Shown here: positions 1-64,000 of the stretch, piece after piece | Layout of the letters: every line of letters starts with the position of its first letter | Numbering within the stretch: position 1 is the first letter of the stretch | Assembly: GCA_963835115.1 (NCBI GenBank) | Contig: CAWIEP010000046.1 | Span: forward strand, 487 to 64,486 | Direction: 5' to 3' | Source of the DNA: an uncultured Pseudomonadota bacterium | GTDB lineage: Bacteria > Pseudomonadota > Alphaproteobacteria > Rhizobiales > Beijerinckiaceae | DNA: 64,000 nucleotides | Position numbers and translations under genes: made by a program | Notes under the pieces: generated by a model | Told to the model about the DNA's origin: nothing | Databases searched by the model: none | What the model saw: the letters and a program-made list of their open reading frames with translations, nothing else

Positions 1-504
1 GCCGGGTCGATCTGCCAGTTCACGCGAAAGTGGACGTCGACGATGTTCTTGTCGCCGGTCAGCATCTGGCTTTCTTCGGGGATGTCCGCGCTCCCGCCGA
101 GGCTGCGATAGCCGACCTCGGTGATCTGCTGGTCCCAGACCGGCACCTTGATCACCGAGCCGATCGGCCAGGGCCAGTTGGTGTTGAGGCCCGGCGCGGT
201 CTTGCCGGTATAGCGGCCGAACACGAGATTGATCCCGACCTCGTTCGGCTGGACCGTGTAGAAGGTGCCCCAGGCGAACCAGAGCAGGAGCGCGGCCAGC
301 ACCAGGAACAGCGCGCCACGGCCGCCGAACCCCTGCCGCCGCCGCGCCTCCCGATCCGCCGGGGGTCAAGTTGCCAAGGGCCTCCTGGACGCGGCGGATG
401 ATCTCCTCGAGGTCGCCGGGCGGAGGCGGGCCGGAGGGCCCCTGGCCCCACGGGCCGCGTCCCGGCGAGCGCCACGGGCCGCCGCCTTGATTATTCCAGG
501 ACAT
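1..504 (-). CDS. hflK: FtsH protease modulator HflK, N-terminal part (runs off window start; indels)
   Basis: Minus strand begins MSWNNQGGGPW, then a TM segment (AWGTFYTVQPNEVGINLVFGRY) and SQMLTGDKNIVDVHF, typical of the HflK SPFH domain. Confidence 0.9.
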   Translation of the reverse strand, partial: MSWNNQGGGPWRSPGRGPWGQGPSGPPPPGDLEEIIRRVQEALGNLTPGGSGGAAAAGVRRPWRAVPGAGRAPALVRLGHLLHGPAERGRDQSRVRPLYRQDRAGPQHQLALADRLGDQGAGLGPADHRGRLSQPRRERGHPRRKPDADRRQEHRRRPLSRELADRPG

Positions 505-619
505 CCAAACCTCTTGTCGGCCGCCGGCCGATGCGCCGGGCGCTTATATAGGCATGTCGGGCGACCCGGCAACGGACGCCGGCGGACGTCGGCCGCTCCG
601 CCGCGAGTGCGGCCGGCGT

Positions 620-1943
620 TCAGTCTCGCGGCGCCTGCTTCGCCTTCCTGGCCGACTGGGCCGGCGCGCCGGCCGCGCGCGCCGCGAGCGGGGTGATCCG
701 CAGGGCGGCGATGCGGTTGCGCTGCTTGCGCAGCACCTCGAAGCGGAAGCCATGAAAACTGAAGGTCTGGCGCGGCTCGGGGATCGCGCGCGCCTCGTGA
801 ATGACGAGGCCGGCGACCGTCGCCGCTTCGTCGTCGGGAAGATTCCAGCCCATCGCGCGATTGAGCTCGCGGATGGTCGCCGAGCCGTCGACGACGACCG
901 AGCCGTCGCGCTGCTTGCGCACGCCCTGCACGGCGACGTCGTGCTCGTCGCGAATGTCGCCGACGATCTCCTCGATGATGTCCTCGAGCGTGATCAGCCC
1001 CTGCACGACGCCGTATTCGTCGACGACCAGCGCCGAATGCATCTTGCGGCCGCAGGAACGCCTGCAACTGGTCGCGCAGCGTCGTCGATTCGGGAATGAA
1101 CCAGGGCTCGAGCGTCGAGATCGGCGATATTGAGCTTGCCGGCGTCGCCGCCGGCCGCGACATAGGCGCGCAGCAGATCCTTGGCGTGCAGCATGCCGAC
1201 GATATTGTCGGGCTCGCCGCGCCAGAGCGGCATGCGCGTATAGGGCGAGGCGATGACTTCGCGCACCAGTTCCTCGGGCGGCAGATCGGCGTCGATGAGC
1301 CGCATCTTGGTGCGATGAACCATGACGTCCGACACCGGGATCTCGGACAGTTCCAGCAGGCCGCCGAACATGTCGCGCTCGTCGCGCTCGACCTCGCCCT
1401 CGCGATGCAGGATATCGACCGCGCCCATCAACTCCTCATGGCCGGAAACGCCGGCGTCGCTCTCGGCCAGCGAGACGCCGCACAGCCTCAGGACGCCGCG
1501 CACCAGCGCCTCGACCGCGCTGACGATCGGTCCGAAAACGCGTCACGAAGAACAGACACCAGCGGCGCGATCAGCAGCGAAACGCGGTCGGGATAGGCGA
1601 TGGCGATCGTCTTCGGCATCACCTCGCCGAAAACGACGATCAGCGCCGTCATGATGATGGTCGCGGCCCAGACGCCGCGGTCGCCAAACAGGCCGAGCAG
1701 GACGCTGGTCGCGATCGCCGACGCGCCGATCGTGACGAATTGGCCGCCGAGCAGCATCGCGCTGATGAGGCGCCCGCGCATGCCGATCAGTCGGGTGACG
1801 AGCTTCGCCCGGTTGTCGCCGGCCATTTCGAGCGCGTGCATGCGCGCGCGCGAGGCGGCGGTCAGCGCCGTCTCGGCGCCGGCGAAAAACGCCGCGGCGA
1901 CGACGCTCAGGGCGATGACGAGGATGTCGAGGCTGTACGGCAT
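620..1943 (-). CDS. HlyC/CorC (CNNM-CBS-CorC) family transporter, frameshifted
   Basis: Three ORF pieces: DUF21 ([19 protein letters not shown]), CBS pair ([25 protein letters not shown]), [29 protein letters not shown] plus CorC domain. Confidence 0.9.
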
Positions 1944-1995
1944 GGAGCGGATTTTAGCACGGGCCGCATGCGCGCGTAACGCAGCCAGGCCGGCT

Positions 1996-3706
1996 TCAGG
2001 CCGCAACGGCCATTTCGCGCGCGAGGAAAGCCGAGACGCTCGCCTCGTCGACGTCGCGGGCGATGAAACTCTCGCCGATGCCGCGGGCGAGAATGAAGGT
2101 CAGCCGGCCGCGCTCGACTTTCTTGTCCTGGCGCATCGCGGCCAGAGACATCGCTCCGCAGCCGCGTCGAAGCCGGGAATGTCGCGCATGCGGGTCGGCA
2201 GCCCGACGGCCTTCAGATGGGCCTCGACCCGCGTCGCGTCCTGCCCCGAGCAGAGGCCGAGGTCGCGCGAGAAGCGGAAAGCGGAGGCCATGCCGATCGC
2301 GACACCCTCGCCGTGGACGAGCCGCGCCGAATCGTAGCCGGTCAGGCTCTCGAGCGCGTGGCCGAAAGTGTGGCCGAGGTTGAGCAGCGCCCGCTCGCCC
2401 TGTTCGGTCTCGTCGGCGGCGACGACGCGCGCCTTGGCGGCGCAGCTCATCGCGATCGCCTCGGCGCGCGCCGGACCGCCGGCGAAAACGTCGCGCCAGT
2501 TCGATTCCAGAAACTCGAAAAAGCCGCCGATCGCCGATCAGCCCGTATTTGACGACCTCGGCGTAGCCGGCGCGAAATTCGCGCTCGCTCAGCGTGTCGA
2601 GGCAAAGCGGTGTCGGCCAGCACCAGCGAGGGCTGATGGAACGCGCCGACGAGGTTCTTGCCGTGCCGCGAATTGATCCCGGTCTTGCCGCCGACGCTGG
2701 AATCGACCTGGGCGAGCAGCGTGGTCGGGATCTGCACGAAGCGCACGCCGCGGCGCAGGCACGCGGCGCAAAAGCCGGCGAGATCGCCGATCACGCCGCC
2801 GCCGAGCGCGATGACGAGGTCCCGCCGCTCGATCCGCGCCTCGATCAGCGCGTCGCAGACGCGGGCGAACTCGGCATAGGACTTCGTGGCTTCGCCCGGC
2901 GGGCAGACGATCGGCGTCGAGCGCAAGCCCGGCTTGGTCGAGGCTTGCGCGTGAGCCGGTCGAGATAGAGCGGCGCGACATGGGCGTCGGTGACGATCGC
3001 GCAATGGGCGCCCGGCGCGATCCTCGCGATCTCGGCCCCCGCCTCGTCGAGGAGGCCGCGGCCCGATCAGGATCGAATAGGCGCGCGCGCCGAGCGGCAC
3101 TTCGACCTTGCGCTTCGCTCTGCGAGCCGGCTCGCACATCCCTGCCAAGCGCCGCGTCGAGACGCCGCAGGATGGCTTCGACGACGGCGTCGTGGGGGCC
3201 GTCGATGCGATTCGATGGTGAAGTCGGCGAGCGCGTAGGTCGGCGACCGCTCCTCGAGCAGCCGGCGCAGCGTCTGCTTCCGGATCGGCGGTCTTCAACA
3301 GCGGGCGGTTGGACTTCTTGCGCACGCGGGCGAGCAGGATGTCGAAGCTCGGCTTCAGCCAGATCGAGACGCCGTGTGCGGCGATATTTTCGCGCGTCGT
3401 CGCGTTCATGAACGCGCCGCCGCCGGTCGCCAGCACCAGCGGCCCGCCATTGAGCAGCCGGGCGATCACCTTGCGCTCGCCTTCGCGAAAATAGAGCTCG
3501 CCGAAGCGCTCGAAGATCTCGGAGATGGTCAGTTGCGCGCCGGCTTCGATCTCGGCGTCGGCGTCGACGAACGGCAGTCCGAGCCTGGCCGCAAGCCGCT
3601 TCCCGACCGAGGTTTTCCCGGCTCCCATCATGCCGACGAGAACCACCGAGCGCCCGCCGAGCGCGGCCGCCACGCGCCCGGCGTCGACCGGTTGGCCCTG
3701 ACCCAT
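1996..3706 (-). CDS. aroB: Shikimate kinase / 3-dehydroquinate synthase, apparently fused (AroK-AroB), frameshifted
   Basis: N-terminal [25 protein letters not shown] (AroK); then [60 protein letters not shown] (AroB). Confidence 0.88.
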
Positions 3707-4020
3707 GAACTCTTCCACCTCGCCCAAAGCCCGTGTTCGCGCCGTCCCATACAGGAATCCGCGCGGCGAATGCGAGAGCTGGCGCCGCTCGCCTCGGCAC
3801 CATCGTCGACCGTCTTGCGCGCCGCGCGTGTTCTTGCAACCATGTCGCCGCACGACAGCGGGCCTGCGCGGTCGACGACGCCGGCGCCGAGATCAAGGCG
3901 CGGTCATGATTGAGAAAACCGCGTCCGGAGGGACGCGTTCGGGTCGAGGGAGTGGATCGCCTTGCGAATGGACGCGCGCGGCGCCTCGCCGCGCGGCGCA
4001 ACGCTTGAGGGAGGCCGATA

Positions 4021-6092
4021 GTGAGCGCAGCCAATCACGAGAACCGCGTCGCCGGCCCCCGTCTGGTCGCCATCGTCGGGCCGTTTCAGAGCGGAAAGAC
4101 CAGCCTTCTCGAGGGAATCCTGGCGCGCGGCGGCGCGCGTGGCCCGGCAAGGCTCGGTGCGCGAAGGCACCACGCGTCGGCGATTCGAGCTCCGGAGGCG
4201 CGCAGCCACGCGATGAGCGTCGAGCCCAACGTCGCCAGCATCGACTACCTCGGCGACCGGCTCACCTTCTTCGATGCTCCCGGCTCGATCGAATTCATCC
4301 ACGACATGCGCTACGCGCTGCCGGTCTGCGACGCCGCCGTCGTCGTTTGCGAGGCCGATCCGCGCAAGGTGCCGGCGCTGCAGGTGATCTTGCGCGAGCT
4401 CGAGGAACTCGGGCTTCCGCGCATCCTCTTCCTCAACAAGATCGACCAGGCGGGCGGGAGCCTGCGCGAGACGCTGGAGATGCTCCAGCCGGCCTCGCGC
4501 ACGCCGCTGCTGCTGCGCCAGATTCCGGTGTGGGAGAACGGCGTCGCCACCGGCTTCGTCGATCTCGCGCTCGAGCGCGCCTTCGTCTATCGCGAGGCCG
4601 CGCCCTCGAGCGTCATCGAAATGCCGGCGGGCGTCGTCCCGGAGGAAAAGCAGGCGCGCTATTCGATGCTCGAGAAGCTCGCCGACTACGACGACGCGCT
4701 GATGGAGCAACTGATCAGCGACATCGATCCGCCGAAGGACCTCGTGTTCGACGATCTCGCGCGCGAACTGCGCGAGGGGCACGTCGTGCCGGTGCTGATG
4801 GGGTCGGCGACCGGCGGCCACGGGGTGACGCGGCTCCTCAAGGCGCTCCGGCACGAAGCGCCGGGCGTCGCGCATACGCGCAAGCGGCTTGGGATCGACG
4901 ACAAGGGTCCGGCGCTGGCGCAGGTCATCCGCACGATCCACACCGCCCACGGCGGCAAGCTGTCGCTGGCTCGGGTGCTGCGCGGCGCCTTCGCCGACGG
5001 CGGCGACGGTCGTCAACTCGCGCGGGGTCGAGGAGCGCATCGGCGGCCTCGCCCGGCTGATGGGCGCCGATATCCTCGAAACTGACGCGCGCCGAGGAGG
5101 GCGACACCATCGCTTTCGCCCGGCTGGAGGGTCTCGCGACCGGCGACCGGTTCGCCGAGGGCAGAGCCGGCGCCAGCCGCTGCCGGCGCATCCGCCGGCG
5201 CGCCGCCCCCCACCCAGGGCGTCGCCATTCGCGTCAAGGATCGCAAGGACGAGGTGCGGCTCGCCAGCGCGCTCGCCAAGCTTTGCGAGGAGGATCGCGC
5301 GCTCTCCTTCGTCCACGACGCCGAAATGTCCGAACTCAAGCTGTTCGGGCAGGGCGAAATGCACCTGCGGGTGACGACCGAGCGGCTCGCCGACCGCTTC
5401 GGCGTGACGATCCAGACGCACAAGCCCTCGGTCGCCTATCGCGAGAACGATCCGCGACGCGGTCACGGTGCGCGGGCGGCACAAGAAGCAGTCCGGCGGC
5501 CACGGCCAGTTCGGCGACGTCGTCGTCGAGGTCGGCCCGCGCGGCCGGGGCGAAGGCTTCGCCTTCGCCGAGCGCGTGCACGGCGGATCGGTGCCGAGGC
5601 AGTATTTTTCGTCCGTCGAGGCCGGCGCGCGCGACGCGATGGCGCGCGGGCCGCTCGGCTTTCCGGTCGTCGACGTCTCGGTGACCCTGGTCGACGGCTC
5701 GTATCATACCGTCGAATTCCTCCGACATGGCGTTCCGCGCCGCGGCCAAGCTCGCGCTTGGACGAGGCGCTGGCCAAGGCGCGGCCCGGTGCTGCTCGAG
5801 CCGATCCTCTCGGTGACCGATCTACGTGCCGACCGACGCGCTGGCGCGCGCCAGCGCGCTGGTCAGCGCGCGGCGCGGCCAGATCCTCGGCTTCGAGGCC
5901 CGCGAGGGCTGGGCGGGCTGGGAGGCGCTGCGCGCGCTGATTCCGGAGGCCGAGATCGGCGATCTGATCGTCGAACTGCGCTCGGCGACCTCGGGCGTCG
6001 GCGCGTTCGAGACCAAGTTCGACCATCTGGCCGAGCTTTCCGGGCGGCCGGCCGATCTGGTGGTCGCCGCGCGGCAGAAGGCGAACGCCTGA
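4021..6092 (+). CDS. Elongation factor G paralog (EF-G2/FusA2-like), frameshifted
   Basis: GPFQSGKTSL P-loop, DAPG, NKID, GQGEMHLRV, HKKQSGGHGQFGDV, VLLEPI, LRSATSGVGAF. Confidence 0.88.
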
Positions 6093-6183
6093 ACTTTCGT
6101 CGAACGTCGACGCGTTTCGCCGGCTGTACAGGCGCGCGGCCTTCGCCTAAGCGGAGCGGCGCCGCCTGACGAGAGGACGCTCG

Positions 6184-7193
6184 ATGGCCGACGCCACCAG
6201 CGAAGCCAACCGCCTGGCGACGGTGTTCGGCGGGTCCGGATTCCTCGGCCGCCATATCGTTCGGGCGCTGGCGCGCCAGGGCTGGCGGGTGCGCGTCGCC
6301 GTGCGCCGCCCCGATCTCGCCACGTTCCTGCAGCCGATGGGCGGCGTCGGACAGATCCAGCCGGTGCAGGCCAATCTGCGCTTCCCGGCTTCGATCGCCG
6401 CGGCGCTCGAGGGCGCAACCGCGGTCGTCAACGCCACCGGGGTGAGCGGCCGAAAGCGGGGCGCAGACCTATCAGGCCGTGCATGTCGAGGGCGCGGCGC
6501 GCTGGCGCGAGCCGCGCGCGACGCGGGCGTCGCGACCTACGTGCATATCTCGGGGATCGGCGCGGACCCGAACTCCGCCTCGCCCTATGTCGCGAGCAAG
6601 GGGCTCGGCGAGGCGGCGACGCGCGAGACGCTTCCCCGACGCGTCGTCCTGCGTCCTTCGGTCGTGTTCGGCCCGGAGGACGATTTCTTCAACCGCTTCG
6701 GCGCGCTCGCCTGCCATTTGCCGGTCATTGCCGCTGCTCGGCGGCGGCGAGACGCGCCTGCAGCCCGTCTATGTCGGCGACGTCGGGCAGGCGGTCGCCG
6801 CGGCGCTCTCCGGCCTGGCGAAGCCGGGCGCGATCTACGAACTCGGCGGCCCGCAGGTCATGACGCTGCGCGAAGCGGCGGAGCTCACCTTGCGCGCGAT
6901 CGATCGCCGCCGGCTGCTTGTCGGCCTGCCGCTCGGTCCGTCGCGTTGGATCGCGGCGTCGACCCAGTTCGCGTCGAAGGCGACATTCGGGCTTTTTCCG
7001 AAACTGCTGACGACGACCCGCGATCAGGTCGATTTGCTGGCGTCGGACAACGTCGTGTCCGCCGAGGCGGAAGCCGAGGGACGCGTGCTGCAGGGCGCTC
7101 GGCGTCGAGCCGCAGGCCGCGGAAGCGATCATCCCATCTTATCTCGTGCGGTTTCGCCGGACCGGCCAATATGAGGTTCAACGTTCGGCCTGA
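6184..7193 (+). CDS. Complex I NDUFA9-like NAD-dependent epimerase/dehydratase, frameshifted
   Basis: [12 protein letters not shown] Rossmann motif, [45 protein letters not shown]; ends [11 protein letters not shown]. Confidence 0.9.
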
Positions 7194-7338
7194 AGTTGTT
7201 GGCGCTCATTTCGGCCAGGCGACGCCAGGCCGCGTATCGCGTTCTCGGAAAGAGATGGGTTTGCTATTGATGCGGACCCACGTTTCAGGGCATGAAGGCG
7301 TGGCGAACGTCGGGGTCTTTTCGAGTTGGGGACATTCG

Positions 7339-7632
7339 GTGATCAAGTCTGAGCTCGTGCAGCGCATGGCGGCCCGCAATCCGCATCTTTATCAGCGCGA
7401 CATCGAGAACATCATCGACGCCATTCTCGGCGAGATCGCCAATGCGCTCGCGCGCGGCGAGCGGGTCGAGTTGCGCGGCTTCGGCGCGTTCTCGACCAAG
7501 CAGCGGCAGGCGCGCACCGGCCGCAATCCCCGCACCGGCGACAAGGTTCCGGTCACCGAGAAGCTCGCGCCGTTCTTCAAGACCGGCAAAGAAATGCGCG
7601 AGCGCCTCAATCGCGCCGCGAAGTCGCTTTAG
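7339..7632 (+). CDS. ihfB: Integration host factor beta subunit
   Basis: GTG start; [23 protein letters not shown]...[11 protein letters not shown]...GRNPRTG...[14 protein letters not shown]. Confidence 0.97.
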
Positions 7633-7698
7633 GATCGTTGGAACCATCGCTCGGGCTTGAGCTCGCAAGAGCTCGGCAGGTCGGGGGATGAGGCTTGT

Positions 7699-8023
7699 AT
7701 GGTTCGCTTCTTTAAAATCGCCGTCTCTCGTTCTCTGCGCGGTCGTCCTTCTCGGTTTCGCATTCGCCAACCGCGAACTCGTGACCATTTCGTTCGATCC
7801 GTTCGCAACGACCGACAGCGCCGCATTGTCGATCGAGACGCCGCTCTTCGCGGTCGTGATCGTCGCGGCCATGCTCGGCGTCGTCGCGGGCGCGCTCGCA
7901 ACCTGGTTGTCGCAGGGACGCCATCGGAAAGCTTCGCGCCTAAGCCGGAGAGAGGCGGACCGGTGGCGCTCGCAAGCTCAGGCGCTGAAGGCCGCTCATC
8001 CCGCTTTGCCGAGCGACAGGTAG
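7699..8023 (+). CDS. LapA/DUF1049-family membrane protein (indel near start)
   Basis: FAFANRELVTISFDPF and TWLSQGRHRK motifs, two TM helices, usual position after ihfB. Confidence 0.8.
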
Positions 8024-8224
8024 CCGCGGTCGCCTGGCGCGAGAGATTTTGCGCGAGACATTAAGAGCGATCTGCTTTCGGATGGAGGCGCCGCGAAGGG
8101 GAGGGGCTCGGGCGTAAGGCTTGTCCCATGAGCAATCCGTCCTTTTCGCATTCCGGAGCCGCCAGCGCCGTTGGGGCGCTTCGAACTCAAGGGGAAAGCC
8201 GCGAGAAAATTCCCTGCTCGCCTT

Positions 8225-8355
8225 GTGCCGTGTAACCCATTGATATCTATCGTTTCGGGCGAGAGAATCGCAAAGGAAATCCAAGCTTTTCCAAGGCCCA
8301 AAAACCTTGGGTTTTGGCGGCAAAACGGGGCGTTTCAAGAGAACCCAAACAAGGT
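8225..8355. repeat. AT-rich intergenic dispersed element, copy 1
   Basis: GTAACCCATTGATATCTATCGTTTCGG...AAAGGAAAT; 19/27 ungapped identity plus a shared 9-mer with 20166-20212; tail with repeated CCAAG and a CCAAGG/CCTTGG hairpin. Confidence 0.6.
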
Positions 8356-8450
8356 TGACGAGCGGCGTCGCGCCCCGCCGAAAATCACCAAGCCGACAAA
8401 GTTAAACACACGGCGATCTCGCGCCGGGGCGCTCCGCGCGCGGCCCTGAG

Positions 8451-9457
8451 TTAACCCGTAGCCTGACTTTCGCCCGCCGCTGCCGCCACGCAGGCTGAGC
8501 CCCCGGAAACGAGAGCGGGGCAGCCTCGTAGACGCCGCGCGCAATCGCCCGCGCGACGCACTCGGCGCACAACATGCCGATCTCCGTGAGATCGCGAAGG
8601 TCGGGACCCCGCTTGCCCGCGCGGTCGCCGCCGCGAAGACAACGTCGTTATCCATCGGCGCGTGGGCGGGACGGAGAGCCAGCGCGCAACCGTCCTGAGC
8701 CATCGTCGCAACGCGCTTGAGCTGCGTTGTGCTCAACGCGGCGTCGGTGGCGACGACCATAAGGTCGGTGCTCGAGGGCGTGTCAGACTTGAGGCGAAGC
8801 GTCAGGTGGTCGTCGATCTCCTTGGGGCCAAAGCCGAGGCCGCCGAATTCCGCGTCTCGCTCGTAGGGCGCGGCCCAGAAGAATGGGCTCTCGCCGCGCG
8901 TGGCTCGCCCCACGGAATTGACGACGACGAGCGCGCCGACGCGAAAGCCGCTCGATGTCACCGCGCTCGCCGAGCCCAGGCCGCCTTTGAGGTCATAGGT
9001 CGTCGCGCCAAATCCCGCGCCTGCCGTGCCAAGCGCGAAATCAACGTCGGCGACCGACGCGGCCTTGAGGCCCATATCCCAGTAAGGCGGCTTGCGTCCC
9101 CAGGACTTGTCGCCTCCGTTGAGGAGGTCGAACAGGCTCGCTCCTGGCACGATCGGGACGCGCGCGCCGCGATGCTCGAAGCCGCGGCCGATCTCCAGAA
9201 GGTGAATCATCGCGCCGCCCGCGGCGTCGAGGCCGAAAGCCGATCCTCCGGAGAGAACGAAAGCGTCGACCCGCTCGACCGTCATTTCCGGCTCGAGCAG
9301 CGCTGTGTCGCGCAACGCCGGCGCGCCGCCGTTGATGGCGATCGAGGCGACCGCGGGCTCCTCGAACAGAACCACGGTCACGCCTGTAGGCCAGCCGCTC
9401 GTCGTCGGCCGATCCGACGAGCACGCCCTCAACGTCGGTGATCAGATTGCGGGCCAT
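8451..9457 (-). CDS. P1/S58 (DmpA-like) peptidase, frameshifted; 3' end approximate
   Basis: MARNLITDVEGVLVG, GGAPALRDTALL, LSGGSAFGLDAAGG, LKGGLGSAS, VVATDA, MAQDG...RPAHAPMD. Confidence 0.88.
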
Positions 9458-9619
9458 CGGAAATGCTTCTTCGGTCGGGTTATGGATGGTGTGGCGAAGA
9501 ACGTCGTATCAGGGCTGAAAATGAGACGGAAGACTCGCGCGCAGCGCTGTGTCGGGTGGGTAATCGAGAATAGGCTGGGACAAGGTTGATCCGCGAGCTC
9601 TGAGACGTTCGGAGCGAAG

Positions 9620-10050
9620 GTGTTGACTGACGTGTGGGACGAATTGGACGAGCCGCTCGGTTTTGTCGAGGCCGCCTCTGCGCCGCCGCCGGCAGGACGA
9701 AAGCGCTCGACGAGAGGAGCGGCGGTGGGCGCCGCGATCCTCACGATCGCAATTGTCCTCTTCATGCTTCCGCGACGAGATTTTCCGGTCAAAGGCGAGC
9801 CGTTTGCGGTCGCGAAAGTTGAGGTTTTGCCTGCGCCGCGAAAGAGCGGCGCCCCTGACGTAACGGCCAGCGTGCGGCAAGCCACCCCGCCGCCCGCGGC
9901 TCCGGAAGCGGGGCGGCGAGCAGCGTCAAGATCACCGGCGGAAGCGGCGGCGCGTCCAAGGCGCTGATCATCGATGTGGCGCAGGCGCTCGCCGCCAGAG
10001 CTGCGCCATCGCAAGAGCCGCGTCGAACGATTGGCGCGACGGGCGAATGA
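9620..10050 (+). CDS. Membrane-anchored protein resembling only the N-terminal part of divergent polysaccharide deacetylase (YibQ/DUF610) proteins
   Basis: DELDEPLG, one TM helix, GEPFAVA, Pro/Ala linker, KALIIDV (after an indel); immediately upstream of rppH. Confidence 0.5.
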
Positions 10051-10143
10051 ACGCGAAGCGAAGGACGTTGCGTTCGGCCTGCTCTCGGCTTTAATGTCGG
10101 GAACGCAACGGCGGTCGTCTCAATTGAACGGATCCCTCAGTCC

Positions 10144-10650
10144 ATGAGCGGCCTCTTGTATCGGCCATGCGTCGGTGTCGCGCTTCTCAACCGCGAGGGC
10201 CATGCCTTCATCGGCCATCGCAAGCGCAAACGCGGCTCCGAGGTCTTGGACCCGCACTCCTGGCAGATGCCGCAGGGCGGAATCGACGCAGGCGAACAAC
10301 CGCTCGAAGCCGCGAAGCGCGAGCTTTGGGAAGAGACCAGCGTCACCTCGACTGAACTGATCGCGGAGGCGCCAGACTGGCTCAAGTACGATTTGCCGGA
10401 AGACGCGCGAGGGCGGTGGAGCGGCCGGTACCGCGGGCAGAGCCAGAAGTGGTTTCTGTTCCGCTTCGTTGGCTCGGATCAGGAGATCGACGTTCACCAC
10501 CCGGCCGGCGGCGCTCACGACGCCGAATTCGACGACTGGCGTTGGGAGCGTCTCGACCGCCTGCCGGATTTGGTCGTGCCGTTCAAGCGCGAAGTGTACG
10601 AGGCGGTTGCGGCCGCTTTCGCGCCCCTCGCGCGTCCCGCCGGGTCGTGA
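10144..10650 (+). CDS. rppH: RNA pyrophosphohydrolase
   Basis: [28 protein letters not shown] Nudix box, [18 protein letters not shown]. Confidence 0.96.
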
Positions 10651-10660
10651 GCGAAGGCTC

Positions 10661-10984
10661 TTACTTGCCCGCCCTGACCGAGGCGACCGCCGCCGCCAAT
10701 TCCTCGTCCATCTTCTTGCGCAGTCGGTGATCCGAAAGGTCGGCGTCGCCGCTCGCGAGGTCGGCCTTGAGCGCCGCGGCGACGTCGTCATCGCTTTTGC
10801 CGATCTGCGCGCCGACGAACTCGCTCGCGTATTTCTCGGCGTCAGCGCCAGAAAGCCCCTTCGTCTCGGCGGCCCAGAGCGCGACCGCCTTGTTTCGGCG
10901 CGCGACCGCCTTGAAGCGCAGGTCCTCATCATGAGCGAACTGCTTTTCGAACGTGTTCTCGCGATCCTGGAACGCGTCGGACAT
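10661..10984 (-). CDS. DUF1476 protein / F1Fo-ATPase inhibitor zeta subunit
   Basis: MSDAFQDRENTFEKQFAHDEDLRFKAVARRNK matches the alphaproteobacterial zeta N-terminus. Confidence 0.9.
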   Translation of the reverse strand: MSDAFQDRENTFEKQFAHDEDLRFKAVARRNKAVALWAAETKGLSGADAEKYASEFVGAQIGKSDDDVAAALKADLASGDADLSDHRLRKKMDEELAAAVASVRAGK

Positions 10985-11143
10985 GACCCCTCCGTCACTT
11001 GGCGAGACCACCCGCAAGCCGCCTAAGCTGCAACGCCGTGATCCCGGATTTTTCTAACCCGATGATGGGGAGGCGTTATGACGGTTTCCGGACTCGCGCG
11101 CAATGCGGGCGGTCCCCTTCGAAGGGCCCATTCCCGAGTCCGT

Positions 11144-12391
11144 TTAAGCGATCCAGGCGCGCCCATGCGCCCCGCGCGGCAGGCCGAGCTTGGCCGCAAT
11201 CGTCTCGGCGACGTCGGCGAGGCTCGCGCGCGCGCCAATCGGGCCGGCGGGCGCTCCGCCGCCGAAGGCGAGGATCGGAACGTGCTCGCGCGTGTGGTCG
11301 AAGCCGCGGAACGTCGGATCGTTGCCGTGGTCGGCGGTGATGACGCAAGTAGTCGGTCGGGCGCATCGCCGCTTCGATGGCCCCGAGCCGTCGATCGAAG
11401 GCTTCGAGGCAGGCGGCATAACCGGGGACGTCGCGGCGATGGCCCCATTCGGTGTCGAAATCGACGAGATTGACGAAGATCAGGCCGCCGTCGGCGCGTC
11501 GTCTCCAGCGCGTCGAGGAGAAGATCGACATTGCCGTCGTTGCTCTTGCCCTTGCGCTCGTCTCCGGTGTCGCGATGGGCGAAGATGTCGCCGATCTTGC
11601 CGATCGAGACGACGGCGCGGCCCGCGCGCGCGGCGCGCTGCAGGATATTGCCCTCCGGCGGCGGCATGGCGAAATCCTTGCGGTTGGCGGTGCGGGCGAA
11701 GTCCGTGGCGCTCGCGCCCGACGAAAGGGCCGGGCGATCACGCGGCCGATGTTCAGCGGATCGCAGAGGCGGCGCGCGATCCGGCAAAGATCATAGAGCC
11801 GCTCGCGGCCGAAAGCCTGCTCATGCGCGGCGATCTGCAGCACCGAGTCGGCGGAGGTGTAGCAGATGGGTTTCAGCGTCCGCAGATGCTCCTCGCCATA
11901 ATCCTCGATGACCGCCGTGCCGGAAGCGTGGCGGTTGGCGAGAATGCCAGTCAGCTTGCCTTCGGCGATCAGCGCCTCGGTCAGCGCGGCGGGAAGGCGG
12001 GAATGGTCTGCGGGAAATAGCCCCAGTCGAAATCGACCGGCGTGCCGGCAAGCTCCCAATGGCCGGACGGCGTGTCCTTGCCGCGCGACGTCTCGACGCC
12101 ATAGCCCCACTGGCCGCGCGGCTGGGGAAGCGCGAAGCCCGGCGGCGCGCGGCCGGTCGAAGCCTTCATGGCGTGGCCAAGGCCGAGCGCCTCGAGGCGC
12201 GGCAGTTTCAGCGGTCCGCGCCGCAGTCCTTCGCGGTCGCCGCTTCCCGCAGCGCAGGCTTCGGCGATATGGCCGAGGGTGTCGGCGCCCTCGTCGCCAT
12301 AAGCCGCCGCGTCCTCGGCGCCGCCGCAGCCGACCGAATCGAGGACGATGAGGATCGCGCGGCCAAATGTCGAGGTCACGGCAGCAGCCAT
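11144..12391 (-). CDS. deoB: Phosphopentomutase, frameshifted
   Basis: [83 protein letters not shown]. Confidence 0.93.
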
Positions 12392-12425
12392 AATGCGTCT
12401 TCCGGCACGACGGCCACAGTAAACC

Positions 12426-12551
12426 GCCTCATCCTGAGGAGCGATGCGGAGCATCGCGTCTCGAAGGATGATCGAGCTCGCGAGAAGAGTGGCGTGCTCT
12501 CGATCGTCCTTCGAGACGCGCGGTCTACGGCGCCGCTCCTCAGGACGAGGC
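12426..12551. repeat. Rhizobiales-type palindromic intergenic element (REP/MITE-like)
   Basis: Left arm GCCTCATCCTGAGGAGC..CGCGTCTCGAAGGATGA is the inverse of right arm TCGTCCTTCGAGACGCG..GCTCCTCAGGACGAGGC; lies between yejF and deoB. Confidence 0.85.
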
Positions 12552-12568
12552 AGTGCATCGGCTGGCTC

Positions 12569-14203
<1,635 letters not shown>

Positions 14204-14207
<4 letters not shown>

Positions 14208-15432
14208 AGGAACGTCTTTCTTGGATCGAAAGCGTCGCGCACCGCCTCGCCGATGAAGATCAGGAGCGACAGCATGAGCGCCGTGACGACGAAGGCGGAG
14301 AGGCCGATCCAGGGCGCCGACAGATTGGACTTGCCCTGCAGCAGGAGTTCGCCGAGCGAGGGCGAGCCGGGCGGCATGCCGAGACCGAGGAAGTCGAGCG
14401 AGGTCAGCGTGCTGATCGAGGAATTGACGATGAACGGCAGGAAGGTCAGCGTCGCCACCATCGCGTTCGGCAGCACGTGCTTGACGATGATCTTGGCGTT
14501 GGAGAGCCCGAGCGCGCGCGCCGCGTTGACATATTCGAAATTGCGGCGCGCGCAGGAACTCGGCCCGCACGAGATGAACGAGGCTCACCCACGAGAACAG
14601 GAGCAGGATCGTCAGGAGGACGAAGAAGCTCGGCGCGAGGATCGCCGAGAGGATGATGAGGATGTAGAGATGCGGCAGCGACGACCAGATCTCGATCACC
14701 CGCTGCATCGTGAGATCGAGCCAGCCGCCGAAATAGCCCTGCACCGCGCCGGCGAAGACGCCGATCACCGACGAGACGCCGGCGAGCGTCAGGCCGAACA
14801 GAATCGAGATGCGAAAGCCGTAGATGAGGCGGGCGACGATGTCGTGCCCGTCCTGATCGGAGCCAAGCCAGAGCGGTTCGAGCCTGCTGCAGGGGCGCGG
14901 TACGGTCGCGGCGTCCTTGACTTTCTGCTTCTCGAGCGCGGCGCGGCATTGGGCGTCGCTCAGCATCCAGGTCGGGGGCGTCGGCAGCGGCGTCGGCGGG
15001 TTGAGGATGGTGGTCGAGTTGGCGAAGCGGATCGGCGGCCAGACCATCCAGCCATGCGCCTTGATCTCGTCGGCGATGAAGGGGTCGCGAAAATCCGCGC
15101 GCGCCTGGAACCCGCCGAACTTGTCCTCGGGATAGTCGAAGAGGATCGGGAACAGGATCTCGCCTTTGTAGGAGGCGACCAGGGGCCGATCGTTGGCGAT
15201 GAACTCGGCAAACAATGAAGCGACGAACAGGACCAGAAAGATCGAGCAGCGACCATGCGCCGCGCCTGTTGCGGCGGAAATTGTCGAGCCGGCGCCGGTT
15301 CATCGGCGAGAGCCAGGGCCGCCGTTCGATACCGGCGCGTTCTTTGGCCTGCTCAGGGCCGAGCGGCTTGGCGCCGTCATGGCCGGGCTTGACCCGGCCA
15401 TCCACGGCTTGGGGCGCTTCGAGGTCCGTCAT
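14204..15432 (-). CDS. yejE: ABC transporter permease YejE-like, frameshifted
   Basis: LSPMNRRRLDNFRRNRRG, AEFIANDRPL, ARLIYGFRISILFGL, LPNAMVATLTFLPF, SLGELLLQGK. Confidence 0.88.
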
Positions 15433-15507
15433 ATGGACTCCCCCGCTGCGGTGGCCGATCGAGCAGGCCCAGTCGCGTGGATGGCCGGGTCAAGCCCGGC
15501 CACGACG
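15375..15507. repeat. Inverted pair of 32-bp REP-like palindromes (CGTCATGGCCGGGCTTGACCCGGCCATCCACG)
   Basis: 15375-15406 and 15476-15507 are reverse complements with one mismatch; each arm is itself a GGCCGGG/CCCGGCC hairpin. Confidence 0.9.
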
Positions 15508-15533
15508 ATTCTACGGGCGCCCAAGTCCACCCG

Positions 15534-16634
15534 TCACACCTCGCGCGTTTCGAAATCGATGCGCGGATCGATCCAGGTGTAGGTCAGGTCGGAGATGAGA
15601 TTCACCACGAGGCCGATCAGCGCGAAGATATAGAGGTTGGCGAGCACCACCGGATAGTCGCGCTGAATGAGCAAATCGTAGGAGAGATAGCCGAGGCCGT
15701 CGAGCGAGAACACCTGCTCGATCAGGAGCGAGCCGGTGAAGAAGGCGCCGATGAAGGCGCCGGGAAACCCTGCGATGACGATCAGCATCGCGTTGCGGAA
15801 CACGTGGCCATAGAGCACGCGGCGCTCGGTCAGGCCCTTCATCCGCGCGGTCTGCACGTAGGATTTCTTGATCTCGTCGAGGAAGGAATTTTTCGTCAGC
15901 AGCGTCGAGGTCGCGAACGCGCCGAGGACCAGCGCCGTCACCGGCAGCGTGATGTGCCAGAGATAGTCGAGGATCTTGTGCGGCCAGCTGAGGTCGGCGA
16001 AATTGTCGGAGGTGAGCCCGCGCAGCGGGAAGATCTGCCAGAACGAGCCGCCGCAGAACAGCACGACCAGCAGCACCGCGAACAGGAAACTCGGGATCGC
16101 GTAGCCGAAGATGACGAGCGCCGAGGTCACGGTGTCGAAGCGGGAGCCGTCCTTGACCGCCTTGCGAATGCCAAGCGGGATCGAGATCGCGTAGGAGATG
16201 ACCGTCATCCACATGCCCAGCGAGATCGAGACCGGCAGTTTTTCCTTGATCAGCTGGAGCACCGGCACGTCGCGATAGTAGCTCTTGCCGAAATTGAAGG
16301 TCGAATAGTCGCGCACCAGAATCCAGAAGCGCTCCCACGCCGGCTTGTCGAAGCCGTATTGCTTCTCGAGCTCCTTGATGAATTTGGGGTCGAGGCCCTG
16401 CGAGCCGCGATAGCGCGAGGAGATGTCGCCCCCCGCCTGCGCGGTCCCCGCGCCGATCTGGCCGCCGCCGCCGCCGAATTGCGCGGTCGAGCTTTGGTCC
16501 GCGCCCTGCAGTTGCGAGATCGCGCGCTCGACCGGGCCGCCCGGCACGAATTGCACGATCGCGAAGGACACCGCCATGATGCCGAGGATCGTCGGGATCA
16601 TCAGCAGGAGGCGGCGGAGGATATAGGCGAGCAT
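15534..16634 (-). CDS. yejB: ABC transporter permease YejB
   Basis: MLAYILRRLLLMIPT, QFVPGGPVE, YRGSQGLDP, LTKNSFLDEI, HVFRNAMLIVIAGFP, IDPRIDFE; intact. Confidence 0.93.
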   Translation of the reverse strand: MLAYILRRLLLMIPTILGIMAVSFAIVQFVPGGPVERAISQLQGADQSSTAQFGGGGGQIGAGTAQAGGDISSRYRGSQGLDPKFIKELEKQYGFDKPAWERFWILVRDYSTFNFGKSYYRDVPVLQLIKEKLPVSISLGMWMTVISYAISIPLGIRKAVKDGSRFDTVTSALVIFGYAIPSFLFAVLLVVLFCGGSFWQIFPLRGLTSDNFADLSWPHKILDYLWHITLPVTALVLGAFATSTLLTKNSFLDEIKKSYVQTARMKGLTERRVLYGHVFRNAMLIVIAGFPGAFIGAFFTGSLLIEQVFSLDGLGYLSYDLLIQRDYPVVLANLYIFALIGLVVNLISDLTYTWIDPRIDFETREV

Positions 16635-16668
16635 GCTATCGGCCCCCGGGACGGAGGCGCTTCTCGTC

Positions 16669-16731
16669 CCTTCTCCCCGCAATCGGGAAGAAGGCTAGGA
16701 CGCCAACCCTCTCCCCGCAAGCGGGAGAGGG
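16669..16731. repeat. Two REP-like hairpins (CCCTCTCCCCGCAAGCGGGAGAGGG type)
   Basis: 16669-16694 and 16707-16731 are similar imperfect palindromes in the yejA-yejB spacer. Confidence 0.7.
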
Positions 16732-16774
16732 AGGCTTAGCGGCAACCATGACCCGACCGCCGTGTCATAGGATC

Positions 16775-18649
16775 TCACAGGCCAATGGTTTTCGCCTTTG
16801 CTTCGTCCCACCACCAGGTTCCCGGCGCGCCGGTGCTGAGTCTGCGGCTGACTGCTCGGGACGGGAAAACGCGTCCCAATGCGCGACCCAGGACGTGTCG
16901 CGATACCACATCGGAACCCAGTAGTGACCGGCGCGCAAGGACGCGGTCGAGCGCGCGGGCGCGCCGTGTTGAGTTCGTCGCGCGATTTCGCATTCGCGAT
17001 CGTCTCGACGAGCGCGTCGACGACCGGATCGGAGACGCCGGCCAGATTGCGCGAGGCGTTCTGCTTCGCGGACTCCGACGTAAAGACGTTCCGAAGGTCG
17101 ACGCCCGGCGGTAAAAGTCCGCCGGACGCGGTCGTCACCACGTCGAAGTCGAAAGCGTCGGTGCGGCTCTTGTATTGCGCGGGATCGACGATGCGATAAT
17201 TCGCCTGGATGCCGAGCTTGCCGAGGTTCTGGATGAACGGCAACGTATGCGGCTGGAGAGCGCTGCTGCTGTCGAGGAACTCGATCGTCGAGCGGCTTGC
17301 CGTCCGGCAGGATCATCGCCGAACCCTCGCGCTTGCACCCCGCCGCGAGCAGAAGGTCGTAGGCCTGCTTGAGCAGCTTGCGGTCGGACCCGGAGCCGTC
17401 GCTCTCCGGCGGCACATAAGGGCTCGTCGAAGACGGCGGGCGCGAGCTTGTCGCGGAAGGGCTCGAGCAGCTTGAGTTCGTCCGGGCCGGGCTTGCCCTT
17501 CGCCTCCATGTCGGTGTTTGGGAAAGTAGGAGATGATCCGCTTGTAGGCGGAATACATGATGTTCTTGTTGGTCCAATCGAAGTCGAAGCAGAGGCCGAT
17601 CGCTTCGCGCACGCGCGGGTCCTTGAACTGGTCGCGCCGCGTGTTGAGCTGCCAGCCTTGCGTCCTGGACGGCGCGCCGTCGTGCAAGATCTCCTTCTTC
17701 ACCCGGCCGTCCTTGAGCGGCGGGAAAGTCGTAAGCGGTCGCCCAGAAGCGCGACGTGTACTCCTCGTGATAGTTGATCGCTCCCGCCTTGAACGCCTCG
17801 AACGCGACCTGCCGCTCGCGATAATATTCGAAGCGCAGGCGATCGAAGTTGTTCTGCCCGAGGTTCACCGGCAGCTTGGCGCCCCAATAGTTGGGGTCGC
17901 GCGCGTATTCGATGAACCGGCCCTGCTCGAACGTCTTGACCTTGTAGGGCGCCTGAACCCAGCGGCGCATCGAGCGTCGCCGCGGTGAAATCGCGCCCGT
18001 TCCACCACGCCGCCGAAAACACGGGCATGCCGACGACGATCAGATGCGCGTCGCGGCTGCGGCCCTGGACGAAGCGCACATGCACGACGTCGTCGCCTTC
18101 GGCGTTCGCCGATTCCACCTCCTTCAGGAGCTGGGCGTAGATCGGATGGCCCTTCTCCTTCAGCACGTTGAGCGAAAAGGCGACATCGGCCGCCGTGACC
18201 TTCGAACCGTCGAAGAAGCGCGCCTCGGGACGCAGCCGGAAGCGGTAATCGAGCTTGTCGGGCGAGACCCGGACCGATTGCGCGAGCAGGCCGTAGACGG
18301 AATCGGGTTCATCGCCATTGGCGGTCATCAGCGTGTCGAAGGTGGCCGACATGCCAGCCGCGCCATTGCCCTTCCAGGAGTAGATATTAAGCGTGTCGAA
18401 GGTGTCGAAGTTCTGGTTGCCGCTCGTCCCGGTGATCTGCAGCGACAACAGGCCGCCGGTCGGCGCGCTTGGGTTCACATAGGAAAAATGCGGGAAATCG
18501 GCGGGCAAAGCGAGATCGCCGAACGACGACAGGCCATGCGTCTCGACGGAATCGTCGGCGAGCGCGGCGAACGGGCGGCAGACAAGCGTCGCCAGCGCGC
18601 CGCCCGCTCCGGCCTTCAACGCCGCCCTGCGGGTCAAGCTCATGGTCAT
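16775..18649 (-). CDS. yejA: Extracellular peptide-binding protein YejA-like, Tat signal, frameshifted
   Basis: SLTRRAALK Tat motif, HGLSSFGDL...FPHFSYVNP.AP.GG, GQNNFD, RVREAI...FDFDWTNK, LRAGHYWVPMW. Confidence 0.88.
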
Positions 18650-18835
18650 CGAATCGTCCGCCTCATGGCTCGTTCCGCGAGGGTGTACCGCGCATGAGCG
18701 GTCTTCGCCAGCGAGCGCGGCGAAAACGAGGCGCAAGCGGGACGCGGGCCTGAAAGCTGAATTAAACTTCGTCCATGAGGCTTGCTGTCTTGGAGCGACC
18801 TTGGCGCCGCGCTTATGGCGGTCTTACATCGGGCC

Positions 18836-19990
18836 ATGGCGATTCGAAACCTAAGATCGCTCCGGTTGGCGGACCTCGGCGCGCCCGCGAGCGCGCCGGG
18901 GCGTCTCACGATCGACCTTGGCGCGCTCGCCGACAATTGGCGCGCGCTGGCGCGCCGCGCGGCGCCGGGCCGATGCGCGGCCGTCATCAAGGCCGACGCT
19001 TACGGAACCGGCGTCTCGGAAGCCGCGCCAGCTTTGTGGGACGCGGGCGCGCGCGTCTTCTTCGTCGCCCATTTCAACGAGGGGATCGCGGCGCGGCAGG
19101 CGCTGCCCTCTGAGGCTCGGATCTATGTGCTGAACGGCCTCGAGCATATGGCCGATCCCGCTGATTATGCCGAGCATCGCCTCGCGCCCGTGATCGGCGG
19201 CGACGAGGAGCTCAGGCGTTGGGCCGCCTTCGCCGCGCGCCGCAACTGGACAAACCCTTGCGCGATTCATCTCGACACCGGCATGAACCGGCTCGGCTTC
19301 GAATCCCTCGCGTCTCTACAAGCGGCGATGGAGACGCATGGAGCCGTCAGCGGGGCCGATCTCCTGATCAGCCATTTCGTCTCGTCCGAGATCCCCGGCG
19401 ATCCCCTCAACCAGGCGCAGATCGAGCGGTTCGAGGCTGCGCGAGCGGCCTTTCCAGGCCTTGTCGCCTCGCTCGCCAACTCCTCGGGCATGTTCCTCGA
19501 GCCCTCGCCCGTCTACGACCTCGCGCGACCGGGCTATGCGCTTTACGGCGGCAATCCGACGCCGCGCCGCCCGAACCCGATGCGCGCCGTGGTGACGCTC
19601 ACGGTTGCGATCCAGCAGATCCGCTCGATCGAAACGGGCATGGCCTGCGGCTATAATTCCCAGTGGACAGCGAGGCGCCCGACCCGGCTCGCGACCCTCC
19701 TCATCGGCTACGCGGACGGCCTGCCGCGCGGGGCGGGCGCGACGGATTCCAAGCCGGGCGCCGAAGTCGCGGTCGCCGGTCGCCGGGCGCCGCTGGTCGG
19801 ACGGGTCTCGATGGACCTCGCCATCGTCGATGTCACCGACGTCCCGACGGATGCGGTCAAACCGGGCGACCCCGTCGAGCTCTTCGGCCCGACCATCGGC
19901 CTCGACGAGTTCGCCTCGCGCAGCGGCACGATCGGCTATCACGTCTTGACGAGCCTGGGACCGCGCTACCAGCGGACCTATGTGCGCTAG
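18836..19990 (+). CDS. alr: Alanine racemase
   Basis: AVIKADAYG PLP-Lys motif, IHLDTGMNRLG, SLANSSG, RPGYALYG, IGYADG, VGRVSMD, GTIGY. Confidence 0.96.
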   Translation: MAIRNLRSLRLADLGAPASAPGRLTIDLGALADNWRALARRAAPGRCAAVIKADAYGTGVSEAAPALWDAGARVFFVAHFNEGIAARQALPSEARIYVLNGLEHMADPADYAEHRLAPVIGGDEELRRWAAFAARRNWTNPCAIHLDTGMNRLGFESLASLQAAMETHGAVSGADLLISHFVSSEIPGDPLNQAQIERFEAARAAFPGLVASLANSSGMFLEPSPVYDLARPGYALYGGNPTPRRPNPMRAVVTLTVAIQQIRSIETGMACGYNSQWTARRPTRLATLLIGYADGLPRGAGATDSKPGAEVAVAGRRAPLVGRVSMDLAIVDVTDVPTDAVKPGDPVELFGPTIGLDEFASRSGTIGYHVLTSLGPRYQRTYVR

Positions 19991-20139
19991 ACAGCCATTT
20001 TCTCTTCTCACAATCAGAAATTTGTGGTATGGTTTCCTCTTGGCGGAATTCGGCTCGCCCTCAGCCGGCGCGCAGCAAGGATTGGAATGGATGTCGGTCT
20101 GAAGCCTTCGCGCACAACCTGAGAGGCGAGCGGAGAAGA

Positions 20140-20276
20140 AAGAAGATTTTTTATTTGAATCCGCCGTAACCCTCTGAAAAGTCCCGATTCGGAAAAATTT
20201 ATGAAAGGAAATGAAAGAAAATAAAAGCCGTTTTCCTTTCATTTTTATTCCTTTCATTTATTTGAATTGAATTCCC
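20140..20276. repeat. AT-rich intergenic dispersed element, copy 2
   Basis: GTAACCCTCTGAAAAGTCCCGATTCGG...AAAGGAAAT; tail has ATGAAAGGAA and two TTCCTTTCAT complements. Confidence 0.6.
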
Positions 20277-20378
20277 GCGCCGGTTGAATCCTGACCCTCT
20301 GGCGGGCCGGTTGCGGTCGAAGGTCGGCGCCGGTTCAGCGCTCGAAGCGGCGGCGACGGCCGCTCGGTGGAGGCGTTG

Positions 20379-20768
20379 ATGCTGTTCATGGTCGTCGAGC
20401 ATTTCCGCGACAACGACATGATCCCGGTCTACCAGCGCCTGCGTCAGGCGGGCCGGTCGCTGCCGGAGGGCCTCGACTATGTCGAGAGTTGGGTCGCGGC
20501 CGATTTCTCGCGCTGCTTCCAGCTCATGCGCTGCGATGACCTCCGGTCTATCCAGGCTTGGGTTCTCAAGTGGCGCGGCTTGGGGGTCACGTTCGAAATC
20601 ATCCCCGTCGTCACCAGCGCCGAGACGCGGGCGGTCGTCGAGCCTCATCTCGAACCCCCGATCGACCGGCATGATCCGATCCGGCCCAGGAGGTTGATAA
20701 CGTCATACTTTGAGTGCATCGATGGCTTGGCCGTTGCGTCGCGCGGCCCATTTTCGAGAGGAAATTGA
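20379..20768 (+). CDS. DUF3303-family protein (true stop may be near 20697)
   Basis: MLFMVVEHFRD...VYQRL...GRSLPEGLDYVESWV..D..RCFQLM.CDD....QAW...W.....FEIIPVVTSAE. Confidence 0.75.
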   Translation: MLFMVVEHFRDNDMIPVYQRLRQAGRSLPEGLDYVESWVAADFSRCFQLMRCDDLRSIQAWVLKWRGLGVTFEIIPVVTSAETRAVVEPHLEPPIDRHDPIRPRRLITSYFECIDGLAVASRGPFSRGN

Positions 20769-20773
20769 AGCCG

Positions 20774-21005
20774 ATGTCTCTTTCGCTCTATGAGAGCAGC
20801 GTCCCGGTCTACGAGCGCGGGCTCAACGCGTTTCTCGCCATTCTCGACAAGGCGGAGGAGCATGCGAAGGCGCGCAAGTTCGACCCGAATAGCTACCTCG
20901 CTATGCGTCTCAGCCCGGACATGTTCCCGCTTGTCCGCCAAGTGCAGAGCTTCTGCGATCACGCCAAGAACTCGTCGTTCCGGCTGGCCGCCAAGGATCC
21001 GCCCC
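20774..21005 (+). pseudogene. DUF1993-family gene, 5' half only
   Basis: MSLSLYESSVP...L.AILDKAEEHA.A....YL..RL.PDMFPL.RQVQ..CDHAK....RLA; similarity stops abruptly at about 21005. Confidence 0.8.
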
Positions 21006-21788
21006 GCAGCCGATCGTCGACCTCACCGCATTCAAAGACCGCAATTTCTGGACCGGCTGGTGTTCTCCTCGGTGATGGGCATCGGCCTCTACGGGCTGAC
21101 CTATATCTATCCCGTCTATCTCGCGGTCGGTGCGCGGCTACACGCCGTTGATGATCGGCGAGACGATGTTCGTCACGGGCGTCTGCATGTTCATCATGGC
21201 GCCGATCTCCGGCCGGTTGATGACGAGGGTCGATCCGCGGCTGATGATCGCGATCGGCTTTGTCGGCTTCGCGTTCGGCACCTGGCTGGCCTCCGAAATG
21301 ACCGCCGACTGGGATTTCTGCGAATTGCTCGTTCCGCAGATGTTTCGCGGCTGCTCGCATGATGCTGTGCATGGTGCCGATCAACAATCTCGCGCTCGGC
21401 ACGATGCCGCCGCAGAAGATGAAGAACGCCTCCGGCCTCTTCAATCTCACCCGCAATTTCGGCGGCGCGGTCGGGCTCGCGGTCATCAACACCATGCTCG
21501 ACAAGCGCATGGACCTGCATCTTCAGCGGCTGCGCGAATCGGTGATCTGGGGCCGCAGCGTCGCCGACGAGACGATGACCAATATGACCGCCGCCATGGC
21601 CGCGCGCGGCTCCGACGCGGCGATGGCGGCGACCAAACAGATGGCGCTGATGGTGCGCCGGCAGGCCGAAGTGATGGCGCTCGCCGACGTATTCCTGAGT
21701 GCTCACCGCGATCTTTCTGGCCACGCTGTGGCTTGCCGCGCTCATGCGCCGGCCGCAGATGGCGGGCGGCGGCGGCGGGGGACACTAG
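21006..21788 (+). pseudogene. DHA2/EmrB MFS efflux permease, 3' half only
   Basis: QPIVDLTAFKDRNF, MGIGLYGLTYIYPVYL, RGY..LMIGETMFVTG, NASGLFNLTRNFGGAVGLA, ends GGGGH*; no 5' half or start codon. Confidence 0.8.
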
Positions 21789-21848
21789 CCCTGGGCAAGC
21801 CCGGCCGCGCAAGTTCGCCCGCCTAAGGGTTTTGGCGGGCGACGGACG

Positions 21849-22899
21849 ATGTGGGCTCAAAAGACGACGACGCCGATCTATGCGCCGATGACGCATGGCG
21901 TGGCGCTCGACCAATCCTTTTTTTCTCTCGACGCGCAGGCCGGCCGCCCCGCAGTGTTGGCGCTCATCGGCCGCCTGCCCCTGGCGGACGCCGAGGCCGC
22001 GCTCGTCGCGCTCCAGGCGCGCGCCCCCGAATTCGCCGCCCTCGGCGCCGATCTGACGGCGCTGATCGAAATCGAAGCGGCGCGCGACTATCTCGCGCCG
22101 GTCGCGCCCGACGTGCGGCGGGTTTTTTCCCCTCCCGACGTGTTCGCCGCCTGGCGTTTCGCTCACACAGCGCCCGCGCTTTACGCGCTCGACGGCGCCG
22201 GCCGCATCGCCGCCGGGCCGCTCGCGGGCGACGACTGCGCCGCCGCACTGCTTCTCGCCGCACTCGCGGTCTTGCCGCGCGAGACGCCGTTCGACGACGC
22301 CTGCCCCGCGCCCGTCCTCGCCATTCCGGACATCTTCGAGCCCAAATCTCTGCCGCGACCTGATCGCGCATTTCGAGGCGGGCAAGCCGGAATTCGGCGG
22401 CATGGCGTCGGTCGACGCCAGCGGGGCGTTCGCCCACAAGGTCGATCACGGCAAGAAGCACCGCTACGACTTGGTGCTGGGCCCGCGCGACCCCTTTCAA
22501 GGCCGGGCGTTGGCGGCGATCCTCATGCGCTGCCTGCCGGAGATCAAGAAGGCGTTCCACGTCGACATCGCCCACACCGATCGCATCCTGTTGGCGCGAT
22601 ACGACGAGACCGGCGGCTATTTCAAACGCCATCGCGACAATTCAGCGCCGAGCGTCGCCTTCCGCCAGTTCGCGCTGACGATAAATCTCAACGACGATTA
22701 CGACGGCGGCCACGTGCTGTTCCCGGAATACAATCTGCGCCGATACCGCCCGCGCGGCGGCGCCGGGGTGGTGTTCTCATGCTCGCTGCTGCACGAGGCC
22801 GCGGCGGTGACGCGCGGCCGACGCTATTGCCTGCTGACGTTTCTGCACGACGCCGCCGCGCAGGCGCGCTGGCTGAACGCGACGCCGCGAGCGTCTTGA
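21849..22899 (+). CDS. 2OG-Fe(II) oxygenase with N-terminal degenerate redoxin-like domain, frameshifted
   Basis: APVLAIPDIFEP linker, YFKRHRDN (HxD), INLNDDYDGG, VFSCSLLHEA, RGRRY; N-terminal QAGRPAVL. Confidence 0.8.
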
Positions 22900-22987
22900 C
22901 GGACCCCCTGCCCGCTGCTAATTCCGGCGTCGCCTTCGAGGACGAAAATATCGTTTTTCGTCAATAGGTTGCAAAGCGACGACAATC

Positions 22988-23609
22988 ATGGCGGTGAGAT
23001 TTCACGAACGCGATCTGCCGGAGGGCTACGATTTCCGATCCGTGGTGGCGATCGACACCGAGACCATGGGGCTGGCGATCGGCCGCGATCGGCTGTGCGT
23101 CGTGCAACTCAGCCGCGGCGACGGCGACGCGGAAATCGTGCGCATCGGCCCCGGCCAAACGCCAGGCCCCGCGTCTCGCCGCGATGCTCGCCGACCCCTT
23201 GGTGCTAAAGCTGTTTCACTTCGGCCGCTTCGACATGGGCGTGCTGGCGCACGCCTTCGGCGTCATGCCGGCGCCGGTCTATTGCACCAAGATCGCCTCG
23301 AAACTGGCGCGCACCTACACCGACCGGCACGGCCTGAAGGACCTGGTGAAGGAGCTTCTCGGCGTCGACCTTTCCAAGCAGCAGCAAAGCTCGGATTGGG
23401 GCGCGGACGCGCTGAGCGAGGCGCAGCTCGCCTACGCCGCCTCCGATGTGCTGCACCTGCATGGCTTGCGCAACAAGCTCGACGCGATGCTGGCGCGAGA
23501 AAGCCGCGACGGCCTCGCGCAGGCCGCGTTTGCCTACCTTCCCGATCGCGTGCGCCTGGATCTCGCAGGGTTCGAGGCGATGGACGTGTTTTCGCACGCC
23601 TCGCCCTAA
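22988..23609 (+). CDS. Short RNase D-like DEDDy exonuclease (nanoRNase C type), frameshifted
   Basis: VAIDTETMGL...RDRLCVVQLS.GDG, FHFGRFD, CTKIASKLARTYTDRHGLK, SKQQQSSDWG, YAASDVLHL, DVFSH. Confidence 0.88.
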
Positions 23610-23646
23610 GCGAATGCCCCCGGCGGTCGCCGTCCCGGGCTTCGCG

Positions 23647-24117
23647 CTATTTCTTCACGCAGGCGACGACCGCTTTGGCGCCCGAACCTTCGCAGCTCGC
23701 CCCGGTCATGTCCGAAATATGCGCCGTGGCGTTGTCGCCGACGCAATAGGCGCTGATCATCGCCTCGCCATCTCCGCAAGCGGCTTTGCCCTCGCCAGAG
23801 ACGACCCGAATCGAGGCGCCGGAGGCGCCGGCAGTCCCGGCGAGACCAGCCGCCCCAGCAGGGCCGGCGGGACCGACCGGGCCGACGGGACCGGCGGGGC
23901 CGGAAGGCCCGGCGGGACCCGCTTCGCCCTTGGGGCCGGCGGGTCCGGCGGGTCCGGCGGGGCCTGCATCGCCCTTGGGTCCGGAGGGGCCTGCAGGGCC
24001 GGCGGCGCCTACAGCGCCCGCTGGTCCCGGTGGTCCTTTGTCGCCGGCGTCGCCCTTGGCGCAGGCCGAAATCGCCAGTACGGCGCAAAGCGCCGCAGAA
24101 GTCATGAACAGTCGCAA
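23647..24117 (-). CDS. Collagen-like lipoprotein with Cys-rich C-terminal domain
   Basis: Signal peptide with lipobox-like ISAC, 27 uninterrupted Gly-X-Y triplets, C-terminal domain with 4 Cys ([13 protein letters not shown]...ASC...VVAC). Confidence 0.85.
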
Positions 24118-24207
24118 GTTTTCCCCCCTCGCCCCTCAACGCCATTACACAGTCAAACGGCGTGGACGCAGCATACGCAATTTTTCACAAGCGGGAAGAC
24201 GTTGCGC

Positions 24208-25152
24208 TCAATTTTGCGCCGCGCGCCGCAAGGCGCGCGGCGGTTGACCGACACCGCGCAAAAACGCGCGGCGCATCCGCTCGGGGTCGCCGAAGCCGAC
24301 TTCAGCCGCCACGCGCTCGATCGGCGCGGCGCTCGTCTCGATGAGACTGCGCGCGGCCTCCAGCCGCAGCCGCTCGATCGCCCTTGCCGGCGACACGCCG
24401 GTTTCGCGCAGGAAGGCGCGCGAGAAATGGCGCGGGCTCATCGCCGCCTTGGCGGCCAGGCGCTCAACGCCGAGCGGCTCGGCGAGCCGCTCCCGCGCCC
24501 AGCCAATCAGCCTCGAGAAGCGGCCGTCTCGCGTCTCGATCTCCAACAGGGTCGAGAATTGCGACTGGCCGCCCGGGCGCTGGCGATAGACGACCAGTTG
24601 TCGCGCCGTCTGGCGCGCGATGTCCTCGCCAAGGTCTTCGGCGATCATCGCCAGCGCCAGGTCAATGCCGGCGGTGATTCCGGCAGAGGTCCAGATCGGA
24701 CCGTCGCGGACATAGATGCGATCGGGATCGAGCCGAACCCTGGGATAGCGCCGCGCGAATTGCGCCCCGCGCCCCCAATGGGTCGTCGCCCGACGGCCGT
24801 CGAGCAATCCTGCTTCCGCCAGCAGAAACGCGCCCGAGCACACGCTCGCGACGCGGCGCGCCCGCACCGCCAGGTCGCGGATCAAATCCAGAAGCTCGGG
24901 ATCGTCAACCGCCGCGCGCGTGCCGTCGCCGCCGGCTACGATCAAGGTGTCGAGCGCCCCACAGGCCACGCAGTCGCCCGCCAGCAAGGCGGCGCCGGAG
25001 GAGCTTTCGACCGGTCCGGCGCGCTTGGCGACGATGTCGAGCCGATAGGCGCCTTCATGACAGCGCGTCGCGATCTCGAACGCCGCCACCGGCCCTGCGG
25101 CATCGAGGATCTGGAAGCCGGGAAACAGCAACACGCCGATAGCAGCCGTCAT
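24208..25152 (-). CDS. GlxA-family (DJ-1 + AraC HTH) transcriptional regulator
   Basis: [69 protein letters not shown]. Confidence 0.93.
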
Positions 25153-25239
25153 CGGGTCGTCTCAAAACGAGGGAAACATGACATTTACGCCATAGACGAC
25201 ATAGGCGAAAACGAATCTTACCGCCAAGAGGAGACGCCC

Positions 25240-25932
25240 ATGAGCCCACCCTTCCGCATCGTCGAAGCCATCTATCCCGGCATGACGCAACTCGACTTCA
25301 CCGCCCCGCACACGGTGTTCTCGCGACTTCCCGACACAGAGGTGATCGTCGCCTCGGCCGAAGGCGGCGAAGTGCGCTCGGACGGCGGCCTCGTCTTCGC
25401 CGGCGTTCGACGGCTCTCCGAGATCGAACGCTGCGATCTCCTGTTCGCGCCGGGCGGTCGCAACGCCACCGTCGTCATTAACGACCGCGCCTACATGGAC
25501 GAATTCGAGCGGCTCGCCGCAGGGGCGCGCTATTTAACGTCGGTGTGCACGGGATCGCTGATTCTCGGCGCCGCCGGCCGCCTGGTCGGCCGCCGCGCGG
25601 CCACGCATTGGGCGTGGCGCGAGTTGCTGGCGCTGTTCGGCGCGATCCCCGATCCCGCCCGCGTCGTGCGCGACGGCGACATTTTTACGGGCGGCGGCGT
25701 GACGGCGGGGCTTGATTTCGCGCTGACGGTCGCCGCGGAGCTGGCCGGCGCCGAGTTCGCGCAGGGACTGCAACTGGCGCTGGAATATGCGCCCGCCCCG
25801 CCGTTCGACACGGGCAGGCCCGAGACCGCGCCCAAAGCCGTGCTGGAGGCGACGATGCGTGCGATGCAGACCGGAGCCGCCGAGCGCATGGCGCAGGCGC
25901 GGCAAGCGGCGGCGCGGCAGCGGGCCGCGTAA
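25240..25932 (+). CDS. DJ-1/PfpI family protein (isonitrile hydratase InhA-like)
   Basis: YPGMTQLDFTAP, LTSVCTGSLILGAAG, ATHWAW, TGGGVTAGLDFAL, QLALEYAPAPPF..G.PETAP; divergent from the GlxA regulator; GAGGAG RBS. Confidence 0.9.
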   Translation: MSPPFRIVEAIYPGMTQLDFTAPHTVFSRLPDTEVIVASAEGGEVRSDGGLVFAGVRRLSEIERCDLLFAPGGRNATVVINDRAYMDEFERLAAGARYLTSVCTGSLILGAAGRLVGRRAATHWAWRELLALFGAIPDPARVVRDGDIFTGGGVTAGLDFALTVAAELAGAEFAQGLQLALEYAPAPPFDTGRPETAPKAVLEATMRAMQTGAAERMAQARQAAARQRAA

Positions 25933-25935
25933 CGA

Positions 25936-26868
25936 CTACTGCGGCGTCGCGGCGGAGGCGCCGGTCAACTGCAACGGCGCGGCAGTGACGTGCGCGGGCG
26001 CGACCAACAGGGCCGCAATCTCGCGCTTGCCCCGCGCAGCGAGGAAACCGGCGGCGGCGCTGCGCTCGTTTTCCGTTGCAGCGGCCAGATCCTTGACCTG
26101 GAGATCGTGGATCCAGACATCCTTCGTCGACTTGGCGTTGACGCTGGCGATTGTCAGCCACATCAGGCCGCGCGCGCCCTGACGAGGAACGCCGTCGCCG
26201 CGAAACAGCAGATGGCCGAGCAGCGCCTGCGCGCCATGATGACCTTTTTCGGCCGCCAAACCCAACCATTTCGCAGCGCGCAGCTTATCCTTCTCCAGCC
26301 CGCCTTCGCCGTCGATGAACATGCGGGCGAGATAATATTCGGCGTCCGCGTCGCCAAAGCGGGTCGCCGAGATCTCGAACATCTCCACCGCCCGCTCGGG
26401 GTCGGGCTTGATCGCGCTGCCGGAAATGCCGTTGAGATTGTAGAGACCGACCTGCACGAAAGCGTTGGCGACGGCGGCAAGCGAACGCCGGTCGGTGTCA
26501 TCCTCGTCATAATTGTCGACGAGCTCCTCGAAATATTTGTAGGCGAGCACATCGTTGCGCGGCACAACCTCGCCGGCTGCGTAGATCGAGCCGAGCTTCC
26601 AGCGCGCCAGCGCCTCGCCGCCATCGGCGGCATAAGTGAGGGCCTGCACCGAGGATTGCGTGTCGCCCGCATTCAGATCGTCGACGCCGGCGCGCAACGC
26701 CTCACGCGCGCTCTTGTAGGTTCGCCCGGGTGAGATCTTCTGGCCGTTCGCCGTTGTCGTCCCGTCAAGCGCCACCGCCGGGCTGGCCAACAGGAAGACC
26801 GCAACGCCCAGGCAGGCGAGCCCTTTGCCCGCGGAAGACGTCTTTGCCGCATACGAACCCGCAAACAT
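25936..26868 (-). CDS. Sel1-repeat periplasmic protein, ExoR-like
   Basis: Signal peptide; ARWKLGSIYAAG, AFVQVGLY..NGI, FGDADAEYYLARM, WLGLAAEKGH..AQALLGHLLF, GLMWLT; adjacent to valS. Confidence 0.8.
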   Translation of the reverse strand: MFAGSYAAKTSSAGKGLACLGVAVFLLASPAVALDGTTTANGQKISPGRTYKSAREALRAGVDDLNAGDTQSSVQALTYAADGGEALARWKLGSIYAAGEVVPRNDVLAYKYFEELVDNYDEDDTDRRSLAAVANAFVQVGLYNLNGISGSAIKPDPERAVEMFEISATRFGDADAEYYLARMFIDGEGGLEKDKLRAAKWLGLAAEKGHHGAQALLGHLLFRGDGVPRQGARGLMWLTIASVNAKSTKDVWIHDLQVKDLAAATENERSAAAGFLAARGKREIAALLVAPAHVTAAPLQLTGASAATPQ

Positions 26869-27086
26869 GTCCTACGATCCGATCCTGTTCGCACGCTGGC
26901 GCAGCCGCCCCTCAGCCGATCGCCACGCGCGGGCCGCGCCGACTTCCGCCCTTGCGCCCGGCCTCAGTAAAACGCGGCGTTTATGGCGCAATCGCGGCGC
27001 GAAATCGGGCTAACTTTGAACCGGTGGAGTTGAGTCAGGATTGTTGCGCAAATGCCACGATTACGACGGCCTCTGCGCGATCCCGT

Positions 27087-29954
27087 TCAGAGATTTTCAA
27101 GTCTCGCGCGCGCGCTCTGCAATCTTTCGATACGCGCGACGGCGGCCTCGCGTCGTTCCCGATTCTCCTCGACGATTTCTTCCGGGGCGCGGGCCACGAA
27201 ATCCGGGTTCCCTAGTTTGGCGTCGACCTTGGCGACCTCGCCCTGTTCTTTGGCGATCTCGCGGTCGAGGCGGGCGCGCTCGGCGCCGAAATCGACGAGG
27301 CCGGCGAGCGGCAACGCCGCCTGCGCATCACGCACGAGCAGCGCCACGGCGCCGTGCGGCGGCTCGGCCACGACATCGACGCCTTCGATTCGCGCCAGCC
27401 GCTCCAAGGTCGGCCGCCAGCGGTGGAGATAGCCCTCGACGTCGGCGCTCGGCGTAACCAGCACCAGCCGCAGCGGCGCGCCGGGCGCGATCGCCATTTC
27501 CGAGCGCACCGACCGAATCGCCTCGATGAGTTCGATCACCCAGCCGATCTCGGCCTCGGCCGCCTGCGTCCCGGCCGGCGCGGCGACGTCGGGCCAAGCG
27601 CCAAGCGCCAGCGGGCCGGCGCGGGCGGGACCTTGGGCGCCCTTGATTGCCCACAGCTCCTCGGTAAGGAAGGGCATGAACGGATGCAGCATGGCGTAGG
27701 AGAGATCGAGCACATGCGCGATTGTCGCGCGCGTTTCGGCCTTGGCCGCCTCGCTCGCCTCGCCCTGCAATACGGGCTTTGCGAGCTCAAGGCACCAGTC
27801 GCACAGCACGCTCCAGACGAAACGATAGGCGGAGTTGGCGGCGTCGTTGAAGCGGTATTCCTCGATTCCCGCGGCGACCTCAGCCAGCGTCGCCGCGGCC
27901 TCAGCCAAAATCCAGCGGTTGAGCGGGTCCGCGGCCGTCTTCGGGTCGAAATTCTCAACCCGCGCGCAGCCGTTCATTTCGGCGAAGCGCGACGCGTTCC
28001 AGAGTTTGGTTGCAAAATTGCGGTAGCCTTCGACGCGCGGGATCGACAGTTTGATGTCGCGCCCCTGCGCCGCCATCGCCGCCAAAGTGAAGCGCAAGGC
28101 GTCGGCGCCGCACTGCTCGATGAGGGTCAGGGGATCGATGACGTTGCCCTTCGACTTCGACATTTTCGCGCCGCGCTCATCGCGGACGAGCGCGTGGATG
28201 TAGACGTCGCGAAACGGAATCTCTTTCTGGAAATGCAGACCCATCATCATCATGCGAGCGACCCAGAAGAAGATGATGTCGAAGCCGGTGACGAGGACGC
28301 TGGTCGGATAGAACCGTTCAAGCTCGGGCGTCTCCTGCGGCCAGCCGAGCGTCGAGAACGGCCACAAAGCCGAGGAGAACCAGGTGTCGAGCACGTCCTC
28401 GTCACGTGGAAACATTTCAGACAGTTTCTCAGGCTTGCTCGCGAGGGCTTCGGCCTCAGCGCCCGTCAGCGCGCCACGCTCGACACCGTCGGCGAGCGCC
28501 ACGGCAAAGGCGGTCTCCTCGTCTTCTTCGACATAGGTTCCGCCCCACGGCGAACTCCACGCCGGGATCTGATGGCCCCACCAGAGTTGGCGCGACACGC
28601 ACCAGGGCTGGATGTTTTCGAGCCAATCGAAGTAGGTCTTCTCCCAAGTCTTCGGCGTGAAGACGGTCTTGCCGTCGCGCACGGCGGCGAGCGCCGGCTG
28701 CGCCAAGGTTTTAGCGTCGACGTACCATTGATCCGTGAGCCAGGGCTCGATGACGGCGCCCGAACGGTCGCCGTGCGGAACCATGTGCGCGTGCGGCTCG
28801 ATCCGCGCGAGCCGCCCCTCGCGCGCCATCATGCCCACGACCTTCACGCGGGCTTCGAAACGGTCGAGGCCGTCGAGCGTGGCGACGAGCTGCGTCAGCT
28901 CATGATCGCCCGCCTCGACGCCTTCGAAGAAGGCGACGTTGTTCCTCAGCGCGACGCGCCCCTCGGCGTCGAGGACATTGATTGGCCGCACCCCTTCGGC
29001 CTCGTGGCGCCTGCCGACCTCGAAATCGTTGAAATCGTGGGCCGGCGTGATTTTGACCGCGCCCGTCCCCTTCTCGGGGTCCGAATAGTCGTCGGCGATT
29101 AGCGGGATGAGCCGGCCGACCAGCGGCAGCCGCAATTTCGAGCCGACCCAGCCGCGGTAACGCTCGTCTTCCGGATGAACAGCGACGGCGGTGTCGCCGA
29201 GCATCGTTTCGGGCCGCGTGGTGGCGACAGTGACGATCTGGGTCTCGTCGTCGAACGGGTAGTCGAAATGGTAGAGATGGCCGCCAGGATTCTTGGCCAA
29301 CGCTTTTGCCAGCGCGGCCTCATCGAACGCCTCGCCCGACTCACGCGACCACTTGAACGATCCCTTGCCTTCGATCTGCTGCACTTCGAGGTCGGAGATC
29401 GCGGTCTGGAATTTCGGATCCCAGTTGACGAGCCGCTTGTCGCGATAGATCAGCCCCTCGCGATGCAGTTGAACGAAAACTTTGGCCACCGCCCTGGACA
29501 GGCCCTCGTCCAAGGTGAACCGCTCTCGGCTCCAGTCGCACGAGGCGCCGAGGCGTTTGAGTTGGCCGACGATGGCCCCGCCGGACTCCGCCTTCCACGC
29601 CCACACCCGCTCCAAAAACTTTTCGCGGCCCATGGCTCGCCGGTCCGGCTCCTTACGCTCCATCAGCTGCCGCTCGACCACCATCTGCGTGGCGATGCCC
29701 GCGTGATCCGTGCCAGGCTGCCACAGCACGTCGCGGCCCTTCATGCGCCAGTAGCGACAGAGAATGTCCTGCAGCGTGTTGTTGAGCGCGTGGCCCATGT
29801 GCAGATTGCCGGTAACGTTTGGCGGCGGGATGACGATGCAAAACGGCTCGGCGGCGGCGCGTTCCGGCCGGCCGGCGCGGAAAGCGCCCGTCCGCTCCCA
29901 CATCTCGGCCGTCCGGCGCTCCACGGAAGCAAAGTCGAAGTTCTTGTCCATCAT
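27087..29954 (-). CDS. valS: Valine--tRNA ligase
   Basis: PPPNVTGNLHMGH, KMSKS, WCVSRQLWWGH, DVLDTWFSS, C-terminal coiled coil; intact 955 aa. Confidence 0.98.
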   Translation of the reverse strand: MMDKNFDFASVERRTAEMWERTGAFRAGRPERAAAEPFCIVIPPPNVTGNLHMGHALNNTLQDILCRYWRMKGRDVLWQPGTDHAGIATQMVVERQLMERKEPDRRAMGREKFLERVWAWKAESGGAIVGQLKRLGASCDWSRERFTLDEGLSRAVAKVFVQLHREGLIYRDKRLVNWDPKFQTAISDLEVQQIEGKGSFKWSRESGEAFDEAALAKALAKNPGGHLYHFDYPFDDETQIVTVATTRPETMLGDTAVAVHPEDERYRGWVGSKLRLPLVGRLIPLIADDYSDPEKGTGAVKITPAHDFNDFEVGRRHEAEGVRPINVLDAEGRVALRNNVAFFEGVEAGDHELTQLVATLDGLDRFEARVKVVGMMAREGRLARIEPHAHMVPHGDRSGAVIEPWLTDQWYVDAKTLAQPALAAVRDGKTVFTPKTWEKTYFDWLENIQPWCVSRQLWWGHQIPAWSSPWGGTYVEEDEETAFAVALADGVERGALTGAEAEALASKPEKLSEMFPRDEDVLDTWFSSALWPFSTLGWPQETPELERFYPTSVLVTGFDIIFFWVARMMMMGLHFQKEIPFRDVYIHALVRDERGAKMSKSKGNVIDPLTLIEQCGADALRFTLAAMAAQGRDIKLSIPRVEGYRNFATKLWNASRFAEMNGCARVENFDPKTAADPLNRWILAEAAATLAEVAAGIEEYRFNDAANSAYRFVWSVLCDWCLELAKPVLQGEASEAAKAETRATIAHVLDLSYAMLHPFMPFLTEELWAIKGAQGPARAGPLALGAWPDVAAPAGTQAAEAEIGWVIELIEAIRSVRSEMAIAPGAPLRLVLVTPSADVEGYLHRWRPTLERLARIEGVDVVAEPPHGAVALLVRDAQAALPLAGLVDFGAERARLDREIAKEQGEVAKVDAKLGNPDFVARAPEEIVEENRERREAAVARIERLQSARARLENL

Positions 29955-30286
29955 GCCGGGGCGCTCGTTTCAAAGGTCGGGGCATAACGACAAGGCGGGC
30001 GAAAAAGTCAACGCGACGCGGCCCTGCGCGCTCGCACGACACGTTTGCGCCGGGATCGCGAGTCAATTTCGCTTTTGAAAAAAACCTGAGCGGGCGGCGA
30101 ACATACCCCGCGGGCCAGGATGATCGCAGGACGGACTTATGATCAACCGGCGCGCCTTAACGCCCGAGCGCCGAACAACATGAGATTTGCGCAAGGCCGG
30201 TGCGGATCCCGGACCCGCGCGTCACGTTGCCTTTCCCGCTTCGGCGCGCGAAGAAAAGCCGACAGGGTTTGCGGGAGGACATTGAA

Positions 30287-32192
30287 ATGAGCCGCTACGC
30301 TTCCGTCTACGCGCAATGGCGCGAGAACCCGGAAGCCTTTTGGGCCGAGGCCGCCAAAGCCGTCGATTGGATCAAGCCGCCCCGGCGCATTTTCGACGCT
30401 GAAGCCGGCGTCTACGGCCGCTGGTTTCCCGACGCCACTTGCAACGCCTGCGCCAACGCGCTCGACCGCCATGTCGCGGCGGGGCGTGGCGATCAGGCCG
30501 CCCTTTACTACGACAGCCCCGTCACCGGCGCGAAGCGCCGGATTACCTACGGTGAGCTCCTAGGCGAGGTGGAGACGCTCGCCGCCGTCATCGCCGATTT
30601 CGGCGTCGCCTCCGGCGACCGCGTCGTCATCTACATGCCGATGATTCCCGAAGCGATCGCCGGTATGCTGGCCTGCGCGCGCATCGGCGCCGTGCATTCG
30701 GTAGTGTTCGGCGGCTTCGCCGCCAAGGAACTCGCCACCCGCATCGAGGACGCCGAGCCAAAACTGATCCTGACAGCCTCTTGCGGCGTCGAGCCCGGCC
30801 GGGTCGTGGCTTATAAGCCGCTGCTCGACACCGCGATGGACCTGTCGCGCCACAAGCCCCCCGCGGTGTTGCTGCTCCAGCGGCCGCAGGCCGCAGCGAC
30901 GATGATCGCCGGGCGCGACCGCGATTGGGCGCAGACAATGGCGAAGGCCAAGGCCGAAGGCAAAAGGGCGGCCCCCGCCGAAATGAAGGCGACCGATCCG
31001 CTCTATATCCTCTACACTTCCGGCACGACCGGCATCCCGAAAGGCGTGGTGCGCGACACCGGCGGTTATCTCGTCGCGCTCGCGTGGTCGATGGCGAACA
31101 TCTACGACGTCAAGCCCGGCGAGACATTCTGGACTGCGTCCGACATCGGCTGGGTCGTCGGCCATTCCTACATCGTCTATGCGCCGCTGATGCATGGCTG
31201 CGCCTCCGTGCTTTACGAGGGCAAACCGGTCGGGACCCCGGACGCCGGCGCGTTTTGGCGGGTAATCTCCGAATACGGGGTCTCCGCCTTCTTCACCGCC
31301 CCCACCGCGCTGCGCGCCGTACGCAAAGAAGACCCAGTGGCCAAGCTGCTGCCGCGCTACGACATTTCCAGCCTTCGCACCTTGTTTTTGGCTGGCGAGC
31401 GGGCCGATCCCGACACGGTGGCCTGGGCCGAGACAGGTCGTTGGCCGTCCGATCGTCGACCACTGGTGGCAGACGGAGACCGGCTGGGCGATCGCCGCCA
31501 ATCCCGTGGGGCTTGGGCTGATGCCGATCAAGCGCGGCTCGCCGACGGTCGCCATGCCCGGCTATCAAGTCGACATTGTCGACGAGGCCTGCCGCCCCGT
31601 CGCCGACGGCGTGATGGGGTCCATCGTCATTAAACTGCCGCTGCCTCCCGGCTGCCTGCCGACCCTCTACGGCAATGACCAGCGGATGCGCGAGAGCTAC
31701 CTCTCGGAATTCCCCGGCTATTACAAAACCTCCGACGCAGGCGTGAAGGATTCCGACGGCTATCTGACAATTCTCGGCCGCACTGACGACATCATCAATG
31801 TCGCGGGGCATCGTCTGTCGACCGGCGGCATGGAGGAGGTGGTGGCGAGCCACCCCGACGTCGCGGAATGCGCCGTGCTCGGGATCAAGGACGCCATCAA
31901 GGGCGAGCAGCCATGCGGGTTCCTGGTTTTGAAGGCGGGCGTCAACCGGCCACACGCAGAGATCGAAAGGGAGGTTGTCGCGCTGGTGCGCGATAGAATC
32001 GGCCCGGTGGCGGCTTTCAAGCTGGCCATCGTGGTCGCGCGCCTGCCGAAAACGCGCTCGGGCAAGATCTTGCGCGGCACCATAAAGAAGATCGCCGATC
32101 AGGAACCGTGGTCGACGCCGGCCACCATCGAGGACCCGGCGACGCTGGAGGAGGTGTCGGCGGCGATCCGAACTCGGGGCATAGGGGCGTAA
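30287..32192 (+). CDS. prpE: Propionyl-CoA synthetase (acetate-CoA ligase family), one frameshift at about 31440
   Basis: YILYTSGTTGIPKG, SDIGWVVGHSYIVY, DHWWQTETGW, GRTDDIINVAGHRLSTG, LPKTRSGKILR. Confidence 0.88.
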
Positions 32193-32259
32193 GGCAAAGC
32201 GCGCGGGGCGTTGACCGGTCAATATCGACTGTCAGTCTTCCTTTGCGGTTGCAGATATC

Positions 32260-32277
32260 TGTCAGCCACGATTGACA
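32260..32277. promoter_or_regulatory. PpsR/CrtJ-type operator TGT-N12-ACA overlapping a TTGACA -35 box
   Basis: TGTCAGCCACGATTGACA = TGTCA-N8-TGACA; second degenerate site TGTCAGTCTTCCTTTGCG at 32230-32247; lies upstream of the hydrolase-bchG pair. Confidence 0.8.
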
Positions 32278-32425
32278 CTTTTCGCGACAGACGCCAATCT
32301 ATCCGATGGCGCCGGCGTATGTCCGTTCGGCGCGGCCAGACCGGGCTTTTGATGTGTTCTTCGGCTCGCCGTCCCTTAGCCGACAGCGGCGGGCTGTTCG
32401 GCTTTGAACGCCAAGGCGCGGCGCT

Positions 32426-34080
32426 ATGAGCTCCAGGGAAGTTGACGGTGCGCAGTGGATCGAGCCGACGGTTGCTCGCACCACATTGACAAGCGCTCCG
32501 CGGCGCGGGCCGCAATCCTCGCGCGCGCGGCGCGCCATCTTCCATCTCACGCCGCTCAACGCCGTGATCGCTATCTTCGCGGCGCTTGCGATCCTGACGG
32601 CGCTGCTTGAATTGCACGGCCAATATCGCGGCGTGCGAATTGTTCAGACGGACGTCGATGGCGCGCCGGCGACGATCTATCGTCCCAGAGTCCGGGGCCG
32701 CCGCGCCGGTCGTCGTGATCGCGCACGGCTTCGCGGGATTCCGGGCGGCTCATGCAGTCCTATCGCCCTTACTCTGGCGCGCAACGGCTATATCGCCGAC
32801 GACCTTCGATTTTCCCGGCCACGGCCGCAACGTCCGGCCGCTGACCGGCGACCTTGCAAATGTCGAAGGCGCGACGCGCGTTCTCGTCAACAGCCTCGCC
32901 GCCGTCGTCGCCGCCGTTCGCGGCCTCGGCGACGGGCGGATCGCGGTGCTCGGCCATTCCATGGCGTCCGACATCGTCGTGCGCTTCGCCGAGGAGCATC
33001 CCGAAGTCGCCGCGACCATCGCCGTCTCGATGTTCTCGCCCGCGGTCACCCGAACGGCGCCGCGCAATCTGCTGGTGATCGACGGCGAGTGGGAAGGGTT
33101 TTTGAAGGCCGAGGGCTTGCGCGCGGTCGGCCTCGCGACCGCTCCCGGCGCGGCGGCGCCCGGCGTCACTTATGGCGATCCCGCCGCGGGACCGGCCGGC
33201 GCGTCGCGTTCAGCCGTCACGTCGAACATGCGAGCGTGCTGTTCAGTCAGGACAGCGAGCGCGAGACGGTCGAATGGCTGGACGCCGTTTTCGGCGTCAA
33301 GCGATCCGCGCCGCATCCAGCTCGATGCGCGCGGTCCCTGGATCCTCCTCCTGCTGGCCGGAGCGGTCGCGCTTGCGCGCCCGCTGGCGCAAGCCCTGCC
33401 GGCGGTCGCGCGCCGAGCCGCTCGGCGCGGGGCTTTCGTTGGCGGCGGCTTTGGGCGCCCGCTGCTCATCCCGATGATCGCGACGCCGGCCCTTGTCCTG
33501 CGCTTCGTTCCCACGCATTTCCTGCCGGTGCTGGTCGGCGACTATCTCTCCGTCCATTTCGCCGTCTATGGGCTTGATCACCGCGGCGACGCTATGGCTC
33601 GCGATGAGCGGCAGAACGCGTTCGCCGCGGGCTGAGCGCCCGGCGCGGCTGGCTGCTCGCGGCGTTCGCGGTCACCGCCTTCGGCTTCGTCGCGCTCGTC
33701 GCGCCGATCAACGCCTACGTGACTTCGTTCATGCCGGGTCCGGAGCGGTTGTCGATCCTGGCGGCGCTGCTCGTCGGCGCGTTGCCGTATTTTCTCGCCG
33801 ACGAATGGTTGACGCGCGGGCCGGGCGCGGCGCGCTTCGCTTATCCCGCGACCAAACTGGCGTTTCTGGTCTCGCTCGGCGTCGCCGTCGCGCTCGATTT
33901 CTATCGCCTGTTCTTCCTGATCCTGATCGTGCCGATCGTCGGCGCTGTTCTTCGTCATCCACGGCCTGTTCAGCGGCTGGACCTACTGCCAAGGTCCGCC
34001 ACCCGTTCGCCGCGGCGGTCGCGAACGCGATCGCCTTCGCCTGGGCGATCGCCGTCACCTTTCCACTCGTGGCGGGATAG
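32426..34080 (+). CDS. Alpha/beta-fold hydrolase with N-terminal anchor and multi-TM C-terminal domain, frameshifted; start uncertain
   Basis: VVVIAHGFAG, FDFPGHGRN, nucleophile elbow VLGHSMAS, VEHASVLFS, then hydrophobic helices ending AWAIAVTFPLVAG*. Confidence 0.8.
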
Positions 34081-34091
34081 GAAGCGCCGAC

Positions 34092-35025
34092 ATGACCAGC
34101 ACGAGCGATCTCCGATCTTCGCCGCCGACCGGCGCGGCCGCACGCCTATCCCGAGCCTTCCGCGGTGCTGGAGCTGTTGAAGCCGATCACCTGGTTTCCG
34201 CCGATGTGGGCGTTCGCCTGCGGCGTCGTTTCCTCCGGCCAGCCGATCCTGGCCAACGGGCGCATCGCGCTGACCGGCATCGTGCTGGCGGGGCCGCTGG
34301 TTTGCGCGATGAGCCAGGCGATCAACGATTGGTGCGACCGCGAGGTCGACGCCATCAACGAGCCGAACCGGCCGATACCGTCGGGGCGCATCCCTGGCCG
34401 TTGGGGGCTCTATATCGCCATCGGTCTGGACCGCTGCTTTCGCTGCTCGTGGCGGCGACGCTCGGGCTCTGGGTGTTCATTTCCGCCGTGGTCGGTCTGG
34501 CCTTCGCCTGGGCCTACAGCGCCGAGCCGTTCCGGCTCAAGCGCAACGGCTGGCTCGGCAACGCCGCTTGCGGCTTCTCCTATGAGGGTCTGGCATGGGT
34601 GACGGGCGCCGCGGCGATGCTCGGCGGCGCCTTGCCCTCCGCGTCGATCCTGTGGCTGGCGTTTCTTTACAGCCTCGGCGCCCACGGCATCATGACTTTG
34701 AACGATTTCAAATCGATCAAAGGGCGATGCGCAGATGGGGATCGACTCTGTCCCCGTCCTGATGGGCCCCAAGGGCGCGGCTTGGGCGGCCAGCTTCATC
34801 ATGGCCGCGCCGCAGGTCGCCGTCATCGGCCTGCTGGTGGCGTGGGGACATCCCTATTTTGCGGCGTTCGTCGGCGCCCTTTGGCTCGGGCAACTCGCGA
34901 TGATGGCGAAATTCATCGCCGAGCCGGTCAAACGCGCCGTTTGGTACAGCGGCTTCGGCGTCCCCCTTTATGTCCTGGGGATGATGGCGAGCGCGTTCGC
35001 GGTGCGGGCCGCGGCCGGCGGATAG
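34092..35025 (+). CDS. bchG: Bacteriochlorophyll synthase (UbiA family), frameshifted
   Basis: LELLKPITWFPPMWAFACGVVSSG, LAGPLVC..SQAINDWCDREVDAINEPNRPIPSGRIPGRWG, KRNGWLGNAACG.SYEGLAW, GAHGIMTLNDFKS, GVPLYVLGMM. Confidence 0.93.
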
Positions 35026-35163
35026 CCGTAGGCGACGCTCAAGCCGCTGAACTTGCACGCCCATTGACGGGACCAGCCGCGCTTGCGTCGCCGCCGGCTT
35101 GTCGGCCCTTGCCGCCCCTGCTATCCCCGCGCCAATCCCGAAACACAAAGTCTGAGGCAGTTC

Positions 35164-36819
35164 ATGGCCGCGCGCCAGTTCATCTACCACATGCGGGGTC
35201 TGACCAAGACCTATCCCAGCGGCAAGAAGGTGTTGGAAAACGTTAATCTCTCCTTCTATCCCGACGCCAAGATCGGCGTGCTCGGCGTCAACGGCTCCGG
35301 CAAATCGACGCTGATGCGCATCATGGCCGGCATCGACACCGAATTCGTTGGCGAGGGATTTGTCGCCGAGGGCGCCCGCGTCGGCTATCTGCCGCAGGAA
35401 CCGCCGCTCGATCCGGAACTGGATGTCCGCGGCAACGTGACGCTCGGCGTCAAGGCCAAGCAGGACATCCTCGACCGCTACAACGAACTCGCGATGAACT
35501 ATTCCGACGAGACCGCCGACGAAATGACGCGACTGCAGGATGAGATCGAGGCCAAGGGGCTGTGGGATCTCGACTCCCAGGTCGAGCAGGCGATGGACGC
35601 GCTCGGTTGCCCGCCCGACGACGCCGACGTCACAAAGCTCTCGGGCGGCGAGCGCCGCCGCGTTGCGCTGTGCCGGCTGCTGCTCGAACAGCCGGAGCTG
35701 CTGTTGCTCGACGAGCCCACCAACCATCTCGACGCGGAGACGGTCAACTGGCTCGAAGGCCACTTGCGCAACTATCCCGGCGCGATCCTCATCGTCACCC
35801 ACGACCGCTACTTCCTCGACAACGTGACGGGTTGGATCCTCGAACTCGACCGCGGTCGCGGCATTCCCTACGAGGGCAATTACACGGCGTGGCTGAAGGC
35901 CAAGCAAAAGCGCATCGAGCAGGAGAAGAGCGAGGACGCCTCCCGCGCGCGCGCCATCGCGGAGGAAGCCGAATGGATCTCCGCCTCGCCGAAGGCGCGA
36001 CAGGCCAAGAACAAGGCGCGCATCACGCGCTATGAGGACCTCGTCAACAAGCAGAACGACAGGGCGCCGAGCACCACTCAGATCGTCATCCCCGTCGCCG
36101 AGCGGCTGGGCGCGAACGTCATCGACTTCGACCGTCTGTCGAAGGGCTTTGCCGAGCGACTGTTGATCGACGACCTCTCGTTCAAGCTGCCGCCCGGCGG
36201 CATCGTCGGCGTCATCGGCCCCAACGGCGCGGGCAAGACGACCCTTTTTCGCATGATCACCGGCCAGGAGAAGCCGGACTCCGGCGCGATCAAAATCGGC
36301 GAATTCGTGCAGCTCGGCTATGTCGACCAGTCGCGCGACGCGCTGAACCCCAAGAAAACCGTGTGGGAGGAAATCTCGGGCGGGCAGGACATCATCTATT
36401 TCGGCAAACGCGAGATCAACAGCCGCGCCTATTGCGGCGCGTTCAACTTCAAGGGCTCCGACCAGCAGAAGAAGGTCGGCATGCTTTCGGGCGGCGAGCG
36501 CAACCGCGTGCATCTCGCCCAGATGCTGAAGGGCGGCGCGAACTTGCTACTGCTCGACGAGCCGACCAACGACCTCGACGTCGACACTTTGCGCGCGCTC
36601 GAGGAGGCGTTGCTGGATTTCGCCGGCTGCGCGGTGGTGATCAGCCACGACCGTTTCTTCCTCGACCGCATCGCCACTCACATGCTGGCTTTCGAGGGCG
36701 ACAGCCATGTCGAATGGTTCGAGGGCAATTTCGCGGACTACGAAGAGGACAAGAAGCGCCGGCTCGGGATTGACAGCGTCATCCCACACCGGCTCAAGTA
36801 CAAGAAATTTTCGCGGTAG
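35164..36819 (+). CDS. ettA: ABC-F translational throttle EttA/ChvD
   Basis: [76 protein letters not shown]; intact. Confidence 0.96.
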
Positions 36820-36935
36820 GGCGAGAGCTCGGCCTCGTCGAGGTTGCGACCGGCCGCGCGAGGGGCGCCGCCCCTTGCCCGCCTGCGAAAAACAGGTCAC
36901 AGAAGCTGCAATTTCCTGACCGCGAACCGCCATCG

Positions 36936-37712
36936 ATGCTGATACTCCACTACCATCTTTTCAAGAACGCCGGCACCTCGGTCGACGCGATGTTGAAAGC
37001 CAATTTCGGCGATCGCTGGGAGGAGGCCGAGTTCAGCGGATCGGGCGGCGCGCGCACGAACGCCGATCAGGTCACGGCGTATCTCAAGGCGCGGCCTCAC
37101 CTTCGCGCGTTCTCTTCGCACACCGCGCTGTTGCCGCTGCCGAGGCTCGACCAGCCGATCTTTCCGATCTTGTTCGTGCGGCATCCGATAGATCGGATCA
37201 AATCCGCCTATTCTTTCGAACGTAAGCAGGTGGCGGAGACGCACGGCGCCCTTCTCGCCAAGGAGCACGACTTCGCCGGCTACGTGCGTGAGCTCCTGGA
37301 CACGCCCGGCAATCGGCAGGCGCGCAATTTCCATACGCATCGTCTGGCCCACAACGAGCCGAAGGAGAAGGGCGCGGAGCGCGAGCGGGCGTTGCGGACG
37401 CTCAACGCATTGCCGTTCGTGGGCCTGGTGGAGGAATACGAGACGTCGATGCTGCGTCTTCGGCAAAGTTTGGCGGACGCCTTGCCGGATTTGAAGATAG
37501 TGATCGTGCACGCCAACAAGACACAGGAGTTGAAGGAACCGCTGGAAAGCAAGCTGAATTCGATTGAGCGGGCGCTCGGCGAGAAGCTGTATACGGAATT
37601 GACAGCCGCCAATGTGGACGACCTCGCGATTTTTGAGCGCGTTCAGGCGTTGTACGCCGAAGTGAAGCCCGCGAGCGCAAGCGCGCCTTGGGAGGCGCAC
37701 GGGGGGCTGTGA
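36936..37712 (+). CDS. Sulfotransferase family 2-like protein
   Basis: HLFKNAGTS (5'-PAPS loop-like) and FVRHPIDRIKSAYSF (3'-phosphate motif-like), FVGLVEEY, ANVDDLAIF. Confidence 0.75.
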   Translation: MLILHYHLFKNAGTSVDAMLKANFGDRWEEAEFSGSGGARTNADQVTAYLKARPHLRAFSSHTALLPLPRLDQPIFPILFVRHPIDRIKSAYSFERKQVAETHGALLAKEHDFAGYVRELLDTPGNRQARNFHTHRLAHNEPKEKGAERERALRTLNALPFVGLVEEYETSMLRLRQSLADALPDLKIVIVHANKTQELKEPLESKLNSIERALGEKLYTELTAANVDDLAIFERVQALYAEVKPASASAPWEAHGGL

Positions 37713-37787
37713 TTTCGCGACCCCTCGCTTGCCGTTTTGGTAAAGTAACATGGCGGCGCCTGACCGAAACCGTTAGATGAGCGCAAG

Positions 37788-39074
37788 TCAGGAACCGGAC
37801 AGAAACTCATTTTCAAAGAAATGCGTGAAGTCGTCCACAGGCGCGATCATATCCAGGCCGTTGCGCTGGAGGAAGCTCAAGCGACGCCGCGTTTCCTCGG
37901 ACAGCCGTTCGCCGTCGGGTCCGAGCGCCTCGAAGCCAAAATAGGCCAGCCGGCGCTGGTTCGCGATCACCCAATATTCGCGCGACAGATGCGCGCCATG
38001 CATTTCCATGACCCGCGTACCGGGCTGCGCGAAGATAAGGTTCGCCAAACCCGCCCCGTGCGGCGCCAGAACGTGGCTCGCCGCGCGGAACGACTCCGCC
38101 GCCTCGCGAATGCTCATGTCCTCCAGGTACAAGGTTTCAAACCCATGCCTCTCCAACACCGGCAGCAGCGCATCCTCGTTGAGGATACGCCGCCGAGTCG
38201 CCTTGTTGCGGCTGATATACAACCGTCGGCTCTGCGGCCGAGGGGAAAAGTTCTCCAGAAACAATCCCACCACAGAGTCGTAAATCCGATCGTGGGCGGC
38301 GAAATCCCGGCGGGGGTTGCTTATGTAGGTGAACGCTTCAGTAGCAAACAGCTCACCAGCTTTGTCCCGAGTCACCACCCGCGACAAGTCGACCCCCAAA
38401 GCTTCGAGCGCGGCTTTGTGGAATTTCGAGCGCACCGTCGCGAACAGGAAATGGTCGTAGCCGTCGAGCGAACCCTCGGCTTCGCGTGTTAGAAGAAGCC
38501 GAGGCAGCGTGTCGAGCATCCAATGGGTGTAGATGGGGGAGCCTTCGACCACCGCGAGGAAACTGCGCCCTTTGAGTGAAACGGGCGGGCTCGCCTCAAG
38601 GTAGGGAACGAAGAGGCGTCCCCGCGGATCGCTCGTGTTGGCGATGACGCCCTCGGGCGTCCATGAAATGCGACGAAAGTTTGCGACATGGTGGATCGAG
38701 GCGCCCCCGTCGATGCGCAAAATTGGCGGAGACGAGGACCGCGCCCGTTTGAGCCCGGCCAAAAGGGAGCCTGACGGCGAGTCCCCGTGTGGCGGCTCCA
38801 AATCGCACGACTGCGCCGGCAGGAGTTGCGACTGCGCGATGTTCATTTCCCGCCTTGCGGCGCCTTCCATTAGCCGCGTGCGAAGCCAGTCGGGAAAGTT
38901 GCTGTAAAGCTCGATTTGTTCAGCGTCCGCCGCCGACAACAGCCCCTCGGCGCGCCCTTTCGCGGCGAGCGACTTCAGATCGAATGTAGGAGCGCTGGCC
39001 GCCAACCGCGCGCGCGCCTCCTCTGCGAAGGAGTCGGCGCGCTCCGGAGTGGAGGGCGGGATAGCGTCCGTCAT
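37788..39074 (-). CDS. Glycosyltransferase family 61 (DUF563) protein
   Basis: YTHWMLDTLPRL, RRLYISR....RRILNE, LEDMS..E....F..A..VLAPHGAGLANLIF..PG..VME. Confidence 0.85.
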   Translation of the reverse strand: MTDAIPPSTPERADSFAEEARARLAASAPTFDLKSLAAKGRAEGLLSAADAEQIELYSNFPDWLRTRLMEGAARREMNIAQSQLLPAQSCDLEPPHGDSPSGSLLAGLKRARSSSPPILRIDGGASIHHVANFRRISWTPEGVIANTSDPRGRLFVPYLEASPPVSLKGRSFLAVVEGSPIYTHWMLDTLPRLLLTREAEGSLDGYDHFLFATVRSKFHKAALEALGVDLSRVVTRDKAGELFATEAFTYISNPRRDFAAHDRIYDSVVGLFLENFSPRPQSRRLYISRNKATRRRILNEDALLPVLERHGFETLYLEDMSIREAAESFRAASHVLAPHGAGLANLIFAQPGTRVMEMHGAHLSREYWVIANQRRLAYFGFEALGPDGERLSEETRRRLSFLQRNGLDMIAPVDDFTHFFENEFLSGS

Positions 39075-39090
39075 TAGCTCTGCGCCGCGA

Positions 39091-39891
39091 TCAGCGCGCG
39101 CGTCGTCTCAAGAGCCCTGGACGTGTACCCCTCCACGAGCGAAAGCAATGGCGAAACTCCGCCAAGTCATTACGCAAAAACAACGCGTTGAACTGCAAGG
39201 GAGTTTGAAAATCGCGGGCCGCCATGAAAAACCCCGCATCTCTGATATGTCCAATGACTTCGCCGGCGTTTGCCCCATCCTTCCACATCGGGCGGTTCTC
39301 GATCTCGCAATAGATCATCGCCGTTTTCGCCAGCGTCTTGGCCGCTCCGCTCAGGACTTTGTCGGCGGCCCCTTCGACGTCGATCCACATACAGATGCGC
39401 TCAGCGCTGACCGAAGCCACAAGTTCGTCCAGGGCGATGGCGCGGACGGTCACCTCTGTCATCTCGCTGCCGCCGATGCCAATCTCGTTGAGAGAACCCA
39501 TCCGCGACACTTTCGGCTTCGGCTGGCCAGCAACGACTTCGGGAATGAAGAAACGGGCCTCCCCCGAGCGGGCGTCAGCGGCAAGATGAAGATATTCGAC
39601 CCCGGCCGCGCTCGCTTGCTTGGCGAATGACTCGTACACACGGGGATTCGCCTCCAGCGCAATGGCCCGAATCTCGGGATAGGCCGCCTTCATCCGCTTG
39701 GAGAATGCGGCCTCGAACGCTCCAACTTCAAGAAAGAGATCAGGGAGCAGCGTGGCGACGAGCTGATCCAGGGTTTCCTCAAGCGCGGCGGTAACCTGCG
39801 CGCGGTCTCCCCTGGGAATTTTCGTCGCCTCCCGACGCATGAACGCATCCTCCAACGACGCCAAGATTTGCGAATATGTCTTTTCGGTCAT
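39091..39891 (-). CDS. FkbM-family methyltransferase
   Basis: FLEVGAFEA, ALEANP, V...ALDEL, MWIDVEGA...VLSGA, IYCEIE, QFNALF. Confidence 0.85.
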   Translation of the reverse strand: MTEKTYSQILASLEDAFMRREATKIPRGDRAQVTAALEETLDQLVATLLPDLFLEVGAFEAAFSKRMKAAYPEIRAIALEANPRVYESFAKQASAAGVEYLHLAADARSGEARFFIPEVVAGQPKPKVSRMGSLNEIGIGGSEMTEVTVRAIALDELVASVSAERICMWIDVEGAADKVLSGAAKTLAKTAMIYCEIENRPMWKDGANAGEVIGHIRDAGFFMAARDFQTPLQFNALFLRNDLAEFRHCFRSWRGTRPGLLRRRAR

Positions 39892-40130
39892 GGTCCCTGC
39901 AAATATTTCGTGGTCAACGCGGATCTCGGTCCGGGCAGGCTTCGCACGGGCCCGACATGCGCATCGATCGGGCGCGGAATGCTCTATAGCCGACAATCTT
40001 CGACTTTGCCCAGACGGGTCCCGGGCTCGATCTGCGGCCATTCGGCGCTAGCCAAACGCCTCCCGTCGCCTCAATCCCAACTCAAGCTTTGCGCAGTATA
40101 GACAGCTGTAAAATTGCGAAGAGTCGAGGA

Positions 40131-40370
40131 ATGACGACGCTTCCGGCCGACGAAGATTACGCCAAAGGCCTTTTGACGATTTTTAGCGCCCACGCGGTGC
40201 GCCCTGGCCAGAGTCTGCGTGAGAGCGAGGTCAGCCGCGAATTCCGCCTGCGCAATCTCGGCCGCGATTTCGACTATCGCGCCGCAGTCGCCTATTCGGA
40301 AACTCAGGGTTGGATCCGGCGCGAGTCAGATTGGCTTCGGTTGACCCGCGGCGGCTTCGCGGAAATGTAG
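40131..40370 (+). CDS. Small hypothetical protein (79 aa, possible winged helix)
   Basis: GAGGA RBS-like, protein-like composition; ends GWI....WLRLTRGGFAEM, typical of a wHTH wing. Confidence 0.55.
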   Translation: MTTLPADEDYAKGLLTIFSAHAVRPGQSLRESEVSREFRLRNLGRDFDYRAAVAYSETQGWIRRESDWLRLTRGGFAEM

Positions 40371-40374
40371 TTTT

Positions 40375-41259
40375 TCAAGGCGCCGGCGCCTCGCGCTCGG
40401 CGATCGCCTCGCCCCCCAGCTCGAGTCCGCGTGCGCGAATAGCGGTGCGCCAGCGGCCGCCCTCGCGGTCGAGCGCGACGAAATAATAGCACGCGCGGTG
40501 GGCGGCGTCCGCCGCGGCGGAGGAGATCGAGGGCGCGCCCAGCGCTGGCGCAAAGCCCAGCGCGTTGCGGGTCGCGCGCGAAGCCAGGCGATGCGCCATC
40601 GCGCGATGGGTATGGCCATGCAGGATCAACTCGGCCCCCCATTCCGCGACGACCGCCTCGAATGCGCCAGCGTCGTCGAGCCCGCGCAAGAACGGCGCGC
40701 GGCCGCCGCGCATCGGCGGATGGTGGATCATCACCACCCGGGCGAGGCCCGCCGTCTCCTTAAGCAACGTTGCCAAGGCGGCGAGTTGGGCCGCGCCGAG
40801 GCGGCCGGTGGCGAGAAACGGCGCCGTCGGGACGCCAGTGTTGAGGCCGATCAGCGCAACCTCGCCGCGCCGGCGCAGATAGGGGAAGCGGTAGCCCTCG
40901 GTCCAGGGCGCGAAGGTCTGTGCGAGGACCGGCAGCGCGTCGCGCACATAGGCGTCGTGGTTGCCGGGCGTGAACGATACGTCGGCGGGGCGCCCAGCGT
41001 CCGCATCCACTCGGCGGCGCGCGCGAATTCCGAGCGCAGGCCGAGATTGACGGCGTCGCCGGTCATGGCGACGTGATCGGGTTTTTGCGACGCGCAGGTC
41101 GGCGACGAGCCGGGCAAGCATCTCCATGTCGTTGAGCCGCTCGCGGCCGCGCTTCCAGTTGACCCAGCCGAGGAATCGCTTCAACCGCAATTCGCGGCCG
41201 CCCGGAAACGGCGCCGGGCTCAGATGCGGGTCGGAAAGATGCGCGATCGTGAAAGTCAT
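40375..41259 (-). CDS. Calcineurin-like metallophosphoesterase (Icc/CpdA-like), compensating indels
   Basis: AHLSDPHL, VAMTGDAVN (alternative frame), PGNHDAY, MIHHPP, LHGHTH. Confidence 0.88.
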   Translation of the reverse strand: MTFTIAHLSDPHLSPAPFPGGRELRLKRFLGWVNWKRGRERLNDMEMLARLVADLRVAKTRSRRHDRRRRQSRPALGIRARRRVDADAGRPADVSFTPGNHDAYVRDALPVLAQTFAPWTEGYRFPYLRRRGEVALIGLNTGVPTAPFLATGRLGAAQLAALATLLKETAGLARVVMIHHPPMRGGRAPFLRGLDDAGAFEAVVAEWGAELILHGHTHRAMAHRLASRATRNALGFAPALGAPSISSAAADAAHRACYYFVALDREGGRWRTAIRARGLELGGEAIAEREAPAP

Positions 41260-41364
41260 GAAGGGCTCGCCGCGGCGACGCGAACGCCCGCGTCGTCGGG
41301 CGCGGGTATAGCGGGCTTAAGCGCGACGCCAAGGCCGTCGCGCAAGCGCCTGCGCGACCGCATC

Positions 41365-41796
41365 ATGCATCTGGCTTTCCTGCTGATGCGGCCGATGACG
41401 CTCGGCGTGCGTGGCGTCGTGCTCGACGCGGAGAGCCGGGTGCTGCTGGTCAAGCACGGCTACACGCCGGGCTGGCATTTTCCCGGCGGCGGCGTCGAGC
41501 CGGGCGAAACCTGCGAGCAGGCGCTCGCGCGCGAGATGGAGGAAGAGGCCTACGTCGTCGTCGAGCCGCCGCTGCGGCTGCATGGGCTGTTCCACAACGC
41601 CAGCATGTCGCCGCGCGATCATGTCGCCGTCTATGTCGCGCGCCGCTTCCGTGTCACGGGCGAACGCCAGCCGGACCGCGAGATTTTGGCGGCGCGGTTT
41701 TTTGCGCTCGACGCGCTGCCGGACGAGACGACGCGGGCGACGCGGGCGCGGCTCGCCGAAATTTGCGATGGCCGGCCGCTTTCGCCGACGTGGTGA
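41365..41796 (+). CDS. NUDIX hydrolase (start uncertain)
   Basis: RPMTLGVRG, VLLVKHGY.PGWHFPGGGVEPGE...ALAREMEEE, SPRDHVAVY. Confidence 0.88.
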   Translation: MHLAFLLMRPMTLGVRGVVLDAESRVLLVKHGYTPGWHFPGGGVEPGETCEQALAREMEEEAYVVVEPPLRLHGLFHNASMSPRDHVAVYVARRFRVTGERQPDREILAARFFALDALPDETTRATRARLAEICDGRPLSPTW

Positions 41797-41831
41797 GGCG
41801 ACGCGCGCACCATGCTAGACGGGCCGCCGCG

Positions 41832-42335
41832 ATGTCCGACCTGCCGTTCATCCTCGAACCCGAGACGCCCGAGGACGAGGAGGCGATCCTGCGTCTCAAC
41901 GAGCGCGTGTTCGGCCCCGGCCGGTTCGCGCGCACCGCCTATCGCGTGCGCGAGATCGACGCCGCCGATCTGTCGCTGAGCTTCGTCGCCCGCGTCGGCC
42001 CGCTGCTGGTCGGCGCCAACGCGATGACGCCGATCTGGATCGGCGAAACGCCGGCCCTTCTGCTGGGGCCGCTGATCGTCGAGCCGGTGTTCCGCAGCCG
42101 CGGCATCGGCGAGGCGCTGGTCAACGCGCTCGCTGCGAGGCCGCGCGCGCGGCGGGCGGCAGGCTGGTCGATCCTGGTCGGCGACGAGCCCTATTACGGC
42201 CGAATGGGGTTTCACGCGACGCCGCCGGGGCGGATCGTGTTTCCGGGACCGGTCGATCCGGCGCGGGTGCTCGTCATTGCGAACTGCAGCCGGGCGCGTT
42301 CGAGGGCGTCACGGGCAAGGTGCAGGGGGGCGTAG
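41832..42335 (+). CDS. GNAT N-acetyltransferase (YhbS-like), indels
   Basis: FGPGRFARTAYRVRE, LLGPLIV.P.FR.RGIG, LVGDEPYYGRMGF, PGPVDPAR. Confidence 0.88.
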   Translation: MSDLPFILEPETPEDEEAILRLNERVFGPGRFARTAYRVREIDAADLSLSFVARVGPLLVGANAMTPIWIGETPALLLGPLIVEPVFRSRGIGEALVNALAARPRARRAAGWSILVGDEPYYGRMGFHATPPGRIVFPGPVDPARVLVIANCSRARSRASRARCRGA

Positions 42336-42854
42336 GCAAAGGGGGAGAGGTGGCGTTGTCAGAGGGTTAGGCGCCATTTTGTGCAACTCAGGAGCCGAGG
42401 CTGCGCGCTACGGCTTGCGGGTGGGCCTCGACGCTTGGAGCAAGATTTAGAGTGCAGAGACATCGTAACTCTAGAATGCAGTGTCACCGCAACTCCCGCG
42501 GGCGGTGAAGCAGGGCTTTTATCGCCTGCAAAGGGGGAGATTATTCGATGCTGCCCGCAATAGAGGAAGAAAAGACGGAGATTGCTAAATATTACATTAC
42601 ACAGGCTCCCAAGTATAAAGTGAAATTTCTTCAAAAGATATTGGGAGCTGCACGCGAATAACAGTCGCTGGTGGACTATTACGATTCCAATTAACCTCTA
42701 CGCGCAAAAACAATTCCCGAACAGGACTTGGCGGTCACATTCCATTTGGGGCTACCGAAAGCCGGCGCAGAAACGAGCCTCGATCTCCGCAAGCGTCCCG
42801 CAACCCTCGTCGCGGATACCGGCGTCACGTAGGCGAAACCGCAAGCCCCAAATC

Positions 42855-44832
42855 ATGCCCCTCCTCCTCAAATACCGAGGCTTCAACTACAGCGCCTATT
42901 ACAACGGCGACTACGCCGGCGACGATTCGCTGCCCGCCCTGCAATCCACCGACGCCGACGCCGCCGCGACCGATCTCGAATTCGGCCTGAATCCGCAGGA
43001 CGACACCGTCTATTCAAGCCCAACCTGGACCGACAGCGACGAAGGCCCGACCATAAGCGCCGCCGTCGCCGACGGGCTTTCGGTGATGGTCAAACCGCTC
43101 ATCGACTTTCTGCCCGGCGCCGATTTCAGCAACACCCCCTATAGCGCCGGCGAATGGCGCAGCTTCTTCAATCCGGGCGCGGCGGGGAGCGCCGCCGCCA
43201 ACGCATTCTTCGCCAGCTACAAGACGATGATCCTCGGCCAGGCCGCGCTCGCCGCCGCCAACGGCGCGACCTGGCTCAGCATCGGAACCGAACTCGATCA
43301 GATCGCCGGCGTCGCCTATAAATCCTATTGGGACGGGATCATTTCGGCGATCCGCGCCCAGTCTCCCTCGCTGAAGCTGACCTACGCCGCCGACTGGGAC
43401 GCCGACGCCGCGCCGTGGAGCGGCGTCAACGGACTCGCCGCCGGCGCTCGCAATCTGGCGACCCAAATCAGTTTCGCCAGCGAACTCGACGCCTTCGGCG
43501 TCGACGAATACGCGCCGATCGCCAACGCCGCCGACGCCACGCTCGACGACCTCATCGCCGGGTGGACGCAAACCCCCGTCGATTCCGGCGCGACGGCTGC
43601 GACCTACGCGGTCACCGGCGGCAAGTCGCTCATCGCCTATTACGAGAGCGTCGCCGCGGCGGTCGGCAAGCCGCTCATATTTACTGAAATCGGCTACGCC
43701 AACTCATCCGCCGCGGCGAGCGACCCGGCGCTTTCGAACGCCGGCGGCGCGGAAGACGACGCCTTGCAAGCCAGGCTCTACCAGGCGTTTTTCGAGGCCT
43801 GGTCGCAGGCGGGGAACAATTCGCTCGAAGGCGTCTATTTCTGGAACTGGGACCCGAACGCGTCCGAGGTCGGCGAGGGCCAGATCAATTTCAGCCCGCA
43901 GGGGCTGCCGGCGCAGGCGGTCGTAAAGCGCTATTTCGTCAGCGCCGCTCCGCTGGATTTCACCGGGGACGGCCGCTCCGACGTTTTGTTCCAGAATGCG
44001 GCGGGCGCGCTGTGGTCCTGGCAGCTCAACGGCGACGCGATTGTCGGCGGCGGCGAACTGGGATCTCCGGGGTCAGGCTGGACCTACGAAGCGAGCGCCG
44101 ACTTTTCCGGCGACGGACGCTGCGACGCGCTTTGGCTGAGCCCGACCGGAGCGCTTTGGTTTTGGGACCTGAACGGGACCGCAATCGCAGGGCGGCGGCG
44201 TCATCGGCAGCCCCGGCGGGACCTGGGCGGTCGCGGGGACCGGCGATTTCAACGGCGACGGCTACGGCGACATTCTGTTTCAGGATGCGAGCGGCGATCT
44301 CGCAGTCTGGGAGCTGAACGGGACGTCCATCGTCGGCGGCGGAATCATCGGCAACCCCGGCGTCGGCTGGACGCTGAAAGGGGTCGGCGATTTCAATGGC
44401 GACGGGCGCAGCGATCTGTTGTTCGAAAACCGGTCCGGGCTCTACGCGACCTGGACGATGGCCGGCGCCGCCATCTCGGGCGGCGCCTTTCTCGGCGATC
44501 CCGGCGCGGAATGGGCGTTCGCGGGGATCGGCGACTTCACCGCGAAGGGGACCAGCGACGTTCTGTTCGAGAACGCCAGCGGAGACTATGCGAGCTGGGA
44601 CATCGCCGACGACTCCGTTTCGAGTTTTGGGACGATCGGCGCGCCCGGTCCGGATTGGCGGCTGCAATCGATCGGGAACTACGCGAACGGCGGCGCCAGC
44701 GATCTGCTGTTCGCCGACAGCGCGAATGGCCTGCTCGCAACCTGGGACCTCGACGACCGGACAATTGTCGGCGGCGGCGATCTCGGCGTGCCGGGGGCCG
44801 GATTTTCCGTGGCCGGCGGCTCGCAAGCCTAA
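42855..44832 (+). CDS. GH113-like (clan GH-A) glycoside hydrolase with C-terminal FG-GAP/VCBS repeats, one frameshift at about 44190
   Basis: GLSVMVKPLID, FFASY, SIGTELD, LTYAADW, GVDEYAP, KPLIFTEIGY, QARLYQA, GVYFWNW; then about six DFxGDGxxDxLF repeats. Confidence 0.8.
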
Positions 44833-46041
44833 CCGACCACCCCCCTCGCCCGCAGCCGCGCCGTTTCCGCCTCGTCGTAGCCGAGCCCCGCCAGCACCGC
44901 CTCGGTATGCTCGCCGAGCCGCGGCGCCGCCCGCTCCGCCGTCAGCCCCTCCCCGTCAAACACCATCGGCGAGCGCACCGCGGGCGCCGTCCCGCCTCGC
45001 GCCCCGGTCGCGGGCAAATCCGTCCGCATCCGCCGCGCCTCGGCCTGCGGGTCCGCAAACGCCTCGGCGAGCGTGTTGATCGGCCCCGCCGGCACGTTCG
45101 CCGCTTCCAGCGCGTCGAGCAGATCGGCGCGGCGCATCTTCGCCGTCGCCGCGCTGAGCGCGCCGATATACTCCGCCCGATGCCGGATACGGTCGGCGTT
45201 GGCTGCGAACGCGGGGTCGAGGCCGAGATCGGCGCGCCCGACGATGCGTTCGAAATCGCGCGCCTGCCGGCTGTTGCCGGTGGCGACGATGACGGGGCCG
45301 TCGGCCGCCTCGAACACCTGATAGGGCACGAGATTGGGATGCGCGTTGCCCATCCGGCGCGGCGGAACGCCCGAGGCGAGATAGTTCATCGCCTGATTGG
45401 CGAGCACGGCGAGCTGCGTGTCGAACAGCGCCATGTCGATCTCGGCGCCGCGCCCGGTGAGCTCGCGGCGGCGCAGCGCCGCTTGGATGGCGATCACGGC
45501 GTAGAGGCCGGTGGAAATGTCGGCGATCGCGTAGCCGGGCTTTTGCGGTTCCTGGTCGGCCTCGCCGGTCAGGTCCATCGCCCCGCCCATGCCCTGCACG
45601 ATGAAGTCGTAGCCGGCGCGATGCGCGTAAGGCCCGTCGTGGCCGAAGCCGGTGATCGAGCAATAGACCAAGCCGCGGGTTCACCGCCGACAGGCCCGCA
45701 TAGTCGAGACCGTATTTGGCGAGGCCGCCGGTCTTGAAATTCTCGATCACCACGTCGGCCCCGGCGGCCAGCCGGCGCACGATCTCCTGGCCCTCGGGCT
45801 TCTCGAAATCGACGGCGAGCGAGCGTTTGCCGCGATTGCAGGAATGGAAATAGGCGGCGTCGAGCCGCTCGCCGTCCTCGCCCGCGAGGAACGGCGGCCC
45901 CCAGCCGCGCGTGTCGTCGCCCGTTCCCGGCCGCTCCACCTTGACGACGTCGGCGCCGAGATCGGCCAGGGTCTGACCCGCCCAGGGTCCGGCGAGAATG
46001 CGAGCGAGCTCGACGACCTTCAATCCCTCAAGCGGTTTCAA
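44829..46041 (-). CDS. CaiB/BaiF family III CoA-transferase, one frameshift
   Basis: PLEGLKVVELARILAGPW, GDDTRGWGPP, NRGKRS, VIENFK, SITGFG..GPY..RAGYD, GNAHPNLVPY, PRLGEHT. Confidence 0.93.
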
Positions 46042-46211
46042 ACGCGGCCCCCGTGCATCCGCCGCATAAGACGGCAGCCGCCGCCGCTCGGCAAGCGCGG
46101 GAGTACAGGAAACCCACTTGGCTGTTTAGATAATTTTACTCGACTGTTCCCGGTACGTTCATTGCCCGTCTCACACAAAAGTGATTCCATACAAAAATAT
46201 TGGGGCGAATC

Positions 46212-47162
46212 ATGGATTTCCGGGAGATGGACAGCGTCAGGCGATCCGTGGAATGGCCGACGGTCGCGTTGGCGGCGCTCATTTATGCGCTGTGGTTCGC
46301 CGCGACCTGGTTCTGGCGCGCGCTGCCTTTGCCGCTGCTGGCGGCGCTCGGAGGCGTCGCGGTCGCCTGGCAGATGAGCTTGCAACACGAGGTCATCCAC
46401 AACCATCCGACGCGCTGGCGCCGGCTCAACCGCGCGATCGGCAGTTGGCCGCTCGCGATTTGGTTGCCGTTCGAAGTCTACCGCATCACCCACCTCCAGC
46501 ATCACAACGATCTCCGGCTGACCGATCCGCTGGAAGACCCGGAATCTTACTATTACAACGCCGAACAATGGCGGGCGCTGGGGCCGCTGGGGCGGGCGCT
46601 GGCGCGTGCGCAATCGACGCTCGCCGGCCGGCTGGTCTTCGGACCGGCCATGGCGATGACGAGGTTCTGGGGCGGCGAGGCGAAGCGGCTGGCGCGCGGC
46701 GACATCCGACATGCGCCGATCCTCATGCGCCATCTGATTCAGACCGCGCTGGTTCTGACCTGGGTCGTCGGCGTCTGCGGGATGCCGTTCCAGCTGTATT
46801 TCTGGGCCTTCGTCTATCTCGGGACGGCGCTGGCGCTGATTCGCTCCTATGCCGAGCATCGCGCGGAGGCGGACGTCGAGAGACGCACGGCGATCGTCGA
46901 GCGGAGCTGGCTGCTCGGCCCGCTGTTCCTGTTCAACAACCTGCACGTCGTCCACCACATGCGCGCGACCCTGCCGTGGTACGAGTTGCCGCGCTGGTAT
47001 CGGCTCAACCGAGAGGCGGTCATCGCGCGCAACGGCGGACTCGTCTACCGCTCCTATTTCGACGTCGCGCGACGATATCTGTTCAAGCCGCATCACACGC
47101 CGGTGCATCCGGGTCAGGTTGTGGTCGATGCCGAGGTTCAGATCCCCGCGTACCAGTCGTAG
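46212..47162 (+). CDS. Membrane fatty-acid-desaturase-superfamily protein
   Basis: EWPTV, His boxes QHEVIHNH, HLQHH, NNLHVVHH; LTDPLEDPES; RSYAEH. Confidence 0.85.
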   Translation: MDFREMDSVRRSVEWPTVALAALIYALWFAATWFWRALPLPLLAALGGVAVAWQMSLQHEVIHNHPTRWRRLNRAIGSWPLAIWLPFEVYRITHLQHHNDLRLTDPLEDPESYYYNAEQWRALGPLGRALARAQSTLAGRLVFGPAMAMTRFWGGEAKRLARGDIRHAPILMRHLIQTALVLTWVVGVCGMPFQLYFWAFVYLGTALALIRSYAEHRAEADVERRTAIVERSWLLGPLFLFNNLHVVHHMRATLPWYELPRWYRLNREAVIARNGGLVYRSYFDVARRYLFKPHHTPVHPGQVVVDAEVQIPAYQS

Positions 47163-47921
47163 CCCTGATCTTCCCAATAGCCGCCGCGCCCGCCGTCGAT
47201 CTTGGCGAAACTGTCGACGACTTCGATCTCGCGCAGATATTTGGGCATCTTGTAGCCGAGCTGGCGCTCGACGCGCAGGCGCAGCGGCGCGCCATGCGGC
47301 ACGCCGAGCGGCGCGCCGTTCATATCGTAGGCGACGATGGTTTGTGGATGGAAGGCGTCGACGAGATCGACGCTCTCGTAATATTTCGGCGTTCTGCGCT
47401 TCGAGGCCCTCGCTGTCCATCGTGTCGAAGCAGCGGAACACGACATAGCGCGCCTGCGGCTTCAGTTGCGCGCGCGTTCAATAGCGCGCTGAGCGGGGGC
47501 GCCGGTCCATTTGCCGATGCAGCTCCAACCCTCGACGCAATCATGCCGCGTGATCTGCGTGCGCGCCGGCAAAGCCCTGAGTTCGGCGAGCGAAATGTCG
47601 AAGGGATGCTCGACGAGCCCGCTCACCTTGAGCCGGTAGCTGGCGAATTGTTCGTCGGCGAGCGCCTTGTAGTCGGCGTCGTCGGGATCGGTGCTGCCGT
47701 TGGGCTTGAAGTCGCGGGAAATGTCGGCTTCCCGGAATTCCGGCGCCAGGGTCTGCGGCGTCAGCAGCAGGCGCTGGACGAACTGGCTCGCGTCCTCGCC
47801 GGCTTGCAGCGCCGTCCGTCCCGGCCGCGTCGCCGGGATCTGGTCGCAGCCGCCGAGGGCCGCGACCCCGGTCGAGACCGAGACCGCCGATGAGGAAGCG
47901 GCGACGATCGAGGGACTTCAT
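47138..47921 (-). CDS. Molybdopterin-dependent oxidoreductase (sulfite oxidase/MsrP-like), Tat signal, frameshifted
   Basis: MKSLDRRRFL, QITRHDCVEGWSCIGKW, AFHPQTIVAY.MNG, HGAPLRLRVERQLGYKMPKY, GGYWEDQGYDWYAGI. Confidence 0.88.
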
Positions 47922-48760
47922 GCCTCCTCCTTTTCCGGCGCAATGGCGAACCATCCGGTGATCATGCCGCGCAGATTGTTGAGCGGCCCGGTCAGCAGCA
48001 CCATGATCAGATGCACGAGCACGAACAGCACCAGCAGCGTCGCGATGACGAAATGCGCCGTCCGCGCGCTCTGCCGGCCGCCGAAGAGGTCGAGCAGCCA
48101 GGGCGCGAACGAGTCCATGCCCGGCGACATCGCGAGGCCCGCCAGGATTTGCAGCGGCAGCAGCCCGAGCACGACCACGAGATAGGTCAGCTTCTGGATC
48201 ACGTTGTAGCGCGTCGCTTCCTCTCCTTTGGGAAAGTGCAGCGTCAAATGTTCGCGGACGGCCGCGGGGATCGCCCTCAGGTCCGCGCCGGTCGGGATCA
48301 GACGCCGCCGGGTCTCGCCGGAGATGAGGCCGAACAGCAGGTAGACGAGGCCGTTGACGACGAAAATCCAGGCGAACAGAAAGTGCCAGCGCCGGCCGGT
48401 CGCGAGATCCTGTTCCGCTGGCAGCGTGATCCAAGAGGGAAAGCCGCGCTCCGCCGGTTCGCCGTCGGCCTCGGAAAGCCCGAGCACGCCGGTGGTGTCG
48501 AAGCGGTGGCCGAACACCTCGAGATAGCCGCGATCCACGGGATCGCCCGAGGCGCCGATCGCCAGCAGCGGATGGCCGAACGTCGATATCTTGCCCAGAT
48601 AGAGGGCGGGATGCGCGTTGAAGATTTGCAGCCCGCTGAAGAGCAGGATCGTCATGGCGACGACGTTGATCCAATGCGTCAAGCGAATGGCCAGCGGATG
48701 GCGAAACACCAGCCGCCATGCGCCCCTCCGCTGCGCCATTTCGACCGTGCTCGCCGTCAT
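47918..48760 (-). CDS. Cytochrome b/b6-domain membrane partner (YdhU-like)
   Basis: IRLTHWIN, SGLQIFNAHP, GRRWHFLFAW, YNVIQKLTY, FGGRQSARTAHF, HLIMV, GMITGW; 4-bp overlap with the Mo enzyme gene. Confidence 0.9.
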   Translation of the reverse strand: MTASTVEMAQRRGAWRLVFRHPLAIRLTHWINVVAMTILLFSGLQIFNAHPALYLGKISTFGHPLLAIGASGDPVDRGYLEVFGHRFDTTGVLGLSEADGEPAERGFPSWITLPAEQDLATGRRWHFLFAWIFVVNGLVYLLFGLISGETRRRLIPTGADLRAIPAAVREHLTLHFPKGEEATRYNVIQKLTYLVVVLGLLPLQILAGLAMSPGMDSFAPWLLDLFGGRQSARTAHFVIATLLVLFVLVHLIMVLLTGPLNNLRGMITGWFAIAPEKEEA

Positions 48761-48892
48761 TGCTGGCTCCAGACCTTCCCGCCGACCGTTACGTTCGAGG
48801 AGACCTTCGGTTTTGGCGTTCATCCCGTTACCGCTTCGGGCTTCAATTTGTCGAGACTTTGCAATTGGCGCGGGACGCCTTAAGTAGGAGGG

Positions 48893-49045
48893 GCGGAGCT
48901 GGGGGGCGCGTCAGGACAATATTCCTCGGGGCCGTACGATCCCCATGGGGGCTGTCCCTGTCCTTGCCCGTGGGCTTGGGCATATGGTTCCCACCTACTC
49001 ACGTAGGCGCCCGGGATCACCGTTCAACGGCTTGCTCGGCTCCGC
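48893..49045 (+). ncRNA. ssrS: 6S RNA
   Basis: About 153 nt closed by GCGGAGC/GCTCCGC stem; contains TCCTCGGGGCC, GGTTCCCACCTACTCACGTAGG and CCCGGGA words typical of alphaproteobacterial 6S; directly upstream of ygfA. Confidence 0.85.
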
Positions 49046-49068
49046 GCTCATCATCTAAGGTCGGGGGG

Positions 49069-49650
49069 ATGACCCCCGACGGCTCCAAAGCGGAATTGCG
49101 CCGCGCCGCGCTCGCGCGCCGCGCCGCGCTGCCGCCGTCGGCGAAGGCGCGGTTCTCCGAGCGGCTGGCCCGCGAGGGCATGGCGTTGGCCACGCAACAC
49201 GCCCCCCGCATCGTTTCCGCCTTTCATCCCGTGCGCGACGAACCGGACGCGCTGGCGTTGCTGGCGAAACTGGCGGCGCGGGGTTTTGCGACCGCGCTGC
49301 CGGTGACGGGCCACCGGGGCGAGCCGCTCGTCTTCCGGCAGTGGCGGCCGGGCGAGCCGACCGTGCCGGGACCCATGCGCATCCCCGAACCGGGGCCGGA
49401 AGCGCCGGCGCTCGACCCGGACCTGCTGTTCGTGCCGCTCGCCGCGTTCGACCGGCGCGGCCATCGCATCGGCTACGGCGCCGGCCACTACGATTGCACG
49501 CTGGCGCGGCTAAAGGCGCTCAAGCGGATCGTCGCCGTCGGCGTCGCCTACGGCGTGTCGGAGGTCGCCGCCGTGCCCGAGGAGCCGCACGACGAGCCGC
49601 TAGACTACATCCTCACCGATTCCGAACTCATTGCGACGAAGGCGCCCTGA
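49069..49650 (+). CDS. ygfA: 5-formyltetrahydrofolate cyclo-ligase
   Basis: KAELRRAALARR, ALPV, IPEP, PDLLFVPLAAFDRRGHRIGYGAGHYD, EPHDEPLDYILT. Confidence 0.93.
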   Translation: MTPDGSKAELRRAALARRAALPPSAKARFSERLAREGMALATQHAPRIVSAFHPVRDEPDALALLAKLAARGFATALPVTGHRGEPLVFRQWRPGEPTVPGPMRIPEPGPEAPALDPDLLFVPLAAFDRRGHRIGYGAGHYDCTLARLKALKRIVAVGVAYGVSEVAAVPEEPHDEPLDYILTDSELIATKAP

Positions 49651-50465
49651 TGCGGCTTCTGTTCGTCGGCGACGTTCTCGGGCGCTCTGGCCGCGCAGCG
49701 ATCGCCGAGCATTTGCCGACGCTGCGCCAGCGCTGGAATCTCGACGTGGTCGTCGTCAACGGCGAGAACGCTGCGGGAGGGTTCGGCATCACCGAGGCGA
49801 TCCTGTTGGAGTTTCTGGAGGCCGGCGCGGACGCGGTGACGCTCGGCAATCATGCCTTCGATCAGAAGGAGGCGCTGAGTTTCATCGACCGTCAGCCGCG
49901 CCTCATTCGCCCCGTCAACTATCCCCCCGGCGCGCCGGGACGCGGCGCGGCGGTGCTGGAATGCCGCGGCGGCGCTCGCGCGCTGGTCGTCAATTTGATG
50001 GGGCGGCTGTTCATGGACGCGCTCGACGATCCATTCCGCGCCGCCGACGCCGAACTCAGCCTCGCGCCGCTGGGAGCGGCTTGCGACGTCGCCGTCCTCG
50101 ACTTCCACGCCGAGGCGACGAGCGAGAAGGCGGCATTTGCGCATTACGTCGACGGCCGCGCGAGCCTCGTCGTCGGCACCCACACCCATGCGCCGACGGC
50201 GGACGCGCGCATCCTTAGCGGCGGCACGGCGTTCATCACCGACGTCGGCATGACCGGGGACTATGACTCGGTGATCGGCATGGCCAAGGACGAGCCGATG
50301 CGGCGGTTTTTGAAAAAACTGCCGGGCGCGCGCATGGAGCCGGCGACGGGGCCGGCGACTTTGTGCGCGATCGCCGTGGAGACGGGCGCCAACGGGCTTG
50401 CGCTGAACGTCGCGCCGGTGAGGATCGGCGGCCAGCTGGCGCCGGCCGCGCCGGAGTTCTGGTAG
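49650..50465 (+). CDS. TIGR00282/YmdB-like metallophosphoesterase
   Basis: LFVGDVLG, NGENAAGGFG, TLGNH, DFHAEATSEK, GTHTH, TDVGMTG. Confidence 0.93.
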   Translation: MRLLFVGDVLGRSGRAAIAEHLPTLRQRWNLDVVVVNGENAAGGFGITEAILLEFLEAGADAVTLGNHAFDQKEALSFIDRQPRLIRPVNYPPGAPGRGAAVLECRGGARALVVNLMGRLFMDALDDPFRAADAELSLAPLGAACDVAVLDFHAEATSEKAAFAHYVDGRASLVVGTHTHAPTADARILSGGTAFITDVGMTGDYDSVIGMAKDEPMRRFLKKLPGARMEPATGPATLCAIAVETGANGLALNVAPVRIGGQLAPAAPEFW

Positions 50466-50475
50466 GGAGGCTGAA

Positions 50476-51427
50476 ATGGCCAAGGCGTTCGCATCGCGCG
50501 GCGATATGGCGGAAAAGACAATCTCCTTCGTCGAGATCGGACCCGGCGTCTACGCCTTCACGGCGGAAGGCGATCCCAACACCGGCGTCGTGATCGGCGA
50601 CGACAGCGTGATGGTTGTGGACGCGCAGGCGACGCCGGTGATGGCGCGGCGGGTGGTGGAGAAAATCCGCACCGTCACCGACAAGCCGATCAAATATGTG
50701 GTGCTGTCGCATTACCACGCCGTGCGCGTGCTCGGCGCCAGCGGCTATGGCGCTGAAGAGATCATCGCCTCGGACAAATGCCGCGCGATGATCCATGAAC
50801 GCGGCCAGGAGGATTGGGATTCCGAGTTCGAGCGGTTTCCCCGGCTGTTCCAGGCGGCGGAGTCGATCCCCGGCCTGACCTGGCCGACCATGACGTTCGC
50901 GCGCCAAATGACGCTCTATCTCGGCAAGCGGCGTGTCGATCTCCTGCATCTCGGCCGCGCCCATACCGCCGGCGACATCGTCGCCTATGTCCCCGACGCG
51001 GGCGTCATGCTGACCGGCGACATCGTCGAATACCGCTCCGCCTGCTACTGCGGCGACGCGCATTTCAACGATTGGCCGGCGACGCTCGACGCCATCGCCA
51101 GCTTTGCGCCCGAGGCGATCGCGCCGGGTCGCGGCGACGCGCTGATTGGCCGCGCCACTGTCAACGAGGCGCTGGCGCTGACGCGGGATTTCCTCGTCTC
51201 CACCTACCAGCCGGCCGCGCGCGTGGCCGCGCGCGGCGGCTCGCTCAAGGAGGCGTGGGACGGCGGTGCGCGCGGCTTGCGACCCGAAATTCGCGCAGTT
51301 CGCGATCTACGAACATTGCCTGCCGTTCAATGTCGCGCGCGCCTATGACGAGGCGCTCGGGATCGACACGCCGCGCATCTGGACGGCCGCGCGCGACAAA
51401 GAGATGTGGGCGAGCCTGCAAGGCTGA
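50476..51427 (+). CDS. MBL-fold metallo-hydrolase (family usually in hmgA neighbourhoods), frameshift near end
   Basis: MAKAFASRGD, AEGDPNTG, LSHYHAVRVLGAS, GRAHTAGD, YCGDAH, PGRG, EHCLPFNVARAYDEA. Confidence 0.85.
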
Positions 51428-51429
51428 GG

Positions 51430-53052
51430 ATGCAAAAGATCTTCGAGACGCCGCTCTATCCCTACGCGCGCTCGCCCGACCAGGACCGCGCGACGTCCCG
51501 CGCGCCATAAGGTCGTCGTCGTCGGCGCCGGGCCGGTCGGGCTCGCCGCCGCGATCGATCTCGCGCCACACGGCGTCGAGTCGTCGTGCTCGACGACAAC
51601 GACCGCGTCGGCTCGGGCTCGCGCGCGATCTGCTTCGCCAAGCGTCCGCTGGAAATTCTCGACCGGCTCGGCTGCGGCGAGCCGATGGTGGAAAAGGGCG
51701 TCGCAGTGGAAGCTCGGCAAGGTCTATTTCGACGAGCGCCAGGTGTTCGAGCTTCAACCTGCTGCCCGAGGGCGGCCACAAGCGCCCGGCCTTCATCAAT
51801 CTCCAGCAATATTATTTCGAGCATTATCTGGTCGAGCGCGCTGCGCGCGTTGCAGGCCGAGGGCGCGCCGGTCGACATTGCGCGGCAAGAACCGGGTGAC
51901 CGCGTCTGCGACGAGGGCGAGACCGACGGCGTGCGGCTGCAATCGAGACGCCCGAGGGCCCCTATCAGATCCGCGCCGATTAGGTGATCGCCTGCGACGG
52001 CGCGAATTCGCCGATCCGCGCGCATGCTGGGCCTCGACTTCATCGGCCGCATGTTCGAGGACAATTTCCTCATCGCCGACATCGTCGATGGACGCAGTCG
52101 ACTTTCCGGTCGAGCGCCGGTTCTGGTTCGATCCGCCGTTCAATCGCGGCCAGTCCGCGCTGCTGCACAAACAGCCGGACAATGTCTGGCGCGTCGACCT
52201 GCAACTCGGTTGGAACATCGACCGCGAGGCGCGAGACGAAGCCCGAGAGCGTCATTCCGCGCCTGAAGGCGTTGCTCGGCGAGACGTCAAGTTCGAGCTG
52301 GAATGGGTGTCGATCTACACGTTCCAGTGCCGGCGCATGGAAAAATTCCGCCACGGCCGCGTGCTGTTCGCCGGCGATTCCGCGCATCAGGTGTCGCCGT
52401 TCGGCGCGCGCGGCGCCAATTCCGGCCTGCAGGACGCCGACAATCTGATCTGGAAGCTGAAGCTCGTGCGTCGACGGCAAGGCGCCGGACAGCCTGCTCG
52501 ACAGCTACGACGTCGAGCGCGTCCACGGCGGCCGACGAGAACATTCTCAATTCGACGCGCTCGACCGATTTCATCACGCCGAAATCGGAGGTCAGCCGCG
52601 TCTTCCGCAACGCCGTGCTCGATCTCTCCGAGACCGTTCGCCGCGCATCCGTCCGCTGGTCAATTCCGGCCGGCTGTCCGTGCCCTGCAGTTACGACGGC
52701 TCGCCGCTCAACGGCCCCGACGATCCCGCTTTGCCGCCCGCGCACGCGTCCGGGCGCGCCCGCGCTCGACGCGCCGCTCGGCGAGGGCTGGTTGATCGAC
52801 CGCTCGGCGGCCGCTTCCAACTGCTGGCGCTCGACGTCGAGGCGCCTCGCGGGCTCGAAGTCGACGGCGTCGCCGTGGAGGGGATGCGCGCTTGAGGCGG
52901 AAACGGGCGACGCGCTCAGCGAGCGCTATCTCGGCGAGGCGGCGGCGGCGGTTTATCTGATGCGGCCCGATCAGCATGTCGCGGCGCGCTGGACGGCGTA
53001 TGACGAACACAAGGTGGGCGCCGCGTTGCGGCGCGCGATCGGGAAGGCGTGA
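51430..53052 (+). CDS. FAD-dependent aromatic monooxygenase-like oxidoreductase, multiple frameshifts
   Basis: VVGAGPVGL, GSRAICFAKR, AFINLQQY, ACDGA, FAGDSAHQVSPFGARGANSG, YLMRPDQHVAARW. Confidence 0.85.
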
Positions 53053-53277
53053 ATGGCGGCGCTCATCACCACCCCCCATATCGACGGCGCCGACGATCTC
53101 TACGCCGAACTGATCGCGCTGCATGCGGGGAAAACCCCGCAGGAGAGCGAGGCGATCAACGCCCGCCTGATTCTGCTGCTCTGCAACCATATCGGCGATC
53201 GTCAGGCGCTACGCGAGGCCTTCGCGGCCGCCACCGTCGAAGCGCCGGGCGCCGCCGCGACCAACACGCGGCGATAA
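53053..53277 (+). CDS. DUF2783 protein
   Basis: DDLYAELIALHAG...ES.AINARLILLL.NHIGD...LREA. Confidence 0.88.
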   Translation: MAALITTPHIDGADDLYAELIALHAGKTPQESEAINARLILLLCNHIGDRQALREAFAAATVEAPGAAATNTRR

Positions 53278-55465
53278 TAGGCCTCCAACCGGTCGATCAT
53301 CAGCGCCTGCGTATAGCGTGTCTCGTAGGTCTTGCGGGCGTTGCGGCCGATCTCCTCGCGCAAGGTCCGGTCCTCAACCAGGCGCGCGACGGCCTCGGCG
53401 AGTTCGCGCGGCTCGCCGGCGGGGACCAGCCAGCCGTCGACCCCATGCGTGAGGATCTCCGCGGCGCCGCCGACGTCATAGGCGACGACCGGCTTGCCGA
53501 AGCACATGGCCTCGATGAAGATGAGGCCGAAGGATTCGTATTTGGACGGGGCGACGAAAATGTCGGCGGCGGCATAGCGCGCCTCGAACTCCCGTGCGCG
53601 GCAGGGCGCCGTGGAAGCGCGTGCGCGCCAATTCCTCCGGCCGCGCGGAATTGTCGTCTTCGTAGCGCCGCCGCAGGGTCTTGTCGCCGACGGGAATGTC
53701 GTCGTCGCCGACGATGTCGGCGACGAGCGTGGGATGGGCGCGCAGCAGGTCCGGCAGGATCGCCAGCAGCGCGTCGGCGCCCTTGCGCGGTTCCAACCGA
53801 CCGACGAACAGCAGGTTGACGGCGTCATCGGAGGCTGCGCGCGCGAACGCGCGCGCCGCGAGATCGGCGATCCCGTGCGGAATGATCGTCACCTTCGCGC
53901 GGTCGATGGTCAGGCCATGCGCGGCGTCGATGTCGTCGAGGATGGCGTCTGAATTGGCGAGGATGTTTGGACCCTCCGCGATCAGCTTGGCCTCGCAGAG
54001 AATCGTCGGCTCGACGTGGCCGGCGAGATAATCCGGGCGCGACAACCAGTCGGGCTTGTGCGGCAACGACAGTTTGTAGGTCGTGTGCAGGCTGACGATG
54101 ACGGGAATGCGCGCGAGCGCCAGGCTCGCCATCGGCTCCAGATCGGCGATCGGGCCGGAGATCAGATCGAAGCAGCGATGGCCGTCGATGCGCTCGAACT
54201 CCTGGTGGAGCGCGAGGGAATAGGCGGTCAGGCTCGCCGGCGCCGGCGCGAATGCGTGCGCGTCCGCCTCCGTGATCGGCGAAACGTCGATGCGATGCAC
54301 CCAGACGCCCTCGACGAAGTCGATGTTGGGGCGCCCGTCGAGCGCCCGCGCGATCACCGTCACCTCATGGCCGCGCGCGGCGAGCCCGGTGGCGACCTCG
54401 CGCGTCCATTGGCCGATGCCGCCGTGGCCGAGCGGCGGATATTCGCGGGAGAACAGGCAGAATTCTGAGCCGCTGCTTCGCCGCCAAACGCGGCGGGAAC
54501 GGCATGAAGACGTCGCCGGCGGCGCTGGCCAGCGCGGCGGCGGAGAGGGTCGCGGGCGCATCGAGGCGCAGCGCGTCGGCGATCCCGTCCTCGACGCCGC
54601 GCTCGACTTCCGCGATCAGACGCTCGACCGTGGCGAGGTCGGCGGCGCCGTAGTCTAGCAGCGCGCGCTTCCAGGCGCGCTCCTTGGCCGTGTAGTCGGC
54701 GAGATAGGCGAGAATTTCGCTCAGGCGCCGGACCCCGAGATTGTGCCGCACGCAGAAATAGGCTTTTGAGCGCAACTGCGGATACATCGTGCGCGGCGCC
54801 GCCGCGCGGGTGCGAGTCAGGCCCGCCTCATATTTGTGATGGATTTCGGCGCCGGGCGCGACGGCGAATTTGAGGCCGGCGTCGTGCATGCGCAGGTTGA
54901 CGTCGGTCTCGTCGAGAAACCAGATATATTCCTCGTCGAAGCCGCCGATCGAAAGCAGGCTGGCGCGCCGCGCCGAGAAATTTGTGCCGGTGAGGCTGAG
55001 GAAGGTTTCGTCGTCGAGCGAAAAGTCCTCGGGGCTCGCGAAGGCGCGCGTATCGCCAAAACGGTCACAGACGGTGTAGCGCGCTTGAAAGGCGAAGCCG
55101 CCGGCGTCGCGGATGAAGCCGCCGACGGTGGCGACTTGCGCATCGGCGTAAGGCTCCAGCAGGCGTTCGAGCCAATCCGGCTCGGGCACGGCGTCGTCGT
55201 CGATGAAGACGACCACGTCGCCGCGCGCATGGGCGAGGCCGATGTTGCGCGACGCCGAGATGTTGACCTGATCGGTCGCATACGCGCGCAACCCTGCGGC
55301 GTGGATGGCGATCACGTCGGCGGTGTGATCGGTCGAGGGGCCGTTGACGACAATGACCTCGAAATTCTCATAGCGAATCTGATGCAGGCTGGTCAGCGTG
55401 CGATCGAGCGAATCGGCGCGGTTGACCGTCACGATGACGAGGGAAGCCGAGAGCTTGCGCGCCAT
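53202..55465 (-). CDS. Bifunctional GT2 + GT4 glycosyltransferase, frameshifted
   Basis: GT2: FEVIVVNGPSTD, SRNIGL, FIDDDAVP, GGFDE; GT4: SREYPP...GGIG, LFVGRLEPRKG, APSKYESFGLIFIEAM.FGKPVV. Confidence 0.85.
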
Positions 55466-55476
55466 GTCGGCTCCGG

Positions 55477-58093
<2,617 letters not shown>

Positions 58094-58099
58094 TCGGCG

Positions 58100-58759
58100 T
58101 CACGCCCGGCGGACGCGCTGCGCGCCGGTCGTGGCGGCGGTCGCCAGTTCGCGGGGCGGCCAGAACTCGTCGACCCAGTTTTCGAATTTCAACGCCGCTC
58201 CGCCCGGAAACAGCCGCGACACGACCGCGCGGCGGCTGTCGAGACGGACGCGCTCGTCGATCTCCAGCGCCGCCTCGGTCAACAGCGCCGCGCCCGCCCT
58301 GGAAACATCGGTGAGCAGCGCCTCGTGCTTCTGCCCGTCGAGCGTGTAGAGCCAAACTTTCCGATTCGAGAAATCGCGGCCATCGTCGCGGCGATCGCCG
58401 CTGTTGCCGAGATCGGCGTGCAAAATGGCGGCGATTCGCTCCTGGACCCGCTCGCCCTTGCGGGTGGTGATCCGCGTCTCCAACGCAAACCATCCCGGCG
58501 CCCGGCGCACGATGAAGCCCTCCAGCCGGCCGATGCCGTCGATATAGGCGATCACCCGCGAGCCCCAGGGACCCGCCTGCGCGGCGCGCAAACGCACCCC
58601 TCCGACGGAGACGTCGATGCACTCGCAAGGGTACTCGGCGCCGTCCTCGAGCATGTACCGGCCGGACAAATTCACGGCGACGCGCTTATAGCGGCGCCGG
58701 TCGTTGACCGTCTCCTCGGCCGCCTCGATCGCGACCTCGCTGCCGTCGTCATTGGTCAT
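58100..58759 (-). CDS. Tandem PilZ-domain protein
   Basis: RRRYKRV...DVSVGG in the first domain; DRRDDGR...DVSRAG in the second (degenerate). Confidence 0.85.
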   Translation of the reverse strand: MTNDDGSEVAIEAAEETVNDRRRYKRVAVNLSGRYMLEDGAEYPCECIDVSVGGVRLRAAQAGPWGSRVIAYIDGIGRLEGFIVRRAPGWFALETRITTRKGERVQERIAAILHADLGNSGDRRDDGRDFSNRKVWLYTLDGQKHEALLTDVSRAGAALLTEAALEIDERVRLDSRRAVVSRLFPGGAALKFENWVDEFWPPRELATAATTGAQRVRRA

Positions 58760-58844
58760 GGACGCGCGACCGTCGTTTGCCCTACGGAGAGATCTCGCGA
58801 GTTGGCGCGAGCCCTTCCCAAGGGAAACACGATGGCGCCTGTTC

Positions 58845-58881
58845 CTAAAGATTGGGTTATCATAATTTATCAAGGGGTTAA
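58845..58881 (-). promoter_or_regulatory. Putative CtrA-like sites upstream of the PilZ gene
   Basis: Minus strand TTAA-CCCCTTG-ATAA (58881-58867) followed by ATAA-CCCAATC-TTTA, in an AT-rich patch. Confidence 0.45.
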
Positions 58882-58924
58882 TATCGCGTCTCTTGTTGCG
58901 GGATTTTCTGTCGGCCGCGAACCG

Positions 58925-59620
58925 TTACTTTCCCCTAAACACGAGCTTGCCGCCCTCGACCGCGAAACTTCTGAGCCGCTCTAAAAACGTCATGCCGAGC
59001 AGACTCTGCTGAAGGGCGCCGGCTGCGCAACAAGCGCGGGGACGCCGCGCACGACAATGCCGCCGACCGCGACCCAACCGAGCCGCGTCGGCGCCGCGGT
59101 GGCTGGCGCCGTTGGCGGTCGTGACGTCGACAAAGAAATCGTCGGCCGCGACCGCGACGCCGGCGGCGGCGGCGTCCTCGGCCGTCAGCACCACCGAGGA
59201 AGCGCCGGTGTCGAACACGAACGCCACCGCGCCGGCCGTTGACTTTGCCGGGCACGATGAACTCGCCGCCCAGGCGACGGCGGATGACGACCTCGCCGCC
59301 GGGCCCCACCCGCGCGACCGAGGGACCGAACTCTCCATGACCCGGTCGGCGATCTCGGAAAATTCAAATCGGTAGGCGTAGACCGCGACCAGCGCGAGGC
59401 CGGTCAGCGCCCAGAACGCGGCGCCTGCGAGAACCCGCGCCGCCCCAGTAGGCCCGGCGCGGGCGAACCCGCTCAGCATCAGCCACAGCGCCAGCGAAAC
59501 CCCAAACGCGCCGCGCGCGAAATCGCCGTGCGACAGCCCCAACAGCGGCGCTTGCGGCGGCGCGAACCAAAGCGCGGTCAGCGCCGCCGCCAGCAAGGCG
59601 AGGGGCGCGAGCGCCCTCAC
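58925..59620 (-). CDS. TIGR02281 clan AA aspartic protease, indels
   Basis: Two TM helices, YAYRFE, FVFDTGASSVVLT, VTTANG, SLLGMTFLERL. Confidence 0.88.
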   Translation of the reverse strand: MRALAPLALLAAALTALWFAPPQAPLLGLSHGDFARGAFGVSLALWLMLSGFARAGPTGAARVLAGAAFWALTGLALVAVYAYRFEFSEIADRVMESSVPRSRGWGPAARSSSAVAWAASSSCPAKSTAGAVAFVFDTGASSVVLTAEDAAAAGVAVAADDFFVDVTTANGASHRGADAARLGRGRRHCRARRPRACCAAGALQQSLLGMTFLERLRSFAVEGGKLVFRGK

Positions 59621-59833
59621 GCGCCCGCGAGCGCGCACGCGGCCGCCGCGCGCGGCGCGCGAACGCGCCGCCATCATGCGTCCCGGCAGTTCCGCCATCA
59701 CGGCGAGGCGGTGGGATTGCGCCATCTCGGGCCACAGCGAGATTTCGGCGATCGTCCGCCCGCACCCGATGCAAAAACCGCCGAGCGGGTCGACGACGCA
59801 AATTTTTACGCAGGGAGACAAAGCGGAAGTCAT
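59617..59833 (-). CDS. DUF1289 protein
   Basis: SPCVKICVVD....CIGCGRTIAEISLW. Confidence 0.85.
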
Positions 59834-59842
59834 GGGCTCACT

Positions 59843-60634
59843 TTAAGCGTCCCGGCCGCCGATGAGAAGCGAAAGCAGTGTCGCGATCTCGCCGAGCGCC
59901 GCCGAAGCGCCGCAGACATCGCCGGTTTGGCCGCCGATCTGGCGGCGCGCGATTTCGACGAAAACGCGCATGACGCCCGCGGCGACGGCGCAGGCGAACA
60001 GCGCGCGCACGACCTCCAGCGAGATAAGGCCGAGCGTTGCGGCCAGGACGGAAAGCGTCGCCGCGACCGGACCTAGGGTTCGCACGCCCAACGCTGCCGC
60101 ACCGGCGCCGAGGCCGTCGCTCCGGGCGGCCGGCAGCCAGGCCAGCGGCCCCAACGCCGCGCTGCGCGCGACCGCGCCCGCCAGCACCAGCCCCGCCGCC
60201 GCGAAACCGACCGATGGGCGCGCCATGGCGACGATCGCCTCGACACGCAGCAGAATCGACAGGCCGAGCGCCAGGGCCCCATAGGTTCCGATGCGGCTGT
60301 CGCGCAGGATGGCGAGTTTCGCCGCGCGGTCGCGGCCGCCGCCGAAACCGTCGGCGACGTCGGCGAGGCCGTCCTCATGCAAGGCCCCGGTGGCGAAGAC
60401 CTGGACGATCACCGCCAGGGTCGCCGACAGAAGCGTCGGGAAACCCAGCGCGCGGGCGGCGATGAGACCGAGCGCGCCGAGCGCGCCGATGAAGGCGCCG
60501 GCGAGCGGCGCCGCCCAGCCGATGCGTCGGAAATCGGGCGCGGAGGCCGCGCCGCCCAGCGGCAGGCGAGTAAAGAAGCGCAGGTTTTCAGCGACGTCGC
60601 GTAGGCGCCGCGCCGAGATCGCGGTCTCCTTCAC
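59843..60634 (-). CDS. cobS: Adenosylcobinamide-GDP ribazoletransferase
   Basis: FFTRLP, TGALHEDGLADVADGFGGG, ILRDSRIGTYG, IGGQTGDVCGA. Confidence 0.95.
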   Translation of the reverse strand: MKETAISARRLRDVAENLRFFTRLPLGGAASAPDFRRIGWAAPLAGAFIGALGALGLIAARALGFPTLLSATLAVIVQVFATGALHEDGLADVADGFGGGRDRAAKLAILRDSRIGTYGALALGLSILLRVEAIVAMARPSVGFAAAGLVLAGAVARSAALGPLAWLPAARSDGLGAGAAALGVRTLGPVAATLSVLAATLGLISLEVVRALFACAVAAGVMRVFVEIARRQIGGQTGDVCGASAALGEIATLLSLLIGGRDA

Positions 60635-61053
60635 GAAGCCCACAGGAAGGTCGCCGCCGCCGCCAGCGCGATGACGGTCTGCCCATATTCCAAGAGGCCC
60701 CATTGCCAGACCAGCGCCCGGGCGGCGCCGATGTCCTTCGGCGCCAGCGTGAGGATCTGGTTGTTGACGGGACCCATCACGAACAGCGTATAGGGCCAGC
60801 TCGCCGCCGCGATCACCGCGCCGACGGCGAATCGCACATCGTTGCTAGCGAACCATTGCGAGAGGCCGCAGACGGCGGCCAGCAGCGCGAGCGCCGCCAT
60901 CAGCGCCACGCCGCGCCGGTCGCTCGGACCCCACTCCTTCAGCATCGCGACGTCGTCGAGCGCCAGCCGCGCCGGCTGTTCGACGCCGTTGACGTAGAGG
61001 CCGACGCCGGCGAGCGCGGCGGCGAAGGCGAGAGCGAACGAACCCGCGGTCAT
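60631..61053 (-). CDS. DUF1772 (anthrone oxygenase-like) membrane protein
   Basis: LYVNGVEQPARL.LDD...LKEWGPS..RG, WPYT..VM.PVN; 4-bp overlap with cobS. Confidence 0.8.
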   Translation of the reverse strand: MTAGSFALAFAAALAGVGLYVNGVEQPARLALDDVAMLKEWGPSDRRGVALMAALALLAAVCGLSQWFASNDVRFAVGAVIAAASWPYTLFVMGPVNNQILTLAPKDIGAARALVWQWGLLEYGQTVIALAAAATFLWAS

Positions 61054-61182
61054 GCGAACTCCTGTTTACTCGGGCGGCATGACCCGTGGGCGGCGCTCAA
61101 GTCAAGCCGCCGGGGCGGCGGCGATTGACTTCGGGGGGCCGATAACCGATGGCGGCGGCTCGAACGGGCGCTTCTAGGGGTC

Positions 61183-61866
61183 ATGTCGGCGCAGCGGCGG
61201 ATATGCGTGATCGGCAATTCGAGCGTCGGCGCGGTGCGCGTGGCGCTCTCCGGGCGCGCGCCGCCGGAGAGCTACGACTTCAGCTTCTTTGCGAGCGGCG
61301 GCGACAAATACGACAAGATCAGCCTCCGCGGCGACAGGCTCGTCGGCGCGGAAGTCGACAGCGGCGGCGATCCCGAACTGGCGAGCTACGACGGTTTCGT
61401 GGTCCACGGCCGCTTTCCCGCCGGCTTCGAGGCGCGGTTGTTCGCGCGCAGCCTGGCCTCGGCGCGCTATTCCGCAAGGGTGCGCGCAGCGGCGCTGAAC
61501 GACTGGCGCAGCCACTACAAATCCTGGGGATTGGGGCTGCTGCTGCACGAGCGCTACGGCCGGCCGGTGCTGGCGCTTTCGCGCAACATTTTCGCCAGCG
61601 AGCGCGCGGGCGAGGCGTCGGAGCGGCGCGAGGGCGACGAGGCGATGGCGCGGCTCGCGGCGCCGTTGCGCTTCGCGCCGCTGCCCGACGCATTGTTCGA
61701 GGCGGAGGGTCGCGTGCGGCGTGAGTTTTATTCGCACTACGTCAACGTGCACGGCCGCGAAAGCCGGGCGTCGAACCCGGACGAATGGCACTACAACCGC
61801 GAGGGCGGGGGCCTGATCCTCGACAGCCTGCTGGAGAATCTGGAGGCCGCGTTCGCGGTTGTTTGA
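61183..61866 (+). CDS. Hypothetical protein, SGNH-like
   Basis: N-terminal ICVIGNSS and C-terminal DEWHYN resemble SGNH blocks I and V; genome-like codon usage. Confidence 0.55.
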   Translation: MSAQRRICVIGNSSVGAVRVALSGRAPPESYDFSFFASGGDKYDKISLRGDRLVGAEVDSGGDPELASYDGFVVHGRFPAGFEARLFARSLASARYSARVRAAALNDWRSHYKSWGLGLLLHERYGRPVLALSRNIFASERAGEASERREGDEAMARLAAPLRFAPLPDALFEAEGRVRREFYSHYVNVHGRESRASNPDEWHYNREGGGLILDSLLENLEAAFAVV

Positions 61867-61978
61867 ACGAAGCGGCGCCGTTCGGGCCGGGGGGTCAGCG
61901 GGGCTTTGTCGCTCCGGATTTCTGGCCGCCAAGTTCGCGCGCATTGACAGTTCCGCCGCGCCATGTCTCCAAGCGCCG

Positions 61979-62347
61979 ATGAGACGTCCCGCCGATCTGC
62001 TCGCCACCCTCGCCGCAATCATGGGCGCCGGCGGCGTGGCGCTGGCGGCGGCCTCGACGCACGCGGGCGGCGGCGAATTCGGCCGCACGGCGTCGCAATT
62101 TCTCATCCTGCACGCCGCGGTGCTGCTGGGCGTCAGCGCCGGCGCGCGCGCCGGCGCTCCGCGCCGAGCGCGGCGCCTGCTCGGCGGCGGGGCGGCGCTC
62201 GCCGTGGGGACGCTGCTGTTTTCCGGCGATCTCGCCTGGCGCGCGTTCTCTGGCGTCCGGCTGTTTCCGTTCGCCGCGCCGAGCGGCGGTTCGCTGATGA
62301 TCCTCTCCTGGGCGGCGCTTGCCCTGGTCTTCGCCCTGCCGGAATAA
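61979..62347 (+). CDS. DUF423 (YgdD/TMEM256) membrane protein
   Basis: GVALAAASTH, LHA, GTLLFSGDL, AAPSGGSLMILSW. Confidence 0.85.
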   Translation: MRRPADLLATLAAIMGAGGVALAAASTHAGGGEFGRTASQFLILHAAVLLGVSAGARAGAPRRARRLLGGGAALAVGTLLFSGDLAWRAFSGVRLFPFAAPSGGSLMILSWAALALVFALPE

Positions 62348-62371
62348 AAAAGGGGCGCCATGAGGCGCCCC
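62346..62371 (-). terminator. Intrinsic terminator for amtB (possibly bidirectional)
   Basis: GGGGCGCC-ATGA-GGCGCCCC hairpin with A6 on its left (U-tract on the minus strand). Confidence 0.7.
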
Positions 62372-62426
62372 AGGTGGGGAGGAACGAGAAACCGGGGCGC
62401 AAGCGCGCGCCCCGGAGAGAACGACG

Positions 62427-63994
62427 CTACTGAACCACCTCGCCGTGCAGGGCGAGATCGAGGCCTTCGCGCTCGATTTCGTCGCTGACCTTCAGGCCGA
62501 TCACCGTCTTGATGATCGACAGGATGATGAAGGTTACGATCGCGTCGTAGACGATGACGGTGCCGACGCCGATGAACTGGTTGACGACCTGTTGCGGGTT
62601 GCCCTCGAGCAGACCGGAATGGCCGCTGTACTCGTTGACCGCGAACACGCCGGTCAGGATCGCGCCGATGATGCCGCCGACGCCGTGGACGCCGAAGCAG
62701 TCAAGCGCATCGTCATAGCCGAACATGTGCTTGAGCGCCGGTCGCGCCCCAGTAGCAGCCGACGCCGCAGGCGACGCCGATCACGAACGCGCCGAGCGGA
62801 CCGACAAAGCCCGAGGCCGGAGTAATTGCGACGAGGCCCGCGACGGCGCCCGAGCAGATGCCGAGCACGGTCGGCTTGCCGCGATGGGCCCATTCCACGA
62901 ACATCCAGGTCAAGCCAGCGGCGGCGGTCGCGAGCTGCGTGACGGTCATCGCCATGCCCGCTTGCAAGCCGGCGCTGGTGGCCGAACCGGCATTGAACCC
63001 GAACCAGCCGACCCACAGCAGGCCCGCGCCGATGAAGGTCAGCACCATGTTGTGGGCGGGGCCCATGTCGCGGCGCTTGCCGAGCATGAGCGCGCAGACC
63101 AGACCCGCGACGCCCGCGTTGATGTGCACGACCGTGCCGCCGGCGAAGTCGAGCACGAATTCGGCCGGCAAAGTTGCCCTTCGCGTCGACGTTGACCGAA
63201 GAGAACATGCCGTCGGGTCCCCACAACCAATGTGCGACCGGCGCGTAGACGAAGATCGCCCACAGACCGATGAACCACAGCATCGCCGAGAACTTCATTC
63301 GCTCCGCGAAAGCGCCAGCGATAAGCGCCGGCGTGATGATCGCGAAGGTCATCTGGAAGCACATGTAGACGGTCTCGGGGATCGTCGGCGCCAGCGCATT
63401 CGGGACTGTTCGAGCCCGAAGCCAGGTCGTAGTGAATGCCCTGGAGGAACACTCGACTGAAGCCGCCGACGAACTCGTTGCCGCCGGTGAACGACAGGCT
63501 GTAGGTGACGGCCGCAATAGAGCACGGTCACCAGGCAGGTGATGGCGAAGCTCGTCATCACGGTGTCGCCGACGTTCTTCTTGCGCACCATGCCGCCGTA
63601 GAACAGGCCGAGGCCCGGGATCGTCATCATCGAGCACGAGCGCCATGGAGGTCAGCATCCAGGCGGTGTCGCCGGAGTTGCCGACGCACTTGTCAGTGAC
63701 GCTGCCGGAGCACGACGGCGGAGGCGCCGGCGTGGGCGAGGCCGCGGGGGTCGCGGCGGCGGCCGGCGACGCCGCAGGCGCGGCGGCGGCGGCGGCGGCG
63801 GCGGGACTCGCAGAAGCGGAGGGCGCGGGCGTCGCCATGGCGGAGGCGGACGGCGCGGGCGTGGCCATAGCGGAGGCTGAGGGCGATGGCGTCTGCGCCA
63901 TGCTCGGCAGCCCGAACCCGATCAGCGCGGCAATCGCCAGCGCCGGCGCGAGGCCGGAAAGATACCTGGACAGTTTCATATTTCTGAACTCCAC
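62427..63994 (-). CDS. amtB: Ammonium transporter with long N-terminal extension, frameshifted
   Basis: [80 protein letters not shown]. Confidence 0.93.
63779..63892 (-). repeat. In-frame 30-bp tandem repeat x3 ([10 protein letters not shown]) plus a GCC/poly-Ala run in the amtB 5' region
   Basis: [30 protein letters not shown] followed by a poly-Ala run. Confidence 0.85.
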
Positions 63995-64000
63995 GAAAGG

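Follow-up and report, generated by a model that had tools for sequence, protein, structure and literature searches.

A bacteriochlorophyll synthase gene paired with an unnamed membrane α/β-hydrolase gene behind a putative PpsR-type operator

To our knowledge, the turnover, recycling, and proofreading of bacteriochlorophyll in purple and aerobic anoxygenic phototrophs are essentially unknown. In plants and cyanobacteria, removal of the pigment tail followed by re-esterification is an accepted repair route. The recycling of chlorophyll in oxygenic phototrophs through tail removal and ChlG re-esterification has been described (PMC9066304). The locus described here, in which the bacteriochlorophyll synthase gene bchG directly follows a gene for a membrane α/β-hydrolase, raises the question of whether the two genes form a functional unit and what the hydrolase may contribute to pigment metabolism. 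The window analyzed is a 64-kb stretch of a 3.4-Mb assembly, and its relevant features are as follows.

30290 to 32192, forward strand: prpE (propionate-CoA ligase), upstream neighbor, outside the module; NCBIfam PRK10524 is matched in two frames
32260 to 32277, no strand: putative PpsR/CrtJ-type operator, a perfect TGTCA-N8-TGACA palindrome, equivalent to a TGT-N12-ACA site
32426 to 34080, forward strand: membrane α/β-hydrolase gene, approximately 510 amino acids; TAG stop codon at 34078 to 34080
34092 to 35025, forward strand: bchG (bacteriochlorophyll a synthase, UbiA family), with its ATG at 34092
35164 to 36819, forward strand: ettA (ABC-F translational throttle), downstream neighbor, outside the module; NCBIfam PRK11819, 927 bits, frame intact

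Organization of the locus and its promoter region

The coordinates agree with the initial annotation, which had placed bchG 11 bp past the hydrolase gene and between prpE and ettA. The 11-nucleotide gap between the hydrolase stop codon and the bchG ATG contains an AGGA-like site, and a scan 3' of bchG found no terminator-like site. When all ORFs of a relative's 60-kb photosynthesis gene cluster were compared with the contig carrying the window, bchG alone matched, as expected from the earlier statement that no other photosynthesis gene is present. The palindrome noted upstream of the operon was located at 32260 to 32277 (TGTCAGCCACGATTGACA) and is perfect over 5+5 bases; it is the single TGTCA-N8-TGACA match within the window, where 0.01 would be expected, and the single match across the whole assembly. 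Its right half is TTGACA, a −35-like hexamer, and the corresponding TTGACA-17 nt-CAATCT promoter was not called in a sigma-70 consensus scan. A second PpsR palindrome was not found at up to one mismatch in positions 32190 to 32430, a region where assembly indels could hide one. Two ppsR paralogues, both matching TIGR02040, are carried by contig C9 (27680 to 28998 and 36041 to 37335).

Similar boxes recur in other genomes. In the congeners G014, G046, G022, and G099, TGTCA/C-N8-TTGACA boxes precede bchG genes of the same clade, and PpsR-type boxes were found upstream of hydrolase operons at about 23 of 66 loci, versus about 3 expected. No such box was found upstream of the operons of G135, G044, and G080 or upstream of the stand-alone hydrolase genes in G019 and G022; several of these assemblies are error-prone. 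At the sequence level, the hydrolase gene and bchG form a real two-gene unit behind a putative PpsR-type operator.

Frame breaks and assembly support

Both reading frames are interrupted in the assembly. The hydrolase frame required 13 corrections (32684, 32739, 32764, 32798, 33186, 33317, 33411, 33439, 33458, 33570, 33658, 33941, and 33987), which were placed by aligning the sequence, with frameshifts allowed, to the intact orthologue in G019; the corrected protein has zero stops and 71% identity to this orthologue. The bchG frame required three to four corrections, at 34143, 34420, 34433, and 34719, after which it has zero stops and 68% identity to the BchG of G014. Single extra bases account for 16 of the 17 corrections in the two genes. 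Small-share short-read contigs from public soil and moss metagenomes, near-identical to the window, are one base shorter at 32687, 32796, 33313, 33412, and 33438, that is, at 5 of the 13 hydrolase breaks. The assembly also has one insertion in prpE near 31432, where three short-read runs are one base shorter (31432/31433).

Such breaks could also mark the two genes as decaying pseudogenes in a lineage on its way to losing phototrophy. They are dense in the hydrolase gene, bchG, and the cluster genes of contig C9 and absent in ettA and several 2.9-kb ORFs, and pufLM was not found in the assembly, which would suit decay; a puf-bearing segment would, however, fall just past the end of C9. All breaks except one are +1 insertions, the corrected frames are free of deletions as well as stops, the catalytic motifs are intact, and the extra bases contradicted by the short-read contigs affect a housekeeping gene in the same way. 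On the basis of these contigs and the frame-corrected translations, decay was largely rejected and is considered extremely improbable. The breaks are instead read as probable assembly errors because they consist of single extra bases, the corrected frames are stop-free, and short reads contradict five of them.

Misassembly had also been raised as a possible source of the hydrolase-bchG adjacency itself. The joint between the two genes is supported by a short-read contig from a related strain that spans 34063 to 34302; contigs cover neither 32169 to 32335 nor the bchG-ettA joint. In addition, G135 is collinear with the window over 32660 to 35007 at 76% identity, and the flanks on the prpE and ettA sides are not common to the two.

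bchG is present in single copy outside its usual slot

Three frame pieces of bchG match PRK07566 (144, 130, and 94 bits) and TIGR01476 (122, 108, and 73 bits), together spanning TIGR01476 model positions 2 to 283; a rough sum of the latter scores exceeds the cut-off of 212, and intact orthologues in the same BchG clade reach 336 to 351 bits. The UbiA-type Asp-rich motif NDxxDxxxD is present as NDWCDREVD in the corrected translation. The family is matched once in the whole assembly and once in each relative checked. On contig C9, a pucC-like gene comes immediately after ppsR, and a 223-nucleotide gap occupies the place where G011 carries bchG. The initial annotation had offered a second BchG as an alternative reading of the window gene; with one bchG per genome and a vacant ppsR-bchG slot on C9, a second copy was rejected.

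By gene order, bchG has left the usual ppsR-bchG-pucC slot of the C9 photosynthesis cluster. The canonical ppsR-bchG-pucC-bchP arrangement, which G011 and G019 retain, shares with the window the BchG enzyme and the putative PpsR control, whereas the bchG of the window is on another contig, between housekeeping genes, and paired with the hydrolase gene. The window BchG is 86% identical to that of G135, with which it pairs as sister in the tree. All BchG sequences encoded next to the hydrolase group in one clade (support, 100/99), and the ppsR-slot BchG from this genus falls outside it, although the picture outside the genus is biased because the loci there were chosen by hydrolase similarity. 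The tree places the window bchG in a BchG clade that is found together with the hydrolase across Proteobacteria.

Distribution and genomic neighbors of the hydrolase family

Within the genus, bchG is present in all 16 hydrolase-bearing genomes, and the hydrolase was found in none of the 88 bchG-less genomes. Across the order, all 27 hydrolase-bearing genomes contain bchG or pufLM, and the hydrolase was found in 0 of 228 genomes without bchG. At the class level, bchG or pufLM occurs in four of seven hydrolase-bearing genomes; three genomes carry the hydrolase with neither bchG nor pufLM, and there it has no bch neighbors. Because 45 of the 72 bchG genomes in the order do not have the hydrolase, it is an accessory component. 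Cyanobacteria also contain a look-alike cluster. At 17 of 80 loci from many taxa, the hydrolase gene and bchG are immediate neighbors on one strand, with the hydrolase gene first at 10 and bchG first at 7. These counts run against the possibility, considered at the outset, that homologs might be equally common in nonphototrophs and have no bch linkage. From the genomes compared, the hydrolase family emerges as a large, unnamed group of proteins of approximately 500 amino acids, with hardly any carriers other than bacteriochlorophyll producers. A literature search found no paper on this family, with BchO alone being mentioned.

An FrhB/FdhB-family gene is located directly upstream of the hydrolase gene at about 21 loci. 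For this FrhB-like neighbor, a candidate member of the BciB/HCAR family, a database look-up gave generic names only. Other neighbors include bchH, ppsR, pucC, a bchP-like gene, hemC, and a B12-binding AerR-like gene, and in Rhodoplanes, the hydrolase gene is located among nif-like genes. A Bosea strain shows the order bchH-bchG-hydrolase-hemC, and the module is also carried by Methylobacterium sp. of the Leaf108 type.

The adjacency to bchG might reflect hitchhiking without any shared function, or the linked BchG clade might differ in substrate or tail specificity, with the hydrolase being irrelevant. Several points would fit this explanation: photosynthesis clusters have a mosaic makeup and are frequently transferred, a single genus contains two deep BchG clades, and in 10 of 17 genus members and at most loci the hydrolase gene is not next to bchG. 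The adjacency has nevertheless been rebuilt in both gene orders in several lineages, and PpsR boxes are shared and co-occurrence is strict, so that hitchhiking appears very unlikely. The near confinement to bchG genomes, the adjacency to bchG, and the upstream PpsR-type boxes instead point to a functional link with bacteriochlorophyll metabolism, and a role of the hydrolase in pigment metabolism is well supported by these genomic patterns. Of the pigment salvage module first proposed, this functional link has held up, and the second-BchG alternative has not. Taken together, the genomic statements on this locus, bchG, and the hydrolase family can be made with high confidence.

Fold and topology of the hydrolase

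The window hydrolase starts at the ATG at 32426 or at a later in-frame start codon, with homology beginning at 32540, and contains the motifs HGFAG, FDFPGHGRN, GHSMA, and VEH. Its earlier description as a serine hydrolase with a multi-transmembrane (TM) C-terminal domain was corroborated by these motifs and by an architecture of one N-terminal TM helix, an esterase domain, and an 8-TM C-terminal domain. HGFAGS, GHSMA, and E-H are invariant across 32 diverse members and retained in the window copy. Pfam Abhydrolase_1 and Hydrolase_4 were matched above the cut-off. An AlphaFold2 model (pLDDT, 91) matched esterases in Foldseek with an E value of 3e-8, the fold matches being carboxylesterases such as PETase, cutinase, monoacylglycerol lipase, and PlaF. 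The Pfam Chlorophyllase family (PF07224) was matched by 5 of the 32 members, with a best E value of 7e-4, and the PETase-like family (PF12740) by 25 of the 32, both below the cut-off. The positive-inside count (K+R, 10.2 versus 2.1) predicts that the esterase domain is periplasmic. The hydrolase is therefore best described, by inference, as an integral-membrane serine carboxylesterase with its catalytic domain at the periplasmic membrane surface.

The best PDB fold matches of the C-terminal eight-helix domain are SpdC (Z score, 9.9 over 192 residues) and Rce1 (Z score, 8.1 over 169 residues), clearly ahead of the next matches at a Z score of 6.6; for helical bundles, Z scores of 8 to 10 lie in a range where a match may reflect a common arrangement. 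Foldseek with this domain alone returned nothing at an E value of ≤0.001, and Pfam returned no significant family, with an Rce1-like match at an E value of 1.6 in 2 of the 32 members. The catalytic motifs of CPBP proteases are EExxxR, FxxxH, and HxxxN; conserved stretches of the hydrolase family include DEWLTR, which is nearly invariant, and DYxxxH, which is invariant. Rce1 accommodates an isoprenoid chain. The domain aligns best to members of the CPBP/CAAX prenyl protease fold, but here it is fused to an esterase, and the catalytic motifs could not be aligned.

BchO, encoded in the bchI-bchD-bchO order in proteobacterial clusters, is likewise a protein of the α/β-hydrolase fold with unknown function that is encoded with photosynthesis genes. 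It is soluble, has approximately 300 amino acids, and adjoins bchID, whereas the hydrolase described here has approximately 500 amino acids and nine TM helices and adjoins bchG, bchH, or a BciB-like gene. Identity with BchO was rejected, as these architectures and neighbors differ and no BchO model was among the NCBIfam matches of two intact members at an E value of ≤0.01.

Candidate substrates and roles

PlaF-type phospholipase A resembles the hydrolase in that a single anchor helix at the N terminus leads into a periplasmic α/β-hydrolase domain (Foldseek match 6i8w; E value, 4e-7); PlaF differs in that it has neither a C-terminal polytopic domain nor a link to photosynthesis genes. The hydrolase could accordingly be a membrane-lipid esterase, such as a phospholipase A, a lysophospholipase, or a PlaF-like acyl-remodeling enzyme, that reshapes the photosynthetic membrane and shares its regulation with pigment genes simply because building the apparatus calls for both. 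The fold and profile matches to monoacylglycerol lipases and PlaF, the predicted periplasmic location, and the three nonphototrophs that carry the family are in keeping with such a role. It would, however, not explain why the gene repeatedly lies right next to bchG, in either order, or why the family is nearly absent from the 316 genomes without bchG in the genus and order, and a wider distribution would be expected for a lipid enzyme; we regard it as unlikely.

Alternatively, the substrate may be an ester of the pigment pathway other than the C17(3) tail, namely, the C13(2) methoxycarbonyl group, Mg-protoporphyrin monomethyl ester, or a carotenoid, quinone, or prenyl-lipid ester. The linkage extends beyond bchG to bchH, hemC, and the BciB/HCAR-family gene, and ring-E ester hydrolases (BciC) are known in other phototrophs (PMC9066304). 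However, bchG is the most frequent single pigment-gene partner, the FrhB-family gene aside; the likeness of the C-terminal domain to CAAX proteases suggests that it handles a prenyl tail; and the early steps of the pathway take place in the cytoplasm, whereas the predicted location of the esterase domain is the periplasm. A substrate of this kind is distinctly unlikely.

A noncatalytic role would be that of a scaffold or an assembly or quality-control factor for BchG or light-harvesting complexes, with catalysis being secondary or absent. Plant CAAX-protease-like BCM proteins regulate chlorophyll metabolism, and the large conserved membrane domain of the hydrolase has invariant residues of its own. 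Invariance of the Ser, His, HG, and acid positions in the 32 members nevertheless argues for retained catalysis and leaves a scaffold role scarcely probable.

A tail-ester esterase working with BchG, in a dephytylase or tail-exchange mechanism, is plausible, and we propose it tentatively. The hydrolase would cleave the C17(3) tail ester of free or wrongly esterified bacteriochlorophyll or bacteriopheophytin, with the CAAX-protease-like helical domain holding the isoprenoid tail. The bacteriochlorophyllide so released would be re-esterified by BchG, providing salvage, proofreading, or tail exchange, and under high oxygen or light, PpsR would repress the hydrolase gene and bchG together. UbiA-type and BchG-type prenyltransferases act at the cytoplasmic face. 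With the esterase domain predicted on the periplasmic side and the synthases active on the opposite face, a tight hydrolase-BchG enzyme couple is not obvious.

Compared with the chlorophyll dephytylases (CLH, PPH, and CLD1) and ChlG, the hydrolase is likewise a serine α/β-hydrolase, and the proposed chemistry, tail-ester hydrolysis followed by re-esterification by a synthase, is the same (PMC9066304). The subthreshold Pfam matches to Chlorophyllase and the PETase-like family are a further, weak likeness. In contrast to these enzymes, the hydrolase has no significant sequence membership; it has an N-terminal anchor helix and a fused 8-TM domain, is predicted to be periplasmic, and is encoded in an operon with the synthase behind a putative PpsR box. 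It is a more doubtful proposition that the family represents the missing bacteriochlorophyll/bacteriopheophytin dephytylase of anoxygenic phototrophs, that is, a periplasm-facing esterase with an Rce1-like, tail-gripping domain in a PpsR-controlled cycle of de- and re-esterification with BchG. If true, its architecture would be unlike that of any known chlorophyll tail hydrolase.

Implications

The gene pair indicates that bchG can exit the photosynthesis cluster with a hydrolase partner, which is relevant to the calling of phototrophy from incomplete genomes. An unnamed, conserved esterase that is nearly confined to bacteriochlorophyll producers and encoded in bchG operons behind PpsR-type boxes offers a concrete target for knockouts and assays, and its culturable carriers include Methylobacterium, Bosea, Rhodoplanes, and Salinarimonas. 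Its adjacency to bchG behind a putative repressor site and its near-exclusive occurrence in bacteriochlorophyll makers make the hydrolase a good candidate enzyme for a step that is missing in the turnover of pigment tails.

Organization of the hydrolase-bchG locus

The bacteriochlorophyll synthase gene bchG and the membrane alpha/beta-hydrolase gene that precedes it (here, the hydrolase) are flanked by prpE and ettA and are arranged as follows.

32260-32277, PpsR-type box, a perfect TGTCA-N8-TGACA palindrome within the intergenic region 32193-32425
About 32426-34080, + strand, membrane alpha/beta-hydrolase, downstream of the box
34092-35025, + strand, bchG, directly after the hydrolase

The perfect palindrome reported upstream of the pair in the initial annotation was confirmed; the pattern matches once in the window (0.01 expected) and nowhere else in the assembly (3.4 Mb, 70 contigs), and no second PpsR-type site with one mismatch or fewer was found beside it. 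As also annotated, bchG begins after a gap of 11 nt (34080 to 34092), which contains an AGGA-like ribosome site. The genome encodes two paralogs of the repressor PpsR. This layout shows a putative operon behind a PpsR-type box, encoding a membrane serine esterase together with the tail-adding enzyme. A separate 12-nt palindrome, TTGACCGGTCAA, is located at 32211-32222, 38 nt upstream of the box.

In the present assembly, the hydrolase and bchG are each spread over several frames. Frameshift-aware protein-to-DNA alignment with intact orthologs as references required 13 corrections in the hydrolase and 3 to 4 in bchG, all but one of them a single extra base, and the corrected frames contain no stop codons, retain all catalytic motifs, and show identities of 71% (hydrolase) and 68% (bchG). 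Near-identical short-read soil metagenome contigs have one base fewer at 32687, 32796, 33313, 33412, and 33438, as do contigs from three runs at 31432/3 in prpE, and the absent bases coincide with the correction positions predicted by alignment. One such contig bridges the hydrolase-bchG joint. Because all corrections but one are single extra bases, the corrected frames are free of stops, and the short-read contigs lack the extra base at the sites listed, the frame breaks are read as insertion-type consensus errors and not as decay. Insertion density is very uneven across 30200-36819 (13 in the hydrolase, 3 to 4 in bchG, 1 in prpE, and 0 in ettA and in two 2.9-kb ORFs), for which GC content does not account. 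The photosynthesis genes on contig C9 of the same genome are likewise fragmented, with bchH in 8 pieces.

Relocation and phylogeny of bchG

All ORFs of the 60-kb photosynthesis cluster of G011, a relative with the canonical bchG slot, were searched against the genome; the bchG match fell on the window's contig and all others on C9, so the 64 kb indeed contain no other bch, crt, or puf gene. The cluster on C9 (284-37400) includes two ppsR paralogs and an empty bchG slot. No counterpart of the G011 segment crtD-crtE-crtF-bchCXYZ-pufBALM was found in the assembly; since C9 starts exactly at the break where this segment would join, the segment has probably not been lost but lies off the contig.

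A family-model search detected a single bchG copy per genome, both here and in five relatives. In G011 and G019, another relative, bchG directly follows ppsR, about 20 kb from pufLM, while on C9 a pucC-like gene follows ppsR after 223 nt, the same place in G011 being 949 nt long and containing bchG. With one bchG per genome and an empty slot on C9, the alternative that the window holds a second BchG is not supported, and this bchG is the only copy, moved out of the ppsR slot. A maximum likelihood tree of 45 BchG sequences divides into two clades (support 100/99), one comprising the ppsR-slot genes of the window's genus and the other every hydrolase-adjacent bchG, namely, those of the window, G135, the G014 group from within the genus, Methylobacterium, Bosea, Phreatobacter, Hyphomicrobium, and Lysobacterales MAGs; sequences outside the genus were gathered via the hydrolase and form a biased sample, and the within-genus contrast is unbiased. 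The sister of the window BchG is that of G135 (86% identity). The pair moves as a unit, since it is collinear in G135 (76% DNA identity over 32660-35007) with different flanks. One genus holds two deep BchG clades with one copy per genome, which implies that bchG, or whole clusters, were replaced by transfer.

Distribution and gene neighborhood of the hydrolase

In counts that include kin, and hence non-independent genomes, the pattern of co-occurrence was nonetheless consistent: in the genus (120 species genomes), the hydrolase occurs in 16 genomes, all 16 with bchG, and in 0 of 88 without it; in the order (300 genomes), it occurs in 27, all with bchG (27 of 72 bchG-bearing and 0 of 228 bchG-less genomes); and in the class (400 genomes), the seven carriers include three with bchG, one with pufLM, and three with neither, the last having no bch neighbor and no box at the hydrolase. 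Of 80 hydrolase loci spanning many taxa, 17 have bchG as the immediate same-strand neighbor of the hydrolase (downstream in 10, upstream in 7), and at two others it is no more than 4 kb away. The hydrolase is therefore not equally common in non-phototrophs lacking bch linkage, which the initial annotation had named as a refuting outcome; apart from rare exceptions, its carriers make bacteriochlorophyll, and among such producers it is an accessory gene. The three carriers with neither bchG nor pufLM are the nearly complete genomes G446, G451, and G481 (loci L113, L114, and L111), where the full-length hydrolase gene stands alone with no box.

In the window's genus, the hydrolase is within 6 kb of bchG in 11 of 17 carriers, in three arrangements. 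At about 21 of the 80 loci (including L033, L038, L040, L042, L051, L056, L060, L061, L074, and L078), the gene directly upstream belongs to the FrhB/FdhB family, which includes HCAR and the 8-vinyl reductase BciB. A TGTCC/A-N8-TTGACA box often precedes these loci, three loci have the order FrhB-like gene, hydrolase, bchG, and within the window's genus only G083 and G085 have the upstream FrhB/FdhB gene. Further recurrent neighbors are bchH, ppsR, pucC, a bchP-like reductase gene, hemC, and an AerR-like gene with B12-binding character; Rhodoplanes departs from this pattern, the hydrolase there lying in a nif-like context. At Bosea loci, the hydrolase comes after bchH-bchG and ahead of hemC. 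In Methylobacterium (L052:2056-3687 and L053:8609-11467), a B12-binding-domain (AerR/PpaA-like) gene is divergent from the hydrolase, and at L058 and L071 the same family is divergent from bchH. TGT-N12-ACA boxes, mostly TGTCA/C-N8-TTGACA, occur at the 5' end of hydrolase operons at about 23 of 66 loci (about 3 expected), and the same type lies upstream of hydrolase-linked bchG in G014, G046, G022, and G099.

Hydrolase family and candidate function

Intact orthologs are 497 to 509 aa long, and more than 2,700 homologs of similar length are named only "alpha/beta hydrolase" or by generic guesses, with named hosts including Methylobacterium, Bosea, Rhodoplanes, Rhodopila, Rhodomicrobium, Salinarimonas, Aurantimonas, Lichenihabitans, and Lichenifustis. 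HGFAGS, GHSMA, G-x-W-E, and E-H are invariant, as are D-Y-x-x-x-H and A-W...T-F-P in the membrane domain, where D-E-W-L-T-R is nearly so. In a confident AlphaFold2 model (pLDDT 91, pTM 0.90), a single N-terminal helix and eight other helices accompany an alpha/beta-hydrolase domain. This catalytic domain is similar to those of PETases/cutinases, monoacylglycerol lipases, dienelactone hydrolase, and PlaF, a membrane phospholipase. For the membrane domain modeled alone (pLDDT 91), Foldseek gave no match and Pfam nothing significant; an exhaustive structure aligner ranked two CPBP-fold proteins clearly above the rest, SpdC (Z 9.9) and Rce1, a prenyl-CAAX protease (Z 8.1). A Lys+Arg count over the loops of 32 members gave 10.2 on the side of the N terminus and even loops versus 2.1 on the opposite side, so the positive-inside rule predicts a periplasmic esterase domain. 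Comparison with BchO ruled out that identity. Within the alpha/beta-hydrolase superfamily, the hydrolase falls into no named family, and a literature search found no paper on it. In the ESM Atlas, one cluster of proteins with a similar structure over the full length (483 aa, TM 0.86) is mostly from Cyanobacteriota; therefore, the architecture may extend to oxygenic phototrophs.

In the most economical reading, a candidate mechanism, the esterase would remove the isoprenoid tail ester from free, damaged, or mis-esterified bacteriochlorophyll or bacteriopheophytin, BchG would re-esterify the product, and a prenyl tail would fit the Rce1-like membrane domain. Such a cycle would have an analog in the way oxygenic phototrophs recycle chlorophyll (PMC9066304). 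Some points call for caution about tail-ester removal: chlorophyllase membership was not significant, most phototrophs lack the hydrolase, and a few non-phototrophs have it. UbiA-type synthases use the cytoplasmic face, and the predicted periplasmic esterase domain would lie on the opposite one, which is a further reason for caution. A lipid esterase and an esterase acting on another pigment ester are both live alternatives to tail-ester removal. Among known systems, those nearest to this one are the dephytylase-ChlG recycling route of plants and cyanobacteria, BchO, anchored lipases of the PlaF type, and CPBP proteins. With its mechanism a proposal, the module is a worthwhile lead that is open to experiment.
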